Position numbers and translations under genes: made by a program. Below the pieces are notes generated by a model. That model did no database searches, had not been told where the DNA came from, and worked only from the letters and a program-made list of their open reading frames with translations. Positions 1 to 54,750 of a stretch of DNA of 54,750 nucleotides are shown here, one piece after another (position 1 is the first letter of the stretch; every line of letters begins with the position of its first letter). The stretch is from a virus (lineage: Duplodnaviria > Caudoviricetes). The DNA lies in the IMG/VR virus record IMGVR_UViG_3300044723_011986, positions 1-54,750 of that record, one strand, 5' to 3'.

Positions 1-120
1 TTCTTGTTTTACATCAAGAAGCTCGGATCGTAAAGATTCTATACCTGATGCTAATGTCTCAAGTTCTTTTAAAACTAGTCTGGAGTATTCTCCCCATCCA
101 TTTTGTCCTTCTGCGCTCAT
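1..120 (-). CDS. Partial hypothetical phage protein (runs off the window start)
   Basis: ATG at 120 overlaps the stop of the upstream ORF; open to position 1 (MSAEGQNGWGEYSRLVLKELETLASGIESLRSELLDVKQE...). Confidence 0.75.
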   Translation of the reverse strand, partial: MSAEGQNGWGEYSRLVLKELETLASGIESLRSELLDVKQE

Positions 121-638
121 GCTGACCTCAACTGATTTACTAGTTTGTACATTGGATTTTTTTCTATGACTTTTGTCAAAGATAAGCTGCAGTCTTCTGG
201 AAGAGTTTTAGTTAAATCTAAAATTTCAATAACAGTAGAGACATCCCATGAGCAGCCGTAAATAACGCTTGATCCATCTTCTTTGACTGGAATAAGTGTT
301 GTTAAAAATGTAGAATCATCTTCATAGCTTAAATAAGTCTGTTTAAAACCTTTCAAAGCAGATTGATGATACTGAATATTTAATTCGTTCATCTTAGGAC
401 ATGTAAAAGCATCATTAAGTGTACCGTTCTTTAATACTTTCCCGCTGATATTTCCTTTTAAAGACTTTTTATTTTTTACTCTGATTCTTAGCTTTTCATC
501 TACTGACCAAACAAAAGTTCGGACAGGGATTTCTTTAAAAAAAGATTGATAGAGAGAAAGCTCTTGAATTCTTTTTTCTTCTTCTCGTGTAATATTTTCA
601 GTTAAAACTCTTAACTTTTCTAAATTTTTCATAGACAT
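117..638 (-). CDS. Hypothetical protein with a PAS-like domain
   Basis: FVWSVDEKLRI...ALKGFKQTY...TLIPVKEDGSSVIYGCSWDVS resembles the PAS/PAC pattern. Confidence 0.5.
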   Translation of the reverse strand: MSMKNLEKLRVLTENITREEEKRIQELSLYQSFFKEIPVRTFVWSVDEKLRIRVKNKKSLKGNISGKVLKNGTLNDAFTCPKMNELNIQYHQSALKGFKQTYLSYEDDSTFLTTLIPVKEDGSSVIYGCSWDVSTVIEILDLTKTLPEDCSLSLTKVIEKNPMYKLVNQLRSA

Positions 639-646
639 GCCCTGGA

Positions 647-886
647 CTAAGAATTTAAAAGAAATCGCCTGACAATTTGTCTAAGCTTCTGTTCACTTAG
701 TACAGCATGATCAGGCGATTCAAGAAGACCCATGTCTTCTAAATATTTTGATATTTGTTTGTAGACAGGAGTATCAGCGTCTCTATAACTTCCGCTGTGA
801 CCGCTTGGCCAACCCCCATGTGAAGTTGGACGATCCAAGTAAAGATCTTTTATCTTACTGCTTTTTGTCTTCTTCTTTTTGCTCAT
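647..886 (-). CDS. Hypothetical protein with C-terminal LSEQKLRQIVR motif
   Basis: 79-aa ORF; motif similar to the N-terminal signal of many proteins here. Confidence 0.7.
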   Translation of the reverse strand: MSKKKKTKSSKIKDLYLDRPTSHGGWPSGHSGSYRDADTPVYKQISKYLEDMGLLESPDHAVLSEQKLRQIVRRFLLNS

Positions 887-1079
887 AATAACGATAGAAC
901 CTACTTAAAACTAACAGACTTCCAGACAAAGCTGCAATTTTAAATAGGTTCCAATCGATTAAAATGACAGACAAACACATGAGCATTGCATTAATAACGA
1001 TGCAAGTATCAGTCATGACTCTGATAAAAAGACGTGCTGCTTCTTGCGTTTGTCTGTTCACTATAAATAAATATGACAT
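855..1079 (-). CDS. Small membrane protein (start may be GTG at 1061)
   Basis: Two hydrophobic segments; ATATTTA motif 6 nt upstream of GTG 1061. Confidence 0.55.
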   Translation of the reverse strand: MSYLFIVNRQTQEAARLFIRVMTDTCIVINAMLMCLSVILIDWNLFKIAALSGSLLVLSRFYRYYEQKEEDKKQ

Positions 1080-1087
1080 ACTTATCT

Positions 1088-2035
1088 TTAAACCACTCGA
1101 ACAGATACAATTTTTCCTTTTAAGAATTCTCTAGAAGCTTCAACAGCTGATGATAGTAATTCTTTAACTCCCATTCCTGTTTTTCCACTTATGTATGCGT
1201 CATATTCTGGTGCAACTTTAATTTTTTCTAATCCTCTGTAGAGAAGACAACCTGTTAAAATTTCGTTTACAAACTCAATAAGATCTTCGTCTCTCATACC
1301 AGCTCGAAGAGTAGCAGCTATGGGAGCATAAATGCCCTCAAACTCATTACCGTCATTAATTTCTTTGATGCGATATATAACATGCCCACCACTCTGTACT
1401 TCAAGCAACTCCTCGATCTCCGGGTAATCTTCAAGAATTCTTACTCTTTCAACTTCAGGAAGCTTACTTAAAGAACCTCCGTCATAAAGCGCGTGAATAA
1501 GCATGTGGGGTGTAGGTAAGCTATAACCAGGCCCCCCATCGCCCACTCCAGTGTAGTTATCCTCACGTTCTGCATCCGTCTTATAACCGCCTTGGACGGA
1601 GTTTGCGCTGGGCACAAAAATAATATCTTTTGCAAAGTCAACACTTTCAATGTCTTCTTCTGGCATTCCTAATGCTCTAAGCAGTTTTTCACTAATATTG
1701 TGGACATTTCCTCGGGAGTCGAATGTATACGGTTTAACATATCCTGGTTCATCTTTATTAAACTGAAACTCTTTAGAATCTGCTCTGCCGACTTGTGGAA
1801 TAACCCACACGTTTGACCCAGGAAATCCTCTGCTTTCTCCAAAAAACTTTGTCGCTTTTTTAGCGTAATTTTTAGACTTAAAAAATTTTTCTATTTTTGA
1901 AAGGTTCCAGTTACGACGACCTTCGTCCCACGGGGACTGTTGTCCTATTTGGACATTTGGCATTCCCATATAGGCCATTTCATCGAGAGCCATTTCACGA
2001 ATCAAGTGAATTAGATCTTTTTTCTTAATTTTCAT
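1088..2035 (-). CDS. Hypothetical protein, probable head-packaged
   Basis: N-terminus MKIKKKDLIHLIREM; AGGAG RBS. Confidence 0.75.
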   Translation of the reverse strand: MKIKKKDLIHLIREMALDEMAYMGMPNVQIGQQSPWDEGRRNWNLSKIEKFFKSKNYAKKATKFFGESRGFPGSNVWVIPQVGRADSKEFQFNKDEPGYVKPYTFDSRGNVHNISEKLLRALGMPEEDIESVDFAKDIIFVPSANSVQGGYKTDAEREDNYTGVGDGGPGYSLPTPHMLIHALYDGGSLSKLPEVERVRILEDYPEIEELLEVQSGGHVIYRIKEINDGNEFEGIYAPIAATLRAGMRDEDLIEFVNEILTGCLLYRGLEKIKVAPEYDAYISGKTGMGVKELLSSAVEASREFLKGKIVSVRVV

Positions 2036-2062
2036 TTATCTCTCCTGAGATAAATATTAAGC

Positions 2063-2266
2063 TCACTCTCTAATTACACGTAAATCTTGGGCTTTCATGT
2101 CGTGAACTTTTCCGTCGAGTTCACTTAAAAACTTAATTCTGCGCATCTTAGAAAATGCGCCACCACCGTTTCCAGCAGTTACTGACACAAAATAGATTTC
2201 TTGAACAACACCACGATTGCTCATATGATATAGTGCTTCAACTCTGTCACCAACCCTGACGTTCAT
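2063..2266 (-). CDS. Small hypothetical protein (SH3/KOW-like)
   Basis: Likely start ATG 2266 (MNVRVGDRVEA) with AGGAG RBS. Confidence 0.65.
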   Translation of the reverse strand: MNVRVGDRVEALYHMSNRGVVQEIYFVSVTAGNGGGAFSKMRRIKFLSELDGKVHDMKAQDLRVIRE

Positions 2267-2864
2267 CTCTAATCTCCTTAAGATATTTTTTCTTGATGGT
2301 CTTATGCAGACCAGGATTAATCTCAAGGCAATCATACATCATTTTATTACGAATTAAAACACGAGGTCGATCAGTCAAAAGATTGGTTTCGTCAACATAG
2401 AAAGGTAAATTGTTGTAGTTGCAATATTCAATCAGCTGATCTTTCCGCGTCAACAGAAAAGGTCGAAGATAATTTCCACGAATTCGTGGAATAAGTTTCC
2501 CTTCTCCGTGAAGCGATGAAAAAATCCACCACTCAACTGCGTCATCAAGATGGTGAGCAGTGGCTACAGGGCGCTCAGATTGATCCAGGAAGTCATAACG
2601 CCCTTCTCTCCAGGTTGCCTCAAGGCCCTTGTTTGCATGTTCAACAGAAGACAACGTGGTCCATCTAAGAGGGATATCAAGTTGCCTACAGACTTTTTCT
2701 ACGATCGAAAGCGAAGCATCTGACGTCTTGGTTCCATGATGAACAAATGCAGCTGTGACATCTCGTCTGCTCTTTGCAAGGAATCCGAGAAGTGCAACAG
2801 AATCTGGCCCCCCGCTTAATGCGACTTCAACTTCTCTTGGAATTTTGCATGAAAGTTTAAACAT
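2247..2864 (-). CDS. tilS: tRNA(Ile)-lysidine synthetase-like PP-loop ATPase (catalytic domain only)
   Basis: ALSGGPDS PP-loop, REGRY, ATAHHLDDAVE, LRPFL, DETN motifs. Confidence 0.85.
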   Translation of the reverse strand: MFKLSCKIPREVEVALSGGPDSVALLGFLAKSRRDVTAAFVHHGTKTSDASLSIVEKVCRQLDIPLRWTTLSSVEHANKGLEATWREGRYDFLDQSERPVATAHHLDDAVEWWIFSSLHGEGKLIPRIRGNYLRPFLLTRKDQLIEYCNYNNLPFYVDETNLLTDRPRVLIRNKMMYDCLEINPGLHKTIKKKYLKEIRDERQGW

Positions 2865-2879
2865 TTTACCTCACACTTT

Positions 2880-2908
2880 ATTTTACATTGCCAGTTCTTA
2901 AAATGCAC
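2880..2908 (-). promoter_or_regulatory. Putative promoter GTGCAT-N17-TAAAAT
   Basis: Recurring motif in the intergenic gap upstream of tilS. Confidence 0.65.
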
Positions 2909-2909
2909 C

Positions 2910-3437
2910 CTAAACTAAGCACTCGTGAAATCCTGCTGGAAACACATCTTTGTTCTGGCTATAAAACCGCTTCCAATCGCTATCAAGAATGTAAGTAACT
3001 GCGTTGTCTTCCATTGATCGAACACTTCGACCATAAGCCTGGACAATTGTCATTGCAGTCTGCATTGGGTACCACTTCTCATTCTTGTTCATCCGCTTTC
3101 TAATAATTGGGTCACCAAGATAAGGATAGGGTACCTTGACAATAATCTGGAATCGAGAAGCATCTCCCTTTAAATCCACGCCTTCTGTCATCGAAGGCGT
3201 CAAAAGAACAGTGGGCTCCTTGGATGTGATATGCTTATGCAGAATCTCGTCTCGATTATCGCTATTATGTGTAAGAATCCGCTTCGATCGAAGTGCTTTC
3301 TTTAGATAATTAGCAATTTTATATGTATGACAGTTGTGAACCACTACGTTTTCAACAATAAAATTATGATTTTCTTTTACTTCTATGTCAAACACTTCGA
3401 TTGACTTGCTATTATATGTAATTGATTTGATCTTCAA
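2910..3437 (-). CDS. Split intein C-fragment (35 aa) fused to C-terminal half of DinG-like helicase
   Basis: TTG start with GGAG RBS; MKIKSI...VFDIEVKENHNFIVENVVVHN|C then SMTEGVDL, QIIVKVPYP, QAYGRSVRS, ILDSD helicase motifs. Confidence 0.92.
   Translation of the reverse strand: MKIKSITYNSKSIEVFDIEVKENHNFIVENVVVHNCHTYKIANYLKKALRSKRILTHNSDNRDEILHKHITSKEPTVLLTPSMTEGVDLKGDASRFQIIVKVPYPYLGDPIIRKRMNKNEKWYPMQTAMTIVQAYGRSVRSMEDNAVTYILDSDWKRFYSQNKDVFPAGFHECLV
3333..3437 (-). mobile_element. Split intein C-part (IntC)
   Basis: Intein blocks F/G ending His-Asn, followed by Cys+1. Confidence 0.9.
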
Positions 3438-4236
3438 GACTAGCTCCGTTTTCTAAATTTTCTATATCACATTTAAATAATAGTGCGTTATTATGTGTTT
3501 TACAAAACTCATTCCACTTAGATTCTGACTGATTCTGCCAGAATCCTTTTACCTCGATCCATACATCGAATTGTGGGACATAAAAGTCTGGCGTGTAGGT
3601 TTTGTTTAAAGACTCGATATAGAATGTCTTTGGTTCATATTGCCAGTCCAACCCTTGCTCATTTAGATATGTTGCCACGCGGAGTTCATAAGTGCTACGC
3701 AATATAATCAGTTTTCCTTTTGGCTCTTGAAACTTGATAAGAGTTCCTCTAGCATTATTTTTCATCCTTTCTAGAAATTCAATTCGAAAGTCTTTATCAT
3801 TCATTAATTTATTTTTCATGATTTGACTCATTTTTTCTCTAACTTTAGGCTTAAGCATAGGAGGAATATGTGTTGTATTCCAATAAGAATCCGGATCTTG
3901 CCATTGATGCTTCATCATTTTGCTATTTCGCTCTCGAATGTGTTTCTGGCGGTTGTGATCGATTGTTTTCTTTTGTCGTTGTTGTCGTTCTTCTCTTGTA
4001 AAAGTAGCCCATTCTGATTTTCTACAACACGAGTCACATGTCCATGGAAACTTTCTATTCATTTGATTTCCTCTAGAAGAAATACTAATAGAATCACATT
4101 GACTACACTTGTATTCAAATCTTCTTTTTTTCGAAAGTAGTCTGCCTCGGTAGTATACTTTGAACGTATCGCGTTCTATAGTGCAGTCATTAAATGGTAC
4201 AGGATTAGGTATAGTGTAAGGTAATTTATATGCCAT
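3412..4236 (-). CDS. Free-standing putative homing endonuclease (PD-(D/E)xK) with N-terminal Cys clusters
   Basis: CSQC...CDSCC; basic helical region; RSTYE...YEPKTF...YTPDFYVPQFDVWIEVKG; lies between split-intein halves. Confidence 0.8.
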   Translation of the reverse strand: MAYKLPYTIPNPVPFNDCTIERDTFKVYYRGRLLSKKRRFEYKCSQCDSISISSRGNQMNRKFPWTCDSCCRKSEWATFTREERQQRQKKTIDHNRQKHIRERNSKMMKHQWQDPDSYWNTTHIPPMLKPKVREKMSQIMKNKLMNDKDFRIEFLERMKNNARGTLIKFQEPKGKLIILRSTYELRVATYLNEQGLDWQYEPKTFYIESLNKTYTPDFYVPQFDVWIEVKGFWQNQSESKWNEFCKTHNNALLFKCDIENLENGASLEDQINYI

Positions 4237-4238
4237 GA

Positions 4239-4268
4239 TTGCCTCCTATAGTATATAGGCAAAAGGAG
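4239..4268 (-). promoter_or_regulatory. Hairpin occluding the endonuclease RBS
   Basis: CTCCTTTTGCCTATATACTATAGGAGGCAA: CCTATA/TATAGG, TTGCCT/AGGCAA and CTCCT/AGGAG complementarity over AGGAGG. Confidence 0.6.
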
Positions 4269-4289
4269 ACAATTCATACCTATTCAGTG

Positions 4290-5768
4290 TTATTTAATTT
4301 CGACAATATCATCATCAAGTGTGAGATACTGTGCCTCAACCCATCCTCGATTGTGAGTTAAAAACTTGTGGTCTGGAGTACAAGTTACAGTATCACCACT
4401 TTCTAGTTCTATCGTAAGTGTTGGTTTAATACCTCGATTCCAGAAGTTAGTCACTTCCTGAGCTTCAAATATTTTCTCTTCTTCATTATAAGAAAGGACA
4501 TATTCTCCTACTTGAACGTTTCGAAGTGGTTTTGTCCTACCATTAGCCATTGTCACACGGGCATCTCCATCAATACAATGGATGATACCCTTCTCTCCCG
4601 TGTGCTCAGCCAAAATTGCTTTAACAGCGTCTTTGGCTCTTGGAAGAGTAAAGTCAATTACCTTAGCGCTAAAACTTCCGATATTGGCATGAATAATCGG
4701 TCGATTCTCAATTGGAAAAGGTGAAGCGATACTAATTGAATCATAGTCGTCTTCAGCAATACCCATCGACTTTGCGAAACCCTTGGCATTAAGAATTGTT
4801 GCAGACATGAGAAGAACCTTGCGACCCATTCGGAAAAGATACGTCTCGGCATACTTTGATACGTCAATAGCACGGTAAGTAACACGAACAAATCCGCGCT
4901 TCTCTGTTTCGCCGACTTCCATCACCCAGTTATCTGAAGAATAATCTTCTAAGAAAAGAGTAAGCTTGTTTGAGTGAGACTTGAGCATGTCGTATTTGAG
5001 CGCAATTGCTGCCAAATCTTTTACACGAGATTTAAGTCCAAGATTTTCAAGCTGCTGCTCAAAATAGAGAATCTGCTTTTGAAGCTTAGGATTGTAGACA
5101 TCACGAAGCCACTTGTAGAATGCAACTGGAGTAATCTTGTCAGGCCACTTACATTTAACAACTTTATCGCAGAAATACTGACTTACAGAAAGTTCTACAA
5201 ACTTTGTTAGAACAGACTCAGCATTGTGTGCCTCGTCAACTACTAGAAAGTTTCTTGGAGTAATCTTTCCAGAATATGTAGATTCCATAATAAAATAAGG
5301 AAAGTTTGTTACAGACTCTGGTGACTCAAGAAAAAGCTTCTTTTCGCGCTTATAAAGACAGTCAGCTGTACACTTCTTAAAGAATCGAGAAGACTTATCT
5401 TCAGTCCTAAGCATTTGCTGACTTGCCTGACAAGTATTCTGTTTGTGAAACTCACACTGATAATTCTTTGACGAATAAACTGAGGTCATCTTTCCACTTG
5501 GATGCCCAAAGTCATTCTCATACTGCTCTTGAAGAACACGCTGTGTAGTTAGAAAGTAAGAACCTTTAGCGAATACTTCTGAGTGTGAAAGATTTTCGTT
5601 GACAATTCGTGCCAAAGTAAGTCCAATTGCAGACTTACCTACACCTGTCCCAGCTTCAAGAATAAAAAACTTCTTGTCATTTGTCAAGAAAGCTTTAAGT
5701 GCAGCTTCAATTGCCTGTTCCTGTTCTGGTCGGGGAACAGGATAGGGAAAGTGTTTACTAATATCCAA
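4290..5768 (-). CDS. N-terminal half of DinG/XPD-like SF2 helicase fused to split intein N-fragment
   Basis: RPEQ Q-motif, EAGTGVGKS, Cys cluster, VDEAH, MSAT; C-terminal 95 aa CIDGDARV...TCTPDHKFLT...GWVEA are intein blocks A/B. Confidence 0.92.
   Translation of the reverse strand: MDISKHFPYPVPRPEQEQAIEAALKAFLTNDKKFFILEAGTGVGKSAIGLTLARIVNENLSHSEVFAKGSYFLTTQRVLQEQYENDFGHPSGKMTSVYSSKNYQCEFHKQNTCQASQQMLRTEDKSSRFFKKCTADCLYKREKKLFLESPESVTNFPYFIMESTYSGKITPRNFLVVDEAHNAESVLTKFVELSVSQYFCDKVVKCKWPDKITPVAFYKWLRDVYNPKLQKQILYFEQQLENLGLKSRVKDLAAIALKYDMLKSHSNKLTLFLEDYSSDNWVMEVGETEKRGFVRVTYRAIDVSKYAETYLFRMGRKVLLMSATILNAKGFAKSMGIAEDDYDSISIASPFPIENRPIIHANIGSFSAKVIDFTLPRAKDAVKAILAEHTGEKGIIHCIDGDARVTMANGRTKPLRNVQVGEYVLSYNEEEKIFEAQEVTNFWNRGIKPTLTIELESGDTVTCTPDHKFLTHNRGWVEAQYLTLDDDIVEIK
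4293..4577 (-). mobile_element. Split intein N-part (IntN, 95 aa)
   Basis: Starts at Cys1 after GIIH; block B TPDH; ends at a stop codon. Confidence 0.9.
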
Positions 5769-5790
5769 AGTTAATCTCCTATGCTACACT

Positions 5791-5819
5791 ATTATAGTTC
5801 ACATAAGTAAGATTTACAC
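5791..5819 (-). promoter_or_regulatory. Putative promoter GTGTAA-N17-TATAAT
   Basis: Recurring motif upstream of helicase. Confidence 0.75.
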
Positions 5820-5821
5820 AC

Positions 5822-6139
5822 TTATAATTTTTCTAAAATGTCTTGCTTGTCAATTATTTGTTTTGCACCACGATGACGTAAGTAAGTTACAAATTCATTT
5901 CCAGTGGCGCCGCTAAATTTTATTTCTTTTGTTGAGATTCTCTCGAACTCAGGCAACATTTTTCTTTTTAGATAAATAGAACTTATTCTAATTACACCTT
6001 TTTCTTTTCTAAATGTAGTAATAAATTCTAGATGTCTTATCTGAACAGGTGTTCTTATTCCTGTTTTAGACTTAATAATCCCAAACATGGACTCCTGAAC
6101 GAGTTCTTCAATTGTAGATTTAGGTGAATGCCCAAACAT
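5822..6139 (-). CDS. Hypothetical protein
   Basis: 105-aa ORF with GGAG RBS. Confidence 0.7.
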   Translation of the reverse strand: MFGHSPKSTIEELVQESMFGIIKSKTGIRTPVQIRHLEFITTFRKEKGVIRISSIYLKRKMLPEFERISTKEIKFSGATGNEFVTYLRHRGAKQIIDKQDILEKL

Positions 6140-6152
6140 CTGACTTTCTCCA

Positions 6153-6635
6153 TTATTTTGTATGATTATCTGCGATAGATGATGATGCCCAAGAATCAGG
6201 CTTGATTTTTAAATCGTAACCCATGCCTGTAACCCAGCCAGACACAGAAGACATCATAACTCGTGTTTTGTTTTCTTTGGTCCTGCCAATATCAACATGA
6301 AGCTCAATAGGGGTATTTGGAGAAAATTCATTTATTTTTTGAGCAGCCTGAACTGATAGATTGACTTCTTCATTTATCTTGTTTTTAAGATTTTTGTATT
6401 CACTATTAACCACTTTAAATTTTTTATAGTAGTATTTAGCTATTTTACTTTCATTGTCGTGAAAAGCAACGACTGTTACAAATATGCAATTATTACCCCT
6501 TACCATCGAATCAGTTCCTACATAAACTTTAGATCCTCTTCTGATAAGGCTTTTGGCTTCGTTCATAAAATTATCAGCTGTAAGCTGGTCTTCTCCGGGA
6601 GAAATCCAATTAGGTTTATTGTCTAATAAAATCAT
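6153..6635 (-). CDS. RNase H-like YkuK (DUF458) family protein
   Basis: VYVGTDS, EVNLS, IELHVDIG, GMGY..KIKPDSWASSSIAD. Confidence 0.85.
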   Translation of the reverse strand: MILLDNKPNWISPGEDQLTADNFMNEAKSLIRRGSKVYVGTDSMVRGNNCIFVTVVAFHDNESKIAKYYYKKFKVVNSEYKNLKNKINEEVNLSVQAAQKINEFSPNTPIELHVDIGRTKENKTRVMMSSVSGWVTGMGYDLKIKPDSWASSSIADNHTK

Positions 6636-6643
6636 GATTTCCT

Positions 6644-6985
6644 CTATTTGAACATTTTTAAAAAGTTTTTTATATCTGATCTTTTAAGAGAGTCATTATT
6701 TTGTTTTTCTTCTCTGATCATGGAGCTGTTTATCATTCTTTTGCTTTTATTATTTAGATACTTGATTGCACTAATAGCAGACTGAATTCTATCTGATTCT
6801 TTTCTATGCCGTGCACCTTCACGGGATCTAGTTCTTAGAGAACTCTTGACTGCTGCTAAATCATTAATAATTCGCTCTAAAACTTTAGTGTATTCTTCAG
6901 TCCCCATTTCAAGCTGCATCATGTCTTTGTTTTCTAGATACATTTTTGCTTTTCTAAATCTTTCTTCAATTAACAATTTTTTCAT
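6644..6985 (-). CDS. Hypothetical protein
   Basis: 113-aa helical ORF. Confidence 0.7.
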   Translation of the reverse strand: MKKLLIEERFRKAKMYLENKDMMQLEMGTEEYTKVLERIINDLAAVKSSLRTRSREGARHRKESDRIQSAISAIKYLNNKSKRMINSSMIREEKQNNDSLKRSDIKNFLKMFK

Positions 6986-7012
6986 AGACTTTCCAGCTTA
7001 GAGTTATCATAC

Positions 7013-7225
7013 TTAATTTTTCTCTCCTTTACACCTTTGGTAAAGAATATTACGTATAATATTAGTCGCAGTTTTCTTAAATATAAAAGGAATAAAGGAG
7101 TGAATAATGCATGCAATGCTTGCAATGCTTAAAAGCAAACCACACCTAAAAGCGTGGTAAAGGTGCTCAAGATAAGTTTCGCCTTGTTCGTGTGGATGTT
7201 CTAAAAATTTTTCTAATAAATTCAT
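7013..7225 (-). CDS. Small membrane protein, DUF6356-like
   Basis: EHPHEQGETYLEH...IIHSFIPFIFKKTA. Confidence 0.7.
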   Translation of the reverse strand: MNLLEKFLEHPHEQGETYLEHLYHAFRCGLLLSIASIACIIHSFIPFIFKKTATNIIRNILYQRCKGEKN

Positions 7226-7503
7226 CGTTCGTGTATCACTACAATTAAATCAGTACTACCTTTAATTATTCTGTGCCATTCGTTCTTTTCTATTATAATT
7301 TTGTCACCTGGTTTTATCGTTTCAGGCAGATAGTTGTCGTATTGAAATTTCCAATCTTTTCCTGAAATTACTTCAACTTGGCGTGGCTGAGCATCTCGAT
7401 GCCATTCAAGCTCTGATTCTTTACAATCGACAGAAAACGTTCTTAAAAAAGATTTTTCATCTATTCGTTTATCGATATATGGATTTTTACCACCATGTGA
7501 CAT
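7222..7503 (-). CDS. Small cupin-fold phage protein (true start uncertain)
   Basis: ELEWHRD...WKFQYDN..P...EWHRIIKG. Confidence 0.7.
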   Translation of the reverse strand: MSHGGKNPYIDKRIDEKSFLRTFSVDCKESELEWHRDAQPRQVEVISGKDWKFQYDNYLPETIKPGDKIIIEKNEWHRIIKGSTDLIVVIHER

Positions 7504-8068
7504 AGGGAGCCCCTGTCACTTTTGGATATCTTCCGATTCTGCAAGACCAATAACCGGCTTTTGTTTTGTCGTTTTTATCTTCACAATTATGTCTGTCTTT
7601 AAAAGATTTTCTGCGCTTTGGATCGCGAAGTCCTGTTGACATACCTTTCGCTCCAAAAGCAACTTTCTTTACTTTTCCTGTCTTTGGGTTTTTAACATAA
7701 ACATAAAACTTCTTTGACCCACCACGGGCTGGCTTGTTAAGTTTGACCTTTCGGCCCTTGTATTCTGCTTCGAGCATAGCGTCAGCGTCTTCTGTGAGAG
7801 GAAAGTCTAGCGCAACTTCGCGGCCTTCATATATTCCCCACTTACCCAGGTCACTGTTAATAAGCTCCATATCAGCTTCAGACAGCGTTATCTCGCGTGC
7901 AAGACATCTTGCGCGCGCTTCGTTTATAAGATCAAAAAATGCTTTAGACCCGGGCCTGTATACAGATTCTGATAAAGAGACACCTTCTCTTAAGTGATAA
8001 CGCAATCCTTCAGAAAAAAGAACTTCTTCCTTTATAATTTGCTTAAGTCTTTGTTTTGTAATTTTCAT
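7487..8068 (-). CDS. Phage hypothetical protein, probable head-packaged
   Basis: MKITKQRLKQIIKEE signal; basic C-domain AEYKGRKVKLNKP...RRKSFKDRHNC...AGYWSC. Confidence 0.8.
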   Translation of the reverse strand: MKITKQRLKQIIKEEVLFSEGLRYHLREGVSLSESVYRPGSKAFFDLINEARARCLAREITLSEADMELINSDLGKWGIYEGREVALDFPLTEDADAMLEAEYKGRKVKLNKPARGGSKKFYVYVKNPKTGKVKKVAFGAKGMSTGLRDPKRRKSFKDRHNCEDKNDKTKAGYWSCRIGRYPKVTGAPYVTWW

Positions 8069-8080
8069 AAAATGTCCTTT

Positions 8081-8650
8081 CTACATAATATGACTATGCC
8101 AAGTTCCGTCAATCATTCTAATTAGTACCATGATAGGAGAATCTGATGAAAAATCTTCTGGATCTTCTTCTGCTTGAGACTCAAGATCTGCTGCATAATC
8201 ATCTAGCTCTTCACCTGCTGCGTCAAACCAGTCAGCAGGTATAGTAATTCCTGTGAGATCTTTTAGTATCTCAGGAATATCATCCCATTCAGGAACCTCG
8301 CCCCACTTAGAATGAGTCGTACCATCAGGGCCTTCTGTGTCATAAATAACTTTCATAGGCATTTTATTAGATCGATCTGTGATGTTTAATGACGGATCGA
8401 TATTGTATTGCTTCATATTACCGTATGCATCTATTCCTTGATAGCCGATTAAGTTAGAAGGCAACGGCGTGTCTTCTCCCTCGGCATGAATCTGTATAGT
8501 TAAGCCACGTGCTTCCGGGCCGCGAACATAGTCACCGTATCCAATCTCTGGGCCACGGTAGTAAATTTCAATTTTTCCAAATTTATTTTGGAATAGCGGA
8601 GTCAAAGACTCTCTAATAATCTTTCTAAGACGCTTCTTTGTTATACGCAT
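8081..8650 (-). CDS. Hypothetical protein, probable head-packaged
   Basis: MRITKKRLRKIIRES signal. Confidence 0.75.
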   Translation of the reverse strand: MRITKKRLRKIIRESLTPLFQNKFGKIEIYYRGPEIGYGDYVRGPEARGLTIQIHAEGEDTPLPSNLIGYQGIDAYGNMKQYNIDPSLNITDRSNKMPMKVIYDTEGPDGTTHSKWGEVPEWDDIPEILKDLTGITIPADWFDAAGEELDDYAADLESQAEEDPEDFSSDSPIMVLIRMIDGTWHSHIM

Positions 8651-8654
8651 ACAA

Positions 8655-8688
8655 AAACTCCTCGCTATAACTATACAACGAGGAGTTT
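8655..8688 (-). terminator. Terminator-like hairpin after hsp20 that also contains the next gene's RBS
   Basis: AAACTCCTCG / CGAGGAGTTT 10-bp perfect arms ending in a T-run. Confidence 0.7.
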
Positions 8689-8701
8689 AAATTCTTAACA
8701 A

Positions 8702-9130
8702 TTACTTGATTTTGATTGTTGTCTTTTTAGACTTGACCACAGGTGGAATTCTTACTGTGAGCAAGCCGTCTGTAAAATCAGCTTCTGCCTTTGACATGTC
8801 TAACTGATTTTGGTGATCAACAAACGTTTTAGTAAAAGCACGACGCGCGATGCGTCTTGCGCTCCGACTGTCATCTTCATCTGTTTTAGTAGAAGAGATT
8901 GTAATCCGATTCTTGTCAGTCTCGACGCTCAAGCTATCTCGCGCAAAACCTGCAAGTGCCATCTGAATGACTTGAGTATCATCTTCTTCTCGCCAAATAT
9001 CCGTCAAGGGATATCCTTCTGTTGAATTTTTAACCCAGTGATCAGGTTCTGTAAAAAAGCTCTCGAAAAACTGGTCAAAAGCTCTGCTGCTCATAATTGC
9101 AGGTGTGGTTCTCATCATCAAACGTGTCAT
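8702..9130 (-). CDS. Small heat-shock protein Hsp20 (IbpA-like)
   Basis: GYPLTDI, MALAGF, IARRAFTKTF, ADFTDGLLTVRIP, C-terminal IKI. Confidence 0.93.
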   Translation of the reverse strand: MTRLMMRTTPAIMSSRAFDQFFESFFTEPDHWVKNSTEGYPLTDIWREEDDTQVIQMALAGFARDSLSVETDKNRITISSTKTDEDDSRSARRIARRAFTKTFVDHQNQLDMSKAEADFTDGLLTVRIPPVVKSKKTTIKIK

Positions 9131-9190
9131 ATCGTCCTCCTTATTTAAGCAAGTTTGATAGTATTTTGCGACCCATTAGGCGTCGCAAGT
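9131..9190 (-). promoter_or_regulatory. ROSE-like RNA thermometer 5'UTR
   Basis: Hairpin TTGCGAC/GTCGCAA then CTTGCTT-AAAT-AAGGAG pairing the SD with a bulged G. Confidence 0.65.
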
Positions 9191-9192
9191 AT

Positions 9193-9221
9193 AATATAGA
9201 CACTTTTTTTTAAGTGTACAC
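9193..9221 (-). promoter_or_regulatory. Putative promoter GTGTAC-N17-TATATT
   Basis: Recurring motif upstream of hsp20. Confidence 0.65.
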
Positions 9222-9232
9222 TACTTTTTAGA

Positions 9233-9766
9233 TTATTCGTCGTAAAAATTAGGCAGAACAGATCTGAGTGTGGGCACGCCTCTTCTAAGATTTTCTTCTT
9301 CTTCATCTCTCTTATGCTCTAGCTCTGCTGCATATAGATCCCACATAGCATCAAGATCATCATCGCTAGGAAGATTAGACAATCTAGCTGTGGTCAGCTT
9401 TCTTTGCAAATTTTCTTCTTCTGTTTCAGACGGAGGTAAATGATGAACAGGCACAAGACCGGCGTCTTCTAATTCACTATTTGTTACGTCTCCATCCGGA
9501 TCATGATCTTCTTCAAAGTCATCTTCTTCAAAATCTCTCCACGGGCCTTTAACAATAGACCCTTCGTTTAAATTCTGATTTAAACTTTTGCCTCCTGCGA
9601 TTTCCATTGCAGAAATAAAAGCAGCGCGCTCTGAATTTGTAAGCTGATCGTATACAGACGTGCTTGTTAAATCTTCAAGATTAGGAATAGGCTGATCTGT
9701 CATCGGTCTTGATGTATCAAGAAACTCATTTATGATTTTACGAAGTCTTTTTCTGCTAATTTTCAT
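9233..9766 (-). CDS. Acidic hypothetical protein, probable head-packaged
   Basis: MKISRKRLRKIINE signal. Confidence 0.75.
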   Translation of the reverse strand: MKISRKRLRKIINEFLDTSRPMTDQPIPNLEDLTSTSVYDQLTNSERAAFISAMEIAGGKSLNQNLNEGSIVKGPWRDFEEDDFEEDHDPDGDVTNSELEDAGLVPVHHLPPSETEEENLQRKLTTARLSNLPSDDDLDAMWDLYAAELEHKRDEEEENLRRGVPTLRSVLPNFYDE

Positions 9767-10020
9767 TAGTTTGCATGTCCTTCATACTCATCTGTGACGT
9801 AAATCTTGATTACTTCACCTGCTTTGATTTTAGCAGGATCTTTTATCTTGGGGTTTAACTTTGCGTTGTCTTCTACAGAAGTTCCGGGAGGAGAGTGCTT
9901 TTTTGTAATTTTACCTAAAGTATCTCCTTGACGTACTTTGTATTGCCCTACTTTCTTATCTCCTTCAAGCATAAGCGTTTCAATAATAATTTTTCTAAGT
10001 CTTCTTCTAGAAATTTTCAT
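9766..10020 (-). CDS. LysM-domain protein
   Basis: Likely start ATG 10020 (MKISRRRLRKIIIE); YKVRQGDTLGKI...LNPKIKDPAKIKAGEVIKI. Confidence 0.85.
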   Translation of the reverse strand: MKISRRRLRKIIIETLMLEGDKKVGQYKVRQGDTLGKITKKHSPPGTSVEDNAKLNPKIKDPAKIKAGEVIKIYVTDEYEGHAN

Positions 10021-10907
10021 TTTAACTCCTTGAGTATTTCTTCTATATCTAGGCCTGCACAATCAATTTTCTTGGTACTGCAGTGAAAGTGATTCATGAA
10101 TCCTTCAAACTTTCCACTTGCTGCATGAGAATCGTATGCCCATTTTTCTGAAGGAGATTCAAGTGGAATTCCGCATCCTTCGTGCATTGCTTTGTAAAGT
10201 GCCTTAAGTGCTTCGATTTGAACAGGATAAAACCAAGTAAAATCTTCCACTTTTCTGTTTTGAGCAAGCGCGCCACTCATAACTGGTCTCTCTCCAAATC
10301 CATTTCTTTTATACCAACTTTGATGCTTCAAGTAAAAAGCATTTGCAATCTCTACACCAACTCCTGATCTATTGACTTTTGAATTTCCAGCATGCCAACA
10401 TGCATCATTTAGGTCGTGAAGCTGAATGATTGTCCCATCATTGTCAATGCAGAAGTGAACTGACACGTTTCTTTTGGCAAGGACTTTTGCGCAAGACATG
10501 CTGTTTAGGCAAACATCCCAATGTGTAACAAAAGACTTGATGTCTCTCTTGCTAGAATATTTTGTCAATCCTTTGCTGATCGGGTAAGGAAAATCAGGAT
10601 CTTTAAAAGTATGAACCTTTTCAGAAGGCCAGTCAATTTTAATTGCTTTGTCGCCCCACCACAAAACATCAGAGTTGTCTGATATCCAGCCTAAATCTTT
10701 TGCATCTTCTAATGCTTCTCTTTCTGTAACAACAACCCTGTATGTCCCAGGTCCACAAAGGCCATCGGCAGTTAGTCCTCTTGCTGCTTGAAATTGTTTA
10801 ATTGATGCCGTTAATTTGTCATCAAAATTTGTGTGATTAGGAATAAACCAGTCAGGTTTCCATCCAAATCTTTTGGCTTGATTCTTGTTATATGTTTCTG
10901 CACTCAT
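10017..10907 (-). CDS. Endolysin-type N-acetylmuramoyl-L-alanine amidase with peptidoglycan-binding domain
   Basis: IKQFQAARGLTADGLCGPGT; VTHWD, SVHFCID.DGTI.Q, WHAG..N..GVEI; likely start ATG 10907. Confidence 0.88.
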   Translation of the reverse strand: MSAETYNKNQAKRFGWKPDWFIPNHTNFDDKLTASIKQFQAARGLTADGLCGPGTYRVVVTEREALEDAKDLGWISDNSDVLWWGDKAIKIDWPSEKVHTFKDPDFPYPISKGLTKYSSKRDIKSFVTHWDVCLNSMSCAKVLAKRNVSVHFCIDNDGTIIQLHDLNDACWHAGNSKVNRSGVGVEIANAFYLKHQSWYKRNGFGERPVMSGALAQNRKVEDFTWFYPVQIEALKALYKAMHEGCGIPLESPSEKWAYDSHAASGKFEGFMNHFHCSTKKIDCAGLDIEEILKELK

Positions 10908-10953
10908 AGCAATAAATATAGAATCCGGGGGCAATTAACCGAGATTATCTAAT

Positions 10954-12003
10954 TTAATCTTTTTTAAAATAATCTTGGAGATTTATCTCTCCAAGATTGT
11001 CACCACGCATATTTACTAGATATACAGGCTTGCTAATTCCTACTTCGTAAGCTTTTCTCCAATAATCTTCTGGCCATGGTCTTCCATTATTGAGGTGACA
11101 ATACCAACCTTCAATAGTCCAGTTGGCAACTAAAACTTCTTCGATATAACCTGCTTCGACATCATCTGCACTAAGAACAACATAGTTGATTATGTTGTTT
11201 AAATCTTCTTGCGAAAGTTCAGGTTCGGGATCGAGTCCTGCAGCAATTGCTCTTTTTCGTTTATGCTGATGAATTCTTTGCTTGAGGGCAAGCGTACTCT
11301 CGCTTCCTTGAACTCTTCCCGGTCCTGTTCGCTTTGGCAAGCCTGAATGTTTATAAGTGTCTCTTACAGTTTGGTCGGCCGCGCGAAGAGTTTGAGATGC
11401 TAAGTCGGCTCTGGAAGCAAATACAACGTGCCCTTTTAGTATCATTCCATAGCTAGAAGAATCTAGCTTACCATTGACGTAACCGTGGCACGACATAACA
11501 TCCTTATGCCTTTGATTTTCTTGAGATAGATATCCTTCTCTCGTTTCTTTGCTATCTGGAAATTTCATACCTAATGTATTTCCAAACATATTAGATGCTG
11601 CTGCACGATAATTTAAATCATGTACTAGTGTTACTTGGTTTTGAAAGAAAGATTGATCCGCATATTTTTGAAAAAGTTGCAATAGCTTTCTTTCTATTTC
11701 AACTTCTCTAAAAGACTGAATATTGTGTGCTCTTCTAGGTCCCGGCCCTTCTGGAACTTTGTCTGCATACCATTTTAAATTTGCATGTGCAGGTAATTCG
11801 CTTGGATCAATTGTTTGCTCAGCACCTTCAGGATCATACGGATTCCCTTCAGGATCGTATCTGTTTGTTTTTATGTAGCCGTATTCATCTTGAAGATCAC
11901 GCCATTGTTTTAGAAGCGGCATAAACTCATTCATGAAGTCCTGGTTTCTAGTTTCGTTTATAAACTTTCGCCAGTTTTCTAATATCAGCTTCATTTCACT
12001 CAT
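10954..12003 (-). CDS. Probable head-packaged protein with a domain shared with 40018-42180 (possible ADP-ribosyltransferase-like)
   Basis: MKLILENWRKFINE N-terminus; SGLPKR and EEVLVANW motifs. Confidence 0.6.
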   Translation of the reverse strand: MSEMKLILENWRKFINETRNQDFMNEFMPLLKQWRDLQDEYGYIKTNRYDPEGNPYDPEGAEQTIDPSELPAHANLKWYADKVPEGPGPRRAHNIQSFREVEIERKLLQLFQKYADQSFFQNQVTLVHDLNYRAAASNMFGNTLGMKFPDSKETREGYLSQENQRHKDVMSCHGYVNGKLDSSSYGMILKGHVVFASRADLASQTLRAADQTVRDTYKHSGLPKRTGPGRVQGSESTLALKQRIHQHKRKRAIAAGLDPEPELSQEDLNNIINYVVLSADDVEAGYIEEVLVANWTIEGWYCHLNNGRPWPEDYWRKAYEVGISKPVYLVNMRGDNLGEINLQDYFKKD

Positions 12004-12042
12004 GCTATTAAATATCTGCTTACGTAAGAAATTTATTAAAAA

Positions 12043-12476
12043 TGGTGGACCTGTCGGGAGTCGAACCCGATTCCGCAGCAGTCTTAGTTTGAGTCATTCA
12101 CAAGCTTGTTTCATTTACTGTCACAAATGAAAAAAGATAGCCGGTTTTCCCTGCGCTTACCGACCTGTTGCGCTCCACCAATATTGATCTGACTGTCCTA
12201 GCAATTTCTCTCTAAGTGCCACCAGATTGTACGATTTAAGCCTGTCTGTCTAACCACCGCAGCAATATTGGGTAACCATTTTGATTTTTACAACTTATCT
12301 GTTGTTTTGCTTAAATTGGATAGATGGCTTTAAGCGGCCACCCAATCACGCCGCGAGTGCGACTGCGTCGAAGTGTGTGTTGTTGTTTGCAACTATTGTT
12401 TTTGAACTTTTAAGGATGTATCTTTCCTGCTTGCACTCTCCCCTTGATTCTACCCCGTCGAAACCATTTCAGGCCC
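12043..12476 (-). ncRNA. ssrA: tmRNA; tag peptide ANNNTHFDAVALAA (12390-12346)
   Basis: 5' GGGCCTG pairs with 3' CAGGTCC-ACCA with a G3:U wobble; T-arm GGTTCGACTCC; ATAGTT-GCA resume context; tag ends LAA-stop. Confidence 0.96.
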
Positions 12477-12827
12477 TTATTTATATAAGTACTGTGTAAG
12501 TATAATCATAAACGCTAAGAATGTACAAATCAATGTCTTTTGAGTAAACATTGACTCTCCTAAGTAAAACCACGTCATGATAGGAAATGTTAAGTACGAT
12601 AACGAAAAGGCGATAAATCTGCTTGTCCAGAGCTCACCTGTGGCTGCCATAAAAAATTTAGTAGCGTACCAGTAGGCAAAACCACAGGGAACTCCAAAAA
12701 CTATATTTGAAAGAATTGGACGATCTTTCCAAAACTCATAAACAAACTGTAGATTGTGTGTGTACCAAGCGAGAATATGACCTGTAACGACAAGCAAGAC
12801 ACCGTACACAATGTTAGAATTAAGCAT
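12477..12827 (-). CDS. Small multi-pass membrane protein (DMT/SMR-like size)
   Basis: About four hydrophobic helices in 116 aa. Confidence 0.7.
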   Translation of the reverse strand: MLNSNIVYGVLLVVTGHILAWYTHNLQFVYEFWKDRPILSNIVFGVPCGFAYWYATKFFMAATGELWTSRFIAFSLSYLTFPIMTWFYLGESMFTQKTLICTFLAFMIILTQYLYK

Positions 12828-12855
12828 GCCTTAAATATTCTCCAGATATATTTGT

Positions 12856-13041
12856 TCATTCAAATGAAACGTGTTCTTTTAAAATGTTATCAATTTGAAC
12901 AATAGTCCAATGAATTTTGGCTGCATGATCGATTTCTTTAATCAAAGCATTTTTATTTGACTTGTAGTCTCTTAACTTTTGATAGTCATCAATGAGTTGT
13001 TTTCTTAAGTTTAGTAATTTATCTAAGTCTGATCTATCCAT
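12856..13041 (-). CDS. Hypothetical protein
   Basis: 61-aa ORF overlapping upstream stop. Confidence 0.65.
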   Translation of the reverse strand: MDRSDLDKLLNLRKQLIDDYQKLRDYKSNKNALIKEIDHAAKIHWTIVQIDNILKEHVSFE

Positions 13042-13621
13042 TTTTTATTCCTTCTAAAAACCATTTAGGCGTAGAAGCTCTTGGCTCCCACTTAGCAAAT
13101 CTTACTTTATCTTTAATATAATAATTTTTATAAGACTCAACGACATCTACTATACCGGGTTGCCTATAAACTTTATACTCATCTTTCATACAGACAGGAA
13201 AGTCTGTTAAACAACCGGTGCTTATATTAAGTGGAAAGTTTTTTGTCAACCACTTGGCTTCTACTTCTGTTTTATGTTTTTTACCATAACGACGTGTATA
13301 TTCTATCAACAAAGACTGACAGAGACTTAACTGCCAAGCATAGTTTGAAATATTTTCAGCTGTCCAAACTGTGCACGGGTGTCGCAAATGAGACATTTTC
13401 CAAGGCGGCTGCAATTCTTTCGGTGTATTTTCATAAGCCCACTGCTGAGCATCACGGATTCTTTTAAAATCTTTAAGTGTTTTTCCTTCTGATTTAAGAA
13501 GATGCAACCAGTGTGCAGCACAAAGCATTTGAGCACTTTCTAAAATCATTTTTACAACGTGCTTGTTGCAATGAAATCTTGCTGCTTCCTTTGGGTCAAG
13601 AGAAAGTATAAAGGTATTCAT
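13034..13621 (-). CDS. Pyrimidine-dimer DNA glycosylase (DenV-like) family protein
   Basis: MNTFILSLDP...HCNKHVVKMILESAQML, HPCTVW, EYTRRYGKKH. Confidence 0.8.
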   Translation of the reverse strand: MNTFILSLDPKEAARFHCNKHVVKMILESAQMLCAAHWLHLLKSEGKTLKDFKRIRDAQQWAYENTPKELQPPWKMSHLRHPCTVWTAENISNYAWQLSLCQSLLIEYTRRYGKKHKTEVEAKWLTKNFPLNISTGCLTDFPVCMKDEYKVYRQPGIVDVVESYKNYYIKDKVRFAKWEPRASTPKWFLEGIKNG

Positions 13622-13626
13622 TAGAC

Positions 13627-14415
13627 CTACGCAGAGCCTCCTAGAATTAACAGTTCAATAATCTTTGCAGTAACCAATGGGTCGGTTGTTGCGTAACTCT
13701 GGGTGTCATCTCCGTCCTTTAAAAGGGCATAGAGTTCATAATCGTTTCCGCCTTTTTCACAAGAGTCACCGACAAAAATAATTTCTTTAAAATCTTCTAG
13801 ATGTTTTAAAACATATGTTTTGTCCCAACCATTTGGAAATATATCAAAGCTTGTAGATCCACCTAACGCTACCTGCAATGACATATTCTTTTTAGCAATA
13901 GCATCATTGATAAAGTCAACGTAATAATCTCTAATTTTTTCTTTTTTATCAGCTTCGATCCATGCTGCTCTTTCTTTGTCACCTGCAGAACGACCAACTG
14001 GACACCAGTTTAGCATAGATCCTCTGTAGTCAAAAAAAGTGCCTGTATAGGGAAGCTCATGCTTTACAGAAATCAAAAGCTGCGCTGAAAATAAAGTTTG
14101 CAAAAGATATCTGTAATTTTCTTCACCTATCTCACTAATCATGTCAGATTCGTAAATACATTCAAACTGATTATTCAGCCACCTGTAGTACTTAGTTCCG
14201 TTACAGGGAAAGAAATGTAGCTTTCTTAGATTTAAACCACCGATATCAAGCGCCGGCCTAATTTGCTGATTGACATATTCAAAGTCAGATCCTGTAACAA
14301 TTCCGATTTCGTATTCTTTTTCAAGCTGTCTAAGCGCTCTAATAACTTCGGAATTAATTTCTTTTCTAGGCGGAGTTAGAGTTCCGTCCATATCAAACAA
14401 AGCAATTTTACGCAT
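13627..14415 (-). CDS. HAD-IIB phosphomannomutase (PMM1/PMM2-type)
   Basis: FDMDGTLTPPR, IVTGSD, RGSMLNWCPVGR, GGSTSFDIFPNGWDK, GDSCEKGGNDYE. Confidence 0.9.
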   Translation of the reverse strand: MRKIALFDMDGTLTPPRKEINSEVIRALRQLEKEYEIGIVTGSDFEYVNQQIRPALDIGGLNLRKLHFFPCNGTKYYRWLNNQFECIYESDMISEIGEENYRYLLQTLFSAQLLISVKHELPYTGTFFDYRGSMLNWCPVGRSAGDKERAAWIEADKKEKIRDYYVDFINDAIAKKNMSLQVALGGSTSFDIFPNGWDKTYVLKHLEDFKEIIFVGDSCEKGGNDYELYALLKDGDDTQSYATTDPLVTAKIIELLILGGSA

Positions 14416-14839
14416 TATTTTCTCCTTTTAAAAGCCAAGATGAAGATTGAATTTTATCTCCGAGGCCGTCAATTAATTTAATTCTCAATTCTTCACAAAC
14501 AGGTTTTTCAGGAATTGTATCATTGTTTTGATCTCCGCCATTTGCAAAAAAGAGATCGTACTGTCCTTTAAGCATATTTGCAATTACTCGAAGTGTTTCG
14601 CAAACTGTTCTATCTTTGTCGCAGGATATCATAACGTGATCGACGCCTTTGATATTAGAAACAATAAACTCACGTTCTTCTTCATTCATAAAGGGTTTTG
14701 ACCCTTTTAGTTCGCGTTGAAAATCGCTATTCACGATAACTAAGAGCGCATCTCCATGCATTCTTGCATTCTGAAAATACTCTATGTGACCTTTGTGAAT
14801 TGGATTAAAATACCCAGACACAATAATCAATTTTTGCAT
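14408..14839 (-). CDS. Cytidylyltransferase-family nucleotidyltransferase
   Basis: SGYFNPIHKGH HIGH motif, FANGGD, KIQSSSW. Confidence 0.85.
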   Translation of the reverse strand: MQKLIIVSGYFNPIHKGHIEYFQNARMHGDALLVIVNSDFQRELKGSKPFMNEEEREFIVSNIKGVDHVMISCDKDRTVCETLRVIANMLKGQYDLFFANGGDQNNDTIPEKPVCEELRIKLIDGLGDKIQSSSWLLKGENNA

Positions 14840-14857
14840 AACTTCTCCCGTCTGGTT

Positions 14858-14886
14858 AATATATTATGCTATTTTATTATTTACAC
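14858..14886 (-). promoter_or_regulatory. Putative promoter GTGTAA-N17-TATATT
   Basis: Recurring motif. Confidence 0.65.
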
Positions 14887-14891
14887 AGCTT

Positions 14892-15599
14892 TTAGCGTGC
14901 CCACCAAGCTTCAACGTCTTGAATGTTGGTAAACCCTTCGTCTTCATGAGGTCTTTCATAGCCACCAATCATTCTGTCAAAAGCGACTCCAGGAATTGTT
15001 TTCTTCATTCCTGTTTCTTCAAATTCTCTTTGAGATCTTTCTGCTGAAGATTTTTTAAGAAATTCAACATCATCATTCCAACCAAAATTAATTGCGACCA
15101 GATCAAAGTTAGAAATATCTCCTAGCTTTTGTATTGCAAATTTTCTAGATCCTTTATTCATATTAGTCAAATCTAATACGATATCTGTTCCCATAGAAGT
15201 TGCACTTGCATAACGCTGCTCGAGTCTTTTCTGTGCTTCAACTTCTGCATCATTGACAACTTTATATGCTTTTGGCATCCATTTTTTCCAAACAAGCTGC
15301 TGGTCAATAATAGGACCCCATCTTGGATGAACAAAGCTTGGATCAAAGTCTGGATTAGGAGATCCGTCTCTGTTTGTAGGCTGCGGAGGATATTCAAACA
15401 TATCGTCGTATGTCATTCCGCGTTCTCTTGCAACTTCAATTGAAATTTCATCGCTGCTAATAACAAAAGACCCGGGGGCATTTTCCTTAATCCACGTAGA
15501 CTTTCCAACAGCAGGTGGCCCTACAAGAACATAAATTTTCTTTTTTTGACGATCCTGTTCATTTAAAAAATTACGCCACTCTTTCATAATTTCTTTCAT
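14892..15599 (-). CDS. P-loop kinase (polynucleotide-kinase/AAA_33-like)
   Basis: Likely start MKEIMKEWRNFLNE; LVGPPAVGKST, ISSD, IVLDLTNM...R. Confidence 0.8.
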   Translation of the reverse strand: MKEIMKEWRNFLNEQDRQKKKIYVLVGPPAVGKSTWIKENAPGSFVISSDEISIEVARERGMTYDDMFEYPPQPTNRDGSPNPDFDPSFVHPRWGPIIDQQLVWKKWMPKAYKVVNDAEVEAQKRLEQRYASATSMGTDIVLDLTNMNKGSRKFAIQKLGDISNFDLVAINFGWNDDVEFLKKSSAERSQREFEETGMKKTIPGVAFDRMIGGYERPHEDEGFTNIQDVEAWWAR

Positions 15600-15600
15600 T

Positions 15601-16014
15601 TTATCCGACACCTTCAAAAGCTGAAGTTCCGTCAACGGAACCGGTTAGAACAGGAAACTCATTTGACTCAATTGTTGATAAACCCGCCACCAAACTAAAG
15701 CTGCAATTTCCAGCACCGTCATTACGGAAAAACAAAGACTTGCATCTTAATTCTAGTCTAGGCGTCATGTCATTTCCTGACAAGACTAAGTAGTTTGCTG
15801 TAATATCCGCATCAACACCGTCAGCTGTAAAACCTATTCGCATAGGATTTGCTGATGTATTTTGGACCATAAAAAATCTTGTCACATAAGGAAAAGTTAT
15901 TTCTATAGGATCGGTTTGTACTTCTCCTCCTGCTGAGGATGTGACAAAAGGCACACCTGATAACTGATATGCTGGTACAGAATTAGCGCCTGCTTTTGGA
16001 TGATTAATAGCCAT
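15601..16014 (-). CDS. Probable virion structural protein
   Basis: Beta-rich 137 aa, YQLSGVPFVTSS, FPYVTR. Confidence 0.55.
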   Translation of the reverse strand: MAINHPKAGANSVPAYQLSGVPFVTSSAGGEVQTDPIEITFPYVTRFFMVQNTSANPMRIGFTADGVDADITANYLVLSGNDMTPRLELRCKSLFFRNDGAGNCSFSLVAGLSTIESNEFPVLTGSVDGTSAFEGVG

Positions 16015-16226
16015 TAGTTTATCTCCTGATCATAATCTTTGTTTTGCACAGTCGTCATCATAATTGTTTTCAACTCTTTAGACGCATCTTCAAAATCTTT
16101 TAAGACTAAAGCAAATTCTTCTAAAGTCATTGAAATGGTAATTCTATCAATTTGAACAACTATTTCACCAGATTCTGCATCATAAACAGACAATTGTGAT
16201 AATGGGTATAGATTATTTAATTGCAT
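16014..16226 (-). CDS. Hypothetical protein
   Basis: 70-aa ORF in co-directional run. Confidence 0.65.
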   Translation of the reverse strand: MQLNNLYPLSQLSVYDAESGEIVVQIDRITISMTLEEFALVLKDFEDASKELKTIMMTTVQNKDYDQEIN

Positions 16227-16398
16227 CTATACTATCTATGTACCACTCCTCTAAAGATCCTTCGCATAGAATGATAAAAAAATCTTTATGCATCTTCGAC
16301 GGACTTATCAGCAGCCCCTGCTTCTTGTGAATCCTGTGCTGGACGAGAAACTTTTGTTCTTCTTTTTCTTCTTTTGTGTTTGACAGGTTTTTCTTCAT
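16213..16398 (-). CDS. Hypothetical protein (overlaps 16286-16609; start uncertain)
   Basis: 61-aa ORF fills the gap to the next gene. Confidence 0.45.
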   Translation of the reverse strand: MKKNLSNTKEEKEEQKFLVQHRIHKKQGLLISPSKMHKDFFIILCEGSLEEWYIDSIDAIK

Positions 16399-16609
16399 TA
16401 GAAGAGGCCTCTTTTGCTTCTTCTATTTTAGGCTTAACTTCTTCTTTTTGTAAAACTACTAAGTCAAACTCTTCTTTTGCGATAGGTGTACATCCTCTTC
16501 TTCTACAGTAATCTAAAATCTCTTCATAAGACTTTATATTTGATTGCAAGATAAATTTTTCTAAACTTGATCTTTTTCTTTTTAGATAATCTTTTAAATT
16601 AATTGACAT
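16286..16609 (-). CDS. Hypothetical protein
   Basis: AGGAG RBS; basic C-terminus. Confidence 0.65.
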   Translation of the reverse strand: MSINLKDYLKRKRSSLEKFILQSNIKSYEEILDYCRRRGCTPIAKEEFDLVVLQKEEVKPKIEEAKEASSNEEKPVKHKRRKRRTKVSRPAQDSQEAGAADKSVEDA

Positions 16610-16895
16610 CTTGACTCCTTTGAATATTAAGATTTAAATAGAATGTTTCTATATTAAATATACTCTTCAAAACTTCTTTTGAGTCAGGTCCCCATATGTC
16701 TTCCACACTCAAGAGCAAGATCGTGATGTCATCTTTAGTCATCTGTGTTCTGTTTGGATTATTTAAATAGTCTATTACATGCTTGACTAGTTTTGAAAAT
16801 TGCTCTTCATCCCAACCTACTGACTCCAAAAGTTCAGTTTGATGATGGAATCCTAGAAGATCTTCAGGAGTCAGAGGTTGGAACGTAGTTTTCAA
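16599..16895 (-). CDS. Hypothetical protein
   Basis: TTG start with GAGGAG RBS, coupled to upstream stop. Confidence 0.7.
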   Translation of the reverse strand: MKTTFQPLTPEDLLGFHHQTELLESVGWDEEQFSKLVKHVIDYLNNPNRTQMTKDDITILLLSVEDIWGPDSKEVLKSIFNIETFYLNLNIQRSQDVN

Positions 16896-17173
16896 TCGAT
16901 ATCTCCTCTCATGAACTGAATAACAGCATCTTGAAAACGTGGGTCTTTTGCAATTCTTGTAATTTCTTTATCATCGCAATCTACACCATAGACAGTTACC
17001 ACATCCTGTGCAATCTTTTTAAGTGCATTGACAAAAACATTACGGGCTGTTGAGTGATTCATCTTGTGACCTTTTTCAGTCATCTTGTTTGAAATATTAT
17101 GATAGGAATCTCCTCCCAAACTTTTGCTTGTTGAGTATCCAGAATCCATCTTGTGTCCCTTAGGCATCGGCAT
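16892..17173 (-). CDS. Helix-turn-helix protein resembling a detached sigma region 4.2
   Basis: DSYHNISNKM...MNHSTARNVFVNALKKI parallels TLEEIG...VTRERIRQIE.KALRKL; starts 2 nt after sigma stop. Confidence 0.55.
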   Translation of the reverse strand: MPMPKGHKMDSGYSTSKSLGGDSYHNISNKMTEKGHKMNHSTARNVFVNALKKIAQDVVTVYGVDCDDKEITRIAKDPRFQDAVIQFMRGDID

Positions 17174-17175
17174 TT

Positions 17176-17916
17176 TTATTCTCCTTCTTCAATTTCATAA
17201 ATGTTTGAATCGTTTTCTGACACTTCTTCAATTCCAAATCGCATTCTCAAAACTAACTCTTCACGCTTTGTTAGAGTAGAAAGTGAGCTTACAATTGCAT
17301 CTCTAATTTTTTGATTATCAAGAATAACATCGAGTGAAGTAGCATTTTCATCTTCGATAGTTTCACCTAAAGTCCTGCCGTATTCATCGTTAACAGGCGT
17401 GTCAATAGAAATTGTGAATTTAGACTTACTGCTCTTAATTGCTTCTTTTACGTGCTTTTCAGAAATGTTTAAGATGCCTGCAATTTCTTCGATTGAAGGC
17501 TCACACCCGAAGTTTTCTCGATATTCTTTCTGTGCTGTCCAAACTTTTCTTGCATTTGAAAGTGTATGTGAAGGAACCTTCAGCTGAGTGCTTTCTTTTG
17601 TCAAACTACGAGTAACTGACTGCTTAATCCACCATGTTGCATAAGTCGAAAACTTAAAGCCTTTTCGCCAATCAAACTTTTCAACCGCTTTAATCAAGCC
17701 AATATTTGACTCTTGAATAAGATCCTCGAGACTGCTTCCGTACTTAGCATATTTTTTAGCAATTGAAATAGCCAGCCTAAGATTAGACTCAATCATCATG
17801 TTTCTTGCTAACTGATCGCCTTCTTCAATTCGCTTAGCAAGCGCAACTTCCTGCTCTTTGGTGAGCAAATCAAAGTTTCCAGAATGTGCAAAATACGCAC
17901 TAAGGGACGAATCCAT
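17176..17916 (-). CDS. RNA polymerase sigma-70 family factor (regions 1.2-4.1; region 4.2 absent)
   Basis: LLTKEQEVALAKRI, MIESNLRLAISIAKKY, DLIQE..GL..AVEKFD..KGFKFSTYATWWIKQ, LTKREELVLRMRFGI then stop. Confidence 0.92.
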   Translation of the reverse strand: MDSSLSAYFAHSGNFDLLTKEQEVALAKRIEEGDQLARNMMIESNLRLAISIAKKYAKYGSSLEDLIQESNIGLIKAVEKFDWRKGFKFSTYATWWIKQSVTRSLTKESTQLKVPSHTLSNARKVWTAQKEYRENFGCEPSIEEIAGILNISEKHVKEAIKSSKSKFTISIDTPVNDEYGRTLGETIEDENATSLDVILDNQKIRDAIVSSLSTLTKREELVLRMRFGIEEVSENDSNIYEIEEGE

Positions 17917-17927
17917 ATTTTCTCCTA

Positions 17928-17952
17928 TAATGTTTAATGTTTAATGTTTAAT
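17928..17952 (-). repeat. Short tandem repeat (ATTAAAC)x3 in sigma 5'UTR
   Basis: ATTAAACATTAAACATTAAACATTA directly upstream of the AGGAG RBS. Confidence 0.6.
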
Positions 17953-17954
17953 TT

Positions 17955-17983
17955 ATTTTAATAAATGAGAGCATTGTTTGCAC
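17955..17983 (-). promoter_or_regulatory. Putative promoter GTGCAA-N17-TAAAAT
   Basis: Recurring motif upstream of sigma. Confidence 0.7.
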
Positions 17984-17985
17984 TC

Positions 17986-18171
17986 TCAAAGCATGCCTCT
18001 ATGCTCTAGTTCGCGATAAACATAGCAATAGTAGGTCTGTAATTCTTTCAAAGTATCTTCATCTCCTTTTGAAGATTCTGATTCTTTGATTCGTGAACGC
18101 AAGCTTAAAACCAAGCGCTTAAGATCGTGTTCATTCATAACCATGAGCTGGTCGCTGTTTAAAAGTTTCAA
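17986..18171 (-). CDS. Hypothetical protein
   Basis: 61-aa ORF, TTG start, own promoter motif. Confidence 0.65.
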   Translation of the reverse strand: MKLLNSDQLMVMNEHDLKRLVLSLRSRIKESESSKGDEDTLKELQTYYCYVYRELEHRGML

Positions 18172-18194
18172 TTCACACCTTCCTTTATGATACT

Positions 18195-18223
18195 ATTATA
18201 GTATATTTGATATATATTTACAC
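18195..18223 (-). promoter_or_regulatory. Putative promoter GTGTAA-N17-TATAAT
   Basis: Recurring motif. Confidence 0.75.
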
Positions 18224-18224
18224 T

Positions 18225-18587
18225 CTAAAATATGATTTTTTGACCACGCAATGTTAATCTTTTCTTATCGTATGTATCAATTGTAATTGACTTAACACCT
18301 GGCAATCTTTTAATCATCATTGAAAGCTTTTTGACTGATGCATAAATTTCTGTAGATTTAGGCAAATACTTGATTGATATTGCTAATTGAGCATCACCAT
18401 CCATAAATCTTGCAACTTTATCACTTTGAGCCACAACAGCAACTGACGGGAGAATTCTGATTCTTGTCATAAGATCAGGAACGTGTGTATCAGTCTCAAG
18501 TTTAAGTGTCATTGAAACAGAAGTCACTTTCTTTTCAAGCTTGTATAAAGACTCAAGCATAATTTCAATATCACGTAAACTTGACAC
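18225..18587 (-). CDS. Hypothetical protein
   Basis: Likely GTG start 18587 with GGAGG RBS. Confidence 0.7.
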   Translation of the reverse strand: MSSLRDIEIMLESLYKLEKKVTSVSMTLKLETDTHVPDLMTRIRILPSVAVVAQSDKVARFMDGDAQLAISIKYLPKSTEIYASVKKLSMMIKRLPGVKSITIDTYDKKRLTLRGQKIIF

Positions 18588-18628
18588 TTTTCCTCCGCAA
18601 TGGTAAATATTACGCAACAGACGAATTT

Positions 18629-20236
18629 TTAGCTTTTATTTGAAATTTCATCAACCATTGCAGACCCTACAGATAGCAAAGCTATGGCTGCTGAAGAAGC
18701 ATTTTCGAGAGCACATCTTGTAACCTTGAATGGATCGACGATTCCCAGTTCAAACATGTCTCCAAAATTATCGTTTCTAAAATCAAATCCAATATCAACT
18801 TCATGACTAAAGATTTTATCTAAATACGCATCTGGGTTTTTTCCACCATTCAAGACTATTTGTCTAAAAGGCTCCTGACAAGCTTGTGAAACAATTGAAA
18901 GACCTGCTTTAGTAGACGGTGTGAGATCACTTCTTGTCTCTTCTTCGCGAACTTTTACATGCGATCTAGCTAATGCAACGCCGCCTCCGGGAAGTATTCC
19001 TTCTGCAATTGCTGCTTTTGTTGCGTGGAGCGCATCATCTACTCTATCATATCTTTCAATAAGCTCAGCCTCGGTAGCAGCACCTACTCTCAAAATCGAA
19101 ATTGCACCGCTAAGCTGACGAAGACGATATGTGCAAAGTTCTCTTTCGTCATTTGATAGACTTGGATCCTCTAACATTTCTTTTACTGCAGAGATTCTTG
19201 AAAGACATCTTTCATTTTTATTGTCGTCAGTCATAAATAGTGTAGAAGCTCTTTGAATAATTGCACGCTTGGACGTTCCAAACATTTCTTCACTAAAGTC
19301 TTCCATATTAAAAGAGGCATCTAAAACTTGCCCTCCGATAATCGACTGAAGGTCGTTTAGAAGTTCGTGCCTTGTTGCTCCAAAACCTGGAGACTTAATC
19401 GCTGCTACACGTAGCGATCCCTTGACTTTGTTAAGAACTAATCCTTGAAGAGCTTCGTCATCAATTTCATTTGCAATAACAATAATTGGACGATTCATAT
19501 CCAAAGCTTTTTCAAGCGGATTCATTAACCCATGGATTGATGTAAAACTATCATCAACCATTAAAATTAAAGGATCTTTGAAGTCACAAATAGACTTATC
19601 TTTGTCTGTTATAAAGTAAGGAGAAAGATATCCTCTTTCAAGCTGATATCCGTCAACAACTGTCAATGAAGATTTAAATCCTTTAGCTTCTTCAACAATA
19701 ACTTCTCCGTCAACGCCAGACGCTTTGATTGCATTTACGATAAGATCAGCCACTTCTTCTTCACCGTTTGCTGAAATTAAAGCAACTTTCTTTAGATCTA
19801 AATCGTCTTCAACATCTCTTTTTTGTGAAGCTAACTCTTCTAAAACTATCTTTACGCCTAGACTAATTCCTTCTTTGATTTCTTCAGTTTCAAAACCTGC
19901 AGATTTCATTTGCAGACCTTTGCTAAAAATCGTCTGCGCTAAAACTGTTGCTGTTGTCGTTCCGTCACCTGCTGTATCAGCAGTTCTGGCCGCGGATTCT
20001 TTAATTACTCTTGCACCGAGATTTTCTACTTCGTCTGATAAGTTAATAGCATTAGCAACAGTCACTCCGTCTTTGGTTACTATTGGGTGCAAGTTGTTGC
20101 GCTGAATTAAAACCAATTTTCCTTTTGGTCCCATCGTTGTTTTGACTGTGTCAGCTAGTTTATCAACACCTCTTCGAAGAGCTGATGTTAGCTCTTCTCC
20201 ACTAATTATTTTTCTTTTTAATTCTTGTTCTCGCAT
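18629..20236 (-). CDS. groEL: Chaperonin GroEL
   Basis: TMGPKGK, VTKDGVTVA, AGDGTTTATVLA, GYLSPYF, KSPGFG, EGILPGGG, GIVDP. Confidence 0.96.
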   Translation of the reverse strand: MREQELKRKIISGEELTSALRRGVDKLADTVKTTMGPKGKLVLIQRNNLHPIVTKDGVTVANAINLSDEVENLGARVIKESAARTADTAGDGTTTATVLAQTIFSKGLQMKSAGFETEEIKEGISLGVKIVLEELASQKRDVEDDLDLKKVALISANGEEEVADLIVNAIKASGVDGEVIVEEAKGFKSSLTVVDGYQLERGYLSPYFITDKDKSICDFKDPLILMVDDSFTSIHGLMNPLEKALDMNRPIIVIANEIDDEALQGLVLNKVKGSLRVAAIKSPGFGATRHELLNDLQSIIGGQVLDASFNMEDFSEEMFGTSKRAIIQRASTLFMTDDNKNERCLSRISAVKEMLEDPSLSNDERELCTYRLRQLSGAISILRVGAATEAELIERYDRVDDALHATKAAIAEGILPGGGVALARSHVKVREEETRSDLTPSTKAGLSIVSQACQEPFRQIVLNGGKNPDAYLDKIFSHEVDIGFDFRNDNFGDMFELGIVDPFKVTRCALENASSAAIALLSVGSAMVDEISNKS

Positions 20237-20239
20237 ATA

Positions 20240-20425
20240 TCAACCTTTTAGAAGTTGTTTATCACTTCTTCCTTCAAGAAGTGTTTTATCTAACTGTACT
20301 ATTCTACGACTATTGTCAATTACGTTAACAGCGACGTATAGATCACCTTCTTTTGAAACAACTTCATTCTCACTAATAACTCCTCTTGCACGAAGAGTTT
20401 CCTGCAGCGCATTATCAATATACAT
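20240..20425 (-). CDS. Hypothetical protein
   Basis: 61-aa ORF with AGGAG RBS. Confidence 0.7.
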   Translation of the reverse strand: MYIDNALQETLRARGVISENEVVSKEGDLYVAVNVIDNSRRIVQLDKTLLEGRSDKQLLKG

Positions 20426-20433
20426 TTTTTCTC

Positions 20434-21234
20434 CTATAGATTTTTAAAAGTGTCACAATATTTTTTCCAAGTACTTTCTTTGAGCATGGAAGTAAACTCC
20501 ATTTGTTCAAATGCTTCTCGTGCTTGCTCAAAGTTTGACGTGCCTACATGAGATTCAGCCTGATCTAAGCTATTAGAAAAATCAACCAATCTAATTAGAT
20601 TTACATTTCTTTCAAAGATTTTTCTCTTTTCATCGTTTTCTAAAGTTTCTTTAAGCAAAGCAGGACTACTAACAATTTTTTCTGCAGTTTTATCTCCAAT
20701 CCCAGGGATACCTAAAATATTGTCAGTTTTGTCTCCTCGTAAAGCTTTCCAAGTTACATAATCATAATCAGGCTTGACAACAAAAGATTTTTTAACAGGA
20801 TTATAAATCCTAAAATTGTCTTCAAAAACATTTAGAAGCTGAATAAAATCTGTATCTGACGATACAATTGTTACATCATCACCTTTTCTTGCATGAAGAG
20901 AAGCATACGTCGCAATTGTATCGTCGCATTCTAAGTCTGGGTGTCGAACTGTTTCAAAAGGAAAACAGTTTTTAATCATACTGATAATTGTTGCTTTCTG
21001 TTCGTGAAAAGATCGGCTTTGCTTGGGTCTATTTCCCTTATAGTCTCCAGAAGAAAGCTGGTTTCTGAATTTAGGATTTCCTTCCAGGACAAAATAAACT
21101 TTATCTGGGCTAAATTTTTCTACAAGCGGTCTAATTCCTCTAAAGAAATTAAAAACAATAGGAAATTCTCCTTTTGTAAAGCCAGACTTTGCTCGATAAA
21201 TCAAGTTATATGCGTCAAGTAAAAGAACTTTCAT
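20434..21234 (-). CDS. 5'-3' exonuclease / flap endonuclease (T4 RNase H-like)
   Basis: LLLDAYNLIYR, YKGNR, ECDDTIAT, SSDTDFIQL, GDKTDNILGIPGIGDKTA. Confidence 0.93.
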   Translation of the reverse strand: MKVLLLDAYNLIYRAKSGFTKGEFPIVFNFFRGIRPLVEKFSPDKVYFVLEGNPKFRNQLSSGDYKGNRPKQSRSFHEQKATIISMIKNCFPFETVRHPDLECDDTIATYASLHARKGDDVTIVSSDTDFIQLLNVFEDNFRIYNPVKKSFVVKPDYDYVTWKALRGDKTDNILGIPGIGDKTAEKIVSSPALLKETLENDEKRKIFERNVNLIRLVDFSNSLDQAESHVGTSNFEQAREAFEQMEFTSMLKESTWKKYCDTFKNL

Positions 21235-21704
21235 ATTTGTGATACCTTTTCTAGATCTTTAATATTCATATTAGCAATGACACCATTACCAATATCTACT
21301 TTTACTATATCATCTTTTGCATCATTTTGCACACTAACTTCTTCATCTTCAGGCGTACTTAAAATTTTATGTCCAATTATTAAATCATTGTCATCTTCAT
21401 GATTTTCAACAGGAACGTCATACATTGTTGCAGATAGTTTTTCTGCAATATCAATCATGCTATCAATTGCTTGACGAGCATTTTCTAACATATGACTTCT
21501 TAATGTATTTACATCTTCAAAAACCTGCCCTTTTAGCTTTGTAACAGGTACTTGAGTTTTCTTTTTATCAGGAAGTTCAGCAATATAAGTCTTTTCTTGA
21601 CCATTAAGCGTTGTTCTTGTAACTTCTTCTACGATTCTAAAAGGTATTACTTTGGCTGTTTCGACGCCTACCAAATAAAAAACTTGTCCTACTTTGTATT
21701 TCAT
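21231..21704 (-). CDS. Hypothetical protein
   Basis: 157-aa ORF preceded by TTGAAA...TATAAT. Confidence 0.75.
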   Translation of the reverse strand: MKYKVGQVFYLVGVETAKVIPFRIVEEVTRTTLNGQEKTYIAELPDKKKTQVPVTKLKGQVFEDVNTLRSHMLENARQAIDSMIDIAEKLSATMYDVPVENHEDDNDLIIGHKILSTPEDEEVSVQNDAKDDIVKVDIGNGVIANMNIKDLEKVSQI

Positions 21705-21755
21705 ATTGTAACCTCACTAGAGATTATAACACAAAGTAGGGCAAGTTTTCAAATT

Positions 21756-21938
21756 TTATTGTAAAGCTTTTTTTAATCTTTCTGTCAATACGAGAATGTC
21801 AGAACCAGTTGATTGCTGTGTGTAAAGACTTAAGTCAATTTTTGAAAGCTCATGAGCAAGACGCCATTCTTCTCTATGGCCTCCGTGAACTTGAAAAATT
21901 CTTATTAGCTCTTTAACTGTGGATTCATGTAATTTCAT
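21756..21938 (-). CDS. Hypothetical protein
   Basis: 60-aa ORF with ATGA overlap. Confidence 0.6.
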   Translation of the reverse strand: MKLHESTVKELIRIFQVHGGHREEWRLAHELSKIDLSLYTQQSTGSDILVLTERLKKALQ

Positions 21939-22393
21939 CTGCGTTTTTTAAACCCGACACCTGGAAAAGCAGTGTTCACAGATCCTTTGTGACGATTAGT
22001 AGGCTTCTTTTTGCCGTAAACCCAACCGCTTGTAAGGTTAAGATCTTTAAAAACTGCATCAACTTCTTGAGAAATCATTTTGCGAAGTTGAGTTTCTTGT
22101 AGATTTTCTTTTCTCTGGCGAGATTCTGCCATCATTTTCTTTGCTCTACGAATTTCTTGAACGAGCATAGCTTCGTCAACTTCGATCATTTCTTCTAAAT
22201 CTTCTTCACCCTCTTCGACATCTTTTTCAGGAGCATCACCTTCTGAAAGCTGACCGGATCCAAATCTAAAGTCTGCTTCGCCGCTTATTGAGCTGTCGTC
22301 ATGATAGCTTCTATTTGAAGCCTCACTTAAAAGATTGCCGCTAGATGCATCAACACCTGCTAATTTACAAAGTCTGTCTAAATTGATTTTCAT
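21935..22393 (-). CDS. Hypothetical protein, probable head/scaffold-associated
   Basis: Likely start ATG 22393; acidic core; LQETQLRKMISQE motif. Confidence 0.7.
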   Translation of the reverse strand: MKINLDRLCKLAGVDASSGNLLSEASNRSYHDDSSISGEADFRFGSGQLSEGDAPEKDVEEGEEDLEEMIEVDEAMLVQEIRRAKKMMAESRQRKENLQETQLRKMISQEVDAVFKDLNLTSGWVYGKKKPTNRHKGSVNTAFPGVGFKKRR

Positions 22394-22423
22394 AATAATT
22401 CTCCACAAAGAGCTATAATTTAA

Positions 22424-22783
22424 TTATGCCGATGTGTTTGTTTTTTCTTCAATATTTTTTCTAACGTTACCAGTAATTTTTTGTCCGGCTGCAACTGCTT
22501 CATTTAGAGGTTGCAATCCTAAACAAGCACGAACTTGATCGAAGACAGAGAGCGGAAGTCCTTCTTTTAGAATTTTCATATCAGCATATTGATGCAAGTC
22601 CATTTCTAAAATAGGAACGGGTTCTCCGTCTAAACCCGGCTCAAACTCTCCTGATTCTCTGCTTTCAAAAACAAAAAGAAGCTCAGGCATTTTTTGATCT
22701 TCTGGAACTAAAACGAAAGGAATTTTGGAGCTAACTCCATCTTCGCTTTCTTCATACATAATTTCTGGATACCAATTATTCAT
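22424..22783 (-). CDS. Hypothetical protein
   Basis: 119-aa ORF with AGGAG RBS. Confidence 0.75.
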   Translation of the reverse strand: MNNWYPEIMYEESEDGVSSKIPFVLVPEDQKMPELLFVFESRESGEFEPGLDGEPVPILEMDLHQYADMKILKEGLPLSVFDQVRACLGLQPLNEAVAAGQKITGNVRKNIEEKTNTSA

Positions 22784-22828
22784 AACATTTCTCCTGATGA
22801 AAATATCATACTTTAATCAAAAAAAATG

Positions 22829-23710
22829 TTAAAGTATTCCTCTAAAATAATTTCTGGCATTTTCTCTTATGTCATTAAGGTAAGATCTTATTGCATCGCC
22901 TGACACATATGATTCTTTGTTTATATCATCTAAACAAAAGCTTTTAATAGAGCTAAGAATTATTCTCTTTCTATTAATTCCATAGAAATGATCTTCTATT
23001 TCTTTATAAAGTTTAGAAGGCAAAGTATTGACACTGTCAATTATTTTTTTAATTCTTTCATCTTCTTTTGCAAATTCTTCTCTTGCTTCTTCGTTTTTTC
23101 CTAAGCTTAACATTTTATTTGTTTTGTAAAAGAAAAAAGCAGTTTCTTTAGTAAGCGATGCATCAAGAACGATACTATTCTGAACTACAAACTTATCAGC
23201 GGCAGCATCAACAGCATTTTTAAAAAATATTTTTCTTTCTTCAACATCTGCATTATTTTCTCTGGAAGTTTTTGTGCCTTGATCATCAAACATTCTATTT
23301 ACAATTCTGCAGGCTAATTTAGAAAACGGTCCGATAGATACAGTTAATAAAAACTCGAGCGAACTTATCCATCCATTAGTAACATTAGGATTTCTTTCTA
23401 GTTCTTGTCTGACCTTTTTTTCATATTCTTCTTCTTCTTCAGGAGTTAAATCATAATTTAAAAAACCAATAACTGTTTTTTTAGGAACTCCATTCTCCAA
23501 AGATGTAATTTCAGGGTTATACAGAAAATTTTTTGCAAACCAAAGTGGAAATTTTTTTGAATTTTTTAAATTAGAAAGGTCGCAGGTTGCAGCATCAAAT
23601 CTTCCACGTCCTTGATTGTATACATCAAAACCGATTTCACAAAGTGAATCTTTTTTTTTAATTTTTGAAGAAATAATTTTTCTAATTGTTTTTTCAGTTA
23701 GTACTGTCAT
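22829..23710 (-). CDS. Hypothetical protein, probable head-packaged
   Basis: MTVLTEKTIRKII signal. Confidence 0.75.
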   Translation of the reverse strand: MTVLTEKTIRKIISSKIKKKDSLCEIGFDVYNQGRGRFDAATCDLSNLKNSKKFPLWFAKNFLYNPEITSLENGVPKKTVIGFLNYDLTPEEEEEYEKKVRQELERNPNVTNGWISSLEFLLTVSIGPFSKLACRIVNRMFDDQGTKTSRENNADVEERKIFFKNAVDAAADKFVVQNSIVLDASLTKETAFFFYKTNKMLSLGKNEEAREEFAKEDERIKKIIDSVNTLPSKLYKEIEDHFYGINRKRIILSSIKSFCLDDINKESYVSGDAIRSYLNDIRENARNYFRGIL

Positions 23711-23711
23711 T

Positions 23712-24428
23712 TTAGCCTCGAAGCATCATTCTTCTAATTTTTCTTCTAATTGCGCTTAAATCTTGAGATTCATTTACTTTGATAGGCGGTGTTGTGTCTT
23801 CTTCCTCACTTTCTTCGGGTGGTTCTTCGCTAGAAGGTTCTTCGTCAGCCGCGACATCAGAAGTAGGTTCTTCACTAGAGGTTTCTTCTGTGGGTGATTC
23901 TTTGTCTGAAGATATGTTAATTGAAGAGGGAGGATCACTCGGATCTTGAGCATCTTTTCCGTCAACTTGACCTGCAATAATTTCAGATAATGCATTAAGA
24001 AAAACAAGCATTGTTGTTCTTTCATCTTCTGTAAGCTTGTCATAATAAACTTGTGCCTGTTGCTTAATTGAAGAATCTCTTAGCGATTTTCCAGCTCTTA
24101 GATTGTTAACAGCTTTGACAACTGAGTCGAAAGATGCGCCTATTTCACCTGTTTCTGATGAAGAATCTTCTTCAGGAGCTTTTTCAGGAGGTTCTTCAGG
24201 AGGTTCTTCTTCGACTGTCTCTTCTTCGGGAGGTTCTTCAAGCTCTGCATCTTCTTGTTCAGCAACTAACTCGCCATAGACGCTTTCATCTTTTGTTCTT
24301 TGCTTCATGAATTTTGACAATGTTGGGTCAGCATTTTCATTTATTCTTTTTTTTGAAAGATCTACTGCTTCGCTAGAAATTACACGAAGAATACTTAAAA
24401 GATCTTTTTCATTCTTTGCTCTAATCAT
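23712..24428 (-). CDS. Acidic Glu/Pro-rich hypothetical protein
   Basis: EEPPEE low-complexity tracts flanking a helical core (NNLRAGKSL). Confidence 0.8.
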   Translation of the reverse strand: MIRAKNEKDLLSILRVISSEAVDLSKKRINENADPTLSKFMKQRTKDESVYGELVAEQEDAELEEPPEEETVEEEPPEEPPEKAPEEDSSSETGEIGASFDSVVKAVNNLRAGKSLRDSSIKQQAQVYYDKLTEDERTTMLVFLNALSEIIAGQVDGKDAQDPSDPPSSINISSDKESPTEETSSEEPTSDVAADEEPSSEEPPEESEEEDTTPPIKVNESQDLSAIRRKIRRMMLRG

Positions 24429-24448
24429 TTTTTGATTCCTTAAATAAA

Positions 24449-24779
24449 CTATGCATCAATAACTATCTTTAACAAATAGCAACTTCTTTCGTTTTGTTTG
24501 ATCAACTCAAAGTTATCAATGCTTACTTTAGACTGAAAAATACTACTCAAATTATTTTTTAAGTTAATTTCAACTTCAGACCCAATAATTTGATGGATAA
24601 ATTTATAAGTTATCGGTTACTAGACTTATAAATTCAAATTCATGAAGAGCTCCGTCTTGAGTTTGAATTTCTACAGTCAAAACAGAACTATTTTTTTCAT
24701 TAATGTAAGTACTTTCGTCTTCTAGTAAATCGTTTTCAGTTACTCTTCCTTTAAGAGCATCGCTGACGAAAAAAGACAT
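24449..24779 (-). pseudogene. Frameshifted ORF (58 codons, then about 55 codons in the +1 frame)
   Basis: ATG 24779 reads to TAA near 24603; +1 frame YKFIHQII...IVIDA is open to 24449. Confidence 0.5.
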
Positions 24780-25192
24780 TAAAGCTCCTGAATAAACTTT
24801 ATATCTTCAAAAATTTCATCAATAAATTTTGCCATTTTTAAGTCTTGCTCAGAAACTTCATTAATATCGTAAGTATAAAGACTTACTTCCACCTTTAGCT
24901 TTTCAATATTCAACCTTGGATGATGCATTGTCTCTTCTGCTGTTTTCAAAATTTCATTAACAAAAAAGCGAAGATGTTTATCACGATCAAAAGAAAATGT
25001 TCTAACGAGTGATGTCTTATAAAAATCAGAAACTTCTTCCCATTCTGTTGTTGCTGCTTCAATAGGCAGCTCAGGTATGTCTCTAATTCCTTGAAAATCA
25101 GCAGAAAAAAGACGATTCATGTCAGAAGAAAAGTCATAATCTTCTTTGACAGTTTTGGCTTTTAAATTTATGACTTCGTAAAGACTCCTCAT
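24779..25192 (-). CDS. Pterin-4a-carbinolamine dehydratase-like protein
   Basis: LVRTFSF...FVNEI...AEETMHHP...V.L.T......SEQDLKMAKFID. Confidence 0.8.
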   Translation of the reverse strand: MRSLYEVINLKAKTVKEDYDFSSDMNRLFSADFQGIRDIPELPIEAATTEWEEVSDFYKTSLVRTFSFDRDKHLRFFVNEILKTAEETMHHPRLNIEKLKVEVSLYTYDINEVSEQDLKMAKFIDEIFEDIKFIQEL

Positions 25193-28176
25193 GCTTCTGC
25201 TTCTGCTCCTTCAAAATATTGAATATCATCTAAATGCATTTTCATTGCTTGCTTAACAACACGCTTCATAAGGTCAGAATTCTTTCTAATACGAGCAACT
25301 TCTTTTTGGGTAAAGTCTTCTAATGCTTCAACTTCTGAAAGTGATTTATTGATTACTTGATCAATTTTTTCTGCTGCTTTTTCTACTTCATTTGAAGCTG
25401 TATCAATTTCACCTTTGCCCATTGCCATAAGGTTTTCAAAAAGCTCTTTTGCAACTGCTGTTCTTTCATCCATTGTTGCAGCGCCACCTGATCTTTTGTC
25501 TGCAATTGCTGTAAACCAACAGACAAAGTTTCTAGCTGCAGGATTCATCTTAGAAAAGTCTGGCATTCTCTTTACTCTTCCGACAAAAGGATAAACCATT
25601 TTTATCTGCAAATCTTTCATATTGGGCTCTAAGAACTTAGCTTTAGTCTCTTTAACGCCTATCTCCTGAGCTGTTACATACGCTGCATCTTGTGCTTCTT
25701 TAAGATTAATTCCAGAAAAAAGATTTAATATTTCAGCTTTGAGTGCCTCTTCAATATTTTCTGCTTGACGCTTAACTTTCTTTTCAAAAGCAAAATTGAT
25801 AGTTTCTATTTGCTGCATGCCCGGGCCTTTCAGACTAGACCCAATAAGATCTCCTACAATTGATCTTAGAATTGCAGGCCCTACGTTTCTACTATCTGAA
25901 AAGAATTCTAATGCATCGTATTGATCACCTTCAATATTAAATACATTTCCTTTTAGCTTTTCAATAGTGTTTTCTCCACCGCGAGTTGCTGGACTATATA
26001 CAAACTCTTTAATAGCTCTTATCTGAGTTATTGCTTCAATAAAGGGTTTTAGATCTTCCTGATCAAGACCTTGAGATGCTCCATCTTTGGCAATTGCGAT
26101 CAAAGCCTCTTCAGTTGAAGGAATAATTTCAGCAAGAGTATCATTAAAAATTGTAATATAATTAGCTTCGCCCATCTTGTCTGGATCGTCTAAATCTTCT
26201 AGACCTTTTTGAGCCATGTCAAATTTTTTACTTAATACTCTATAGACATAATTTTTGTAATTCGATATAGATCCAACATTGCGCATAATCTGAGATCCTA
26301 TTTCATCTGTAATCGCTTCTTTTTTCTCAGCTGTAGAAACATTTGGATCTTCAAGCTTTGCTTCAATTTCTGAAATTTCTTCATCAGATAAATACTCTAC
26401 TTCTTCTTTGTCTTGTGATTCAGCAAACTTTTGATCAACATAGGCATTTACTTCTGCAACAATGTCACTCTTGTTGATAACAAATGACTGTTTTCTTTTT
26501 CCTGTACCTGACGTGAATGTAAATGTTTCACTTTCAGAAATATTTGAAATAATTTGCTGTATAGCTTGGTCGCGAGACTCATTTGATAAGTCAGCGCCTA
26601 ATTCTCTTCTTTCTCTTTTAAATTCGTCTGATTTGACAATTGTATAAGCAACCACAGCATCAACAATTGCGTCTTTCATTGTTTTTTGTTCGCCAGCGTG
26701 TTCAATCTGCTCATTAGGATCTAGATCGCGTGCCTTAAATGTTGCCTTTGTTGGAATATTAAAAGGTGCTTTTTTAATTTGTGCGGAAAATCCAGTATCA
26801 ATGAGCTTGGAAAGTAATTGCGTTTCTGAAGAAGCAATATTTCTTGTTTGACCACCGTAATTAGGATCAAAAAGAATTGACTCGGTAACACGATTAGCTA
26901 TTTGGTCCATAAACTTCATAATAGAAAGTCCGGAGTCTTCTTCGTACATGTCAAATGCAGAAGATGCCAATCTAGTAAAAGCACGAGAATAGTCAGATAA
27001 TGATCCTGCACTTCCACTCTGAAGTTTATTCATAAATGCAAGAACTCTTTTCTTCCAAAATTCTGGAGTTTTCTTGTCAGCAGGAAGTTTATATATGACT
27101 TCGTGATTTGTATTGACACCATTACTTAAGATTCCTTTCCATGCTCTTTCTTCGGGTGATCCTGCGAACTCTGCACCCGGGTCGCCGCCTCCAAATCCAT
27201 ACTTTACAGAAACTTCTGTAGCAATTACACGAGAAATTGCGTCCATAGAATCTACAACAGCTTGAGCAACTGCTTCAAGAGGATGAACTTTCTTTTCTGC
27301 AAGGGATGTTAAAGCATTTTCCCAGTAAGAATTTTTTAAAGCTTTGTGTTGCTTATTGTCTTGAAATGGTTCTCTTTCAAGTTCACCAATACCACCTAAA
27401 AGTCTATCATAATCTTCATCGCTGATATCAGGGAGATCTTCATCATCTTCTAAGTCAATACCTGATGCTCTTGTAACATCAGTTGACTTTTCAGGTTTTG
27501 TACGGGTTCTTGCAGGTGTAGGAGTTGTTACAATATCAGAAGAAGCTTTTTCAGTATCAAATTGATTTGACATAAGTGCATCTTCAATTTCTGTATAACT
27601 TACGCTGTGCTTGTCTGAAAGAAATTGTATTTCTTCCATCCCATCATAAAATTTATTCTTTTTGTATTTTTTCTTTAATTTAACAAAAGCAGGATCAGCC
27701 ATTACGTCTTCTAAAGAACCGCCGGCCGACACAGATGAACCAAACTCTTCATCTTCGTATTCGTCATATGTGGTATCACTATAACGATCGTCATCACCTC
27801 TTCCAAACATATCATTTATTGAAAACATTCGACCAGACTCAGCAAGCATGCCTTCGTTGCTTTTGTCAAGTGCTGCATCAAGAAGCTTATGAAGCGCACG
27901 ATAGTATTCTTCAATTTGATCAGGAGGTACTTCTTCTGCAATTCTTGAGGCTGCTGAACGAAGCTCGCTAATTGAACCGGGCACATAGTTTTCGTCACCA
28001 ACGGGCGGCTCTTCTACTGAAAGCTGCCTAGATGCCATATGTGATGGAACAATTGGGGTTTCTTGTCTATCAAATGAATGAATAAAATTACCACTAGGAT
28101 TATCAAAAGTTCTATTTTCATTTAAAGCTTTTTTAAGCAGATTAAATAGAACATCTTTTTTAACTTTAACTTGCAT
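25189..28176 (-). CDS. Large acidic hypothetical protein, probable internal virion protein
   Basis: 995 aa; N-terminus VKKDVLFNLLKKALNE. Confidence 0.8.
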   Translation of the reverse strand: MQVKVKKDVLFNLLKKALNENRTFDNPSGNFIHSFDRQETPIVPSHMASRQLSVEEPPVGDENYVPGSISELRSAASRIAEEVPPDQIEEYYRALHKLLDAALDKSNEGMLAESGRMFSINDMFGRGDDDRYSDTTYDEYEDEEFGSSVSAGGSLEDVMADPAFVKLKKKYKKNKFYDGMEEIQFLSDKHSVSYTEIEDALMSNQFDTEKASSDIVTTPTPARTRTKPEKSTDVTRASGIDLEDDEDLPDISDEDYDRLLGGIGELEREPFQDNKQHKALKNSYWENALTSLAEKKVHPLEAVAQAVVDSMDAISRVIATEVSVKYGFGGGDPGAEFAGSPEERAWKGILSNGVNTNHEVIYKLPADKKTPEFWKKRVLAFMNKLQSGSAGSLSDYSRAFTRLASSAFDMYEEDSGLSIMKFMDQIANRVTESILFDPNYGGQTRNIASSETQLLSKLIDTGFSAQIKKAPFNIPTKATFKARDLDPNEQIEHAGEQKTMKDAIVDAVVAYTIVKSDEFKRERRELGADLSNESRDQAIQQIISNISESETFTFTSGTGKRKQSFVINKSDIVAEVNAYVDQKFAESQDKEEVEYLSDEEISEIEAKLEDPNVSTAEKKEAITDEIGSQIMRNVGSISNYKNYVYRVLSKKFDMAQKGLEDLDDPDKMGEANYITIFNDTLAEIIPSTEEALIAIAKDGASQGLDQEDLKPFIEAITQIRAIKEFVYSPATRGGENTIEKLKGNVFNIEGDQYDALEFFSDSRNVGPAILRSIVGDLIGSSLKGPGMQQIETINFAFEKKVKRQAENIEEALKAEILNLFSGINLKEAQDAAYVTAQEIGVKETKAKFLEPNMKDLQIKMVYPFVGRVKRMPDFSKMNPAARNFVCWFTAIADKRSGGAATMDERTAVAKELFENLMAMGKGEIDTASNEVEKAAEKIDQVINKSLSEVEALEDFTQKEVARIRKNSDLMKRVVKQAMKMHLDDIQYFEGAEAEA

Positions 28177-28223
28177 TTTAAATCTCCGAATTCTTTAGTA
28201 AGTATTATGGTAAAAACGAATGT

Positions 28224-28631
28224 TTAGTTAAAGTTTTGATTAACTGCATACGTTATTCCCACTGTGGTACCTACGCCTAAAACAAAAGCTCCGTAAGAAG
28301 CCCAACGTTGCCATACGTCTCTCTTTTTGTCTTTTTTAATTTGTCTATCTCTTGCTGCTATCATGGTTTGATACATTTCAACTTCTGATCTATATCTTAT
28401 GTCAAGTAGTTCATATTGAAGTACTTGTTGTGCTTTGTATTCTTCAAAAGAAGCTTCCGCATCAATTTTGCATTGTTCAAGCTCTCTTTCATTTTGAGAA
28501 ATAATTTCAGCTAGTGCTTCTTCAGAAAGAAGAATACCGCTCATTGGCGCGGTATCTCCTTCTGTAACCCTAGTATAGTCAGGATTAGACCCATATGCTG
28601 AAGTTGCTATTAAAAAGATAAAGATTTTCAA
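28224..28631 (-). CDS. Signal-peptide/coiled-coil protein with C-terminal TM (spanin-like?)
   Basis: Hydrophobic N-terminus, coiled coil, C-terminal hydrophobic helix; follows holin-like gene. Confidence 0.5.
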   Translation of the reverse strand: MKIFIFLIATSAYGSNPDYTRVTEGDTAPMSGILLSEEALAEIISQNERELEQCKIDAEASFEEYKAQQVLQYELLDIRYRSEVEMYQTMIAARDRQIKKDKKRDVWQRWASYGAFVLGVGTTVGITYAVNQNFN

Positions 28632-28633
28632 CG

Positions 28634-28996
28634 CTATTCTCCTTTGAGACCGTATTTTTCCTTTAATACTTTATCTAGACTTGAAGAATCATTTAACAAT
28701 TCTTCTTTTCTTTCTTCTTTTTTTTGATCTGCTTTGCTCTCTTGCTCTTTCTTTTCAGTATCAATTTTTTCTCTAGTATCATGATAGTTTTTAATTGCAC
28801 GATCTGTGCCTTTTTGAATTTTACTTGATGCTTTTTTGCGAGCATTTGCATCTTCTTGAGAAACTTTTTCTCTATTTCCAGAAGTTCCAATTATTACACC
28901 TATTAAAAGCATAACAATTGCAACAAGTATTTCCCAGTATTCTAAGAGAATTTTTTTTGCTTTCTTTAAATAAGTCATTGTTTGCCGTGTTTCCAT
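28634..28996 (-). CDS. N-terminal TM plus coiled-coil protein (i-spanin-like)
   Basis: WEILVAIVMLLIGVIIG then charged helix. Confidence 0.5.
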   Translation of the reverse strand: METRQTMTYLKKAKKILLEYWEILVAIVMLLIGVIIGTSGNREKVSQEDANARKKASSKIQKGTDRAIKNYHDTREKIDTEKKEQESKADQKKEERKEELLNDSSSLDKVLKEKYGLKGE

Positions 28997-29283
28997 ACCT
29001 GGACTGCATCAATTGCAGATTGGCCTCCAATATAGAACATTGCAATCATACCCCAGGTGTCTGGATCTAAACCTGCTCCGATCAAAAGACCTGTTGCAGT
29101 TAAAAAGACAAGAAGCTTTCTTGATACTAATCTTTCTTGAAGAGCATCTAAAACTCCTTTTGCTTTGCTGTTAAGATAAAGTTCTTTCTTAACTTTTTCT
29201 TTTAGTCCTTCTTCAACTTTGTCTTTGACAGCATCAACTACGTCTTCAACGACTTCGTCAATTTTCTCTCTAGTTGTTCCCAT
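28975..29283 (-). CDS. Holin-like membrane protein
   Basis: SRKLLVFLTATGLL...WGMIAMFYIGGQSAID two-TM pattern. Confidence 0.6.
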   Translation of the reverse strand: MGTTREKIDEVVEDVVDAVKDKVEEGLKEKVKKELYLNSKAKGVLDALQERLVSRKLLVFLTATGLLIGAGLDPDTWGMIAMFYIGGQSAIDAVQVWKHGKQ

Positions 29284-29300
29284 TTTGCTCTCCTAAATTG

Positions 29301-29582
29301 TTAGTTTTTAATTCTATTGTTATTTTCAATTAAGTCAAAAATTGACTCAACATCTTGTTTAGAAAATTTCTTTTCTACCTTGTTTTTCTTATCATCTGAT
29401 AATTGATCTAGCATTCTTATAATTTTTGGATCTTCTGCAAGTATATACTGTACAAACTCTTCAAAAACTTCTTGCATTGACAACTGCCTTTGGAAGCAAG
29501 CAATTCTAAATGCTGCATGTGCATCTTTTGAAATATTAAAATGCACAGACTTTTTATTAAATTTTTCAGATCTCAAAGACAA
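29301..29582 (-). CDS. Ribbon-helix-helix-like DNA-binding protein
   Basis: KKSVHFNISKDAHAAFRIAC...SMQEVFEEFV. Confidence 0.55.
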   Translation of the reverse strand: MSLRSEKFNKKSVHFNISKDAHAAFRIACFQRQLSMQEVFEEFVQYILAEDPKIIRMLDQLSDDKKNKVEKKFSKQDVESIFDLIENNNRIKN

Positions 29583-29585
29583 GTT

Positions 29586-30296
29586 TTATGCTCCACCACC
29601 GCCGCCGAGACCCCCGGTTCCACCAGCAAAGGCTCCAACAGCAAAATTATCATCAGAAACATCTGGTATGTTTGTAAACTCTTGTGTCTCTAATCCATGT
29701 TTTGCACTAAGGTTATTTAAAAATTCGCTAACAAAAACTTCACCGTAGTTTTCATCTAAAAAGTTTTTAGCTCTATTGATAATAGATTCTTCTATGTTTA
29801 AAAGATTATTGTAGTTATTTACTAATCTAACAACTCTTGTAGAAAACTTATCAATATCTAAGTCTGGAGTTTTTTGATCTCCTGCTGGTTCAGAAACAGT
29901 CATGTCAGCACTTTTTGCTGGATCTTGTTCTTCTTCATCATCACTTTCTTCTTCGCCGCCACCTGCTAAATCATCAGCAGGAGGCTCTTCAGCAGGAGGT
30001 TCTTCGGGAGGTGGCTCTTCAGCAGGAGGTTCTTCTTCTTCTTGCTCAAACAAAAATCGCATATTAAGATTTTTTAATGACTCATTTAAAGAAGCTTCTT
30101 TTCTTATAGAAGCTGACTCATAGCGAAGAATTAATGCATCTACCTGATCGTCAATAGAATCAGCAGCAGGGCGAGCTTTTACCTTAGGCTCTCTAAGGTT
30201 TAAAGGGCTATCAGGAGTATCAACTCCCGACTCTTTTGGTGCTTCTTCCTGCTCAAATAAAAGAGCTTCCCACAAAGATCTTTTTTGTTTTCTCAT
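29586..30296 (-). CDS. Acidic Glu/Pro-repeat protein
   Basis: (EEPPA/P)x4, Gly-rich C-terminus, LFEQE repeated. Confidence 0.8.
   Translation of the reverse strand: MRKQKRSLWEALLFEQEEAPKESGVDTPDSPLNLREPKVKARPAADSIDDQVDALILRYESASIRKEASLNESLKNLNMRFLFEQEEEEPPAEEPPPEEPPAEEPPADDLAGGGEEESDDEEEQDPAKSADMTVSEPAGDQKTPDLDIDKFSTRVVRLVNNYNNLLNIEESIINRAKNFLDENYGEVFVSEFLNNLSAKHGLETQEFTNIPDVSDDNFAVGAFAGGTGGLGGGGGA
29976..30035 (-). repeat. 15-bp coding tandem repeat x4 (EEPPA/EEPPP)
   Basis: Imperfect GAAGARCCWCCTGCT-type units. Confidence 0.7.
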
Positions 30297-30997
30297 TATG
30301 ATCCCCTTACTATGTTTAATATTTTGTCAGCTTTTTCAAATCTTTTTTCAATAACAGACCAACGAAGCTGCTTCATCATTGCTGACATGTAAGAATTAAC
30401 ATCTTTTAAATAGTCTCTGTAGTAAGCATGTTGCCAAACATCCATTACGATAATAGGGTACATGCCTACTGGAACGTGTTCTGAATGTAAGTCTATGGCG
30501 CAGTTCATATAAGACTGTGTAAACATATTGAGATATGTCACAACCCATCCACATCTTGATGCCATTCCACACGCAATAAAGTCTCTTTGCCAATCGTCAA
30601 ATGACCCAAAATCTCTATTGAGCCTCATATAAGCAAGAGAATCTGCAGTAATTCTTGATTGTGCATCTCCAATATTTGCAAAATAAAGCTCATGCAAATA
30701 TGCGCCGTTCATGTTATATGTTTCATCAATTTTAAAAGATCTAAACTGAGAATTGTTAGAATTTACTTCAGACCTGTCAGCTGAATCTAGCTGCATGCTT
30801 GTTTTATTAAAATTTTCAATATAACCTTGATAAAGCTCAATATGGTTTTGAACGTTACCAGGTGACAAAAAGTCTGTCTTAATATTAAATTGTTTTGGCT
30901 GAGACATAAAAGACTCGTTTAGTGTCTTGTCTTTTACATCAAGCGTGTCTTTTATGACTTGTTTTGCCGCTTCTGTTAAAAAATCATCAATTCTCAT
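30296..30997 (-). CDS. Fe/Mn superoxide dismutase-family protein
   Basis: H..LYQGY, LHELYFAN, FGSFDDW, GWVV, MDVWQHAYYRDY. Confidence 0.85.
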   Translation of the reverse strand: MRIDDFLTEAAKQVIKDTLDVKDKTLNESFMSQPKQFNIKTDFLSPGNVQNHIELYQGYIENFNKTSMQLDSADRSEVNSNNSQFRSFKIDETYNMNGAYLHELYFANIGDAQSRITADSLAYMRLNRDFGSFDDWQRDFIACGMASRCGWVVTYLNMFTQSYMNCAIDLHSEHVPVGMYPIIVMDVWQHAYYRDYLKDVNSYMSAMMKQLRWSVIEKRFEKADKILNIVRGS

Positions 30998-31248
30998 TAT
31001 GCTGCCTCGTAATTTTTAAAATCTTTTTCTTGTAATTTAACATAAACAACATCAGAATCTTTTGGACCATAGTGTCGATAGCAAATTACACAAGGCTTTC
31101 CATCTTCAAAATCAACTCTGCTTATTGTGTACTTGTGACCTGTATTTTTACACTTTATGATGAGACCTGTTGACAAGAGATCAATAGAATTTTCTTTATT
31201 CTTTTTTCCTCCCATGGCCAATAGAGATTCAACAACTTTGTGTTTCAA
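30997..31248 (-). CDS. Hypothetical protein
   Basis: 83-aa ORF, TTG start with GGAG. Confidence 0.65.
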   Translation of the reverse strand: MKHKVVESLLAMGGKKNKENSIDLLSTGLIIKCKNTGHKYTISRVDFEDGKPCVICYRHYGPKDSDVVYVKLQEKDFKNYEAA

Positions 31249-31257
31249 GGCATGCTC

Positions 31258-31668
31258 CTAAAAATTTAGATGTCTTACTACAATTCCTGCATCTATAAGT
31301 ATATCTATACCGTTCGACTGTTCGTATCTTTCTAAATAAATTACTTCATCTATATTTGCATTAACAATTTTCATTGCGCATCCTACGCAGGGAGAGTGAG
31401 TCACATACATCTTCTTTCTTTTGGGATTGTTATAATCTAACTTAATAAGAGCATTTTCTTCTGCATGTATAAAACCACTTTGCCCTGTCGTCATAGACTT
31501 TCTTCTATTAGGACCACCTTTTTGGTCACCATTGTAACCTACTGAAAGTACTTGTGTATTTTCATCATTGACGACAATCGCACCTACTTTATATTTTGTA
31601 TCTACGCTTCTTCTAGAAATTTGTTTTGCAAAGTTTGACCAAATCTCATCCCATTCAGGTCTCGACAT
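31258..31668 (-). CDS. dCMP deaminase
   Basis: Start MSRPEWD; KVGAIVV, GYNG, HAEENAL, HSPCVGCA. Confidence 0.9.
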   Translation of the reverse strand: MSRPEWDEIWSNFAKQISRRSVDTKYKVGAIVVNDENTQVLSVGYNGDQKGGPNRRKSMTTGQSGFIHAEENALIKLDYNNPKRKKMYVTHSPCVGCAMKIVNANIDEVIYLERYEQSNGIDILIDAGIVVRHLNF

Positions 31669-32509
31669 CTTTCTCTTCCTTGTCAAAAAGAGTATCAATT
31701 ACAAAATCCCCAGGAAGGACAAATCCTGCAGCTTTCTTATGTCCTCCTCCACCGTATTTTTTAGAAATTTCGGAAACATCAACTGCTTCGTGGAAAGCTC
31801 TTAGGCTGACTTTGTTGATGTTGTCATTATGATCGTAATACCAGATCATCGCAAAGTCACAATCAGGAGCTAGTCTGGCACCAATTTCAGACATCCAGTG
31901 TGATGCATTAACAACTAAGACGTCTTTTCCATCAAGCTTTCTACTTGCTGCTTTTTCACAGACTTTTTTAACTACAGTTTTTGAGTAAGCAAGAATATAA
32001 CTTCCGCGCTTTACAGCATCATCAAAAACTGAGTCATCTTCAAACTTTTCAAACTCTTCAAACTCAAAGGGGATCATGTCAAAAGCAGCGCTAAATTCTT
32101 TTGAATATTCTAGCTCCCACTTCCACAAGTCTCTATCTTGAATATATTTGATAAATTTTGGTGGCTCTTTCCCAGGATGAAAAAATTCCCACGAAAGCAT
32201 GGCACCACTTTTTGTCATATCAAAATGTGTATTTGATATATCATGAAGTTCTACCATGGCTGATTTATGATGATCAATTACTAAAAGTGAGTTAGCTTTT
32301 TCGATCATATTTTTAGTAATGTCGTTCTTAAAAGAGAAATCTAAGATAACAACATTTTTTCCTGTTACATCAGGTGGTTCTTGCCCATGCTTGCATGGAT
32401 AATATTCTGCTCTGTTTCCTAAACATTTCCAAGCAGAATATGCTGCACCGAACCCGTCTGTACAATCTGCGTGAAAAATAACGCAATTTACACTTGTTGG
32501 TTCAAACAA
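31655..32509 (-). CDS. DHH/DHHA1 phosphoesterase
   Basis: HADCTDG, ILDFS, IDHH, DRDLWKW, GGGGHKKAAGF. Confidence 0.9.
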   Translation of the reverse strand: MFEPTSVNCVIFHADCTDGFGAAYSAWKCLGNRAEYYPCKHGQEPPDVTGKNVVILDFSFKNDITKNMIEKANSLLVIDHHKSAMVELHDISNTHFDMTKSGAMLSWEFFHPGKEPPKFIKYIQDRDLWKWELEYSKEFSAAFDMIPFEFEEFEKFEDDSVFDDAVKRGSYILAYSKTVVKKVCEKAASRKLDGKDVLVVNASHWMSEIGARLAPDCDFAMIWYYDHNDNINKVSLRAFHEAVDVSEISKKYGGGGHKKAAGFVLPGDFVIDTLFDKEEKDVET

Positions 32510-32518
32510 TTTTATCTC

Positions 32519-33079
32519 CTAAAATGAAATTCCTGAGTGATGCTTGAGGCACCTTGCCTCATATATATCATCTCCTCCAACATGAATCAACCCAGTATCG
32601 TTAAATTCTTCTTTTCTCATTGTATAAGAAGCATCTTCTCCGCAGACAGTACAAACTGCTTTGCATTTTTTTACATGTGTTGCATGACAAAGAAGTGTAG
32701 ATACTTCTTCAAATGTAGAAAGCGAAGAAGATAAATCAAGAGTAGATATCAAAACGTCGATTCTTTTGTCGTAAAGAAAATTAAGACATGTATTTGCGAT
32801 ATCATCAATCATAAATGCTTCATCTACGGCGATAGCGTGAGGTAATTCTTTATTGCTTAAGTATTCTATTATGTCTTGCCCTTTATTTACAAGTACGCAA
32901 GGTACATGTAAACCACTATGTGTCACAATAAAACCTTCTTTTGTGTATCTATTATCCATTGCAGGCTTAAAACAAATAACTTCTTTTTTGGCGTATTTGT
33001 ATCTCTCTACCTGCTCTAGAAGCTTAGTAGATTTTCCACTAAACATAGGGCCGATGTATAGTTTTAGATTAGGAACCAT
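32519..33079 (-). CDS. tdk: Thymidine kinase
   Basis: GPMFSGKST, VDEAFM, CTVCG, VGGDDIYEARC. Confidence 0.93.
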   Translation of the reverse strand: MVPNLKLYIGPMFSGKSTKLLEQVERYKYAKKEVICFKPAMDNRYTKEGFIVTHSGLHVPCVLVNKGQDIIEYLSNKELPHAIAVDEAFMIDDIANTCLNFLYDKRIDVLISTLDLSSSLSTFEEVSTLLCHATHVKKCKAVCTVCGEDASYTMRKEEFNDTGLIHVGGDDIYEARCLKHHSGISF

Positions 33080-33080
33080 A

Positions 33081-34121
33081 TTATAGCTCCCACCAGTTAA
33101 TAGTCTGTTCTAGGCCTTCCCAAAAAGTAACAAGAGGCTTATAACCTAATTCTTCTTCTGCTCTTGATATATCTGCAAGAGTATGCTTAACATCACCAGG
33201 GCGCTCAGGAGCCTTGCGCACATGAACATCAAAATTAGCTCTAAAATAGTTTAGAATTTCATTATTGGATACACTTGACCCACATGCAATATTATAGCAT
33301 CTTCCTCGAAACTCTATTTTAGAATTTGCAGCTAAAATATTTGCATCAACTACGTTGTCAATATAACACATGTCTCTTGTCTGTTCTCCATCACCATCTG
33401 ACCTGAGTGGCAATCCATGCTTTGTCGCATGACACCAGGCAGCTACTGCCGTTGAGTATGGAGAATTTCCAAGCTGACCCGGTCCAAAAACATTGAAATA
33501 TCGTAAACATACAATATCTTGATCATATAATTCAGCAGCAATTTTTGCATAATCTTCTATCGTATATTTTTGCCAAGCATAAGGAGAAAGTGGTAACTTA
33601 TTTCCTCTTTCTGACTCAGATGTAGGCATTAATTCAGCGCCGCCATAAACTGATGAAGATGAAGCCCAAACCACACGACTAACATTTCCAGCGCATGCTT
33701 CAAATAATCTAACTGTTGAAAATATGTTTGTGTAAGTTGTCTCACCAGGATTTTCTATAGAATAGGAAACTCTCGGAATTGCAGCTTGATGAAAAACTAC
33801 ATCGTAAAATTTATTTCTAATATGAGATACAACATGATCAGATGCAAAATCATCGGGAATTACCAAAACAGTTTTTTGACTTCTTTCTGCATGAACTGTG
33901 GGCGTTGTCATTGGCTGCCCTTCTATTCTATTAAGTGAGTCGTAAAAAGGCCTCAAGAAAGATCCGTTTGGTAGTACTCTTAGCTTTAACCCTTCAAGTG
34001 CGTCCAAAGAACCTGCCGACATGTCGTCGACAACATCAACTTGCCAGCCTTCTTCAATTAATTTTTTTGTTAGATTAGACCCTATAAAACCACATCCGCC
34101 CGTTACTAGTGCTCTACGCAT
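33081..34121 (-). CDS. NAD-dependent NDP-sugar epimerase (extended SDR)
   Basis: VTGGCGFIGS, ASSSSVYG, YAWQK, LRYFNVFGP, DGEQTRD, RPGDV. Confidence 0.92.
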   Translation of the reverse strand: MRRALVTGGCGFIGSNLTKKLIEEGWQVDVVDDMSAGSLDALEGLKLRVLPNGSFLRPFYDSLNRIEGQPMTTPTVHAERSQKTVLVIPDDFASDHVVSHIRNKFYDVVFHQAAIPRVSYSIENPGETTYTNIFSTVRLFEACAGNVSRVVWASSSSVYGGAELMPTSESERGNKLPLSPYAWQKYTIEDYAKIAAELYDQDIVCLRYFNVFGPGQLGNSPYSTAVAAWCHATKHGLPLRSDGDGEQTRDMCYIDNVVDANILAANSKIEFRGRCYNIACGSSVSNNEILNYFRANFDVHVRKAPERPGDVKHTLADISRAEEELGYKPLVTFWEGLEQTINWWEL

Positions 34122-34178
34122 TAATTTCTCCTTTCTTTAACTAGATAATTTTACTTCAAGTTAAAGAAAATTATAACA

Positions 34179-35093
34179 TCAATTTATTATATGACCAGAT
34201 CCAATTTTCAGACTAATCTTGCACATCTTAATGTTACTAAATTCTGACAGTTTTGAAAACACATCTCTTGTTAGAGACTTAATAAAATTCATATCATACT
34301 GCAATGTCTCTTTTGTCTCTGAAGACCTTAGATAGAACTCTCCATATAGAAACTCATTTCTTAGCATAAAGTGGCACAGAGACAAACAGGAGTCATCTGT
34401 GTATATAAATCTACGTGACTCGTGTGTTTCTTCTCTTCCGTATTCATTGGCACCTGCCAATTCATTGTCAATCTTATTTAAAAGTTTTCTTCTGATTTTA
34501 TCATAGTATACTTTTTCCTTTTCATAACGAAGCATTTCTTCTGATATGTCATCAAACATGCCATCATCATAATGAACAAGATTTAATCCAACTTTTTCTA
34601 GATTATCAGATGAGGCTGCTGCTATTTTAAAAAACTCAGCATATTCATGGTAGAGCTTTCTTTCAAAATGAGATCGAAGTTGATGAACAATGTAACTCAC
34701 CATGTTGTCATCAACTTCTGTCTTTATTAGAATTACATTTGGATAATTTTCAAACTCATCGGCTGCTTCTGAAAAAAGATCATAAACTTTTTTGAGTGAT
34801 ACTAGATTTTGAATTTCATCGCCTCTCTTTTGAAATCTTTCTGCAATAACACTCCAGTCAGGAAGTAGAAGTATCATAACATTATTAAGATTTGAAATTT
34901 CTCTTTTAAGAGATTCTACATGAAAATAGTCGCTTCTTCCGTAGAGGCGAGCATATACAATCATAGAAAGAGAAGATCGATCTTGAATATTCCAAAAATA
35001 GCCAGACTTCTCATGTAACTTTTGATAAAGCGTAGTTTTTCCGCTTAAATCCGGCCCTTCTAGTGTAATTTGATTTATTGGCGTCCTTCTCAT
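34179..35093 (-). CDS. NMP kinase fused to a thymidylate-synthase-like domain
   Basis: [17 protein letters not shown]; C-terminal ESRR...C...HF...YLRSSE...LQYD. Confidence 0.75.
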
Positions 35094-36178
35094 TTTACAA
35101 ATACTCCGTTGAACTGTTGTGTTACTCTAACAAATGTAGTACATTTACTCAATTGTTTAAGTGAGGATGCGCCCACATATGTGCATGTAGATCTTAGACC
35201 ACCCAATAAATCTTTTACAGTGTCATCAACGCTTCCTTTGAAAGGAACTTCAACTGTTCTTCCTTCTGACGCTCTGTATGGTGCCACGCCACCTGAATGT
35301 TTATTCATTGCAGTGTCTGAAGACATTCCATAAAAGGTCACATATTTTTTCTCTTCAAAAATAGGATTACCTGTTTCACCGTTAAAATAGACTTCATATT
35401 CATTCGTCTTAAATCTTTTTGTGACAACTTCACCTCCGCCTTCCGTATGACCAGCAAACATCCCACCCATCATAACAAAATCTGCGCCTGCTGCAAAAGC
35501 CTTTGCAACATCTCCAGGACAAGTACATCCTCCGTCTGCAATAATATGTCCACCCAAGCCGTGAGCAGCATCTGCACACTCCATGATTGCAGAAAGCTGT
35601 GGGTATCCCACGCCTGTCTTGATTCGCGTAGTGCAAACAGATCCAGGACCGATTCCGACTTTAACGATATCAGCACCTGCAAGAATAAGCTCTTGAGTCA
35701 TGTCAGCAGTTACAACGTTACCTGCAATAAGTGTATTTGACGGGTGTCTTTCTTTAAATTTTCTAATAAAATTAACAAAGTGTTCTGTGTAGCCATTTGC
35801 AACATCAATGCAAACAAAATCAAGACCAGATCCCATATTAATAATTTCAGAAACATTCTCTAAATCACGTTCGCTAATACCTGTTGAAATAATAGAATGC
35901 TGCTTAGACCATGTCCATTGATCTTCAAGATAGTCTTCTTTGGTATAAGACTTTACTAAGCATGTCATAAGATCGTGATTCATTAAAGCTTTTGACATAC
36001 CAAAAGTTCCGACTCCGTCCATATTGGCAGCAATAATCGGTATACCTTCCCATGTTGTACCATTTCTAAATGTGTACTTCCGTCTAAGATTTACGTCTTT
36101 TCTACTCTTTGCTTCTGATCTCTTAGGGCGAATTAAGACATCTTTAAAATCTAACTTTAAGTCTTCTTCAATTCTCAT
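35090..36178 (-). CDS. guaC: GMP reductase
   Basis: [52 protein letters not shown]. Confidence 0.96.
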
Positions 36179-36445
36179 TTAATTTACCTTTGTTATTCTA
36201 TAGCTTTTTTCTAAGTCTGAGTGATAAGGCTTCCAAAGCACATGCTCCGTAAGAATTTCATAACTTCGTATCCATTTCTTCTTTCCCGAGCTTACGCTGA
36301 CAACTATTCCGTACTTTATATCATTTTCAAAATCAGGGCCATAAAAAGGATAGTAAGAAATTACGTCGCCTGGATATAGCCTTTCAATAGTATACTCTTC
36401 TTTTTTTTGCTTACTCTTTTTATTATTTTTCTTTTTATTTGACAA
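36179..36445 (-). CDS. Small hypothetical protein (start uncertain)
   Basis: Fills gap between dnaE and guaC; PGDVISY...GIVVSV. Confidence 0.55.
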   Translation of the reverse strand: MSNKKKNNKKSKQKKEEYTIERLYPGDVISYYPFYGPDFENDIKYGIVVSVSSGKKKWIRSYEILTEHVLWKPYHSDLEKSYRITKVN

Positions 36446-39400
36446 GGGGTCTAATTTTTGCTGCACTTGTTGATGCTCCCCAGTTTGGATCGTTACTTGC
36501 ATTTGTCAACCAGATTGTATAAGGTTCCATAGAACTTGGAATTTCTCCCCAGACACGAAGCCAGCCAGAATTGCTTTCTTCATCTGTTATCTTAACACGG
36601 TAAAAGACCTTTTTATTTTTTGTAGTCTTTTTAATTGTTTCAACAACACAGCACCAAGCAATTCCTTTTTCTCCTGGGTCCATTTGAAGAACTGACTTCA
36701 CATTAGCACTTCGAATTTTTGTCATTAGCTCTTCTGGGAATGCCAAGTCATCACGTGTTGCAGAACACATATCCTGGTACATTTGAAGCTTTTCAATACG
36801 TGTCCAGTCTTCTGTATCTGTCGTCTGTTCAATCAGCTGAGGGAGAATAGGTTCAGCTCCTTTCTTTTCAGCTTGACGAAGTGTCATACCAAATTTACTT
36901 TTCCTAAGTGTAGTGTAGTTTTCGATAATAATATCATGAAGCTGCCTGTGATTCTTGATTTCACCTTTCCACATTTCCTCAAGAGCATCAAGCGACTCTG
37001 TCATGCAAAGAGCAGCGAAACCGGTCTTGTTAAGCTTAGAGTGATACCACTTGCCATTTTCGTCATACAACATCTGGTTAAGAGAAGTATACGGGCGATT
37101 CTGAAGGATTTCTTTAACAGCATTCTTACCAAGGCCTTTGATTGATGTAAGCGGCGGAATAAACGACTTCTTGTTTTCAGACCATACCCACTCAAGACCT
37201 GACTCATTGACGTCAGGAGTGCTGACGCCGTAACCCATCGCCTTGATTTCAGAGATTGCCTTTGCCAGGTTCTTTGGGTTACCGTTTTCTGACTGAAGGA
37301 TTGTAGCAAGCCAGTCTGTTTCGTAGTATGTGTGCAGCCAACCTGCATAGTAAGAACCAATAGCATAAGCAACAGCATGGGATTTGTTGAAGCCGTAAAC
37401 TGAGAAGAATTCAATCCTTTCCCACAGCTCTTGTGAAACATGTTCAGGAACGCCGTTAATTTCTTTGGCTCCTGTAATAAACTTAACTCTTGCTTCTTCG
37501 CGTTCACCGCCCTTCTTGCCCATCGTATCAAGTGACTTCTTAACAAGTGTTTTGCGAAGCTTGTCAGATTCTGCAGGAGTAAACCCACCTAATTTCTGTG
37601 CCAAGAGCATGAACTGCTCCTGGAAGGTGACGTGACCAAACGTAGGCCCAAGAATCTCTTTGATGATTGGATGAGCATATTCAATCTGGTCGGCCCGGGC
37701 CTTGTCCTTAACATACTTCTTATGAACGTTAGCACGAAGAGGTCCGGGACGATAGATTGCAGTCAAAGCAGCAAGCTCGATAATAGATGTAGGCTTTGCA
37801 TCCTCACAGAAACGCCTTGCACCTTCAGCAGTAAACTGAAAGACACCTACCTTTCGGCGCTGATGATAAACATGCTCCCAAACCTTTGGGTCGTCCTGCT
37901 CAACAAAGCGACAGTTGAGCTTTTCATCAAACCAATCACGGATTTCAATAAACGTTGGCTCTTTTCCTGTTTCTTTGGTAAGAATACGGCGAATGCAATT
38001 TTCAACATCCTTGAGGAGTGTAAGACCTAAGAAGTCAAACTTGATAAAACCATTATCTTCCAAGTTTCGGAAGTTCATACCCTCTGTCCAAGGAGTCTGG
38101 AGTTCACCTCGAACGCCAATAATAGGCATGGACTTTGCCAATTCTTCTGATGGGCCGATAATAACACCGCCAGCATGACGTCCAATAGAACGGTTCTGCA
38201 TAAAGAGAGCTTCGATGTGGTCTTTCACCTTTGGATATTTTTCCATAAAGGTTCGATAACCCTTAGAATACTGCATACAGTCTTCGTGCTTGAGAACAAA
38301 CACAGACTTCTCAGTATTTTCATCACGCGCTTGTGCCATGACTTCGTCCTGGAGTGGACCGGTCATCTTATTAACTTCAGCGAAGTCAATTTGATAAAAC
38401 TTGGCAATATCCTTAACGAGTGACTTGAGTTTTAGGGTGTTGAAGTTGGACACAGGAATGACAGACTCAAACCCATAAAGCTCGCGAGCTGCATTGATAA
38501 GTGCATCACGATCACCAGCGTCAGAGTCAATATCGGGCCACGAAGTGCGGTGGCGCCCTAGGAAACGCTCCCAAAGAAGATCGTACTTAAGAGGATCAAC
38601 CTGAGTAATTCCAAGCAGATAGTTAACCAATGAGCCACCACCAGAACCTCTTGCTGCACCAAAGAGTGTATGATCTGCAGCTTTGTGGAAAACTTCATTC
38701 ATGACTAAGAAGTAGTTTTCAAAGCCGAGAAACTTAATATCAGACAATTCCATCTTGGCGCGTTCAACGTATTCTTCTTTGGTATGAAGACCTTCCTTCA
38801 CCAAAGCTTTTTTAACTTTTTGCGCCAACTGTTGGAAAGCAGTCTGATCTGGGTTGTTAAAATCAGGTAGCTTAACACTAGTATCAATCCAACAGTCAGT
38901 ACACTTTTCCCAAGCAATATCATGAGTTCTTTCAATAGAGTCTTTAACGACTTGCTCATATCCTTCATACGTTTCTTTATATTCATCGTAATGCCTTGTA
39001 AATTCATCCCACATTTGCTGCGCATTCTTAGGATAAAGCTCGCACTTAAGATCTTCAAATTCTGGAAGTGGTGAAGGATCATTTCCCATCCAACCTAGCT
39101 TTTTATATAGCTCTCGTGCTTCCCATTTATCTGGATTGTAATAATGAGAGTCAGGAGTTGAAATCAGCTTGATACCTGTTTCATTAGCATGTCGAAGAAG
39201 ATGATGATTGACAAGATGCTGCTGCTTGAGACGATTGAACTGCAATTCAAGATAGAAGTTTTCTTCACCTACGGCATCAACAAAACGATCAGATAGATAC
39301 ATGAGCTCAGCTTGAATTTCAGAGTCTGATTTACCTAATGCATTTCCGCGCATGATTCGATTAGAGAAGATTCCGCCCAAACAGGCAGTTGAGACGTTAA

Positions 39401-39950
39401 GGCCCTTACCGTGTTGCTTGAGTAGATCGAAGTCAATGCGGGGATATCGATAGAATCCCTCTGTGTACGCACGTTTGATCAGAGTAAACAAATTGCCTAA
39501 ACCTTCACGGTTCTGCGCAGTGATTACCAGGTGATAACGTCGTTTCCATTCGTCTTTTGCAACGTCAACAGTTTTGGTCTCGTCTTCGTTTTCAATAACG
39601 TGACCTGCATCATCGTCTTCCTTGAGCGCTTTTTCCTTTGCCATGGCACGATCGATCTTTGCTTGCTCGTATTCTTCTTTCCATCCAGAAAGTGAAGGAA
39701 CAAAGTAAAATTCGCAGCCATAAATCTGTCGATATTTGCGACCACTCTTTTGAATTTTGGTGGCATGCTTGTGAGCATGTGCCAGACCACTTCCGTTTCC
39801 ATGATCTGTCAAACCCCAAGCGTCCATTCCGTTTTCAAGAACGAAGTCGATGTGGTCAGATGGATAACCTAATCCATCGAAAACAGAAAACCCTGTGTGG
39901 CCATGAAGGCCGACGAAGCGAGTTGGTGCTTTCATGTCAAAAATGTTCAT
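36435..39950 (-). CDS. dnaE: DNA polymerase III alpha subunit (family C)
   Basis: PHP LHGHTGFS..DG, TDHG; RGSGGGSLV, PDIDSD, HAGGV, KFDFLGL, YRPGP, YGFNKSHA. Confidence 0.96.
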   Translation of the reverse strand: MNIFDMKAPTRFVGLHGHTGFSVFDGLGYPSDHIDFVLENGMDAWGLTDHGNGSGLAHAHKHATKIQKSGRKYRQIYGCEFYFVPSLSGWKEEYEQAKIDRAMAKEKALKEDDDAGHVIENEDETKTVDVAKDEWKRRYHLVITAQNREGLGNLFTLIKRAYTEGFYRYPRIDFDLLKQHGKGLNVSTACLGGIFSNRIMRGNALGKSDSEIQAELMYLSDRFVDAVGEENFYLELQFNRLKQQHLVNHHLLRHANETGIKLISTPDSHYYNPDKWEARELYKKLGWMGNDPSPLPEFEDLKCELYPKNAQQMWDEFTRHYDEYKETYEGYEQVVKDSIERTHDIAWEKCTDCWIDTSVKLPDFNNPDQTAFQQLAQKVKKALVKEGLHTKEEYVERAKMELSDIKFLGFENYFLVMNEVFHKAADHTLFGAARGSGGGSLVNYLLGITQVDPLKYDLLWERFLGRHRTSWPDIDSDAGDRDALINAARELYGFESVIPVSNFNTLKLKSLVKDIAKFYQIDFAEVNKMTGPLQDEVMAQARDENTEKSVFVLKHEDCMQYSKGYRTFMEKYPKVKDHIEALFMQNRSIGRHAGGVIIGPSEELAKSMPIIGVRGELQTPWTEGMNFRNLEDNGFIKFDFLGLTLLKDVENCIRRILTKETGKEPTFIEIRDWFDEKLNCRFVEQDDPKVWEHVYHQRRKVGVFQFTAEGARRFCEDAKPTSIIELAALTAIYRPGPLRANVHKKYVKDKARADQIEYAHPIIKEILGPTFGHVTFQEQFMLLAQKLGGFTPAESDKLRKTLVKKSLDTMGKKGGEREEARVKFITGAKEINGVPEHVSQELWERIEFFSVYGFNKSHAVAYAIGSYYAGWLHTYYETDWLATILQSENGNPKNLAKAISEIKAMGYGVSTPDVNESGLEWVWSENKKSFIPPLTSIKGLGKNAVKEILQNRPYTSLNQMLYDENGKWYHSKLNKTGFAALCMTESLDALEEMWKGEIKNHRQLHDIIIENYTTLRKSKFGMTLRQAEKKGAEPILPQLIEQTTDTEDWTRIEKLQMYQDMCSATRDDLAFPEELMTKIRSANVKSVLQMDPGEKGIAWCCVVETIKKTTKNKKVFYRVKITDEESNSGWLRVWGEIPSSMEPYTIWLTNASNDPNWGASTSAAKIRPLVK

Positions 39951-39969
39951 TATACTCCTAAAAAAGAAA

Positions 39970-40008
39970 CCTCACACTTATTATAAAATGTGAGGCTTAA
40001 GTTTACAC
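39970..40008 (-). promoter_or_regulatory. Promoter GTGTAA-N17-TATAAT overlapping a terminator-like hairpin
   Basis: CCTCACA...TGTGAGG arms followed by TTTCTTTTTT; -10 box in the loop. Confidence 0.7.
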
Positions 40009-40017
40009 TCTATGAAT

Positions 40018-42180
40018 TTATCTTCCCGGGTTGTACCCTGCACGGACCTGCGATTTGTATTCACTTATGATTTGATGCACTTCCTCAAGCTGCTTTTTGA
40101 TATATTTATATTGTTGGCCACTGAGATTCATCGCATTAGATACATTTGGGCTATTAATCGCAGCGCTGCGACCGCCAACCTCTACAGTTGCAAAAGTTAC
40201 TTGTTGTACTTCGTCAATAAAATCAAAAATTGAATTAAAATCATCAGGCAGATATTTGTCTATTTTTTCTATCCCAGATCCTCCCATGTACCTTGAGTCA
40301 ATTAAAACTTCAACACCTGACTCTTGAAATTCTTTTATTGCTCGCAGCTCTTGAACTGTCAAAGTTTTTCCGTACCCTGGCGTGTACTCCGCAAAAAGAA
40401 TCTTAACTTTGTCTAACATTTCAACGAGCTCGTAGATGTTAGGCGCGGAACTAGCGTTTTTCTTTGGTGAATTAAAAAACGCGGTAGCTTCTCGAGCTTT
40501 TTTAATCTCATCTGCAAAATTTGTAGAACTGAGCATTTTCCAAAGGTCGCTTCTTCGAACTCCGTCATTAGCAACCCCCGGTGCTATAGTATATTTTTTT
40601 ACTTTCCAGTTAGAAAGAATTGCCTCGGATGGGTGTCCTTCGGGTCCTATCTTTTTGACCCTTGCATCAAAAGAAGCTTTATCTATCACCATTTCAGATG
40701 TGTCTTTAGGATAATAATTATCTCCCGACTTAAAAGTTCCTTTAGGAGGAGAAGATCCTGGCTTGACTGGCGCAACTGGTTCTAGTGCAGTCCTTGCGGG
40801 CCTCTTTGGCAGACCACTGTCCTTGTAGTATTTTGCTACTTCAGGAGTAGCAGTTGCAGTCTTCTCAGACTGCACATCCATTCGACCATAATAGGTCAAT
40901 CTTCCTTCTAGCTCTACTATGTCATTTGCTCTGCCTGCTTGAATGATCTCAGATATTTTATCATCAGGTGTATCTTTATAGAATCCGTAAGCTGATATGT
41001 CATTTTTGCCGCTAGAAGTTTCTAACCAGTCTAATATTGTTAGTTTTTTATTTGCAGGCGGGCCGCCAGGGTTTGTATAAGCACCGACTTTGTGTACAAA
41101 TTTTACATTTTCCTCAAAAAATTCTCTATCTACAGCACTTCTAAAGAGTTGCTTTGAAGCTCGACCTGCTTCTCGCTTAGCTTTGTCTTCTATAACATTA
41201 ACATAAGCAGCCGGTGTAACTACCTTGCCTCTAATTTCAAGCTCAAACCGAGCCTTGACGGAATCAAAAAATCTTTCAGATACTGTTTTAAGTTCTTTTA
41301 TTCTCTTAGTACCCTCAGCAACAGAGTCAGCACAACCACCCGGGCCTTTCTCCTCTGTCAGCGCACACAATCCAAAAATGTCATGATTTTGAGCAAATTT
41401 TTTCATTTGCTTTTCAAGATATTCAAGTGTGCCGTCAAGCTGTTTTCTTAAGGAACCAAAAACTTTCTCTGATATTTCAACGTCTTTTGATTTGAGATAT
41501 TTTACTAAAGCCTCTGCAGCTTCTTCTATAACTTCGTCTGCTATTTCTCTACCTACAGCTCGAGCTCCGGTTTTAATCACCCCTTTGCCTGCAATCTTTG
41601 CAGCACCTGCAGCAAGCCCTAAAATTGGTGCTGAACAAAGAACAGAAAGTGCACCGAGCAAATAGTCTGGTGGGTCTTTGATTACAGCAAGAACAGCTGA
41701 CCCTAGATCTACAGGAGTCCCGACGCCTGGAATCATACCAATATAAGATCCAATTTCAATTGCCCAGTCGGCGCTGCTTGGGTCACCATAGTCTACCTTA
41801 ACAATATCTAATTTAACATCTTTTGTATTGTCTCGAACAAAAACAGGTACAGAACTTCCTCCCTCATATTGTGCTAAATTATAGACTCTTTTGTCGTCAG
41901 AATTTATAATCGTAATTTTGTCTTTTCCTAAAAGTTGAAAAGGTCCTGATGTAGAAGTATCTTGAGGTTTTAAGTCTGACTTTTTTATTAGAGCAACCGG
42001 ATTGCCTTTTTCAAGGAAACCTAATGCTTTGTATTTTTTTCCTTTCCAGGTAATTGTCTCAAGCTTGTCTCTCTTTGAAGAGAGATATTTTTGAGGATTG
42101 GCTTTTGAGCCTGGACTCGTTTGCTCTTTTAAAATTGACGCTCTAATAATTGATCTTAACTGACTTTCTGACATTAACAT
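40018..42180 (-). CDS. Probable head-packaged multidomain protein with pre-toxin TG-like segment and possible ART-like domain
   Basis: MSESQLRSIIR signal; GMIPGVGTPVDL...DYLLGALSVL..PILG; SGLPKR domain. Confidence 0.65.
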   Translation of the reverse strand: MLMSESQLRSIIRASILKEQTSPGSKANPQKYLSSKRDKLETITWKGKKYKALGFLEKGNPVALIKKSDLKPQDTSTSGPFQLLGKDKITIINSDDKRVYNLAQYEGGSSVPVFVRDNTKDVKLDIVKVDYGDPSSADWAIEIGSYIGMIPGVGTPVDLGSAVLAVIKDPPDYLLGALSVLCSAPILGLAAGAAKIAGKGVIKTGARAVGREIADEVIEEAAEALVKYLKSKDVEISEKVFGSLRKQLDGTLEYLEKQMKKFAQNHDIFGLCALTEEKGPGGCADSVAEGTKRIKELKTVSERFFDSVKARFELEIRGKVVTPAAYVNVIEDKAKREAGRASKQLFRSAVDREFFEENVKFVHKVGAYTNPGGPPANKKLTILDWLETSSGKNDISAYGFYKDTPDDKISEIIQAGRANDIVELEGRLTYYGRMDVQSEKTATATPEVAKYYKDSGLPKRPARTALEPVAPVKPGSSPPKGTFKSGDNYYPKDTSEMVIDKASFDARVKKIGPEGHPSEAILSNWKVKKYTIAPGVANDGVRRSDLWKMLSSTNFADEIKKAREATAFFNSPKKNASSAPNIYELVEMLDKVKILFAEYTPGYGKTLTVQELRAIKEFQESGVEVLIDSRYMGGSGIEKIDKYLPDDFNSIFDFIDEVQQVTFATVEVGGRSAAINSPNVSNAMNLSGQQYKYIKKQLEEVHQIISEYKSQVRAGYNPGR

Positions 42181-42201
42181 GTAGATAAATATACTTTAGT
42201 A

Positions 42202-43197
42202 CTAGTAAAATATTGTCAAATCCACACCTTTTTCTTTTGCTTCATCAAGATAAATAAGTGGATTATAACCTTCACTTTCTCTAATTTCTATAATTGTTCT
42301 ACGAATACCTTCTTCAAGAGAGATCTTTGGTTCCCAGCCAGATGCTTGTCTAAACTTTGCTGAAGACAAGCGATGATTTCCAAGATAATCTGTTTTCGGG
42401 TGCCAAGTTAAAACTTCGGGTGCGGCACCAAATTCTTCCATAAAAATCTCTGATAGAAGATTCATTATTTCGCCTGTATTCATAGGCGTTTCGGCAGATA
42501 CATTCCAGTCATTGTTCCAAAGACCCTGCTTGATAGCAGTCAAAACTGCATCACAATAGTCGTCAACATGCATGTAGTCCTTGATCTTTTCTTTGTTCAA
42601 AAACATATCAATGCCGCCTTTTTGATTTAGTGTTCCGTAAACAGTTTTCGCAATAAGTGAATTCATGTCACCTTCACCGCCATAAGCAAAGAGTGGCCGA
42701 ACAATCATCCATTTGTTGCCTGTCTGACTCTTGACAATGTCTTCAGCACATAACTTTTGACAACCATAGAGCGTCGTCGGGCCGGTGATAGATGCTTCAG
42801 TAATGTCTTCTTCTTGATACTTTGCGACGTCATAGATGACAGTTGTACCCATATAACAGACAGGAATTCCTAATCCTTTTGCTGCTCGACAAATATTGTA
42901 TGTTCCAGCGACATTTGTAAGTGTTGCTTCACTAGAGTTTAGGGCAACAACATCTGTTCCAACAACTGCAGCATTATGAATGACGACATCAACTTTATTT
43001 CGAAAGAAAAACTCTTTCCATGTTAAAATATCGTTCTGGTGGACACAGAGCTCACCTGGTTTATGAAAAATTAGATTGATGTCGTTTGGTGTTTCAAACT
43101 CTGCATTTGAAGACACGTGATTAAAACCAAATTCTTGTAGCTTTTTAACAAGATTTCTACCGATAAAACCTTTTTCGCCTGTGATAAATACGTTCAT
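42202..43197 (-). CDS. NAD-dependent NDP-sugar epimerase/dehydratase
   Basis: ITGEKGFIG, HNAAVVG, YGCQK, VRPLFAYG, DYMHVDD. Confidence 0.9.
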   Translation of the reverse strand: MNVFITGEKGFIGRNLVKKLQEFGFNHVSSNAEFETPNDINLIFHKPGELCVHQNDILTWKEFFFRNKVDVVIHNAAVVGTDVVALNSSEATLTNVAGTYNICRAAKGLGIPVCYMGTTVIYDVAKYQEEDITEASITGPTTLYGCQKLCAEDIVKSQTGNKWMIVRPLFAYGGEGDMNSLIAKTVYGTLNQKGGIDMFLNKEKIKDYMHVDDYCDAVLTAIKQGLWNNDWNVSAETPMNTGEIMNLLSEIFMEEFGAAPEVLTWHPKTDYLGNHRLSSAKFRQASGWEPKISLEEGIRRTIIEIRESEGYNPLIYLDEAKEKGVDLTIFY

Positions 43198-43297
43198 TTT
43201 TTCTCCTTTAAGGATAATTTTATTCTCAATTTATTACTTTTTCAATTTTTTTGTTTATTGCAAATTCTAATAAATAAATATTAAAAAGAGGACAATT

Positions 43298-44821
43298 ATG
43301 ATTTTGACAGAAAAGACACTCAGAAAAATTTTAAAGAATTTAATTTTAGAGTATCAAATAGATGACAATACTAAAGAAATATCTGGTGGCGAAGGTGACC
43401 CCTATACTTATAAAATTTCTGGGGCATCCAGCAACGATATATCTATAAAAGTTGTTAAGAAAAATAATAATCCTGCAAATGGTTCTTTCAAAATAGATCA
43501 AACAAATAAAGACAAACCAGGTGTTAAAAAACTACTAAGCTCAATAAAACAAAATATTGACAAGTATGCTTCAGACTTTCCAGAAATAGAAGCTGCTATA
43601 CAGAAACTTGTGCCTGATGAAGCTTCAAGAGAAGAAAGCAGTAATAGTGGGGCTATATCTTCTTCTAGCTGGAACCCTCCTTCAAACTTAACTTTTGAAA
43701 AGAAATGGGATGAATTACAAGTAAGAGACTGGTTTAATAGCACTGAAGACGTTATTGGAGCGATTAAATATGAAAATAAAACTTATTTTGCGTGGGGGTA
43801 TGTTGAGGCAGAAATGAGTGAAGGTGTCAATGCACATGGTCTGGCTGCACTCGTACCTTATGATGTGTTTAGAAAAATGAGATCTGATCTTGGTAATGCT
43901 GCTATTAAACTTATTCCTCAAGACAAGGCCGTAAGAACAGTCAAACCTAGCAGAGGGAGGATTAAACTTCAGACTCAGAGAGGTGATGTTCCAATTCTTA
44001 TAAAGCAAGGAACACCAAATATTATTTTGGGAACAAGTGAATTTGAAAGTGGCGCTGCTCTAACTGCGGATTATGCTATGCAAATCTTAGATATTATCGG
44101 TGCAATTCCGATCATAGGCGCGGGCGGAGACGCAGCAAATATGCTTGTTCAGCTCTCTTATAAGCCGCCTCTTTATTTTGGCGCAGCATTAAGTGCATTA
44201 GGAATTATTCCAGCAATTGGAGAGCTTACTGCAGGTTATAAAGTCATAAAAGGCGTAAAAAATTTCGCCACTGGCGCTGAAGCTGGTAAAAGCTTAGTAA
44301 AAACAATCAAAGACGAATTTCCTGATGGGATGAGAGCAGTCTTAAAAAGCCCGAGCTTGAGTACAATAATAGCAAAAAATAAAGAAAAGCTTTATCAATT
44401 TTTAGAAAGTAATTCTTCAGAAATTAGTAAAACGATTCCTGGGTTTGAAAAAATATTGCCTTATTTCATTAAGTATCTTGATGAAATTTTAGAAGTAATC
44501 GCATGGTATAAAACTTTACCCTGGATGCAGTTAAAAAAAGAACTTGATAGATTTAGAGCTCTAACTAGAAGAGGAACCGGTGTCTTGAGCGACGAAATTG
44601 ATGAAAATTTATATGACTCAATTTTTGCAAACTCAGGTTTGTACGAAGCGTTTGAAATTAATCCTACTGCAGGAAAGTTTAGTAGTAGAATTGAAAAACT
44701 ATTATTAGAATTTTCAGATAATTTATCAACAACTTCTGAAAAGCAATGGGTTTCAATTGACAAGACTATAGAAAAAATGAAAGAAAAAAATCTTCCTGTT
44801 CCGGAAATATCTAGATCATAA
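43298..44821 (+). CDS. Probable head-packaged protein with pre-toxin TG-like segment (only plus-strand gene)
   Basis: MILTEKTLRKILK signal; LDIIGAIPIIGAGGDAAN...AALSALGIIPAIGE; GAGG RBS. Confidence 0.8.
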   Translation: MILTEKTLRKILKNLILEYQIDDNTKEISGGEGDPYTYKISGASSNDISIKVVKKNNNPANGSFKIDQTNKDKPGVKKLLSSIKQNIDKYASDFPEIEAAIQKLVPDEASREESSNSGAISSSSWNPPSNLTFEKKWDELQVRDWFNSTEDVIGAIKYENKTYFAWGYVEAEMSEGVNAHGLAALVPYDVFRKMRSDLGNAAIKLIPQDKAVRTVKPSRGRIKLQTQRGDVPILIKQGTPNIILGTSEFESGAALTADYAMQILDIIGAIPIIGAGGDAANMLVQLSYKPPLYFGAALSALGIIPAIGELTAGYKVIKGVKNFATGAEAGKSLVKTIKDEFPDGMRAVLKSPSLSTIIAKNKEKLYQFLESNSSEISKTIPGFEKILPYFIKYLDEILEVIAWYKTLPWMQLKKELDRFRALTRRGTGVLSDEIDENLYDSIFANSGLYEAFEINPTAGKFSSRIEKLLLEFSDNLSTTSEKQWVSIDKTIEKMKEKNLPVPEISRS

Positions 44822-45004
44822 AAAAATATTTATAGTTTTTTTAATGCATGCGATTGTCAATAAAATTAAATCAAAAAACAAAACAGCAGGAATCACTCCA
44901 AACAAAACAATAATATTTGTGTCTCTATAAGTTATTCCTAGTAAATTTGCAGCTTGAATCATAAAGTCTACACATAAAAAATAAAGATCTACAAAAAAAT
45001 TCAT
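44816..45004 (-). CDS. Small membrane protein
   Basis: Likely start ATG 45004; CVDFMIQAANLLGITYRDTNIIVLFGVIP. Confidence 0.65.
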   Translation of the reverse strand: MNFFVDLYFLCVDFMIQAANLLGITYRDTNIIVLFGVIPAVLFFDLILLTIACIKKTINIFL

Positions 45005-45354
45005 TTCAACAAACGCCTTGTTAGAAAAAACATAATTAAATGAAGAACAGGTGGAATCAAACAAAAAATTATTAAGTTTGCTGCACCGTAGCCTGTGCCC
45101 AAAGGTAAGCCTAATTCCTCAAGTGCAAAACCTGCTTTTTGCAAAAAGCCTATTGTGTTTCCAAAAAGTCCGGTATTACTAGCTAAAAAATCAGGTAACA
45201 AAGAACCGTGTAAGCAGCCTTTGTCATGACAAAACCTAGAACATTGTTTTAATAAAAAAACTTTTTCTATTTCTGTTTTTTTAGCTAGAAGAATGCCAGC
45301 TATTGGTAAAAAAAGTGTAACAAAAAAATAATAAGTTTTGAAAAAAAATCTCAT
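45001..45354 (-). CDS. Membrane protein with CSRFCHDKGCLH motif
   Basis: N- and C-terminal TM helices; GTGYGAANLIIFCLIPP. Confidence 0.7.
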   Translation of the reverse strand: MRFFFKTYYFFVTLFLPIAGILLAKKTEIEKVFLLKQCSRFCHDKGCLHGSLLPDFLASNTGLFGNTIGFLQKAGFALEELGLPLGTGYGAANLIIFCLIPPVLHLIMFFLTRRLLK

Positions 45355-45375
45355 ATTTTGCCCTGTATATAATTT

Positions 45376-45404
45376 ATTATAACAGAGTTTTGTTTAAATT
45401 GCAC
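45376..45404 (-). promoter_or_regulatory. Putative promoter GTGCAA-N17-TATAAT
   Basis: Recurring motif. Confidence 0.75.
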
Positions 45405-45405
45405 A

Positions 45406-46356
45406 CTATGCGTTATTAGAAAATTCTGGTGCTAAATCTTTTGACAGTCTAATTTTAATCGGATATCCTGTATACCCAGTGCCGTGTCTAAATGTAACCA
45501 TTCTTCTAATAAGATTGTAAACTTGACGCTGTGATGGATTTGCATATATTTTTTTCAGTCCTTCTTTTAGTTCTTTCCAAGCATTTATTACTTTTGAAAA
45601 ATATTCTGGGTCATTTTCAAAATTATTAAAATCATAGTTATCTACTATCAAGTAACTATCGCCTTCATCTTTTACACTAAATTGTCCTAAAAAGTAAATA
45701 TAATCTTCAACAAGGCCAGATCCATTAAGAACATCTTCATTGTTAATTAAAGGACTTCCAGGTTGACCTTCTCCTAATGCTCTAGCCATAGCAGTGTATT
45801 TTTTCTTATATGCCTCGATATTTCCTCCGCCTACGACACCGCGATAGTGCTGCATGGCATATTTTGACATACCTGCTAATGCAACTTTATAAGGTTTTGA
45901 AAGGCTGTTTTCAGTAAAAGGTCTACTTTTGCCAGACATAAACAAAGATAAACCTACAACATAAATAGGAAATGCGGCGGTGCCGGCTCTTACAGGAGCT
46001 TCTATAATAGGACCTAGAATTCTATCTATAAGAGTAGGAGATCTGTCATTTTCTTCTTGTGTTTCTTCTTGCTTGAACTGCCTATTTAAAATTTCTGATC
46101 CAGAAGAATTAACATTTTTCCATTCTCCTTCTGTATCTCTCTGCCTGTAAACCCATCGGCCATCTACTTCTTTATAGTCATAAGGATCTTCATCGCTTGT
46201 TGTTACAATCTGTCCAGGAGTATATTCAGAACTATCATCACCAAACATATACTCATAAGCTGAATTTCCTGCGTCTCTAAGTACGTCTAAGACACCCTCT
46301 TTTATGTATAAATTTTCTAAAATTATTTTTCTGAGTTGACTTCTTGTTACTTTCAT
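45406..46356 (-). CDS. Probable head-packaged hypothetical protein
   Basis: MKVTRSQLRKIILE signal; DPYDYK motif; LGQF...D.YDFN. Confidence 0.8.
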   Translation of the reverse strand: MKVTRSQLRKIILENLYIKEGVLDVLRDAGNSAYEYMFGDDSSEYTPGQIVTTSDEDPYDYKEVDGRWVYRQRDTEGEWKNVNSSGSEILNRQFKQEETQEENDRSPTLIDRILGPIIEAPVRAGTAAFPIYVVGLSLFMSGKSRPFTENSLSKPYKVALAGMSKYAMQHYRGVVGGGNIEAYKKKYTAMARALGEGQPGSPLINNEDVLNGSGLVEDYIYFLGQFSVKDEGDSYLIVDNYDFNNFENDPEYFSKVINAWKELKEGLKKIYANPSQRQVYNLIRRMVTFRHGTGYTGYPIKIRLSKDLAPEFSNNA

Positions 46357-46359
46357 AAA

Positions 46360-46397
46360 ATCTCCATGACAATATTATTATATATTAGCATGGAGAT
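46360..46397 (-). terminator. Hairpin containing the downstream RBS (terminator and/or translational lock)
   Basis: ATCTCCATG / CATGGAGAT 9-bp arms then TTT. Confidence 0.65.
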
Positions 46398-46423
46398 CAA
46401 TTTAATTATCTATTGTTTTATTT

Positions 46424-46876
46424 TTATTCAATTTTACCGCGATAACGTCGCTCAAGAACAGTTTCACCTTCATCAATACAACGCTGAAGATATTCTCTAA
46501 GGTCTTCAAGAGAAGTACATACAGCTTCTCCGCTAGCTGCAAGCATTAGGTTAAACTGTGCTCCTGGAGGAAGACCTGCGCAGAAATAGACAATAGGTTT
46601 ATTTAGCTTATGAAAATATCCCGCTTCAAAAATGCTACCCATATCCTTGTTGCGTGTATTACAAAGCATCCAGTCGCACTCTTCCATGCCTCGAATATTT
46701 CCGTTAAAGACTTCATCTTGAAAGTTTACCGTAGAATCAGGTGAGCAAAGATTTTCGTCTTTTGGTGAAAAATAACCAAGCCCAAGAGAATCTAGTGTAG
46801 TCTTAATATTTTCAAGTTCTTCAAGCCACTCAGGTGAAAACCAGCCGCTTGCAATATAGCATCTATTCATAGTCAT
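46424..46876 (-). CDS. Nucleoside 2-deoxyribosyltransferase / nucleotide N-glycosidase family protein
   Basis: YIASGWF, YFSP, N..GMEECD, DMGSIFEAGY, NLML. Confidence 0.85.
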   Translation of the reverse strand: MTMNRCYIASGWFSPEWLEELENIKTTLDSLGLGYFSPKDENLCSPDSTVNFQDEVFNGNIRGMEECDWMLCNTRNKDMGSIFEAGYFHKLNKPIVYFCAGLPPGAQFNLMLAASGEAVCTSLEDLREYLQRCIDEGETVLERRYRGKIE

Positions 46877-47871
46877 CAGTTTCTCCCCATAAAGGTATTG
46901 TAGTTGTTGCGCATTTCATCGATTTCTTCCATTGATGAATTCCAAAGTTGCTCAAAGACAGTAGTCGTTCCAGGATTGTTTGTACCGTTAATTTCTTCGC
47001 GGCGTGCCTGATAGATTGTATCTTCAGGATGAAACTCGAAGATATCGTTCTTAGGCTCTGGCCAGTAAAGATTTGTGCCACGAGAAGTAAACTCATCGCC
47101 TACCTGTACTCGGAAAGTCTTAACATAATGCATATCAGGCTTTGTAAAGTCAATGGCAGTTGATGCTTCTGGAAGTACACGAATTAGTTCACGTGCCATG
47201 TAAGCTGCAAGAATATTATCAGCAGCAGGCTGAATCTGTCGATCTTGACGCTGGCGAATAAAACCAAGCAGGTCCTTGAGATTCATCCGCATAAGATAAA
47301 AAGAAGTCATGCACTTTGGAAGAATCATGCGTGCATCCATCATGGATACGTCTTTTGAATCGGTCATATCTGCGTAAAGCTGCTTTGAGTCTCGGACAAT
47401 TTGCATGTATCGCTCAAGAAACTCAGGTGAGTTCTCTACAGCTTCAGGAATAACAGCATCATCATCACGCAAATCGCGATCACCAGTACACTGTGCTGCA
47501 AAAGAGCCCGCACGGTGTCGAATAATGTGTGTAACTTCCTGGAAAGAAAGACCGCTTAGCTTGAATGTAAAACCAAGGCACTCCATAGGCGTTGGAAGTG
47601 CTCGGAAATTTAGAACATCTTCAAGATTTTGTGATAGCTCTTGCAATGAAGTTGTTGATGGGTTAGTCTCATCATGATGATCTGCCCAAGTTGCTTTTAC
47701 ATATTGCCAAGCAACATTGACTGCTTGTGAACGAGTTGGGTAATCAACTAGCTCAACCTTGAGAGCACGCAGGTTATTTTCAAAATTTGTCTTTGGTTCT
47801 TGACCAAACTTTAGATCCATTGGAAGATTTACAGGAGTCAAGTTGTAATTAATCGGCATTGTTTTCCTCAC
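46876..47871 (-). CDS. thyX: ThyX-like flavin-dependent thymidylate synthase (atypical motif)
   Basis: HIIRHRAGSFAAQC, DARMILP, MNLKDL..FI..R. Confidence 0.75.
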   Translation of the reverse strand: MRKTMPINYNLTPVNLPMDLKFGQEPKTNFENNLRALKVELVDYPTRSQAVNVAWQYVKATWADHHDETNPSTTSLQELSQNLEDVLNFRALPTPMECLGFTFKLSGLSFQEVTHIIRHRAGSFAAQCTGDRDLRDDDAVIPEAVENSPEFLERYMQIVRDSKQLYADMTDSKDVSMMDARMILPKCMTSFYLMRMNLKDLLGFIRQRQDRQIQPAADNILAAYMARELIRVLPEASTAIDFTKPDMHYVKTFRVQVGDEFTSRGTNLYWPEPKNDIFEFHPEDTIYQARREEINGTNNPGTTTVFEQLWNSSMEEIDEMRNNYNTFMGRN

Positions 47872-48763
47872 TTAGTAGTTCGTTAAAGTTATTGTAGAAA
47901 GTAATATTTTCGCTTTCAATACTCTTATTATAGCTCTTTAAAGGTACTTTTACACTTATACCATGCCCGGCATATTCCATAGCATGCTTAGGAGAGTCAT
48001 CAATTGCAAAAGCAATTGCTCCTGAATCGTAGTACTCTGAATTCATGCACCAGCGCAATTTTTCAGGTGAAAAGTCAACTCTATCAAATGGAATGTTGCT
48101 TAAGCCTAGCCAATAATAAGTGTCATAAAAAATCTTTAGTTCTTCTTTTGGGCGCGCAGTTAGCAACTGAATCCAATAACCCTTTTCACGCATTGCGCTG
48201 AGATATGAATCTGCGTCTTCAATAAGTGGAAGTGTTCTAAAACTTCTAGTATTAACAAAAGATTCAAATACTTTTTCTGGATTAAGATTTCCTGCTGCTA
48301 GAATTTCATTAACAAAGAAGTATTGTTCGCTTTCAGTGTCAACATCTAAATTGTAAGTTTCTTTTAAGAAAGAGGCAAAAGTAGACCTGAACTCTACAAG
48401 TACGTCATCCATGTCTACAATAATAACAGGTTGCCCTTCCCACTTTCTTGTATTGATTTTATGTTCTACATCAAGAAATATATCTTTTTCAACAAAAGCA
48501 GTTGCAACATCATTAGGATTTACATCCCAAAGATTAAGCATAGACATAATATATCTTAATACATCAATAGAAGAATAGACAAGATCGTCTTCGTGTGGGA
48601 CGTCATTAGTAACTCTCATTTTTTCAATCATTCTATTAATAGAATTATATGAATTTAATGCCAAGTCTCTACTAATGTTTCTCTTTTCTTCTTCTGTTAA
48701 TGAGTCACCAAACTTTTTATTGTTATAGTTTGCTTGTGACTTCATCATTTTGACAAAATCCAC
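47849..48763 (-). CDS. Degenerate MazG/dUTPase-like domain fused to HAD 5'-nucleotidase-like domain
   Basis: SIDVLRY...K; IVDMDDVL, LLTARP, IDDSPKH. Confidence 0.75.
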   Translation of the reverse strand: MDFVKMMKSQANYNNKKFGDSLTEEEKRNISRDLALNSYNSINRMIEKMRVTNDVPHEDDLVYSSIDVLRYIMSMLNLWDVNPNDVATAFVEKDIFLDVEHKINTRKWEGQPVIIVDMDDVLVEFRSTFASFLKETYNLDVDTESEQYFFVNEILAAGNLNPEKVFESFVNTRSFRTLPLIEDADSYLSAMREKGYWIQLLTARPKEELKIFYDTYYWLGLSNIPFDRVDFSPEKLRWCMNSEYYDSGAIAFAIDDSPKHAMEYAGHGISVKVPLKSYNKSIESENITFYNNFNELLSEENNAD

Positions 48764-49143
48764 TAATAACCTTCCTTTAGTCTATTCATGATAATTTCAT
48801 GTTTCTTTTCGTAAGCTTCGTATAGATCTTTTTCATCAAAACCTGATGCTATTAAGAGAGAAAAGAAATAGTTCAAAGCATCAACTATTTCTTCAAGAAA
48901 CTCTTCTCTATCAGGAGCCTCATTAAATTCAGTCATTCTGTGAGGCTTCCAGTTTTTAAGATGCTGAAGAGCCTCAAACATCTCTTCAACACCTCTTAGT
49001 GCTAGATCTCTACAAATTTGTTGTGACTCTTTTTGACGAAGATCAAGAGGTAGCTTTGCCGGATAGGATCCAGGATGATACTCTCTCATTTCATCTATAA
49101 ACTGCTGCCGAAGCAGAAACATTTTTGCGAGATTGCAATTCAT
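48763..49143 (-). CDS. All-alpha NTP pyrophosphatase (dimeric dUTPase/MazG-like)
   Basis: EEMFEAL...WKPH...LEEIVDALNY...YEKK..I..R...GY. Confidence 0.85.
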   Translation of the reverse strand: MNCNLAKMFLLRQQFIDEMREYHPGSYPAKLPLDLRQKESQQICRDLALRGVEEMFEALQHLKNWKPHRMTEFNEAPDREEFLEEIVDALNYFFSLLIASGFDEKDLYEAYEKKHEIIMNRLKEGY

Positions 49144-49144
49144 G

Positions 49145-49363
49145 TCACTGCTCGTTTGTTTGAGTCTGCATAGTTGTGGCTTCGTGAATTAGTCGCTGGA
49201 CATTATCTTCTGCACGCCTTTCATATTCTTCATCTAGTTCGAGTGTGCCTTCATTATCCGTCAAAACCATCATTCGCATATGATCAACTACGTCAGTTCC
49301 TGTCAAGATTGAAAGCTGTACTAGCTGTGCTACGTGTGCGATTACTGTGTCACTAAGTCTCAT
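49145..49363 (-). CDS. Hypothetical protein
   Basis: Likely start ATG 49363 with AGGAG RBS. Confidence 0.7.
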   Translation of the reverse strand: MRLSDTVIAHVAQLVQLSILTGTDVVDHMRMMVLTDNEGTLELDEEYERRAEDNVQRLIHEATTMQTQTNEQ

Positions 49364-49371
49364 TTTTTCTC

Positions 49372-50199
49372 CTATTTTTGAATTTCTGGTACCCAATGCG
49401 TCGTTCTACCATCAGGTGTGTTAGTTTTCACTACTTTATTATTATAAGGGTCAACCTTTTGATTGTACACTAAAAACCTACTTGAATATGTACCTTTTGA
49501 ACCGTCGGCGCCGTAAAAGCTTTTGATAGTCGCGCCGCCATTTTGATATGATGTTCTAATAACAGACTGAATGTTGTCTCTAATATCTGTTATTTCTTTT
49601 TCAGATAAAGAATTTACTGTTCGCAAAGGTGACACTCTAGAAAGCCAAAGAACTTCTGCCTTAATGTAGTTTCCTACTCCAGCAACTGTCTTTTGATTCA
49701 TTAGTGCTTCGCAAATTGTCTTTTCACCCTTTTTATTTTTCTTGTATAGCCGAGTTCTAAACTGGTCAATTGGAATATCGTGTGTAAGTGGGTCTGGTCC
49801 GAGCTCAAATAGCTTCTTCTCAGTTTCTTCGCGAGTCATTGCAAACTTAAGGGTTCCAAAATTTCTGGTGTCTGTATACCAGATAGATGATCCTCCCTCC
49901 AGATCGAATCTGGCACGAGAATGTTTCTGCTGTGTAAATGACCAGTATCCAGACATCCCTAGTGTGTTCCAGATAAATGAATGTGGTCCTTCTTTATCTC
50001 CAAACATTCCGTAAATAAACTTACCCTTAGCTGTCCAACCGATACAATGAATTGGCATTATTGACTTAAATTTCTCAAAACCTGCAGGAGTTTTTTTAGT
50101 GTATCTTCCAGAAAGAATCTCTATATTAGTAACTCTTTTGCCACACATAAACTCATCAATTGATCTTGCAGTTGCTTTGCATTCAGGACCTTCTGGCAA
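49372..50199 (-). CDS. Fpg/Nei DNA glycosylase-AP lyase with zincless finger
   Basis: MPEGPE, KGK, LGMSG, DTRNFG, LGPD, LMNQ..AGVGNY..E; no Cys zinc finger. Confidence 0.92.
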   Translation of the reverse strand: MPEGPECKATARSIDEFMCGKRVTNIEILSGRYTKKTPAGFEKFKSIMPIHCIGWTAKGKFIYGMFGDKEGPHSFIWNTLGMSGYWSFTQQKHSRARFDLEGGSSIWYTDTRNFGTLKFAMTREETEKKLFELGPDPLTHDIPIDQFRTRLYKKNKKGEKTICEALMNQKTVAGVGNYIKAEVLWLSRVSPLRTVNSLSEKEITDIRDNIQSVIRTSYQNGGATIKSFYGADGSKGTYSSRFLVYNQKVDPYNNKVVKTNTPDGRTTHWVPEIQK

Positions 50200-50231
50200 T
50201 GTAACCTCACTTTAAGACTTTAAAATTTATC

Positions 50232-50966
50232 TTATTGTGATTTTAACCTTTGCCTTATGTAATTTACAGGTCTTGTGCCAGGTTTACGCTTAATTCTTTT
50301 TACTTTTTCAACTACTTCTTCAATTACTTCTTTGTCAAAAATGTATCCGATTGACTTAAGATAATTTTCTAAAATAGTTCCGCGCTTATCTTCGGGCATT
50401 GTTTCCCATTGATATGGAAATGTTGCCTTCTTTTTTCCTATTTCTTCGCTCAAAGTTTTTATTTTAGGACCAATATATTCTTGAACTTTATCTTCGGGAA
50501 CTTCTAAGTCTAACTCGTTGCCAACATATAATAATTCTGGAAAATCATTAGAAGCATATGCATCAACTGCAATATTATAAAATTTTAAAAGTTTGGTAGC
50601 AATCTGAGGAATTGGAATTGCTGCAGTTTTATCTGGATGTGTCAAAAGCACGATTTCTCTGTATAGCTTTTTGGCCCATTTTTCTTTTTTGCCTACAGCT
50701 TCTACATCATCGTCTTTATCTGCTTCAAGAGCATCAGCAATTGCTTTTTCTGCAGCTTCTTCAGGATCTGGAGGCTTGTTAAAAAATTGTTCTTCAAATT
50801 TTTCAACTTGACCGTCAATTTTTTTTGAAAGCTTACCTTTGAGTTCGTTTAAACAATAACCTAAGTCTGCTAAACCTTTTTTACAAAGATCTTCAACGTC
50901 TTCTTTTTCTTCTGTGAGAAACTTAAACTCTATAAGAATTATTTTGCTACTTTTTTGTGAGCTCAT
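50232..50966 (-). CDS. Protein with internal J-domain-like HPD motif
   Basis: AKKLYREIVLLTHPDK; likely start ATG 50966. Confidence 0.65.
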   Translation of the reverse strand: MSSQKSSKIILIEFKFLTEEKEDVEDLCKKGLADLGYCLNELKGKLSKKIDGQVEKFEEQFFNKPPDPEEAAEKAIADALEADKDDDVEAVGKKEKWAKKLYREIVLLTHPDKTAAIPIPQIATKLLKFYNIAVDAYASNDFPELLYVGNELDLEVPEDKVQEYIGPKIKTLSEEIGKKKATFPYQWETMPEDKRGTILENYLKSIGYIFDKEVIEEVVEKVKRIKRKPGTRPVNYIRQRLKSQ

Positions 50967-51213
50967 CTTTAAGATTCTTTGCAACAAAAACAGGCCAAGC
51001 CAATGCCAACAAAACAGTCTTTAAAGGATTGTCTTGATCTTCTTTTAGTTTGTTTTTTCTTCTTGGTGAAGCCATGGCTTTTAAAAGTTCTGCGGTTATC
51101 TTTTTAAGAGTTACTTGCATACTCCAAAAAATTAAACTAAGTGAAACATACTGCATAGTAAATACAATAATATTGTACTTATTTGTGAGTAAAAATTCTA
51201 AAATCTGTTCCAT
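50947..51213 (-). CDS. Small membrane protein
   Basis: Two hydrophobic segments, LAWP. Confidence 0.65.
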   Translation of the reverse strand: MEQILEFLLTNKYNIIVFTMQYVSLSLIFWSMQVTLKKITAELLKAMASPRRKNKLKEDQDNPLKTVLLALAWPVFVAKNLKDELTKK

Positions 51214-51707
51214 TAGTTACCTCCAGAGAGTGACTTAATTAAATCCATAATTTGTTTATCAGAAACTTTTTGTGTATTTTTTTCAACTGTAACAGGAGTC
51301 TTAGACTCATTCTTTCTGCTACTTTGTGAAGTACTGCTTTTTCTATTTACTTTAACTTGTGAAACAGAAGCAGCTGCTTGAACTTTTGGTCTTGCAACAA
51401 CTTTTGACTCTGCCATGACTTCAACACTTTTTTCAAGATAAGCAGACATTGAAAGAGGTCTAAAATATTTGTCTTCAACAATTACTTCTAAGTTAAGCTC
51501 ACAATGACCTTCTTTAAAAATGTGCTTAAGCGGTGGGATTGTAACAGATACTTCGTCATTCTGAAAATAGTTTGGCTCAAACATCAAAGTCATATCATCT
51601 TTCTCAACTAAAAGTCTGCACTTTGCAGGTGAGTTTGTTGTGCCTTCGACTGTTAGTGCGAATGTGATTTCATTTTCTTCGTCAAGTAAAAGATTAATGT
51701 TTGACAT
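51213..51707 (-). CDS. Hypothetical protein, probably structural
   Basis: Beta-rich N-domain, LEVIVEDKYF.P. Confidence 0.7.
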   Translation of the reverse strand: MSNINLLLDEENEITFALTVEGTTNSPAKCRLLVEKDDMTLMFEPNYFQNDEVSVTIPPLKHIFKEGHCELNLEVIVEDKYFRPLSMSAYLEKSVEVMAESKVVARPKVQAAASVSQVKVNRKSSTSQSSRKNESKTPVTVEKNTQKVSDKQIMDLIKSLSGGN

Positions 51708-52149
51708 TTATTTTCCTCTTTGCAGTTATTTTAATATCTTTCTTTTTATGCTCTACATTCTTGTGCGAAGCAGACACCTTAAAATTATCGGTTTTCTTGT
51801 GTTCTATTTGAACATTGCTAACTTCAATCGAAGGTCTTTTTGTCTTTTTCCAAAAAAGTTCTTTTGCATAAGTCTTCTTAATATTTATGTTGTTCTCTAA
51901 GAATATTCTGCTGATTTTGTTAGTAATAGGATTGACAATTTCTTTTCCGTTATTAGCAATAATCATTGCTGATATTTTAAATCGATCTTCATATTCACTA
52001 ACAAATTTCTTATAAGCAGCTCGTCCACCTCGGAGAACTCGGGCAGCTTTTACAATAAGCGGAGTAAAGCCGCTTGTGACTAACCTAGGGTTAGGACCCA
52101 TACCCAACATAATCAAAGGAACGGGTGATCCTACCCCAAACCCAGCCAA
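51694..52149 (-). CDS. Hypothetical protein
   Basis: 151-aa ORF, TTG start with GAGG. Confidence 0.65.
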   Translation of the reverse strand: MAGFGVGSPVPLIMLGMGPNPRLVTSGFTPLIVKAARVLRGGRAAYKKFVSEYEDRFKISAMIIANNGKEIVNPITNKISRIFLENNINIKKTYAKELFWKKTKRPSIEVSNVQIEHKKTDNFKVSASHKNVEHKKKDIKITAKRKINVKH

Positions 52150-52150
52150 T

Positions 52151-52567
52151 TTATCCTCTCACGCGTTCAAATACTTCTGTAAAAGAAGGATTGCTATTTC
52201 TATCAAGAAGCGAATATCTTGCTAATTCGGTTACTCCGTCTTCTTCATAGAAAACCATTTCTTTTGTATCAGACATAATTTTCCAGCGCCCCACAGTCAT
52301 ATGTCTAATCATTTTCTGGTCAAGTGTAACTGTTTCAACTGCAGTCACTCCTGGGTATTCTGTAGATGTCCAAACAATAGATCCACTGAACTGATTATTT
52401 AGATTAAACTCTACACCGTAACATCCCGTATTTGTGCCGATTTCATAGACTCCTGCGTTTGATGCAGTTGTATAGGCAACACCTTTTGTATCAAAAAGCT
52501 GATATCTTATCGATCCAGATATTCCTGATAGAGAAGATCCAAAATTTACATTTTGATTAGTTTTCAT
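52151..52567 (-). CDS. Hypothetical protein, probably structural
   Basis: GRWKI...MVFYEEDGVTELARYSL...VFER. Confidence 0.7.
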   Translation of the reverse strand: MKTNQNVNFGSSLSGISGSIRYQLFDTKGVAYTTASNAGVYEIGTNTGCYGVEFNLNNQFSGSIVWTSTEYPGVTAVETVTLDQKMIRHMTVGRWKIMSDTKEMVFYEEDGVTELARYSLLDRNSNPSFTEVFERVRG

Positions 52568-52591
52568 AGTACTTTCTTAATTGCATCACGT

Positions 52592-52921
52592 TTATTGGTC
52601 TTTCGCCTGGCTCTCTTCTGGATCTAAGTTTTTTTTGGAACCTTCTTCAAGCGCTGCTGCATTAATCTCTTCAAAGCGCTTAAGATCTTCTTCCATTTGA
52701 AATAAGTTTTTACTGTGATTACGCATGCTTAGTTCAAAAACCATAGAGTCTCTTAGTTTGAGAAGAGTACTATACATGCTTTTAATTCTTTCTTCAGGTG
52801 TGCCTGCTATGGTTTCTTGCAAAGAAACGTCAATAAACATTTTAAATTTTGTAATTAGCTCGTATAGCTCATCTTGGTTTTTAGACTTAAAATAGTCTTT
52901 GTATTTTTGTTCAAGTGACAT
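52592..52921 (-). CDS. Hypothetical protein
   Basis: 109-aa ORF with GAGGAG RBS. Confidence 0.75.
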   Translation of the reverse strand: MSLEQKYKDYFKSKNQDELYELITKFKMFIDVSLQETIAGTPEERIKSMYSTLLKLRDSMVFELSMRNHSKNLFQMEEDLKRFEEINAAALEEGSKKNLDPEESQAKDQ

Positions 52922-52968
52922 AAAAACTCCTCGTCTTAAAAGTAATTATATCCTTGAAATCATCCTTA

Positions 52969-53006
52969 TAAAACAAATGCCCCCGGTGAATTTCTCCACC
53001 GGGGGC
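52969..53006 (-). terminator. Rho-independent terminator
   Basis: GCCCCCGGTG / CACCGGGGGC 10-bp stem followed by ATTTGTTTT. Confidence 0.85.
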
Positions 53007-53029
53007 AAACTAGCTAAAAAGCTAATTTA

Positions 53030-54664
53030 TTAGCGAGAGATAACAACGATAGCGTCATCAGCCTTGAGATCAAACTTGAAGTCGATCTTGGCTTCGTCGC
53101 CAGCGTTGACTACATTTACGTAATCGTAATCAGCAGAAGCACCCTTGCTTAGAAGCTGGCCGTTGACATAAACATCGATTCTCTTTTCTGCGTTAGTAAT
53201 GGTGGTATCAAGGAACGCAATGGTCTTGGCGCCAGCAGCCATATCTGCAGAAAGAATTTCTTGATGCTTGTAGAATGTTGCTGATGTAGCTGCGAGGGAG
53301 TTAATCGCTCCGATGATAGTTTCGCTAGCACCGAATGATCCGGTGAAGGCAGCACGATCACCAGCTTCAGCAAGCATGTAAGCACCATCAGCACCTTCGA
53401 GCTTGATTTCACCTGCAGTCAAGAGCTTAAGATTAGCACCGTCAGCCAACATGTCGTGATCTGAACCGATGTTGAGAGCAGCAAACTCAGGTGAAGCTGA
53501 AGTTCTGATATCCTGAGCTAGGCCGATCTGAGCCTTGAAGCTGTCTTGAACTAGTTCAAGACCGACATTACCTTCGACTGAGACAAACTCATTCCAAGCA
53601 GCTGGTTCAATTGCGCCATCTGTACCAACCTTGTAAGCCTTGCCAGCATCAGCAGAGTGATCAGCAAGCTTAGCACTGTCAGCAGAGAGGTCAGCAAATG
53701 TTACGTTGTCGGTTGTAGCAACAGGCTGACCGATTGCAATTCCACCTGATCCGTCCATGGTGACACCAGTACCTGCAGTGAGTGCGTAGGTGATAACGCC
53801 ACCAGCTTCAGAAACAGCAATGTTTGTACCAGCAAACTGAGCACCAATGTTTCCAACTAGGTCAGCAGCGGTACCGGCAACAATATCACCGTCAGCGCTG
53901 GATGAAAGGAAGAAGGCTCCCTTAACACCGTCGAGACGTGCTGTGGCCATTTTTGCCTTACGGTACTGGGTGCCAGCCTTAAGCTCGAACCACTCGTCAG
54001 ATTCTGACCAAGTGAATGTCGCAAGATCGACACCGGAACCACGGTATATTTCAAGTCCTGCGGTTTGTGCTGTCATTGCTGTACCGTTCTTGTTAACCTG
54101 GATGATGTTGTCTTCGACAAGCAATTCACCTACGTTGACCTGGACAGTATCACCGAGTACAGTTAAGTCACCTGAGACTGTAAGATCACCAGTAACGCTG
54201 GCATCCTGAGCAACAGAAAGGTCACCACGAACAAATGTGTCAGCAGTGCCGCTGTTGTCACCGAGATCAACGCGGCCAGCTACATCAAGTGCGCCGTTAA
54301 GATCAGCGGCACCTGCTACTGCGAGGGTGGAAGCGAATCGAGCAGCGGCGCCGACGTCAAGTTCAGACTGTAGGTCAGCGGCACCTGCTACTGCAAGTGT
54401 TAGATCAATAACAGCACCACCATCAACGTTTAGGTTGCCATCAATGTCAGCTGAGCCTGTTACATTAAGGTTGTCGCGAATTTGGACAGGTTGTGTAAAG
54501 ACACCAGCAGGCTGTGAGTACCACTCACCTCCGTGATGACGCTCAAGTGATCCAACCATACGGTCAAGAACACCCTGTAAAGATTCTTCGTTAACGGCAC
54601 CTGTTGAATCATCAGCTACCAAGGACCCGGTAATTGCATCGAGTCTCATTTGTGTACGAGCCAT
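53030..54664 (-). CDS. Virion fibre/structural protein with beta-helical repeats
   Basis: Ala/Gly/Asp-rich; repeated L.V.G.AD; GDLTVSGDLTVLG; VEDNII..N; VYVNGQLL C-domain. Confidence 0.75.
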   Translation of the reverse strand: MARTQMRLDAITGSLVADDSTGAVNEESLQGVLDRMVGSLERHHGGEWYSQPAGVFTQPVQIRDNLNVTGSADIDGNLNVDGGAVIDLTLAVAGAADLQSELDVGAAARFASTLAVAGAADLNGALDVAGRVDLGDNSGTADTFVRGDLSVAQDASVTGDLTVSGDLTVLGDTVQVNVGELLVEDNIIQVNKNGTAMTAQTAGLEIYRGSGVDLATFTWSESDEWFELKAGTQYRKAKMATARLDGVKGAFFLSSSADGDIVAGTAADLVGNIGAQFAGTNIAVSEAGGVITYALTAGTGVTMDGSGGIAIGQPVATTDNVTFADLSADSAKLADHSADAGKAYKVGTDGAIEPAAWNEFVSVEGNVGLELVQDSFKAQIGLAQDIRTSASPEFAALNIGSDHDMLADGANLKLLTAGEIKLEGADGAYMLAEAGDRAAFTGSFGASETIIGAINSLAATSATFYKHQEILSADMAAGAKTIAFLDTTITNAEKRIDVYVNGQLLSKGASADYDYVNVVNAGDEAKIDFKFDLKADDAIVVISR

Positions 54665-54750
54665 AATTTACTCCTTTGTTTGTTTAATTAATTGGCTTTA
54701 AACTTCTACGTTAACTTTAACAAAGGACATAAACTTAACTCGCTATTAAA

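Follow-up and report, generated by a model that had tools for sequence, protein, structure and literature searches.

The minus strand of the 54,750-nt stretch of DNA analysed here (the window) carries three consecutive genes, 5768-4290, 4236-3412 and 3437-2910, which together represent a fractured helicase gene. A naturally split intein interrupts the helicase gene, and a nuclease gene lies between its halves, an arrangement confirmed by the analyses below. The kind of fractured gene is already known; the host protein and the type of nuclease were not found described for it in the literature searched. We put the probability at about 85% that the locus combines a naturally split class-1 intein, a helicase assembled by trans-splicing and a free-standing homing endonuclease. 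The anatomy of the locus, its conservation, its independent assembly from other data, an empty allele and the discordance between the cassette and its host gene were all observed.

Anatomy of the locus and identity of the host helicase

The features of the locus are as follows:

4578..5768, minus strand: N-extein, helicase residues 1-397, with Walker A, four conserved cysteines and a DEAH box
4290..4577, minus strand: intein N-half, 95 aa (Cys1 codon 4577-4575; stop codon 4292-4290)
4232..4280, minus strand: RNA hairpin in the 53-nt spacer, pairing the AGGAGG and AUG of the endonuclease gene
3412..4236, minus strand: free-standing endonuclease gene, 274 aa, of which residues 163-274 (3415-3750) form a PD-(D/E)XK nuclease
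3333..3437, minus strand: intein C-half, 35 aa (TTG start 3437-3435; GGAG 3447-3444; Asn35 codon 3335-3333)
2910..3332, minus strand: C-extein, consisting of Cys+1 (3332-3330) and the helicase C-terminal domain, 140 aa plus stop

Each of the three open reading frames has its own start codon and a Shine-Dalgarno-like site. The N fragment (5768-4290, 492 aa) starts with TTG at 5768, seven bases downstream of AGGAG, and shares this start and its N-terminus with the relative L004. As an earlier note on this DNA had described, it ends in a 95-aa intein part (Cys1 being residue 398, block B T464/H467) and a stop codon. The same note had assigned to the C fragment (3437-2910, 175 aa) its own TTG and ribosome-binding site, here a GGAG six bases upstream, and a 35-aa intein part ending in H-N followed by Cys, all of which hold. 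The M-K-I-K-S head of this C-half is also present in the endonuclease-free allele L013, there after ATG. The 3' end of the endonuclease gene overlaps the start of the C-half by 26 nt (3412-3437), and the intein halves lie 0.9 kb apart on the same strand.

By profile and motif comparison, the host protein is a Rad3/XPD/DinG-like SF2 helicase. Residues 2-398 of the N fragment match positions 9-434 of the 579-position phage helicase profile phrog_2488 (E 2.4e-63), and the N-extein matches ResIII/DEAD in Pfam. Beyond the intein, the C fragment matches Helicase_C_2 (PF13307, 73.6 bits versus a cut-off of 25.3) and positions 427-574 of phrog_2488. Residues D178, E179 and H181 of the DEAH box are invariant in 14/14 sequences, as are C105, C113 and C137 between Walker A and the DEAH box, where C133 is nearly invariant. 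Four cysteines in this region are what we take to be the Fe-S domain feature of Rad3/XPD/DinG helicases, the cluster itself being putative here. When the PDB was searched with an uninterrupted relative, XPD chains 3crv and 2vl7 were the sole matches. DinG proper was considered and set aside, since the best NCBIfam equivalog DinG model scores 46 bits with the C fragment and 75 bits with the whole L004 protein, versus a cut-off of 598; on these scores the host protein is DinG-like, not DinG.

The expectation that the exteins, when joined, give a continuous helicase was borne out by alignment with uninterrupted relatives, with which they are collinear. The summed exteins (1614 nt) equal in length the uninterrupted genes of L010 and L012, and the gene of the nearest relative, L004, is 3 nt longer. 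All three relatives read ...H-C-(H/N)-(T/S)-Y-K-I... across the site, i.e. with the same junction Cys, and the C-extein is 98% identical to the collinear stretch of the L004 gene. The insertion site lies inside a conserved strand of the second motor domain. Among GenBank phages, megablast of 2800-5900 returned no match, and tblastn with the N fragment returned 496 records, all below 60% identity. Two of the tblastn matches (H1 and H3) apparently entered the intein, but both proved to be uninterrupted 557-aa helicases.

A split class-1 intein, proposed trans-splicing and the alternatives to it

Intein profiles, against which the earlier note had proposed to search both fragments, recognise each of them. 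The N-half exceeds the cut-offs of both Pfam Intein_splicing (PF14890, residues 406-488, 42 bits versus 35.8) and NCBIfam intein_Nterm (TIGR01445, residues 398-471, 42.5 versus 24.5). The C-half (residues 1-35) exceeds that of NCBIfam intein_Cterm (TIGR01443, 24.1 bits versus 15.6) and, alone, matches positions 122-155 of the 155-position Pfam model below its cut-off (26.3 bits versus 35.8). Cys or Ser at position 1, a block B of the form T-x-x-H, a C-terminal His-Asn with Cys, Ser or Thr at +1 and scores above curated profile cut-offs are the sequence criteria of class-1 inteins; judged by these features, the element is a naturally split class-1 mini-intein. The closest solved inteins by sequence are the DnaB mini-intein 4o1r (E 1.9e-6) and NrdJ-1 (8ubs, E 1.8e-5). 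The acidic N-half tail and basic C-half head pointed out earlier hold locally, with net charges of -3 over the last 20 residues of the N-half (-7 over the whole half) and +3 over the first 12 residues of the C-half, but the C-half as a whole is not basic (-1).

In the mechanism that we propose, the Rad3/XPD/DinG-like helicase gene of a large aquatic phage would have carried a class-1 mini-intein, which a free-standing homing-endonuclease gene would have broken in two. Three proteins would be made from one strand, namely, the helicase N-part with the N-half, the endonuclease, and the C-half with the helicase C-part. The intein halves would bind one another and fold into a HINT domain, and we infer that trans-splicing would then proceed via Cys1, the block-B Thr/His, the terminal His-Asn and Cys+1. 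The product would be a helicase of 537 residues that reads ...I-I-H-C-H-T-Y..., the native sequence, across the junction. The endonuclease, with its zinc-finger-like N-terminus and E-D-E-K nuclease, may cleave alleles of co-infecting relatives that lack the intein or the endonuclease, upon which the cassette would be copied into the allele of the relative.

It is improbable that the intein halves instead act as affinity tags, holding the helicase pieces together without a peptide bond like the interaction domains of Aeh1 NrdA. For Aeh1 NrdA, a fractured phage gene, non-covalent rescue of this sort is on record (cited in Dassa et al. 2009, PMC2677866; PMC3045599), and our complex model of the intein halves likewise shows binding alone. 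Modelled together, residues 388-492 of the N fragment and 1-50 of the C fragment reach a score of 0.73, the best of 3 controls reaching 0.01, with at least 92% of contacts in common between runs and a partner pLDDT of at least 69. The mark is attained by 58/80 solved complexes and 2/110 mismatched pairs; however, a pass may reflect likeness only, because split-intein complexes have already been solved. Binding alone, on the other hand, would not preserve residues needed for chemistry only, which disfavours the affinity-tag explanation. Among metagenomic sequences, C398 (Cys1, directly after the last extein residue), T464, P465 and H467 are invariant in 14/14 N-halves, and H24, H34, N35 and C36 (Cys+1) in 30/30 C-halves. 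The chemistry-only residues, i.e. Cys1, the block-B Thr/His, the terminal Asn and Cys+1, are thus invariant in halves that are otherwise 31-94% identical (31-87% to that of the window for the aligned N-halves and 38-94% for the aligned C-halves). The C-halves fall into at least three diverged sub-lineages, and the three loci for which DNA is available are 31-44% identical in the intein.

Somewhat less probable still is that insertion of the endonuclease inactivated the helicase, leaving the fragments to decay as relics of a gene that the phage can do without. The split form is indeed in the minority, 50 of the 52 IMG/VR helicase contigs fetched being uninterrupted at the site. However, no fragment has frameshifts or internal stops, the helicase motifs are invariant, all three open reading frames retain their start signals, and split alleles persist across lineages with exteins 34-92% identical.

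An assembly or sequencing artefact, or removal of the insert at the RNA level by an intron, is close to refuted, nothing having been found in its favour. The possibility that the stop at 4290 is an assembly error was followed up in contigs of other studies, which reproduce independently both the stop and the three open reading frames. At least half of the sampled words were present in 16 runs. In a DNA run from another study (X4), a 1340-nt contig spans 3291-4630 with 0 differences. At E up to 1, neither strand of 2700-6000 has a match in Rfam, and an intron would leave the in-frame intein halves unexplained. Four contigs from RNA libraries X18-X20 (151-240 nt, 0-1 differences) may derive from carried-over DNA; no joint is visible in the few of them that extend across 4290 and 3437, and this is too little either to exclude joints or to claim transcription. 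Moreover, the split is not due to chance: it recurs, at an identical site, in many independent metagenomic proteins and contigs. Among the 120 C-fragment clusters listed, at least 30 have a C-half of 34-35 aa (longer where the gene call starts upstream) ending in H-N followed by C, and 11 N-fragment clusters end in an N-half.

A T7-endonuclease-I-like nuclease and a probably mobile cassette

The endonuclease has a four-Cys motif (C44, C47, C67, C70) near its N-terminus, followed by a helical middle part and, at the C-terminus, a PD-(D/E)XK nuclease. On sequence and profile evidence, this nuclease is T7-endonuclease-I-like and of neither the GIY-YIG nor the Vsr-like type. When a profile of 17 family sequences was compared with the PDB, the best match was T7 endonuclease I (E 5.9e-13). 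S181, E184, P216, D217, F218, E228 and K230 are invariant in 17/17 endonuclease sequences, and the predicted catalytic Glu, Asp, Glu and Lys (E184, D217, E228, K230) align with the motifs of T7 endonuclease I. Phage_endo_I (PF05367) is the only Pfam family matched at E<=0.01. The window protein scores 26.0 against it, below the gathering cut-off of 29.1, and its relatives from L014 (30.2) and L005 (39.3) score above. Vsr and 3r3p chains were matched neither by the protein at E<=1 nor by the 17-sequence profile at E<=10. For the AF2 model of the endonuclease (pLDDT 87), VIA Z is 8.8 with TnsA, 7.6 with I-Bth0305I and 7.4 with Vsr; Foldseek with the whole model returned no match at E 0.001 or better, T7 endonuclease I having a TM of 0.30. 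T7 endonuclease I is a domain-swapped dimer, which may account for this low Foldseek score. A scan with a narrower endonuclease alignment returned 80 loci in which the nuclease domain alone was matched. An intein-like piece lies nearby in 1/80; therefore, the broad T7-endonuclease-I-like family is mostly not intein-linked.

The hairpin over the endonuclease ribosome-binding site probably limits translation of the enzyme. Its minimum free energy is -17.8 kcal/mol (z -2.58), and 2/200 shuffles fold equally well. It is kept in 5/5 close loci, with compensatory changes in 2/15 pairs, and no hairpin was found upstream of the endonuclease in the distant locus L014 (z +0.72).

Several kinds of allele occupy the insertion site. 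The empty allele is represented by L004 and others. Split alleles with an endonuclease include the window, L014 and L144-L148, and L013 is a split, endonuclease-free allele with a 16-nt spacer. P0125 and P0131 are also split, and in them the last ~15 residues of the endonuclease alone remain, fused to the N-half. A contiguous mini-intein allele of 674 aa (P0132) is known as a protein record only, and an IMG/VR scan for it returned 31 loci, all of them uninterrupted helicases. Occupied and empty alleles occur together in one estuary sample, which makes the homing step testable. A second contig of run X4 joins 3329 to 4575, skipping 1245 nt that correspond exactly to the intein-plus-endonuclease cassette, with 3 ambiguous bases; this empty-allele joint is seen in a single 95-nt contig, which has a depth of 2.6 and differs from the window at 2 positions.

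The cassette shows signs of mobility in sequence comparisons. The N-exteins of P0126-P0131 are 43-49% identical to that of the window and their intein N-halves 67-83%. For L146 the respective values are 40% (extein tail) and 92% (N-half), and for L148 the C-extein is 63% identical, with both C-half and endonuclease at 89%. The intein is thus more conserved than the host gene, suggesting that the cassette moves. Within the N-half, 26/29 positions of the last 30 residues are identical to N-halves of DnaE fragments, versus 18/60 of the first 65; the same tail is identical to the allelic helicase inteins at 17/30 positions in L013 and 16/26 in L014. An endonuclease of the same build is found in a fractured DnaE gene (L059), and a fractured NrdJ-like gene (L019) contains an endonuclease with another order of parts, the PD-ExK motif being N-terminal and NUMOD3 also present. 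Tentatively, and at somewhat less than even odds, the zinc-finger plus T7-endonuclease-I-like enzymes may represent a new homing family whose target is the DNA of inteins and not that of their host genes; its members would invade mini-inteins at the usual endonuclease position, split them and take neighbouring intein sequence along from one host gene to another. If so, the locus would show the entire gene-breaking cycle proposed in 2009 in living form, and the family a natural source of mutually diverged, possibly orthogonal 95+35-aa split inteins.

Comparison with known fractured genes, inteins and nucleases

The hosts named in the earlier note (gp41, IMPDH, NrdJ and DnaE) all appear among the fractured-gene hosts given in the available text of Dassa et al. 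2009 (PMC2677866), which also include NrdA, ligase, terminase and one unknown protein. Our literature search found neither a DinG/Rad3-type host for a fractured gene nor a description of a T7-endonuclease-I-like nuclease inside one. The suggestion of a possibly new split-intein pair stands for the type of host; the pair is not unique to the window, being one of a diverse family common in aquatic metagenomes. No principle is changed, the arrangement having been described in 2009, but a fourth nuclease type is added to those inside fractured genes, and every stage of the proposed gene-breaking pathway is visible at one insertion site. Split inteins from fractured phage genes (gp41-1, NrdJ-1) are described as protein-ligation tools for which new, non-cross-reacting members are wanted. 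The present family, a compact 95+35-aa pair with a native Cys at +1, offers a panel for tests of speed and orthogonality.

As far as the available text of Dassa et al. goes, the fractured genes described there resemble the present one in their three same-strand open reading frames, phage origin and hairpin over the endonuclease start. The dimensions are also similar: the spacer is 27-51 nt there and 53 nt here, the overlap between endonuclease and C-half 6-69 bp there and 26 nt here, and N- and C-halves of 88-105 and 33-54 aa compare with 95 and 35 aa. Endonuclease-free alleles exist in both cases (gp41-7 there; L013, P0125 and P0131 here). By contrast, the Rad3/XPD/DinG-like host falls outside the eight types given there, although hundreds of partial loci are mentioned without being shown, and the window endonuclease is neither GIY-YIG nor Vsr-like.

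Like the EDxHD/Vsr-like endonucleases, the window enzyme occupies a niche inside split inteins. Its architecture, in which a DNA-binding region at the N-terminus is combined with a nuclease of restriction fold at the C-terminus, is that of I-Bth0305I (PDB 3r3p; Taylor et al. 2011, PMC3239194), and its predicted structure matches 3r3p with an rmsd of 2.9 over 84 residues at the Z of 7.6. In that study, similarity to the Vsr catalytic domain was defined by BLASTP below 1e-3. Unlike the EDxHD enzymes, the window family has E-D-E-K as in T7 endonuclease I, with an invariant Lys230; judging by the spacing from the P-D motif, the EDxHD catalytic His site would fall on a near-invariant Gln (Q234). 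T7 endonuclease I (1m0d, 2pfj) is the best sequence match, with all four catalytic positions aligned, but is a 149-aa junction resolvase without the zinc-finger arm, the window protein being a presumed homing enzyme.

Among inteins, NrdJ-1 resembles that of the window in the block-B region and the acidic tail. As described for NrdJ-1, NrdA-2 and IMPDH-1 by Dassa et al., the N-half is negative and the head of the C-half positive. Overall similarity to NrdJ-1 and DnaB mini-inteins is nevertheless low, and the host and insertion site differ; gp41-1 (6qaz) is matched at E 0.013 only. The Npu/Ssp DnaE split intein (1zd7), a weak sequence match (E ~0.002), is likewise class-1 and broken at the endonuclease-insertion region. 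Its halves, however, are encoded far from one another and no endonuclease accompanies them, whereas those of the window lie close together on one strand with the endonuclease gene between them.

Organization of the locus and identity of the host

Three ORFs and a spacer make up the region 2910-5768 on the minus strand:

5768-4290, minus: N fragment, 492 aa; TTG start, AGGAG seven bases upstream
between N fragment and nuclease ORF, minus: spacer, 53 nt
4236-3412, minus: nuclease ORF, 274 aa; ATG start, AGGAGG five bases upstream
3437-2910, minus: C fragment, 175 aa; TTG start, GGAG six bases upstream

The nuclease and C-fragment ORFs overlap by 26 nt. Residues 2-398 of the N fragment correspond to phrog_2488, a family of phage helicases (E 2.4e-63; positions 9-434 of the 579 in the profile), and residues 398-492 to an intein N-half (Pfam Intein_splicing, 42 bits, cut-off 35.8; NCBIfam intein_Nterm, 42.5 bits, cut-off 24.5), which is 95 aa long since Cys1 is residue 398. 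The C fragment begins with the intein C-half (residues 1-35; NCBIfam intein_Cterm, 24.1 bits, cut-off 15.6), which ends in H-N and is followed by Cys, and continues with Helicase_C_2 (73.6 bits) and phrog_2488 positions 427-574. Re-examination of the ORFs reproduced all coordinates, lengths and motifs of an earlier note that had read the locus as a fractured helicase gene with a split intein, and in the intein-profile search proposed there each half exceeds its NCBIfam cut-off. That reading is supported by the anatomy, by the fit of the exteins, and by recurrence and conservation. The note had also argued from charge: the N-half tail (-3 over the last 20 residues) indeed complements the C-half head (+3 over the first 12), but the C-half as a whole carries -1.

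The joined exteins are collinear with uninterrupted phage helicases, as the same note had expected, and align without gaps across the break to three deposited proteins of 540-557 aa. The nearest relative, IMG/VR locus L004, has exteins 93% and 98% identical to those of the window and encodes a single 538-aa ORF reading V-I-H-C-H-T-Y-K-I across the insertion site. The extein stretches of the window total 1614 nt, as do the uninterrupted genes of loci L010 and L012, and position +1 is Cys in all three uninterrupted relatives. When L004 is aligned with archaeal XPD (2vl7), Cys+1 falls within the strand reading V-F-F-P-S-Y, which we take to be helicase motif IV. Conserved motifs of this sort are typical intein sites. 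With its DEAH box and four conserved cysteines between Walker A and DEAH, the host is a Rad3/XPD/DinG-like helicase. Among NCBIfam models it comes closest to DinG, YoaA and Rad3 but stays far under each cut-off, and is hence DinG-like, not DinG.

On one side of the helicase, at 6153-6635, lies a gene for an RNaseH_like protein (PF04308, E 1e-32); on the other, at 2247-2864, one for a PP-loop ATPase (PF01171, E 2e-31). The RNaseH-like gene and two small upstream ORFs retain synteny in L004 and in locus L005. The window has a GC content of 37% and also encodes a GroEL-like chaperonin (18629-20236; phrog_5725, E 8e-136), as well as a family-B DNA polymerase of 1171 aa that is uninterrupted (36435-39950; phrog_405). 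Since related IMG/VR contigs reach 202 kb, the window covers only part of what is a large phage genome.

Recurrence of the split intein and evidence for its probable activity

The earlier note had allowed that the stop at 4290 might be an assembly error. One 1340-nt contig of sequencing run X4, which belongs to another study, spans 3291-4630 with 0 differences and contains both extein-intein junctions, the stop (4290-4292) and the entire nuclease gene. The split also recurs in the metagenome protein collection. C-halves ending H-N|C are present in 30 of the 120 C-fragment clusters listed (34-35 aa, or more if the called gene starts further upstream), and the N-half region retrieved 17 proteins, namely 11 helicase N fragments (492-522 aa), the 674-aa helicase P0132, whose mini-intein is contiguous, three DnaE fragments and two others. 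Among 52 distinct fetched IMG/VR helicase contigs, two (L013, L014) carry the split intein at this site and 50 are uninterrupted. A search with the nuclease gave 12 metagenome loci, five of which have copies 80-98% identical to it; next to each of these five lie as many of the intein halves as the contig has room for. Words sampled from 2900-5800 were also looked up in public sequencing runs, and half or more of them are present in 16, which are estuary, marine, seawater and freshwater metagenomes. Since the split recurs in proteins and contigs and the X4 contig reproduces the locus, an assembly artefact is excluded and the split intein is real. As for RNA splicing, no intron or other RNA family was detected by Rfam in 2700-6000.

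C398, T464, P465 and H467 are invariant in 14 N-halves (31-87% identical to that of the window), as are H24, H34, N35 and C36 in 30 C-halves (38-94% identical). The complex model of N-fragment residues 388-492 with C-fragment residues 1-50 scored 0.73, versus 0.01 for the best of three controls. Of the solved complexes, 58 of 80 attain that mark, as do 2 of 110 mismatched pairs; because split-intein complexes are present in the PDB, the score measures likeness to them, not binding of the window's copy. Runs shared at least 92% of contacts, with partner pLDDT of at least 69. Together, the conserved residues and the model are evidence that the intein has been kept working, and we infer, with a probability of about 85%, that the helicase halves are joined by trans-splicing. 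The closest solved inteins are the DnaB mini-intein (4o1r, E 1.9e-6) and NrdJ-1 (8ubs, E 1.8e-5); the gp41-1 intein is distant (E 0.013).

The nuclease and signs of mobility of the cassette

In a phmmer search of the PDB, the nuclease matched only T7 endonuclease I (E 2.9e-6). A 17-sequence profile recovered the same enzyme (E 5.9e-13), followed by Bax1 nuclease (8.9e-5); up to an E of 10, neither Vsr nor I-Bth0305I was among the matches. Residues S181, E184, P216, D217, F218, E228 and K230, the classical E-D-E-K set, are invariant in 17/17 sequences; C44 is also invariant, and C47, C67 and C70 nearly so, suggesting a zinc finger. In the AF2 model (pLDDT 87), a small beta region is followed by a helical middle and by the nuclease domain at the C-terminus. 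Residues 163-274 superpose by VIA on TnsA (Z 8.8, rmsd 2.2, 97 aligned), I-Bth0305I (Z 7.6, rmsd 2.9, 84 aligned) and Vsr (Z 7.4, rmsd 2.7, 89 aligned); the predicted fold is thus the restriction-endonuclease fold common to all three. Catalytic residues and sequence group the protein with T7 endonuclease I, outside the EDxHD family as defined in the consulted part of Taylor et al. 2011 (PMC3239194). It scores just below the Pfam Phage_endo_I cut-off (26.0 vs 29.1), a threshold exceeded by the related proteins of L014 and L005.

The spacer is predicted to form a hairpin that pairs the nuclease Shine-Dalgarno sequence and AUG (MFE -17.8 kcal/mol, z -2.58; 2/200 shuffles fold equally well). Aligned with four close loci, 15/15 pairs are predicted, two with compensatory changes and three each broken in one sequence; no such hairpin was found in the folded nuclease leader of the distant locus L014.

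The cassette is better conserved than the host gene. In metagenome proteins P0126-P0131, N-exteins are 43-49% identical to that of the window versus 67-83% for N-halves; in locus L146, the values are 40% for the extein tail versus 92% and 97% for the N- and C-halves, and in L148, 63% for the C-extein versus 89% for both C-half and nuclease. This discordance and the series of alleles are signs of mobility.

Allelic states at the helicase insertion site
Empty: L004, among others
Contiguous mini-intein: P0132
Split, with nuclease: window, L014, L144-L148
Split, N-half continuing in frame into the last ~15 residues of an otherwise deleted nuclease: P0125, P0131 (tails repeat the nuclease end L-E-N-G-x-S-L-E-x-x-I-N-Y)
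Split, 16-nt spacer: L013

A 95-nt X4 contig with two differences joins 3329 to 4575, skipping 1245 nt, exactly the entire cassette (3333-4577); as Cys1 and Cys+1 share the codon TGT, three bases at the joint are ambiguous. X4 therefore combines, in one sample, close relatives with and without the cassette, as homing requires, the empty allele being represented by a single low-depth contig. We infer that the nuclease drives homing.

A related 276-aa endonuclease (Phage_endo_I, 39.3 bits) lies inside the helicase gene 5' end in two IMG/VR contigs, with no intein (L005, 3963-6605; same in L006, L009 and L011). The endonuclease is preceded by a 33-aa remnant ORF with the first codons and followed by a complete helicase ORF of 543 aa, whose N-terminus is a diverged duplicate. 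That diverged segment also occurs in N-fragment P0121 and suggests both a co-conversion tract and a second site for homing.

Relationship to known fractured genes

The N-half itself appears to be a mosaic: residues 66-95 are identical at 26/29 positions to the DnaE N-half P0133, residues 1-65 at 18/60, whereas the helicase N-halves of L013 and L014 match residues 66-95 at 17/30 and 16/26. A nuclease of the same build (282 aa, zinc finger and PD-ExK nuclease) is found in the fractured DnaE of locus L059 (4980-9700; same in L060), which has the same three-ORF layout and an N-half tail 22/29 identical to that of the window. The mosaic and the related nucleases fit, without proving, the model of inteins invaded by endonucleases of Dassa et al. 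2009 (PMC2677866). Locus L019 (1-3107; same in L023) has a fractured gene resembling ribonucleotide reductase NrdJ, with a related split intein, 0.7 kb upstream of an uninterrupted helicase copy; its 338-aa endonuclease is differently ordered, with an N-terminal PD-ExK motif and a NUMOD3 motif. In locus L061 (4320-11204), translations indicate a DnaE gene apparently in four ORFs with three split inteins (extein + N-half; C-half + 34-aa extein + N-half; C-half + extein + N-half; C-half + extein), two N-halves only being confirmed by tblastn.

A full-text literature search found no DinG-, Rad3- or XPD-type host of an intein or split intein, nor did Pinto 2020 (PMC7090010), a 2025 Angewandte paper (PMC12707363), Novikova 2016 (PMC4760082) or term look-ups in Dassa 2009 name one. 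Such a host is thus provisionally undescribed, the search having covered freely readable main texts, not the intein registry or supplements. In the consulted part of Dassa 2009, the hosts are gp41, IMPDH, DnaE, NrdA, NrdJ, ligase, terminase and one unknown protein, a list outside which the present helicase falls; hairpins are reported there in 15/16 endonuclease leaders, and nuclease/C-half overlaps of 6-69 bp. The arrangement in the window is the known fractured gene as that text describes it, to which this locus adds. Unlike the nucleases described there, its nuclease is neither GIY-YIG nor Vsr-like, a type apparently new inside fractured genes, and the set of allelic states at the helicase site is unusually complete.
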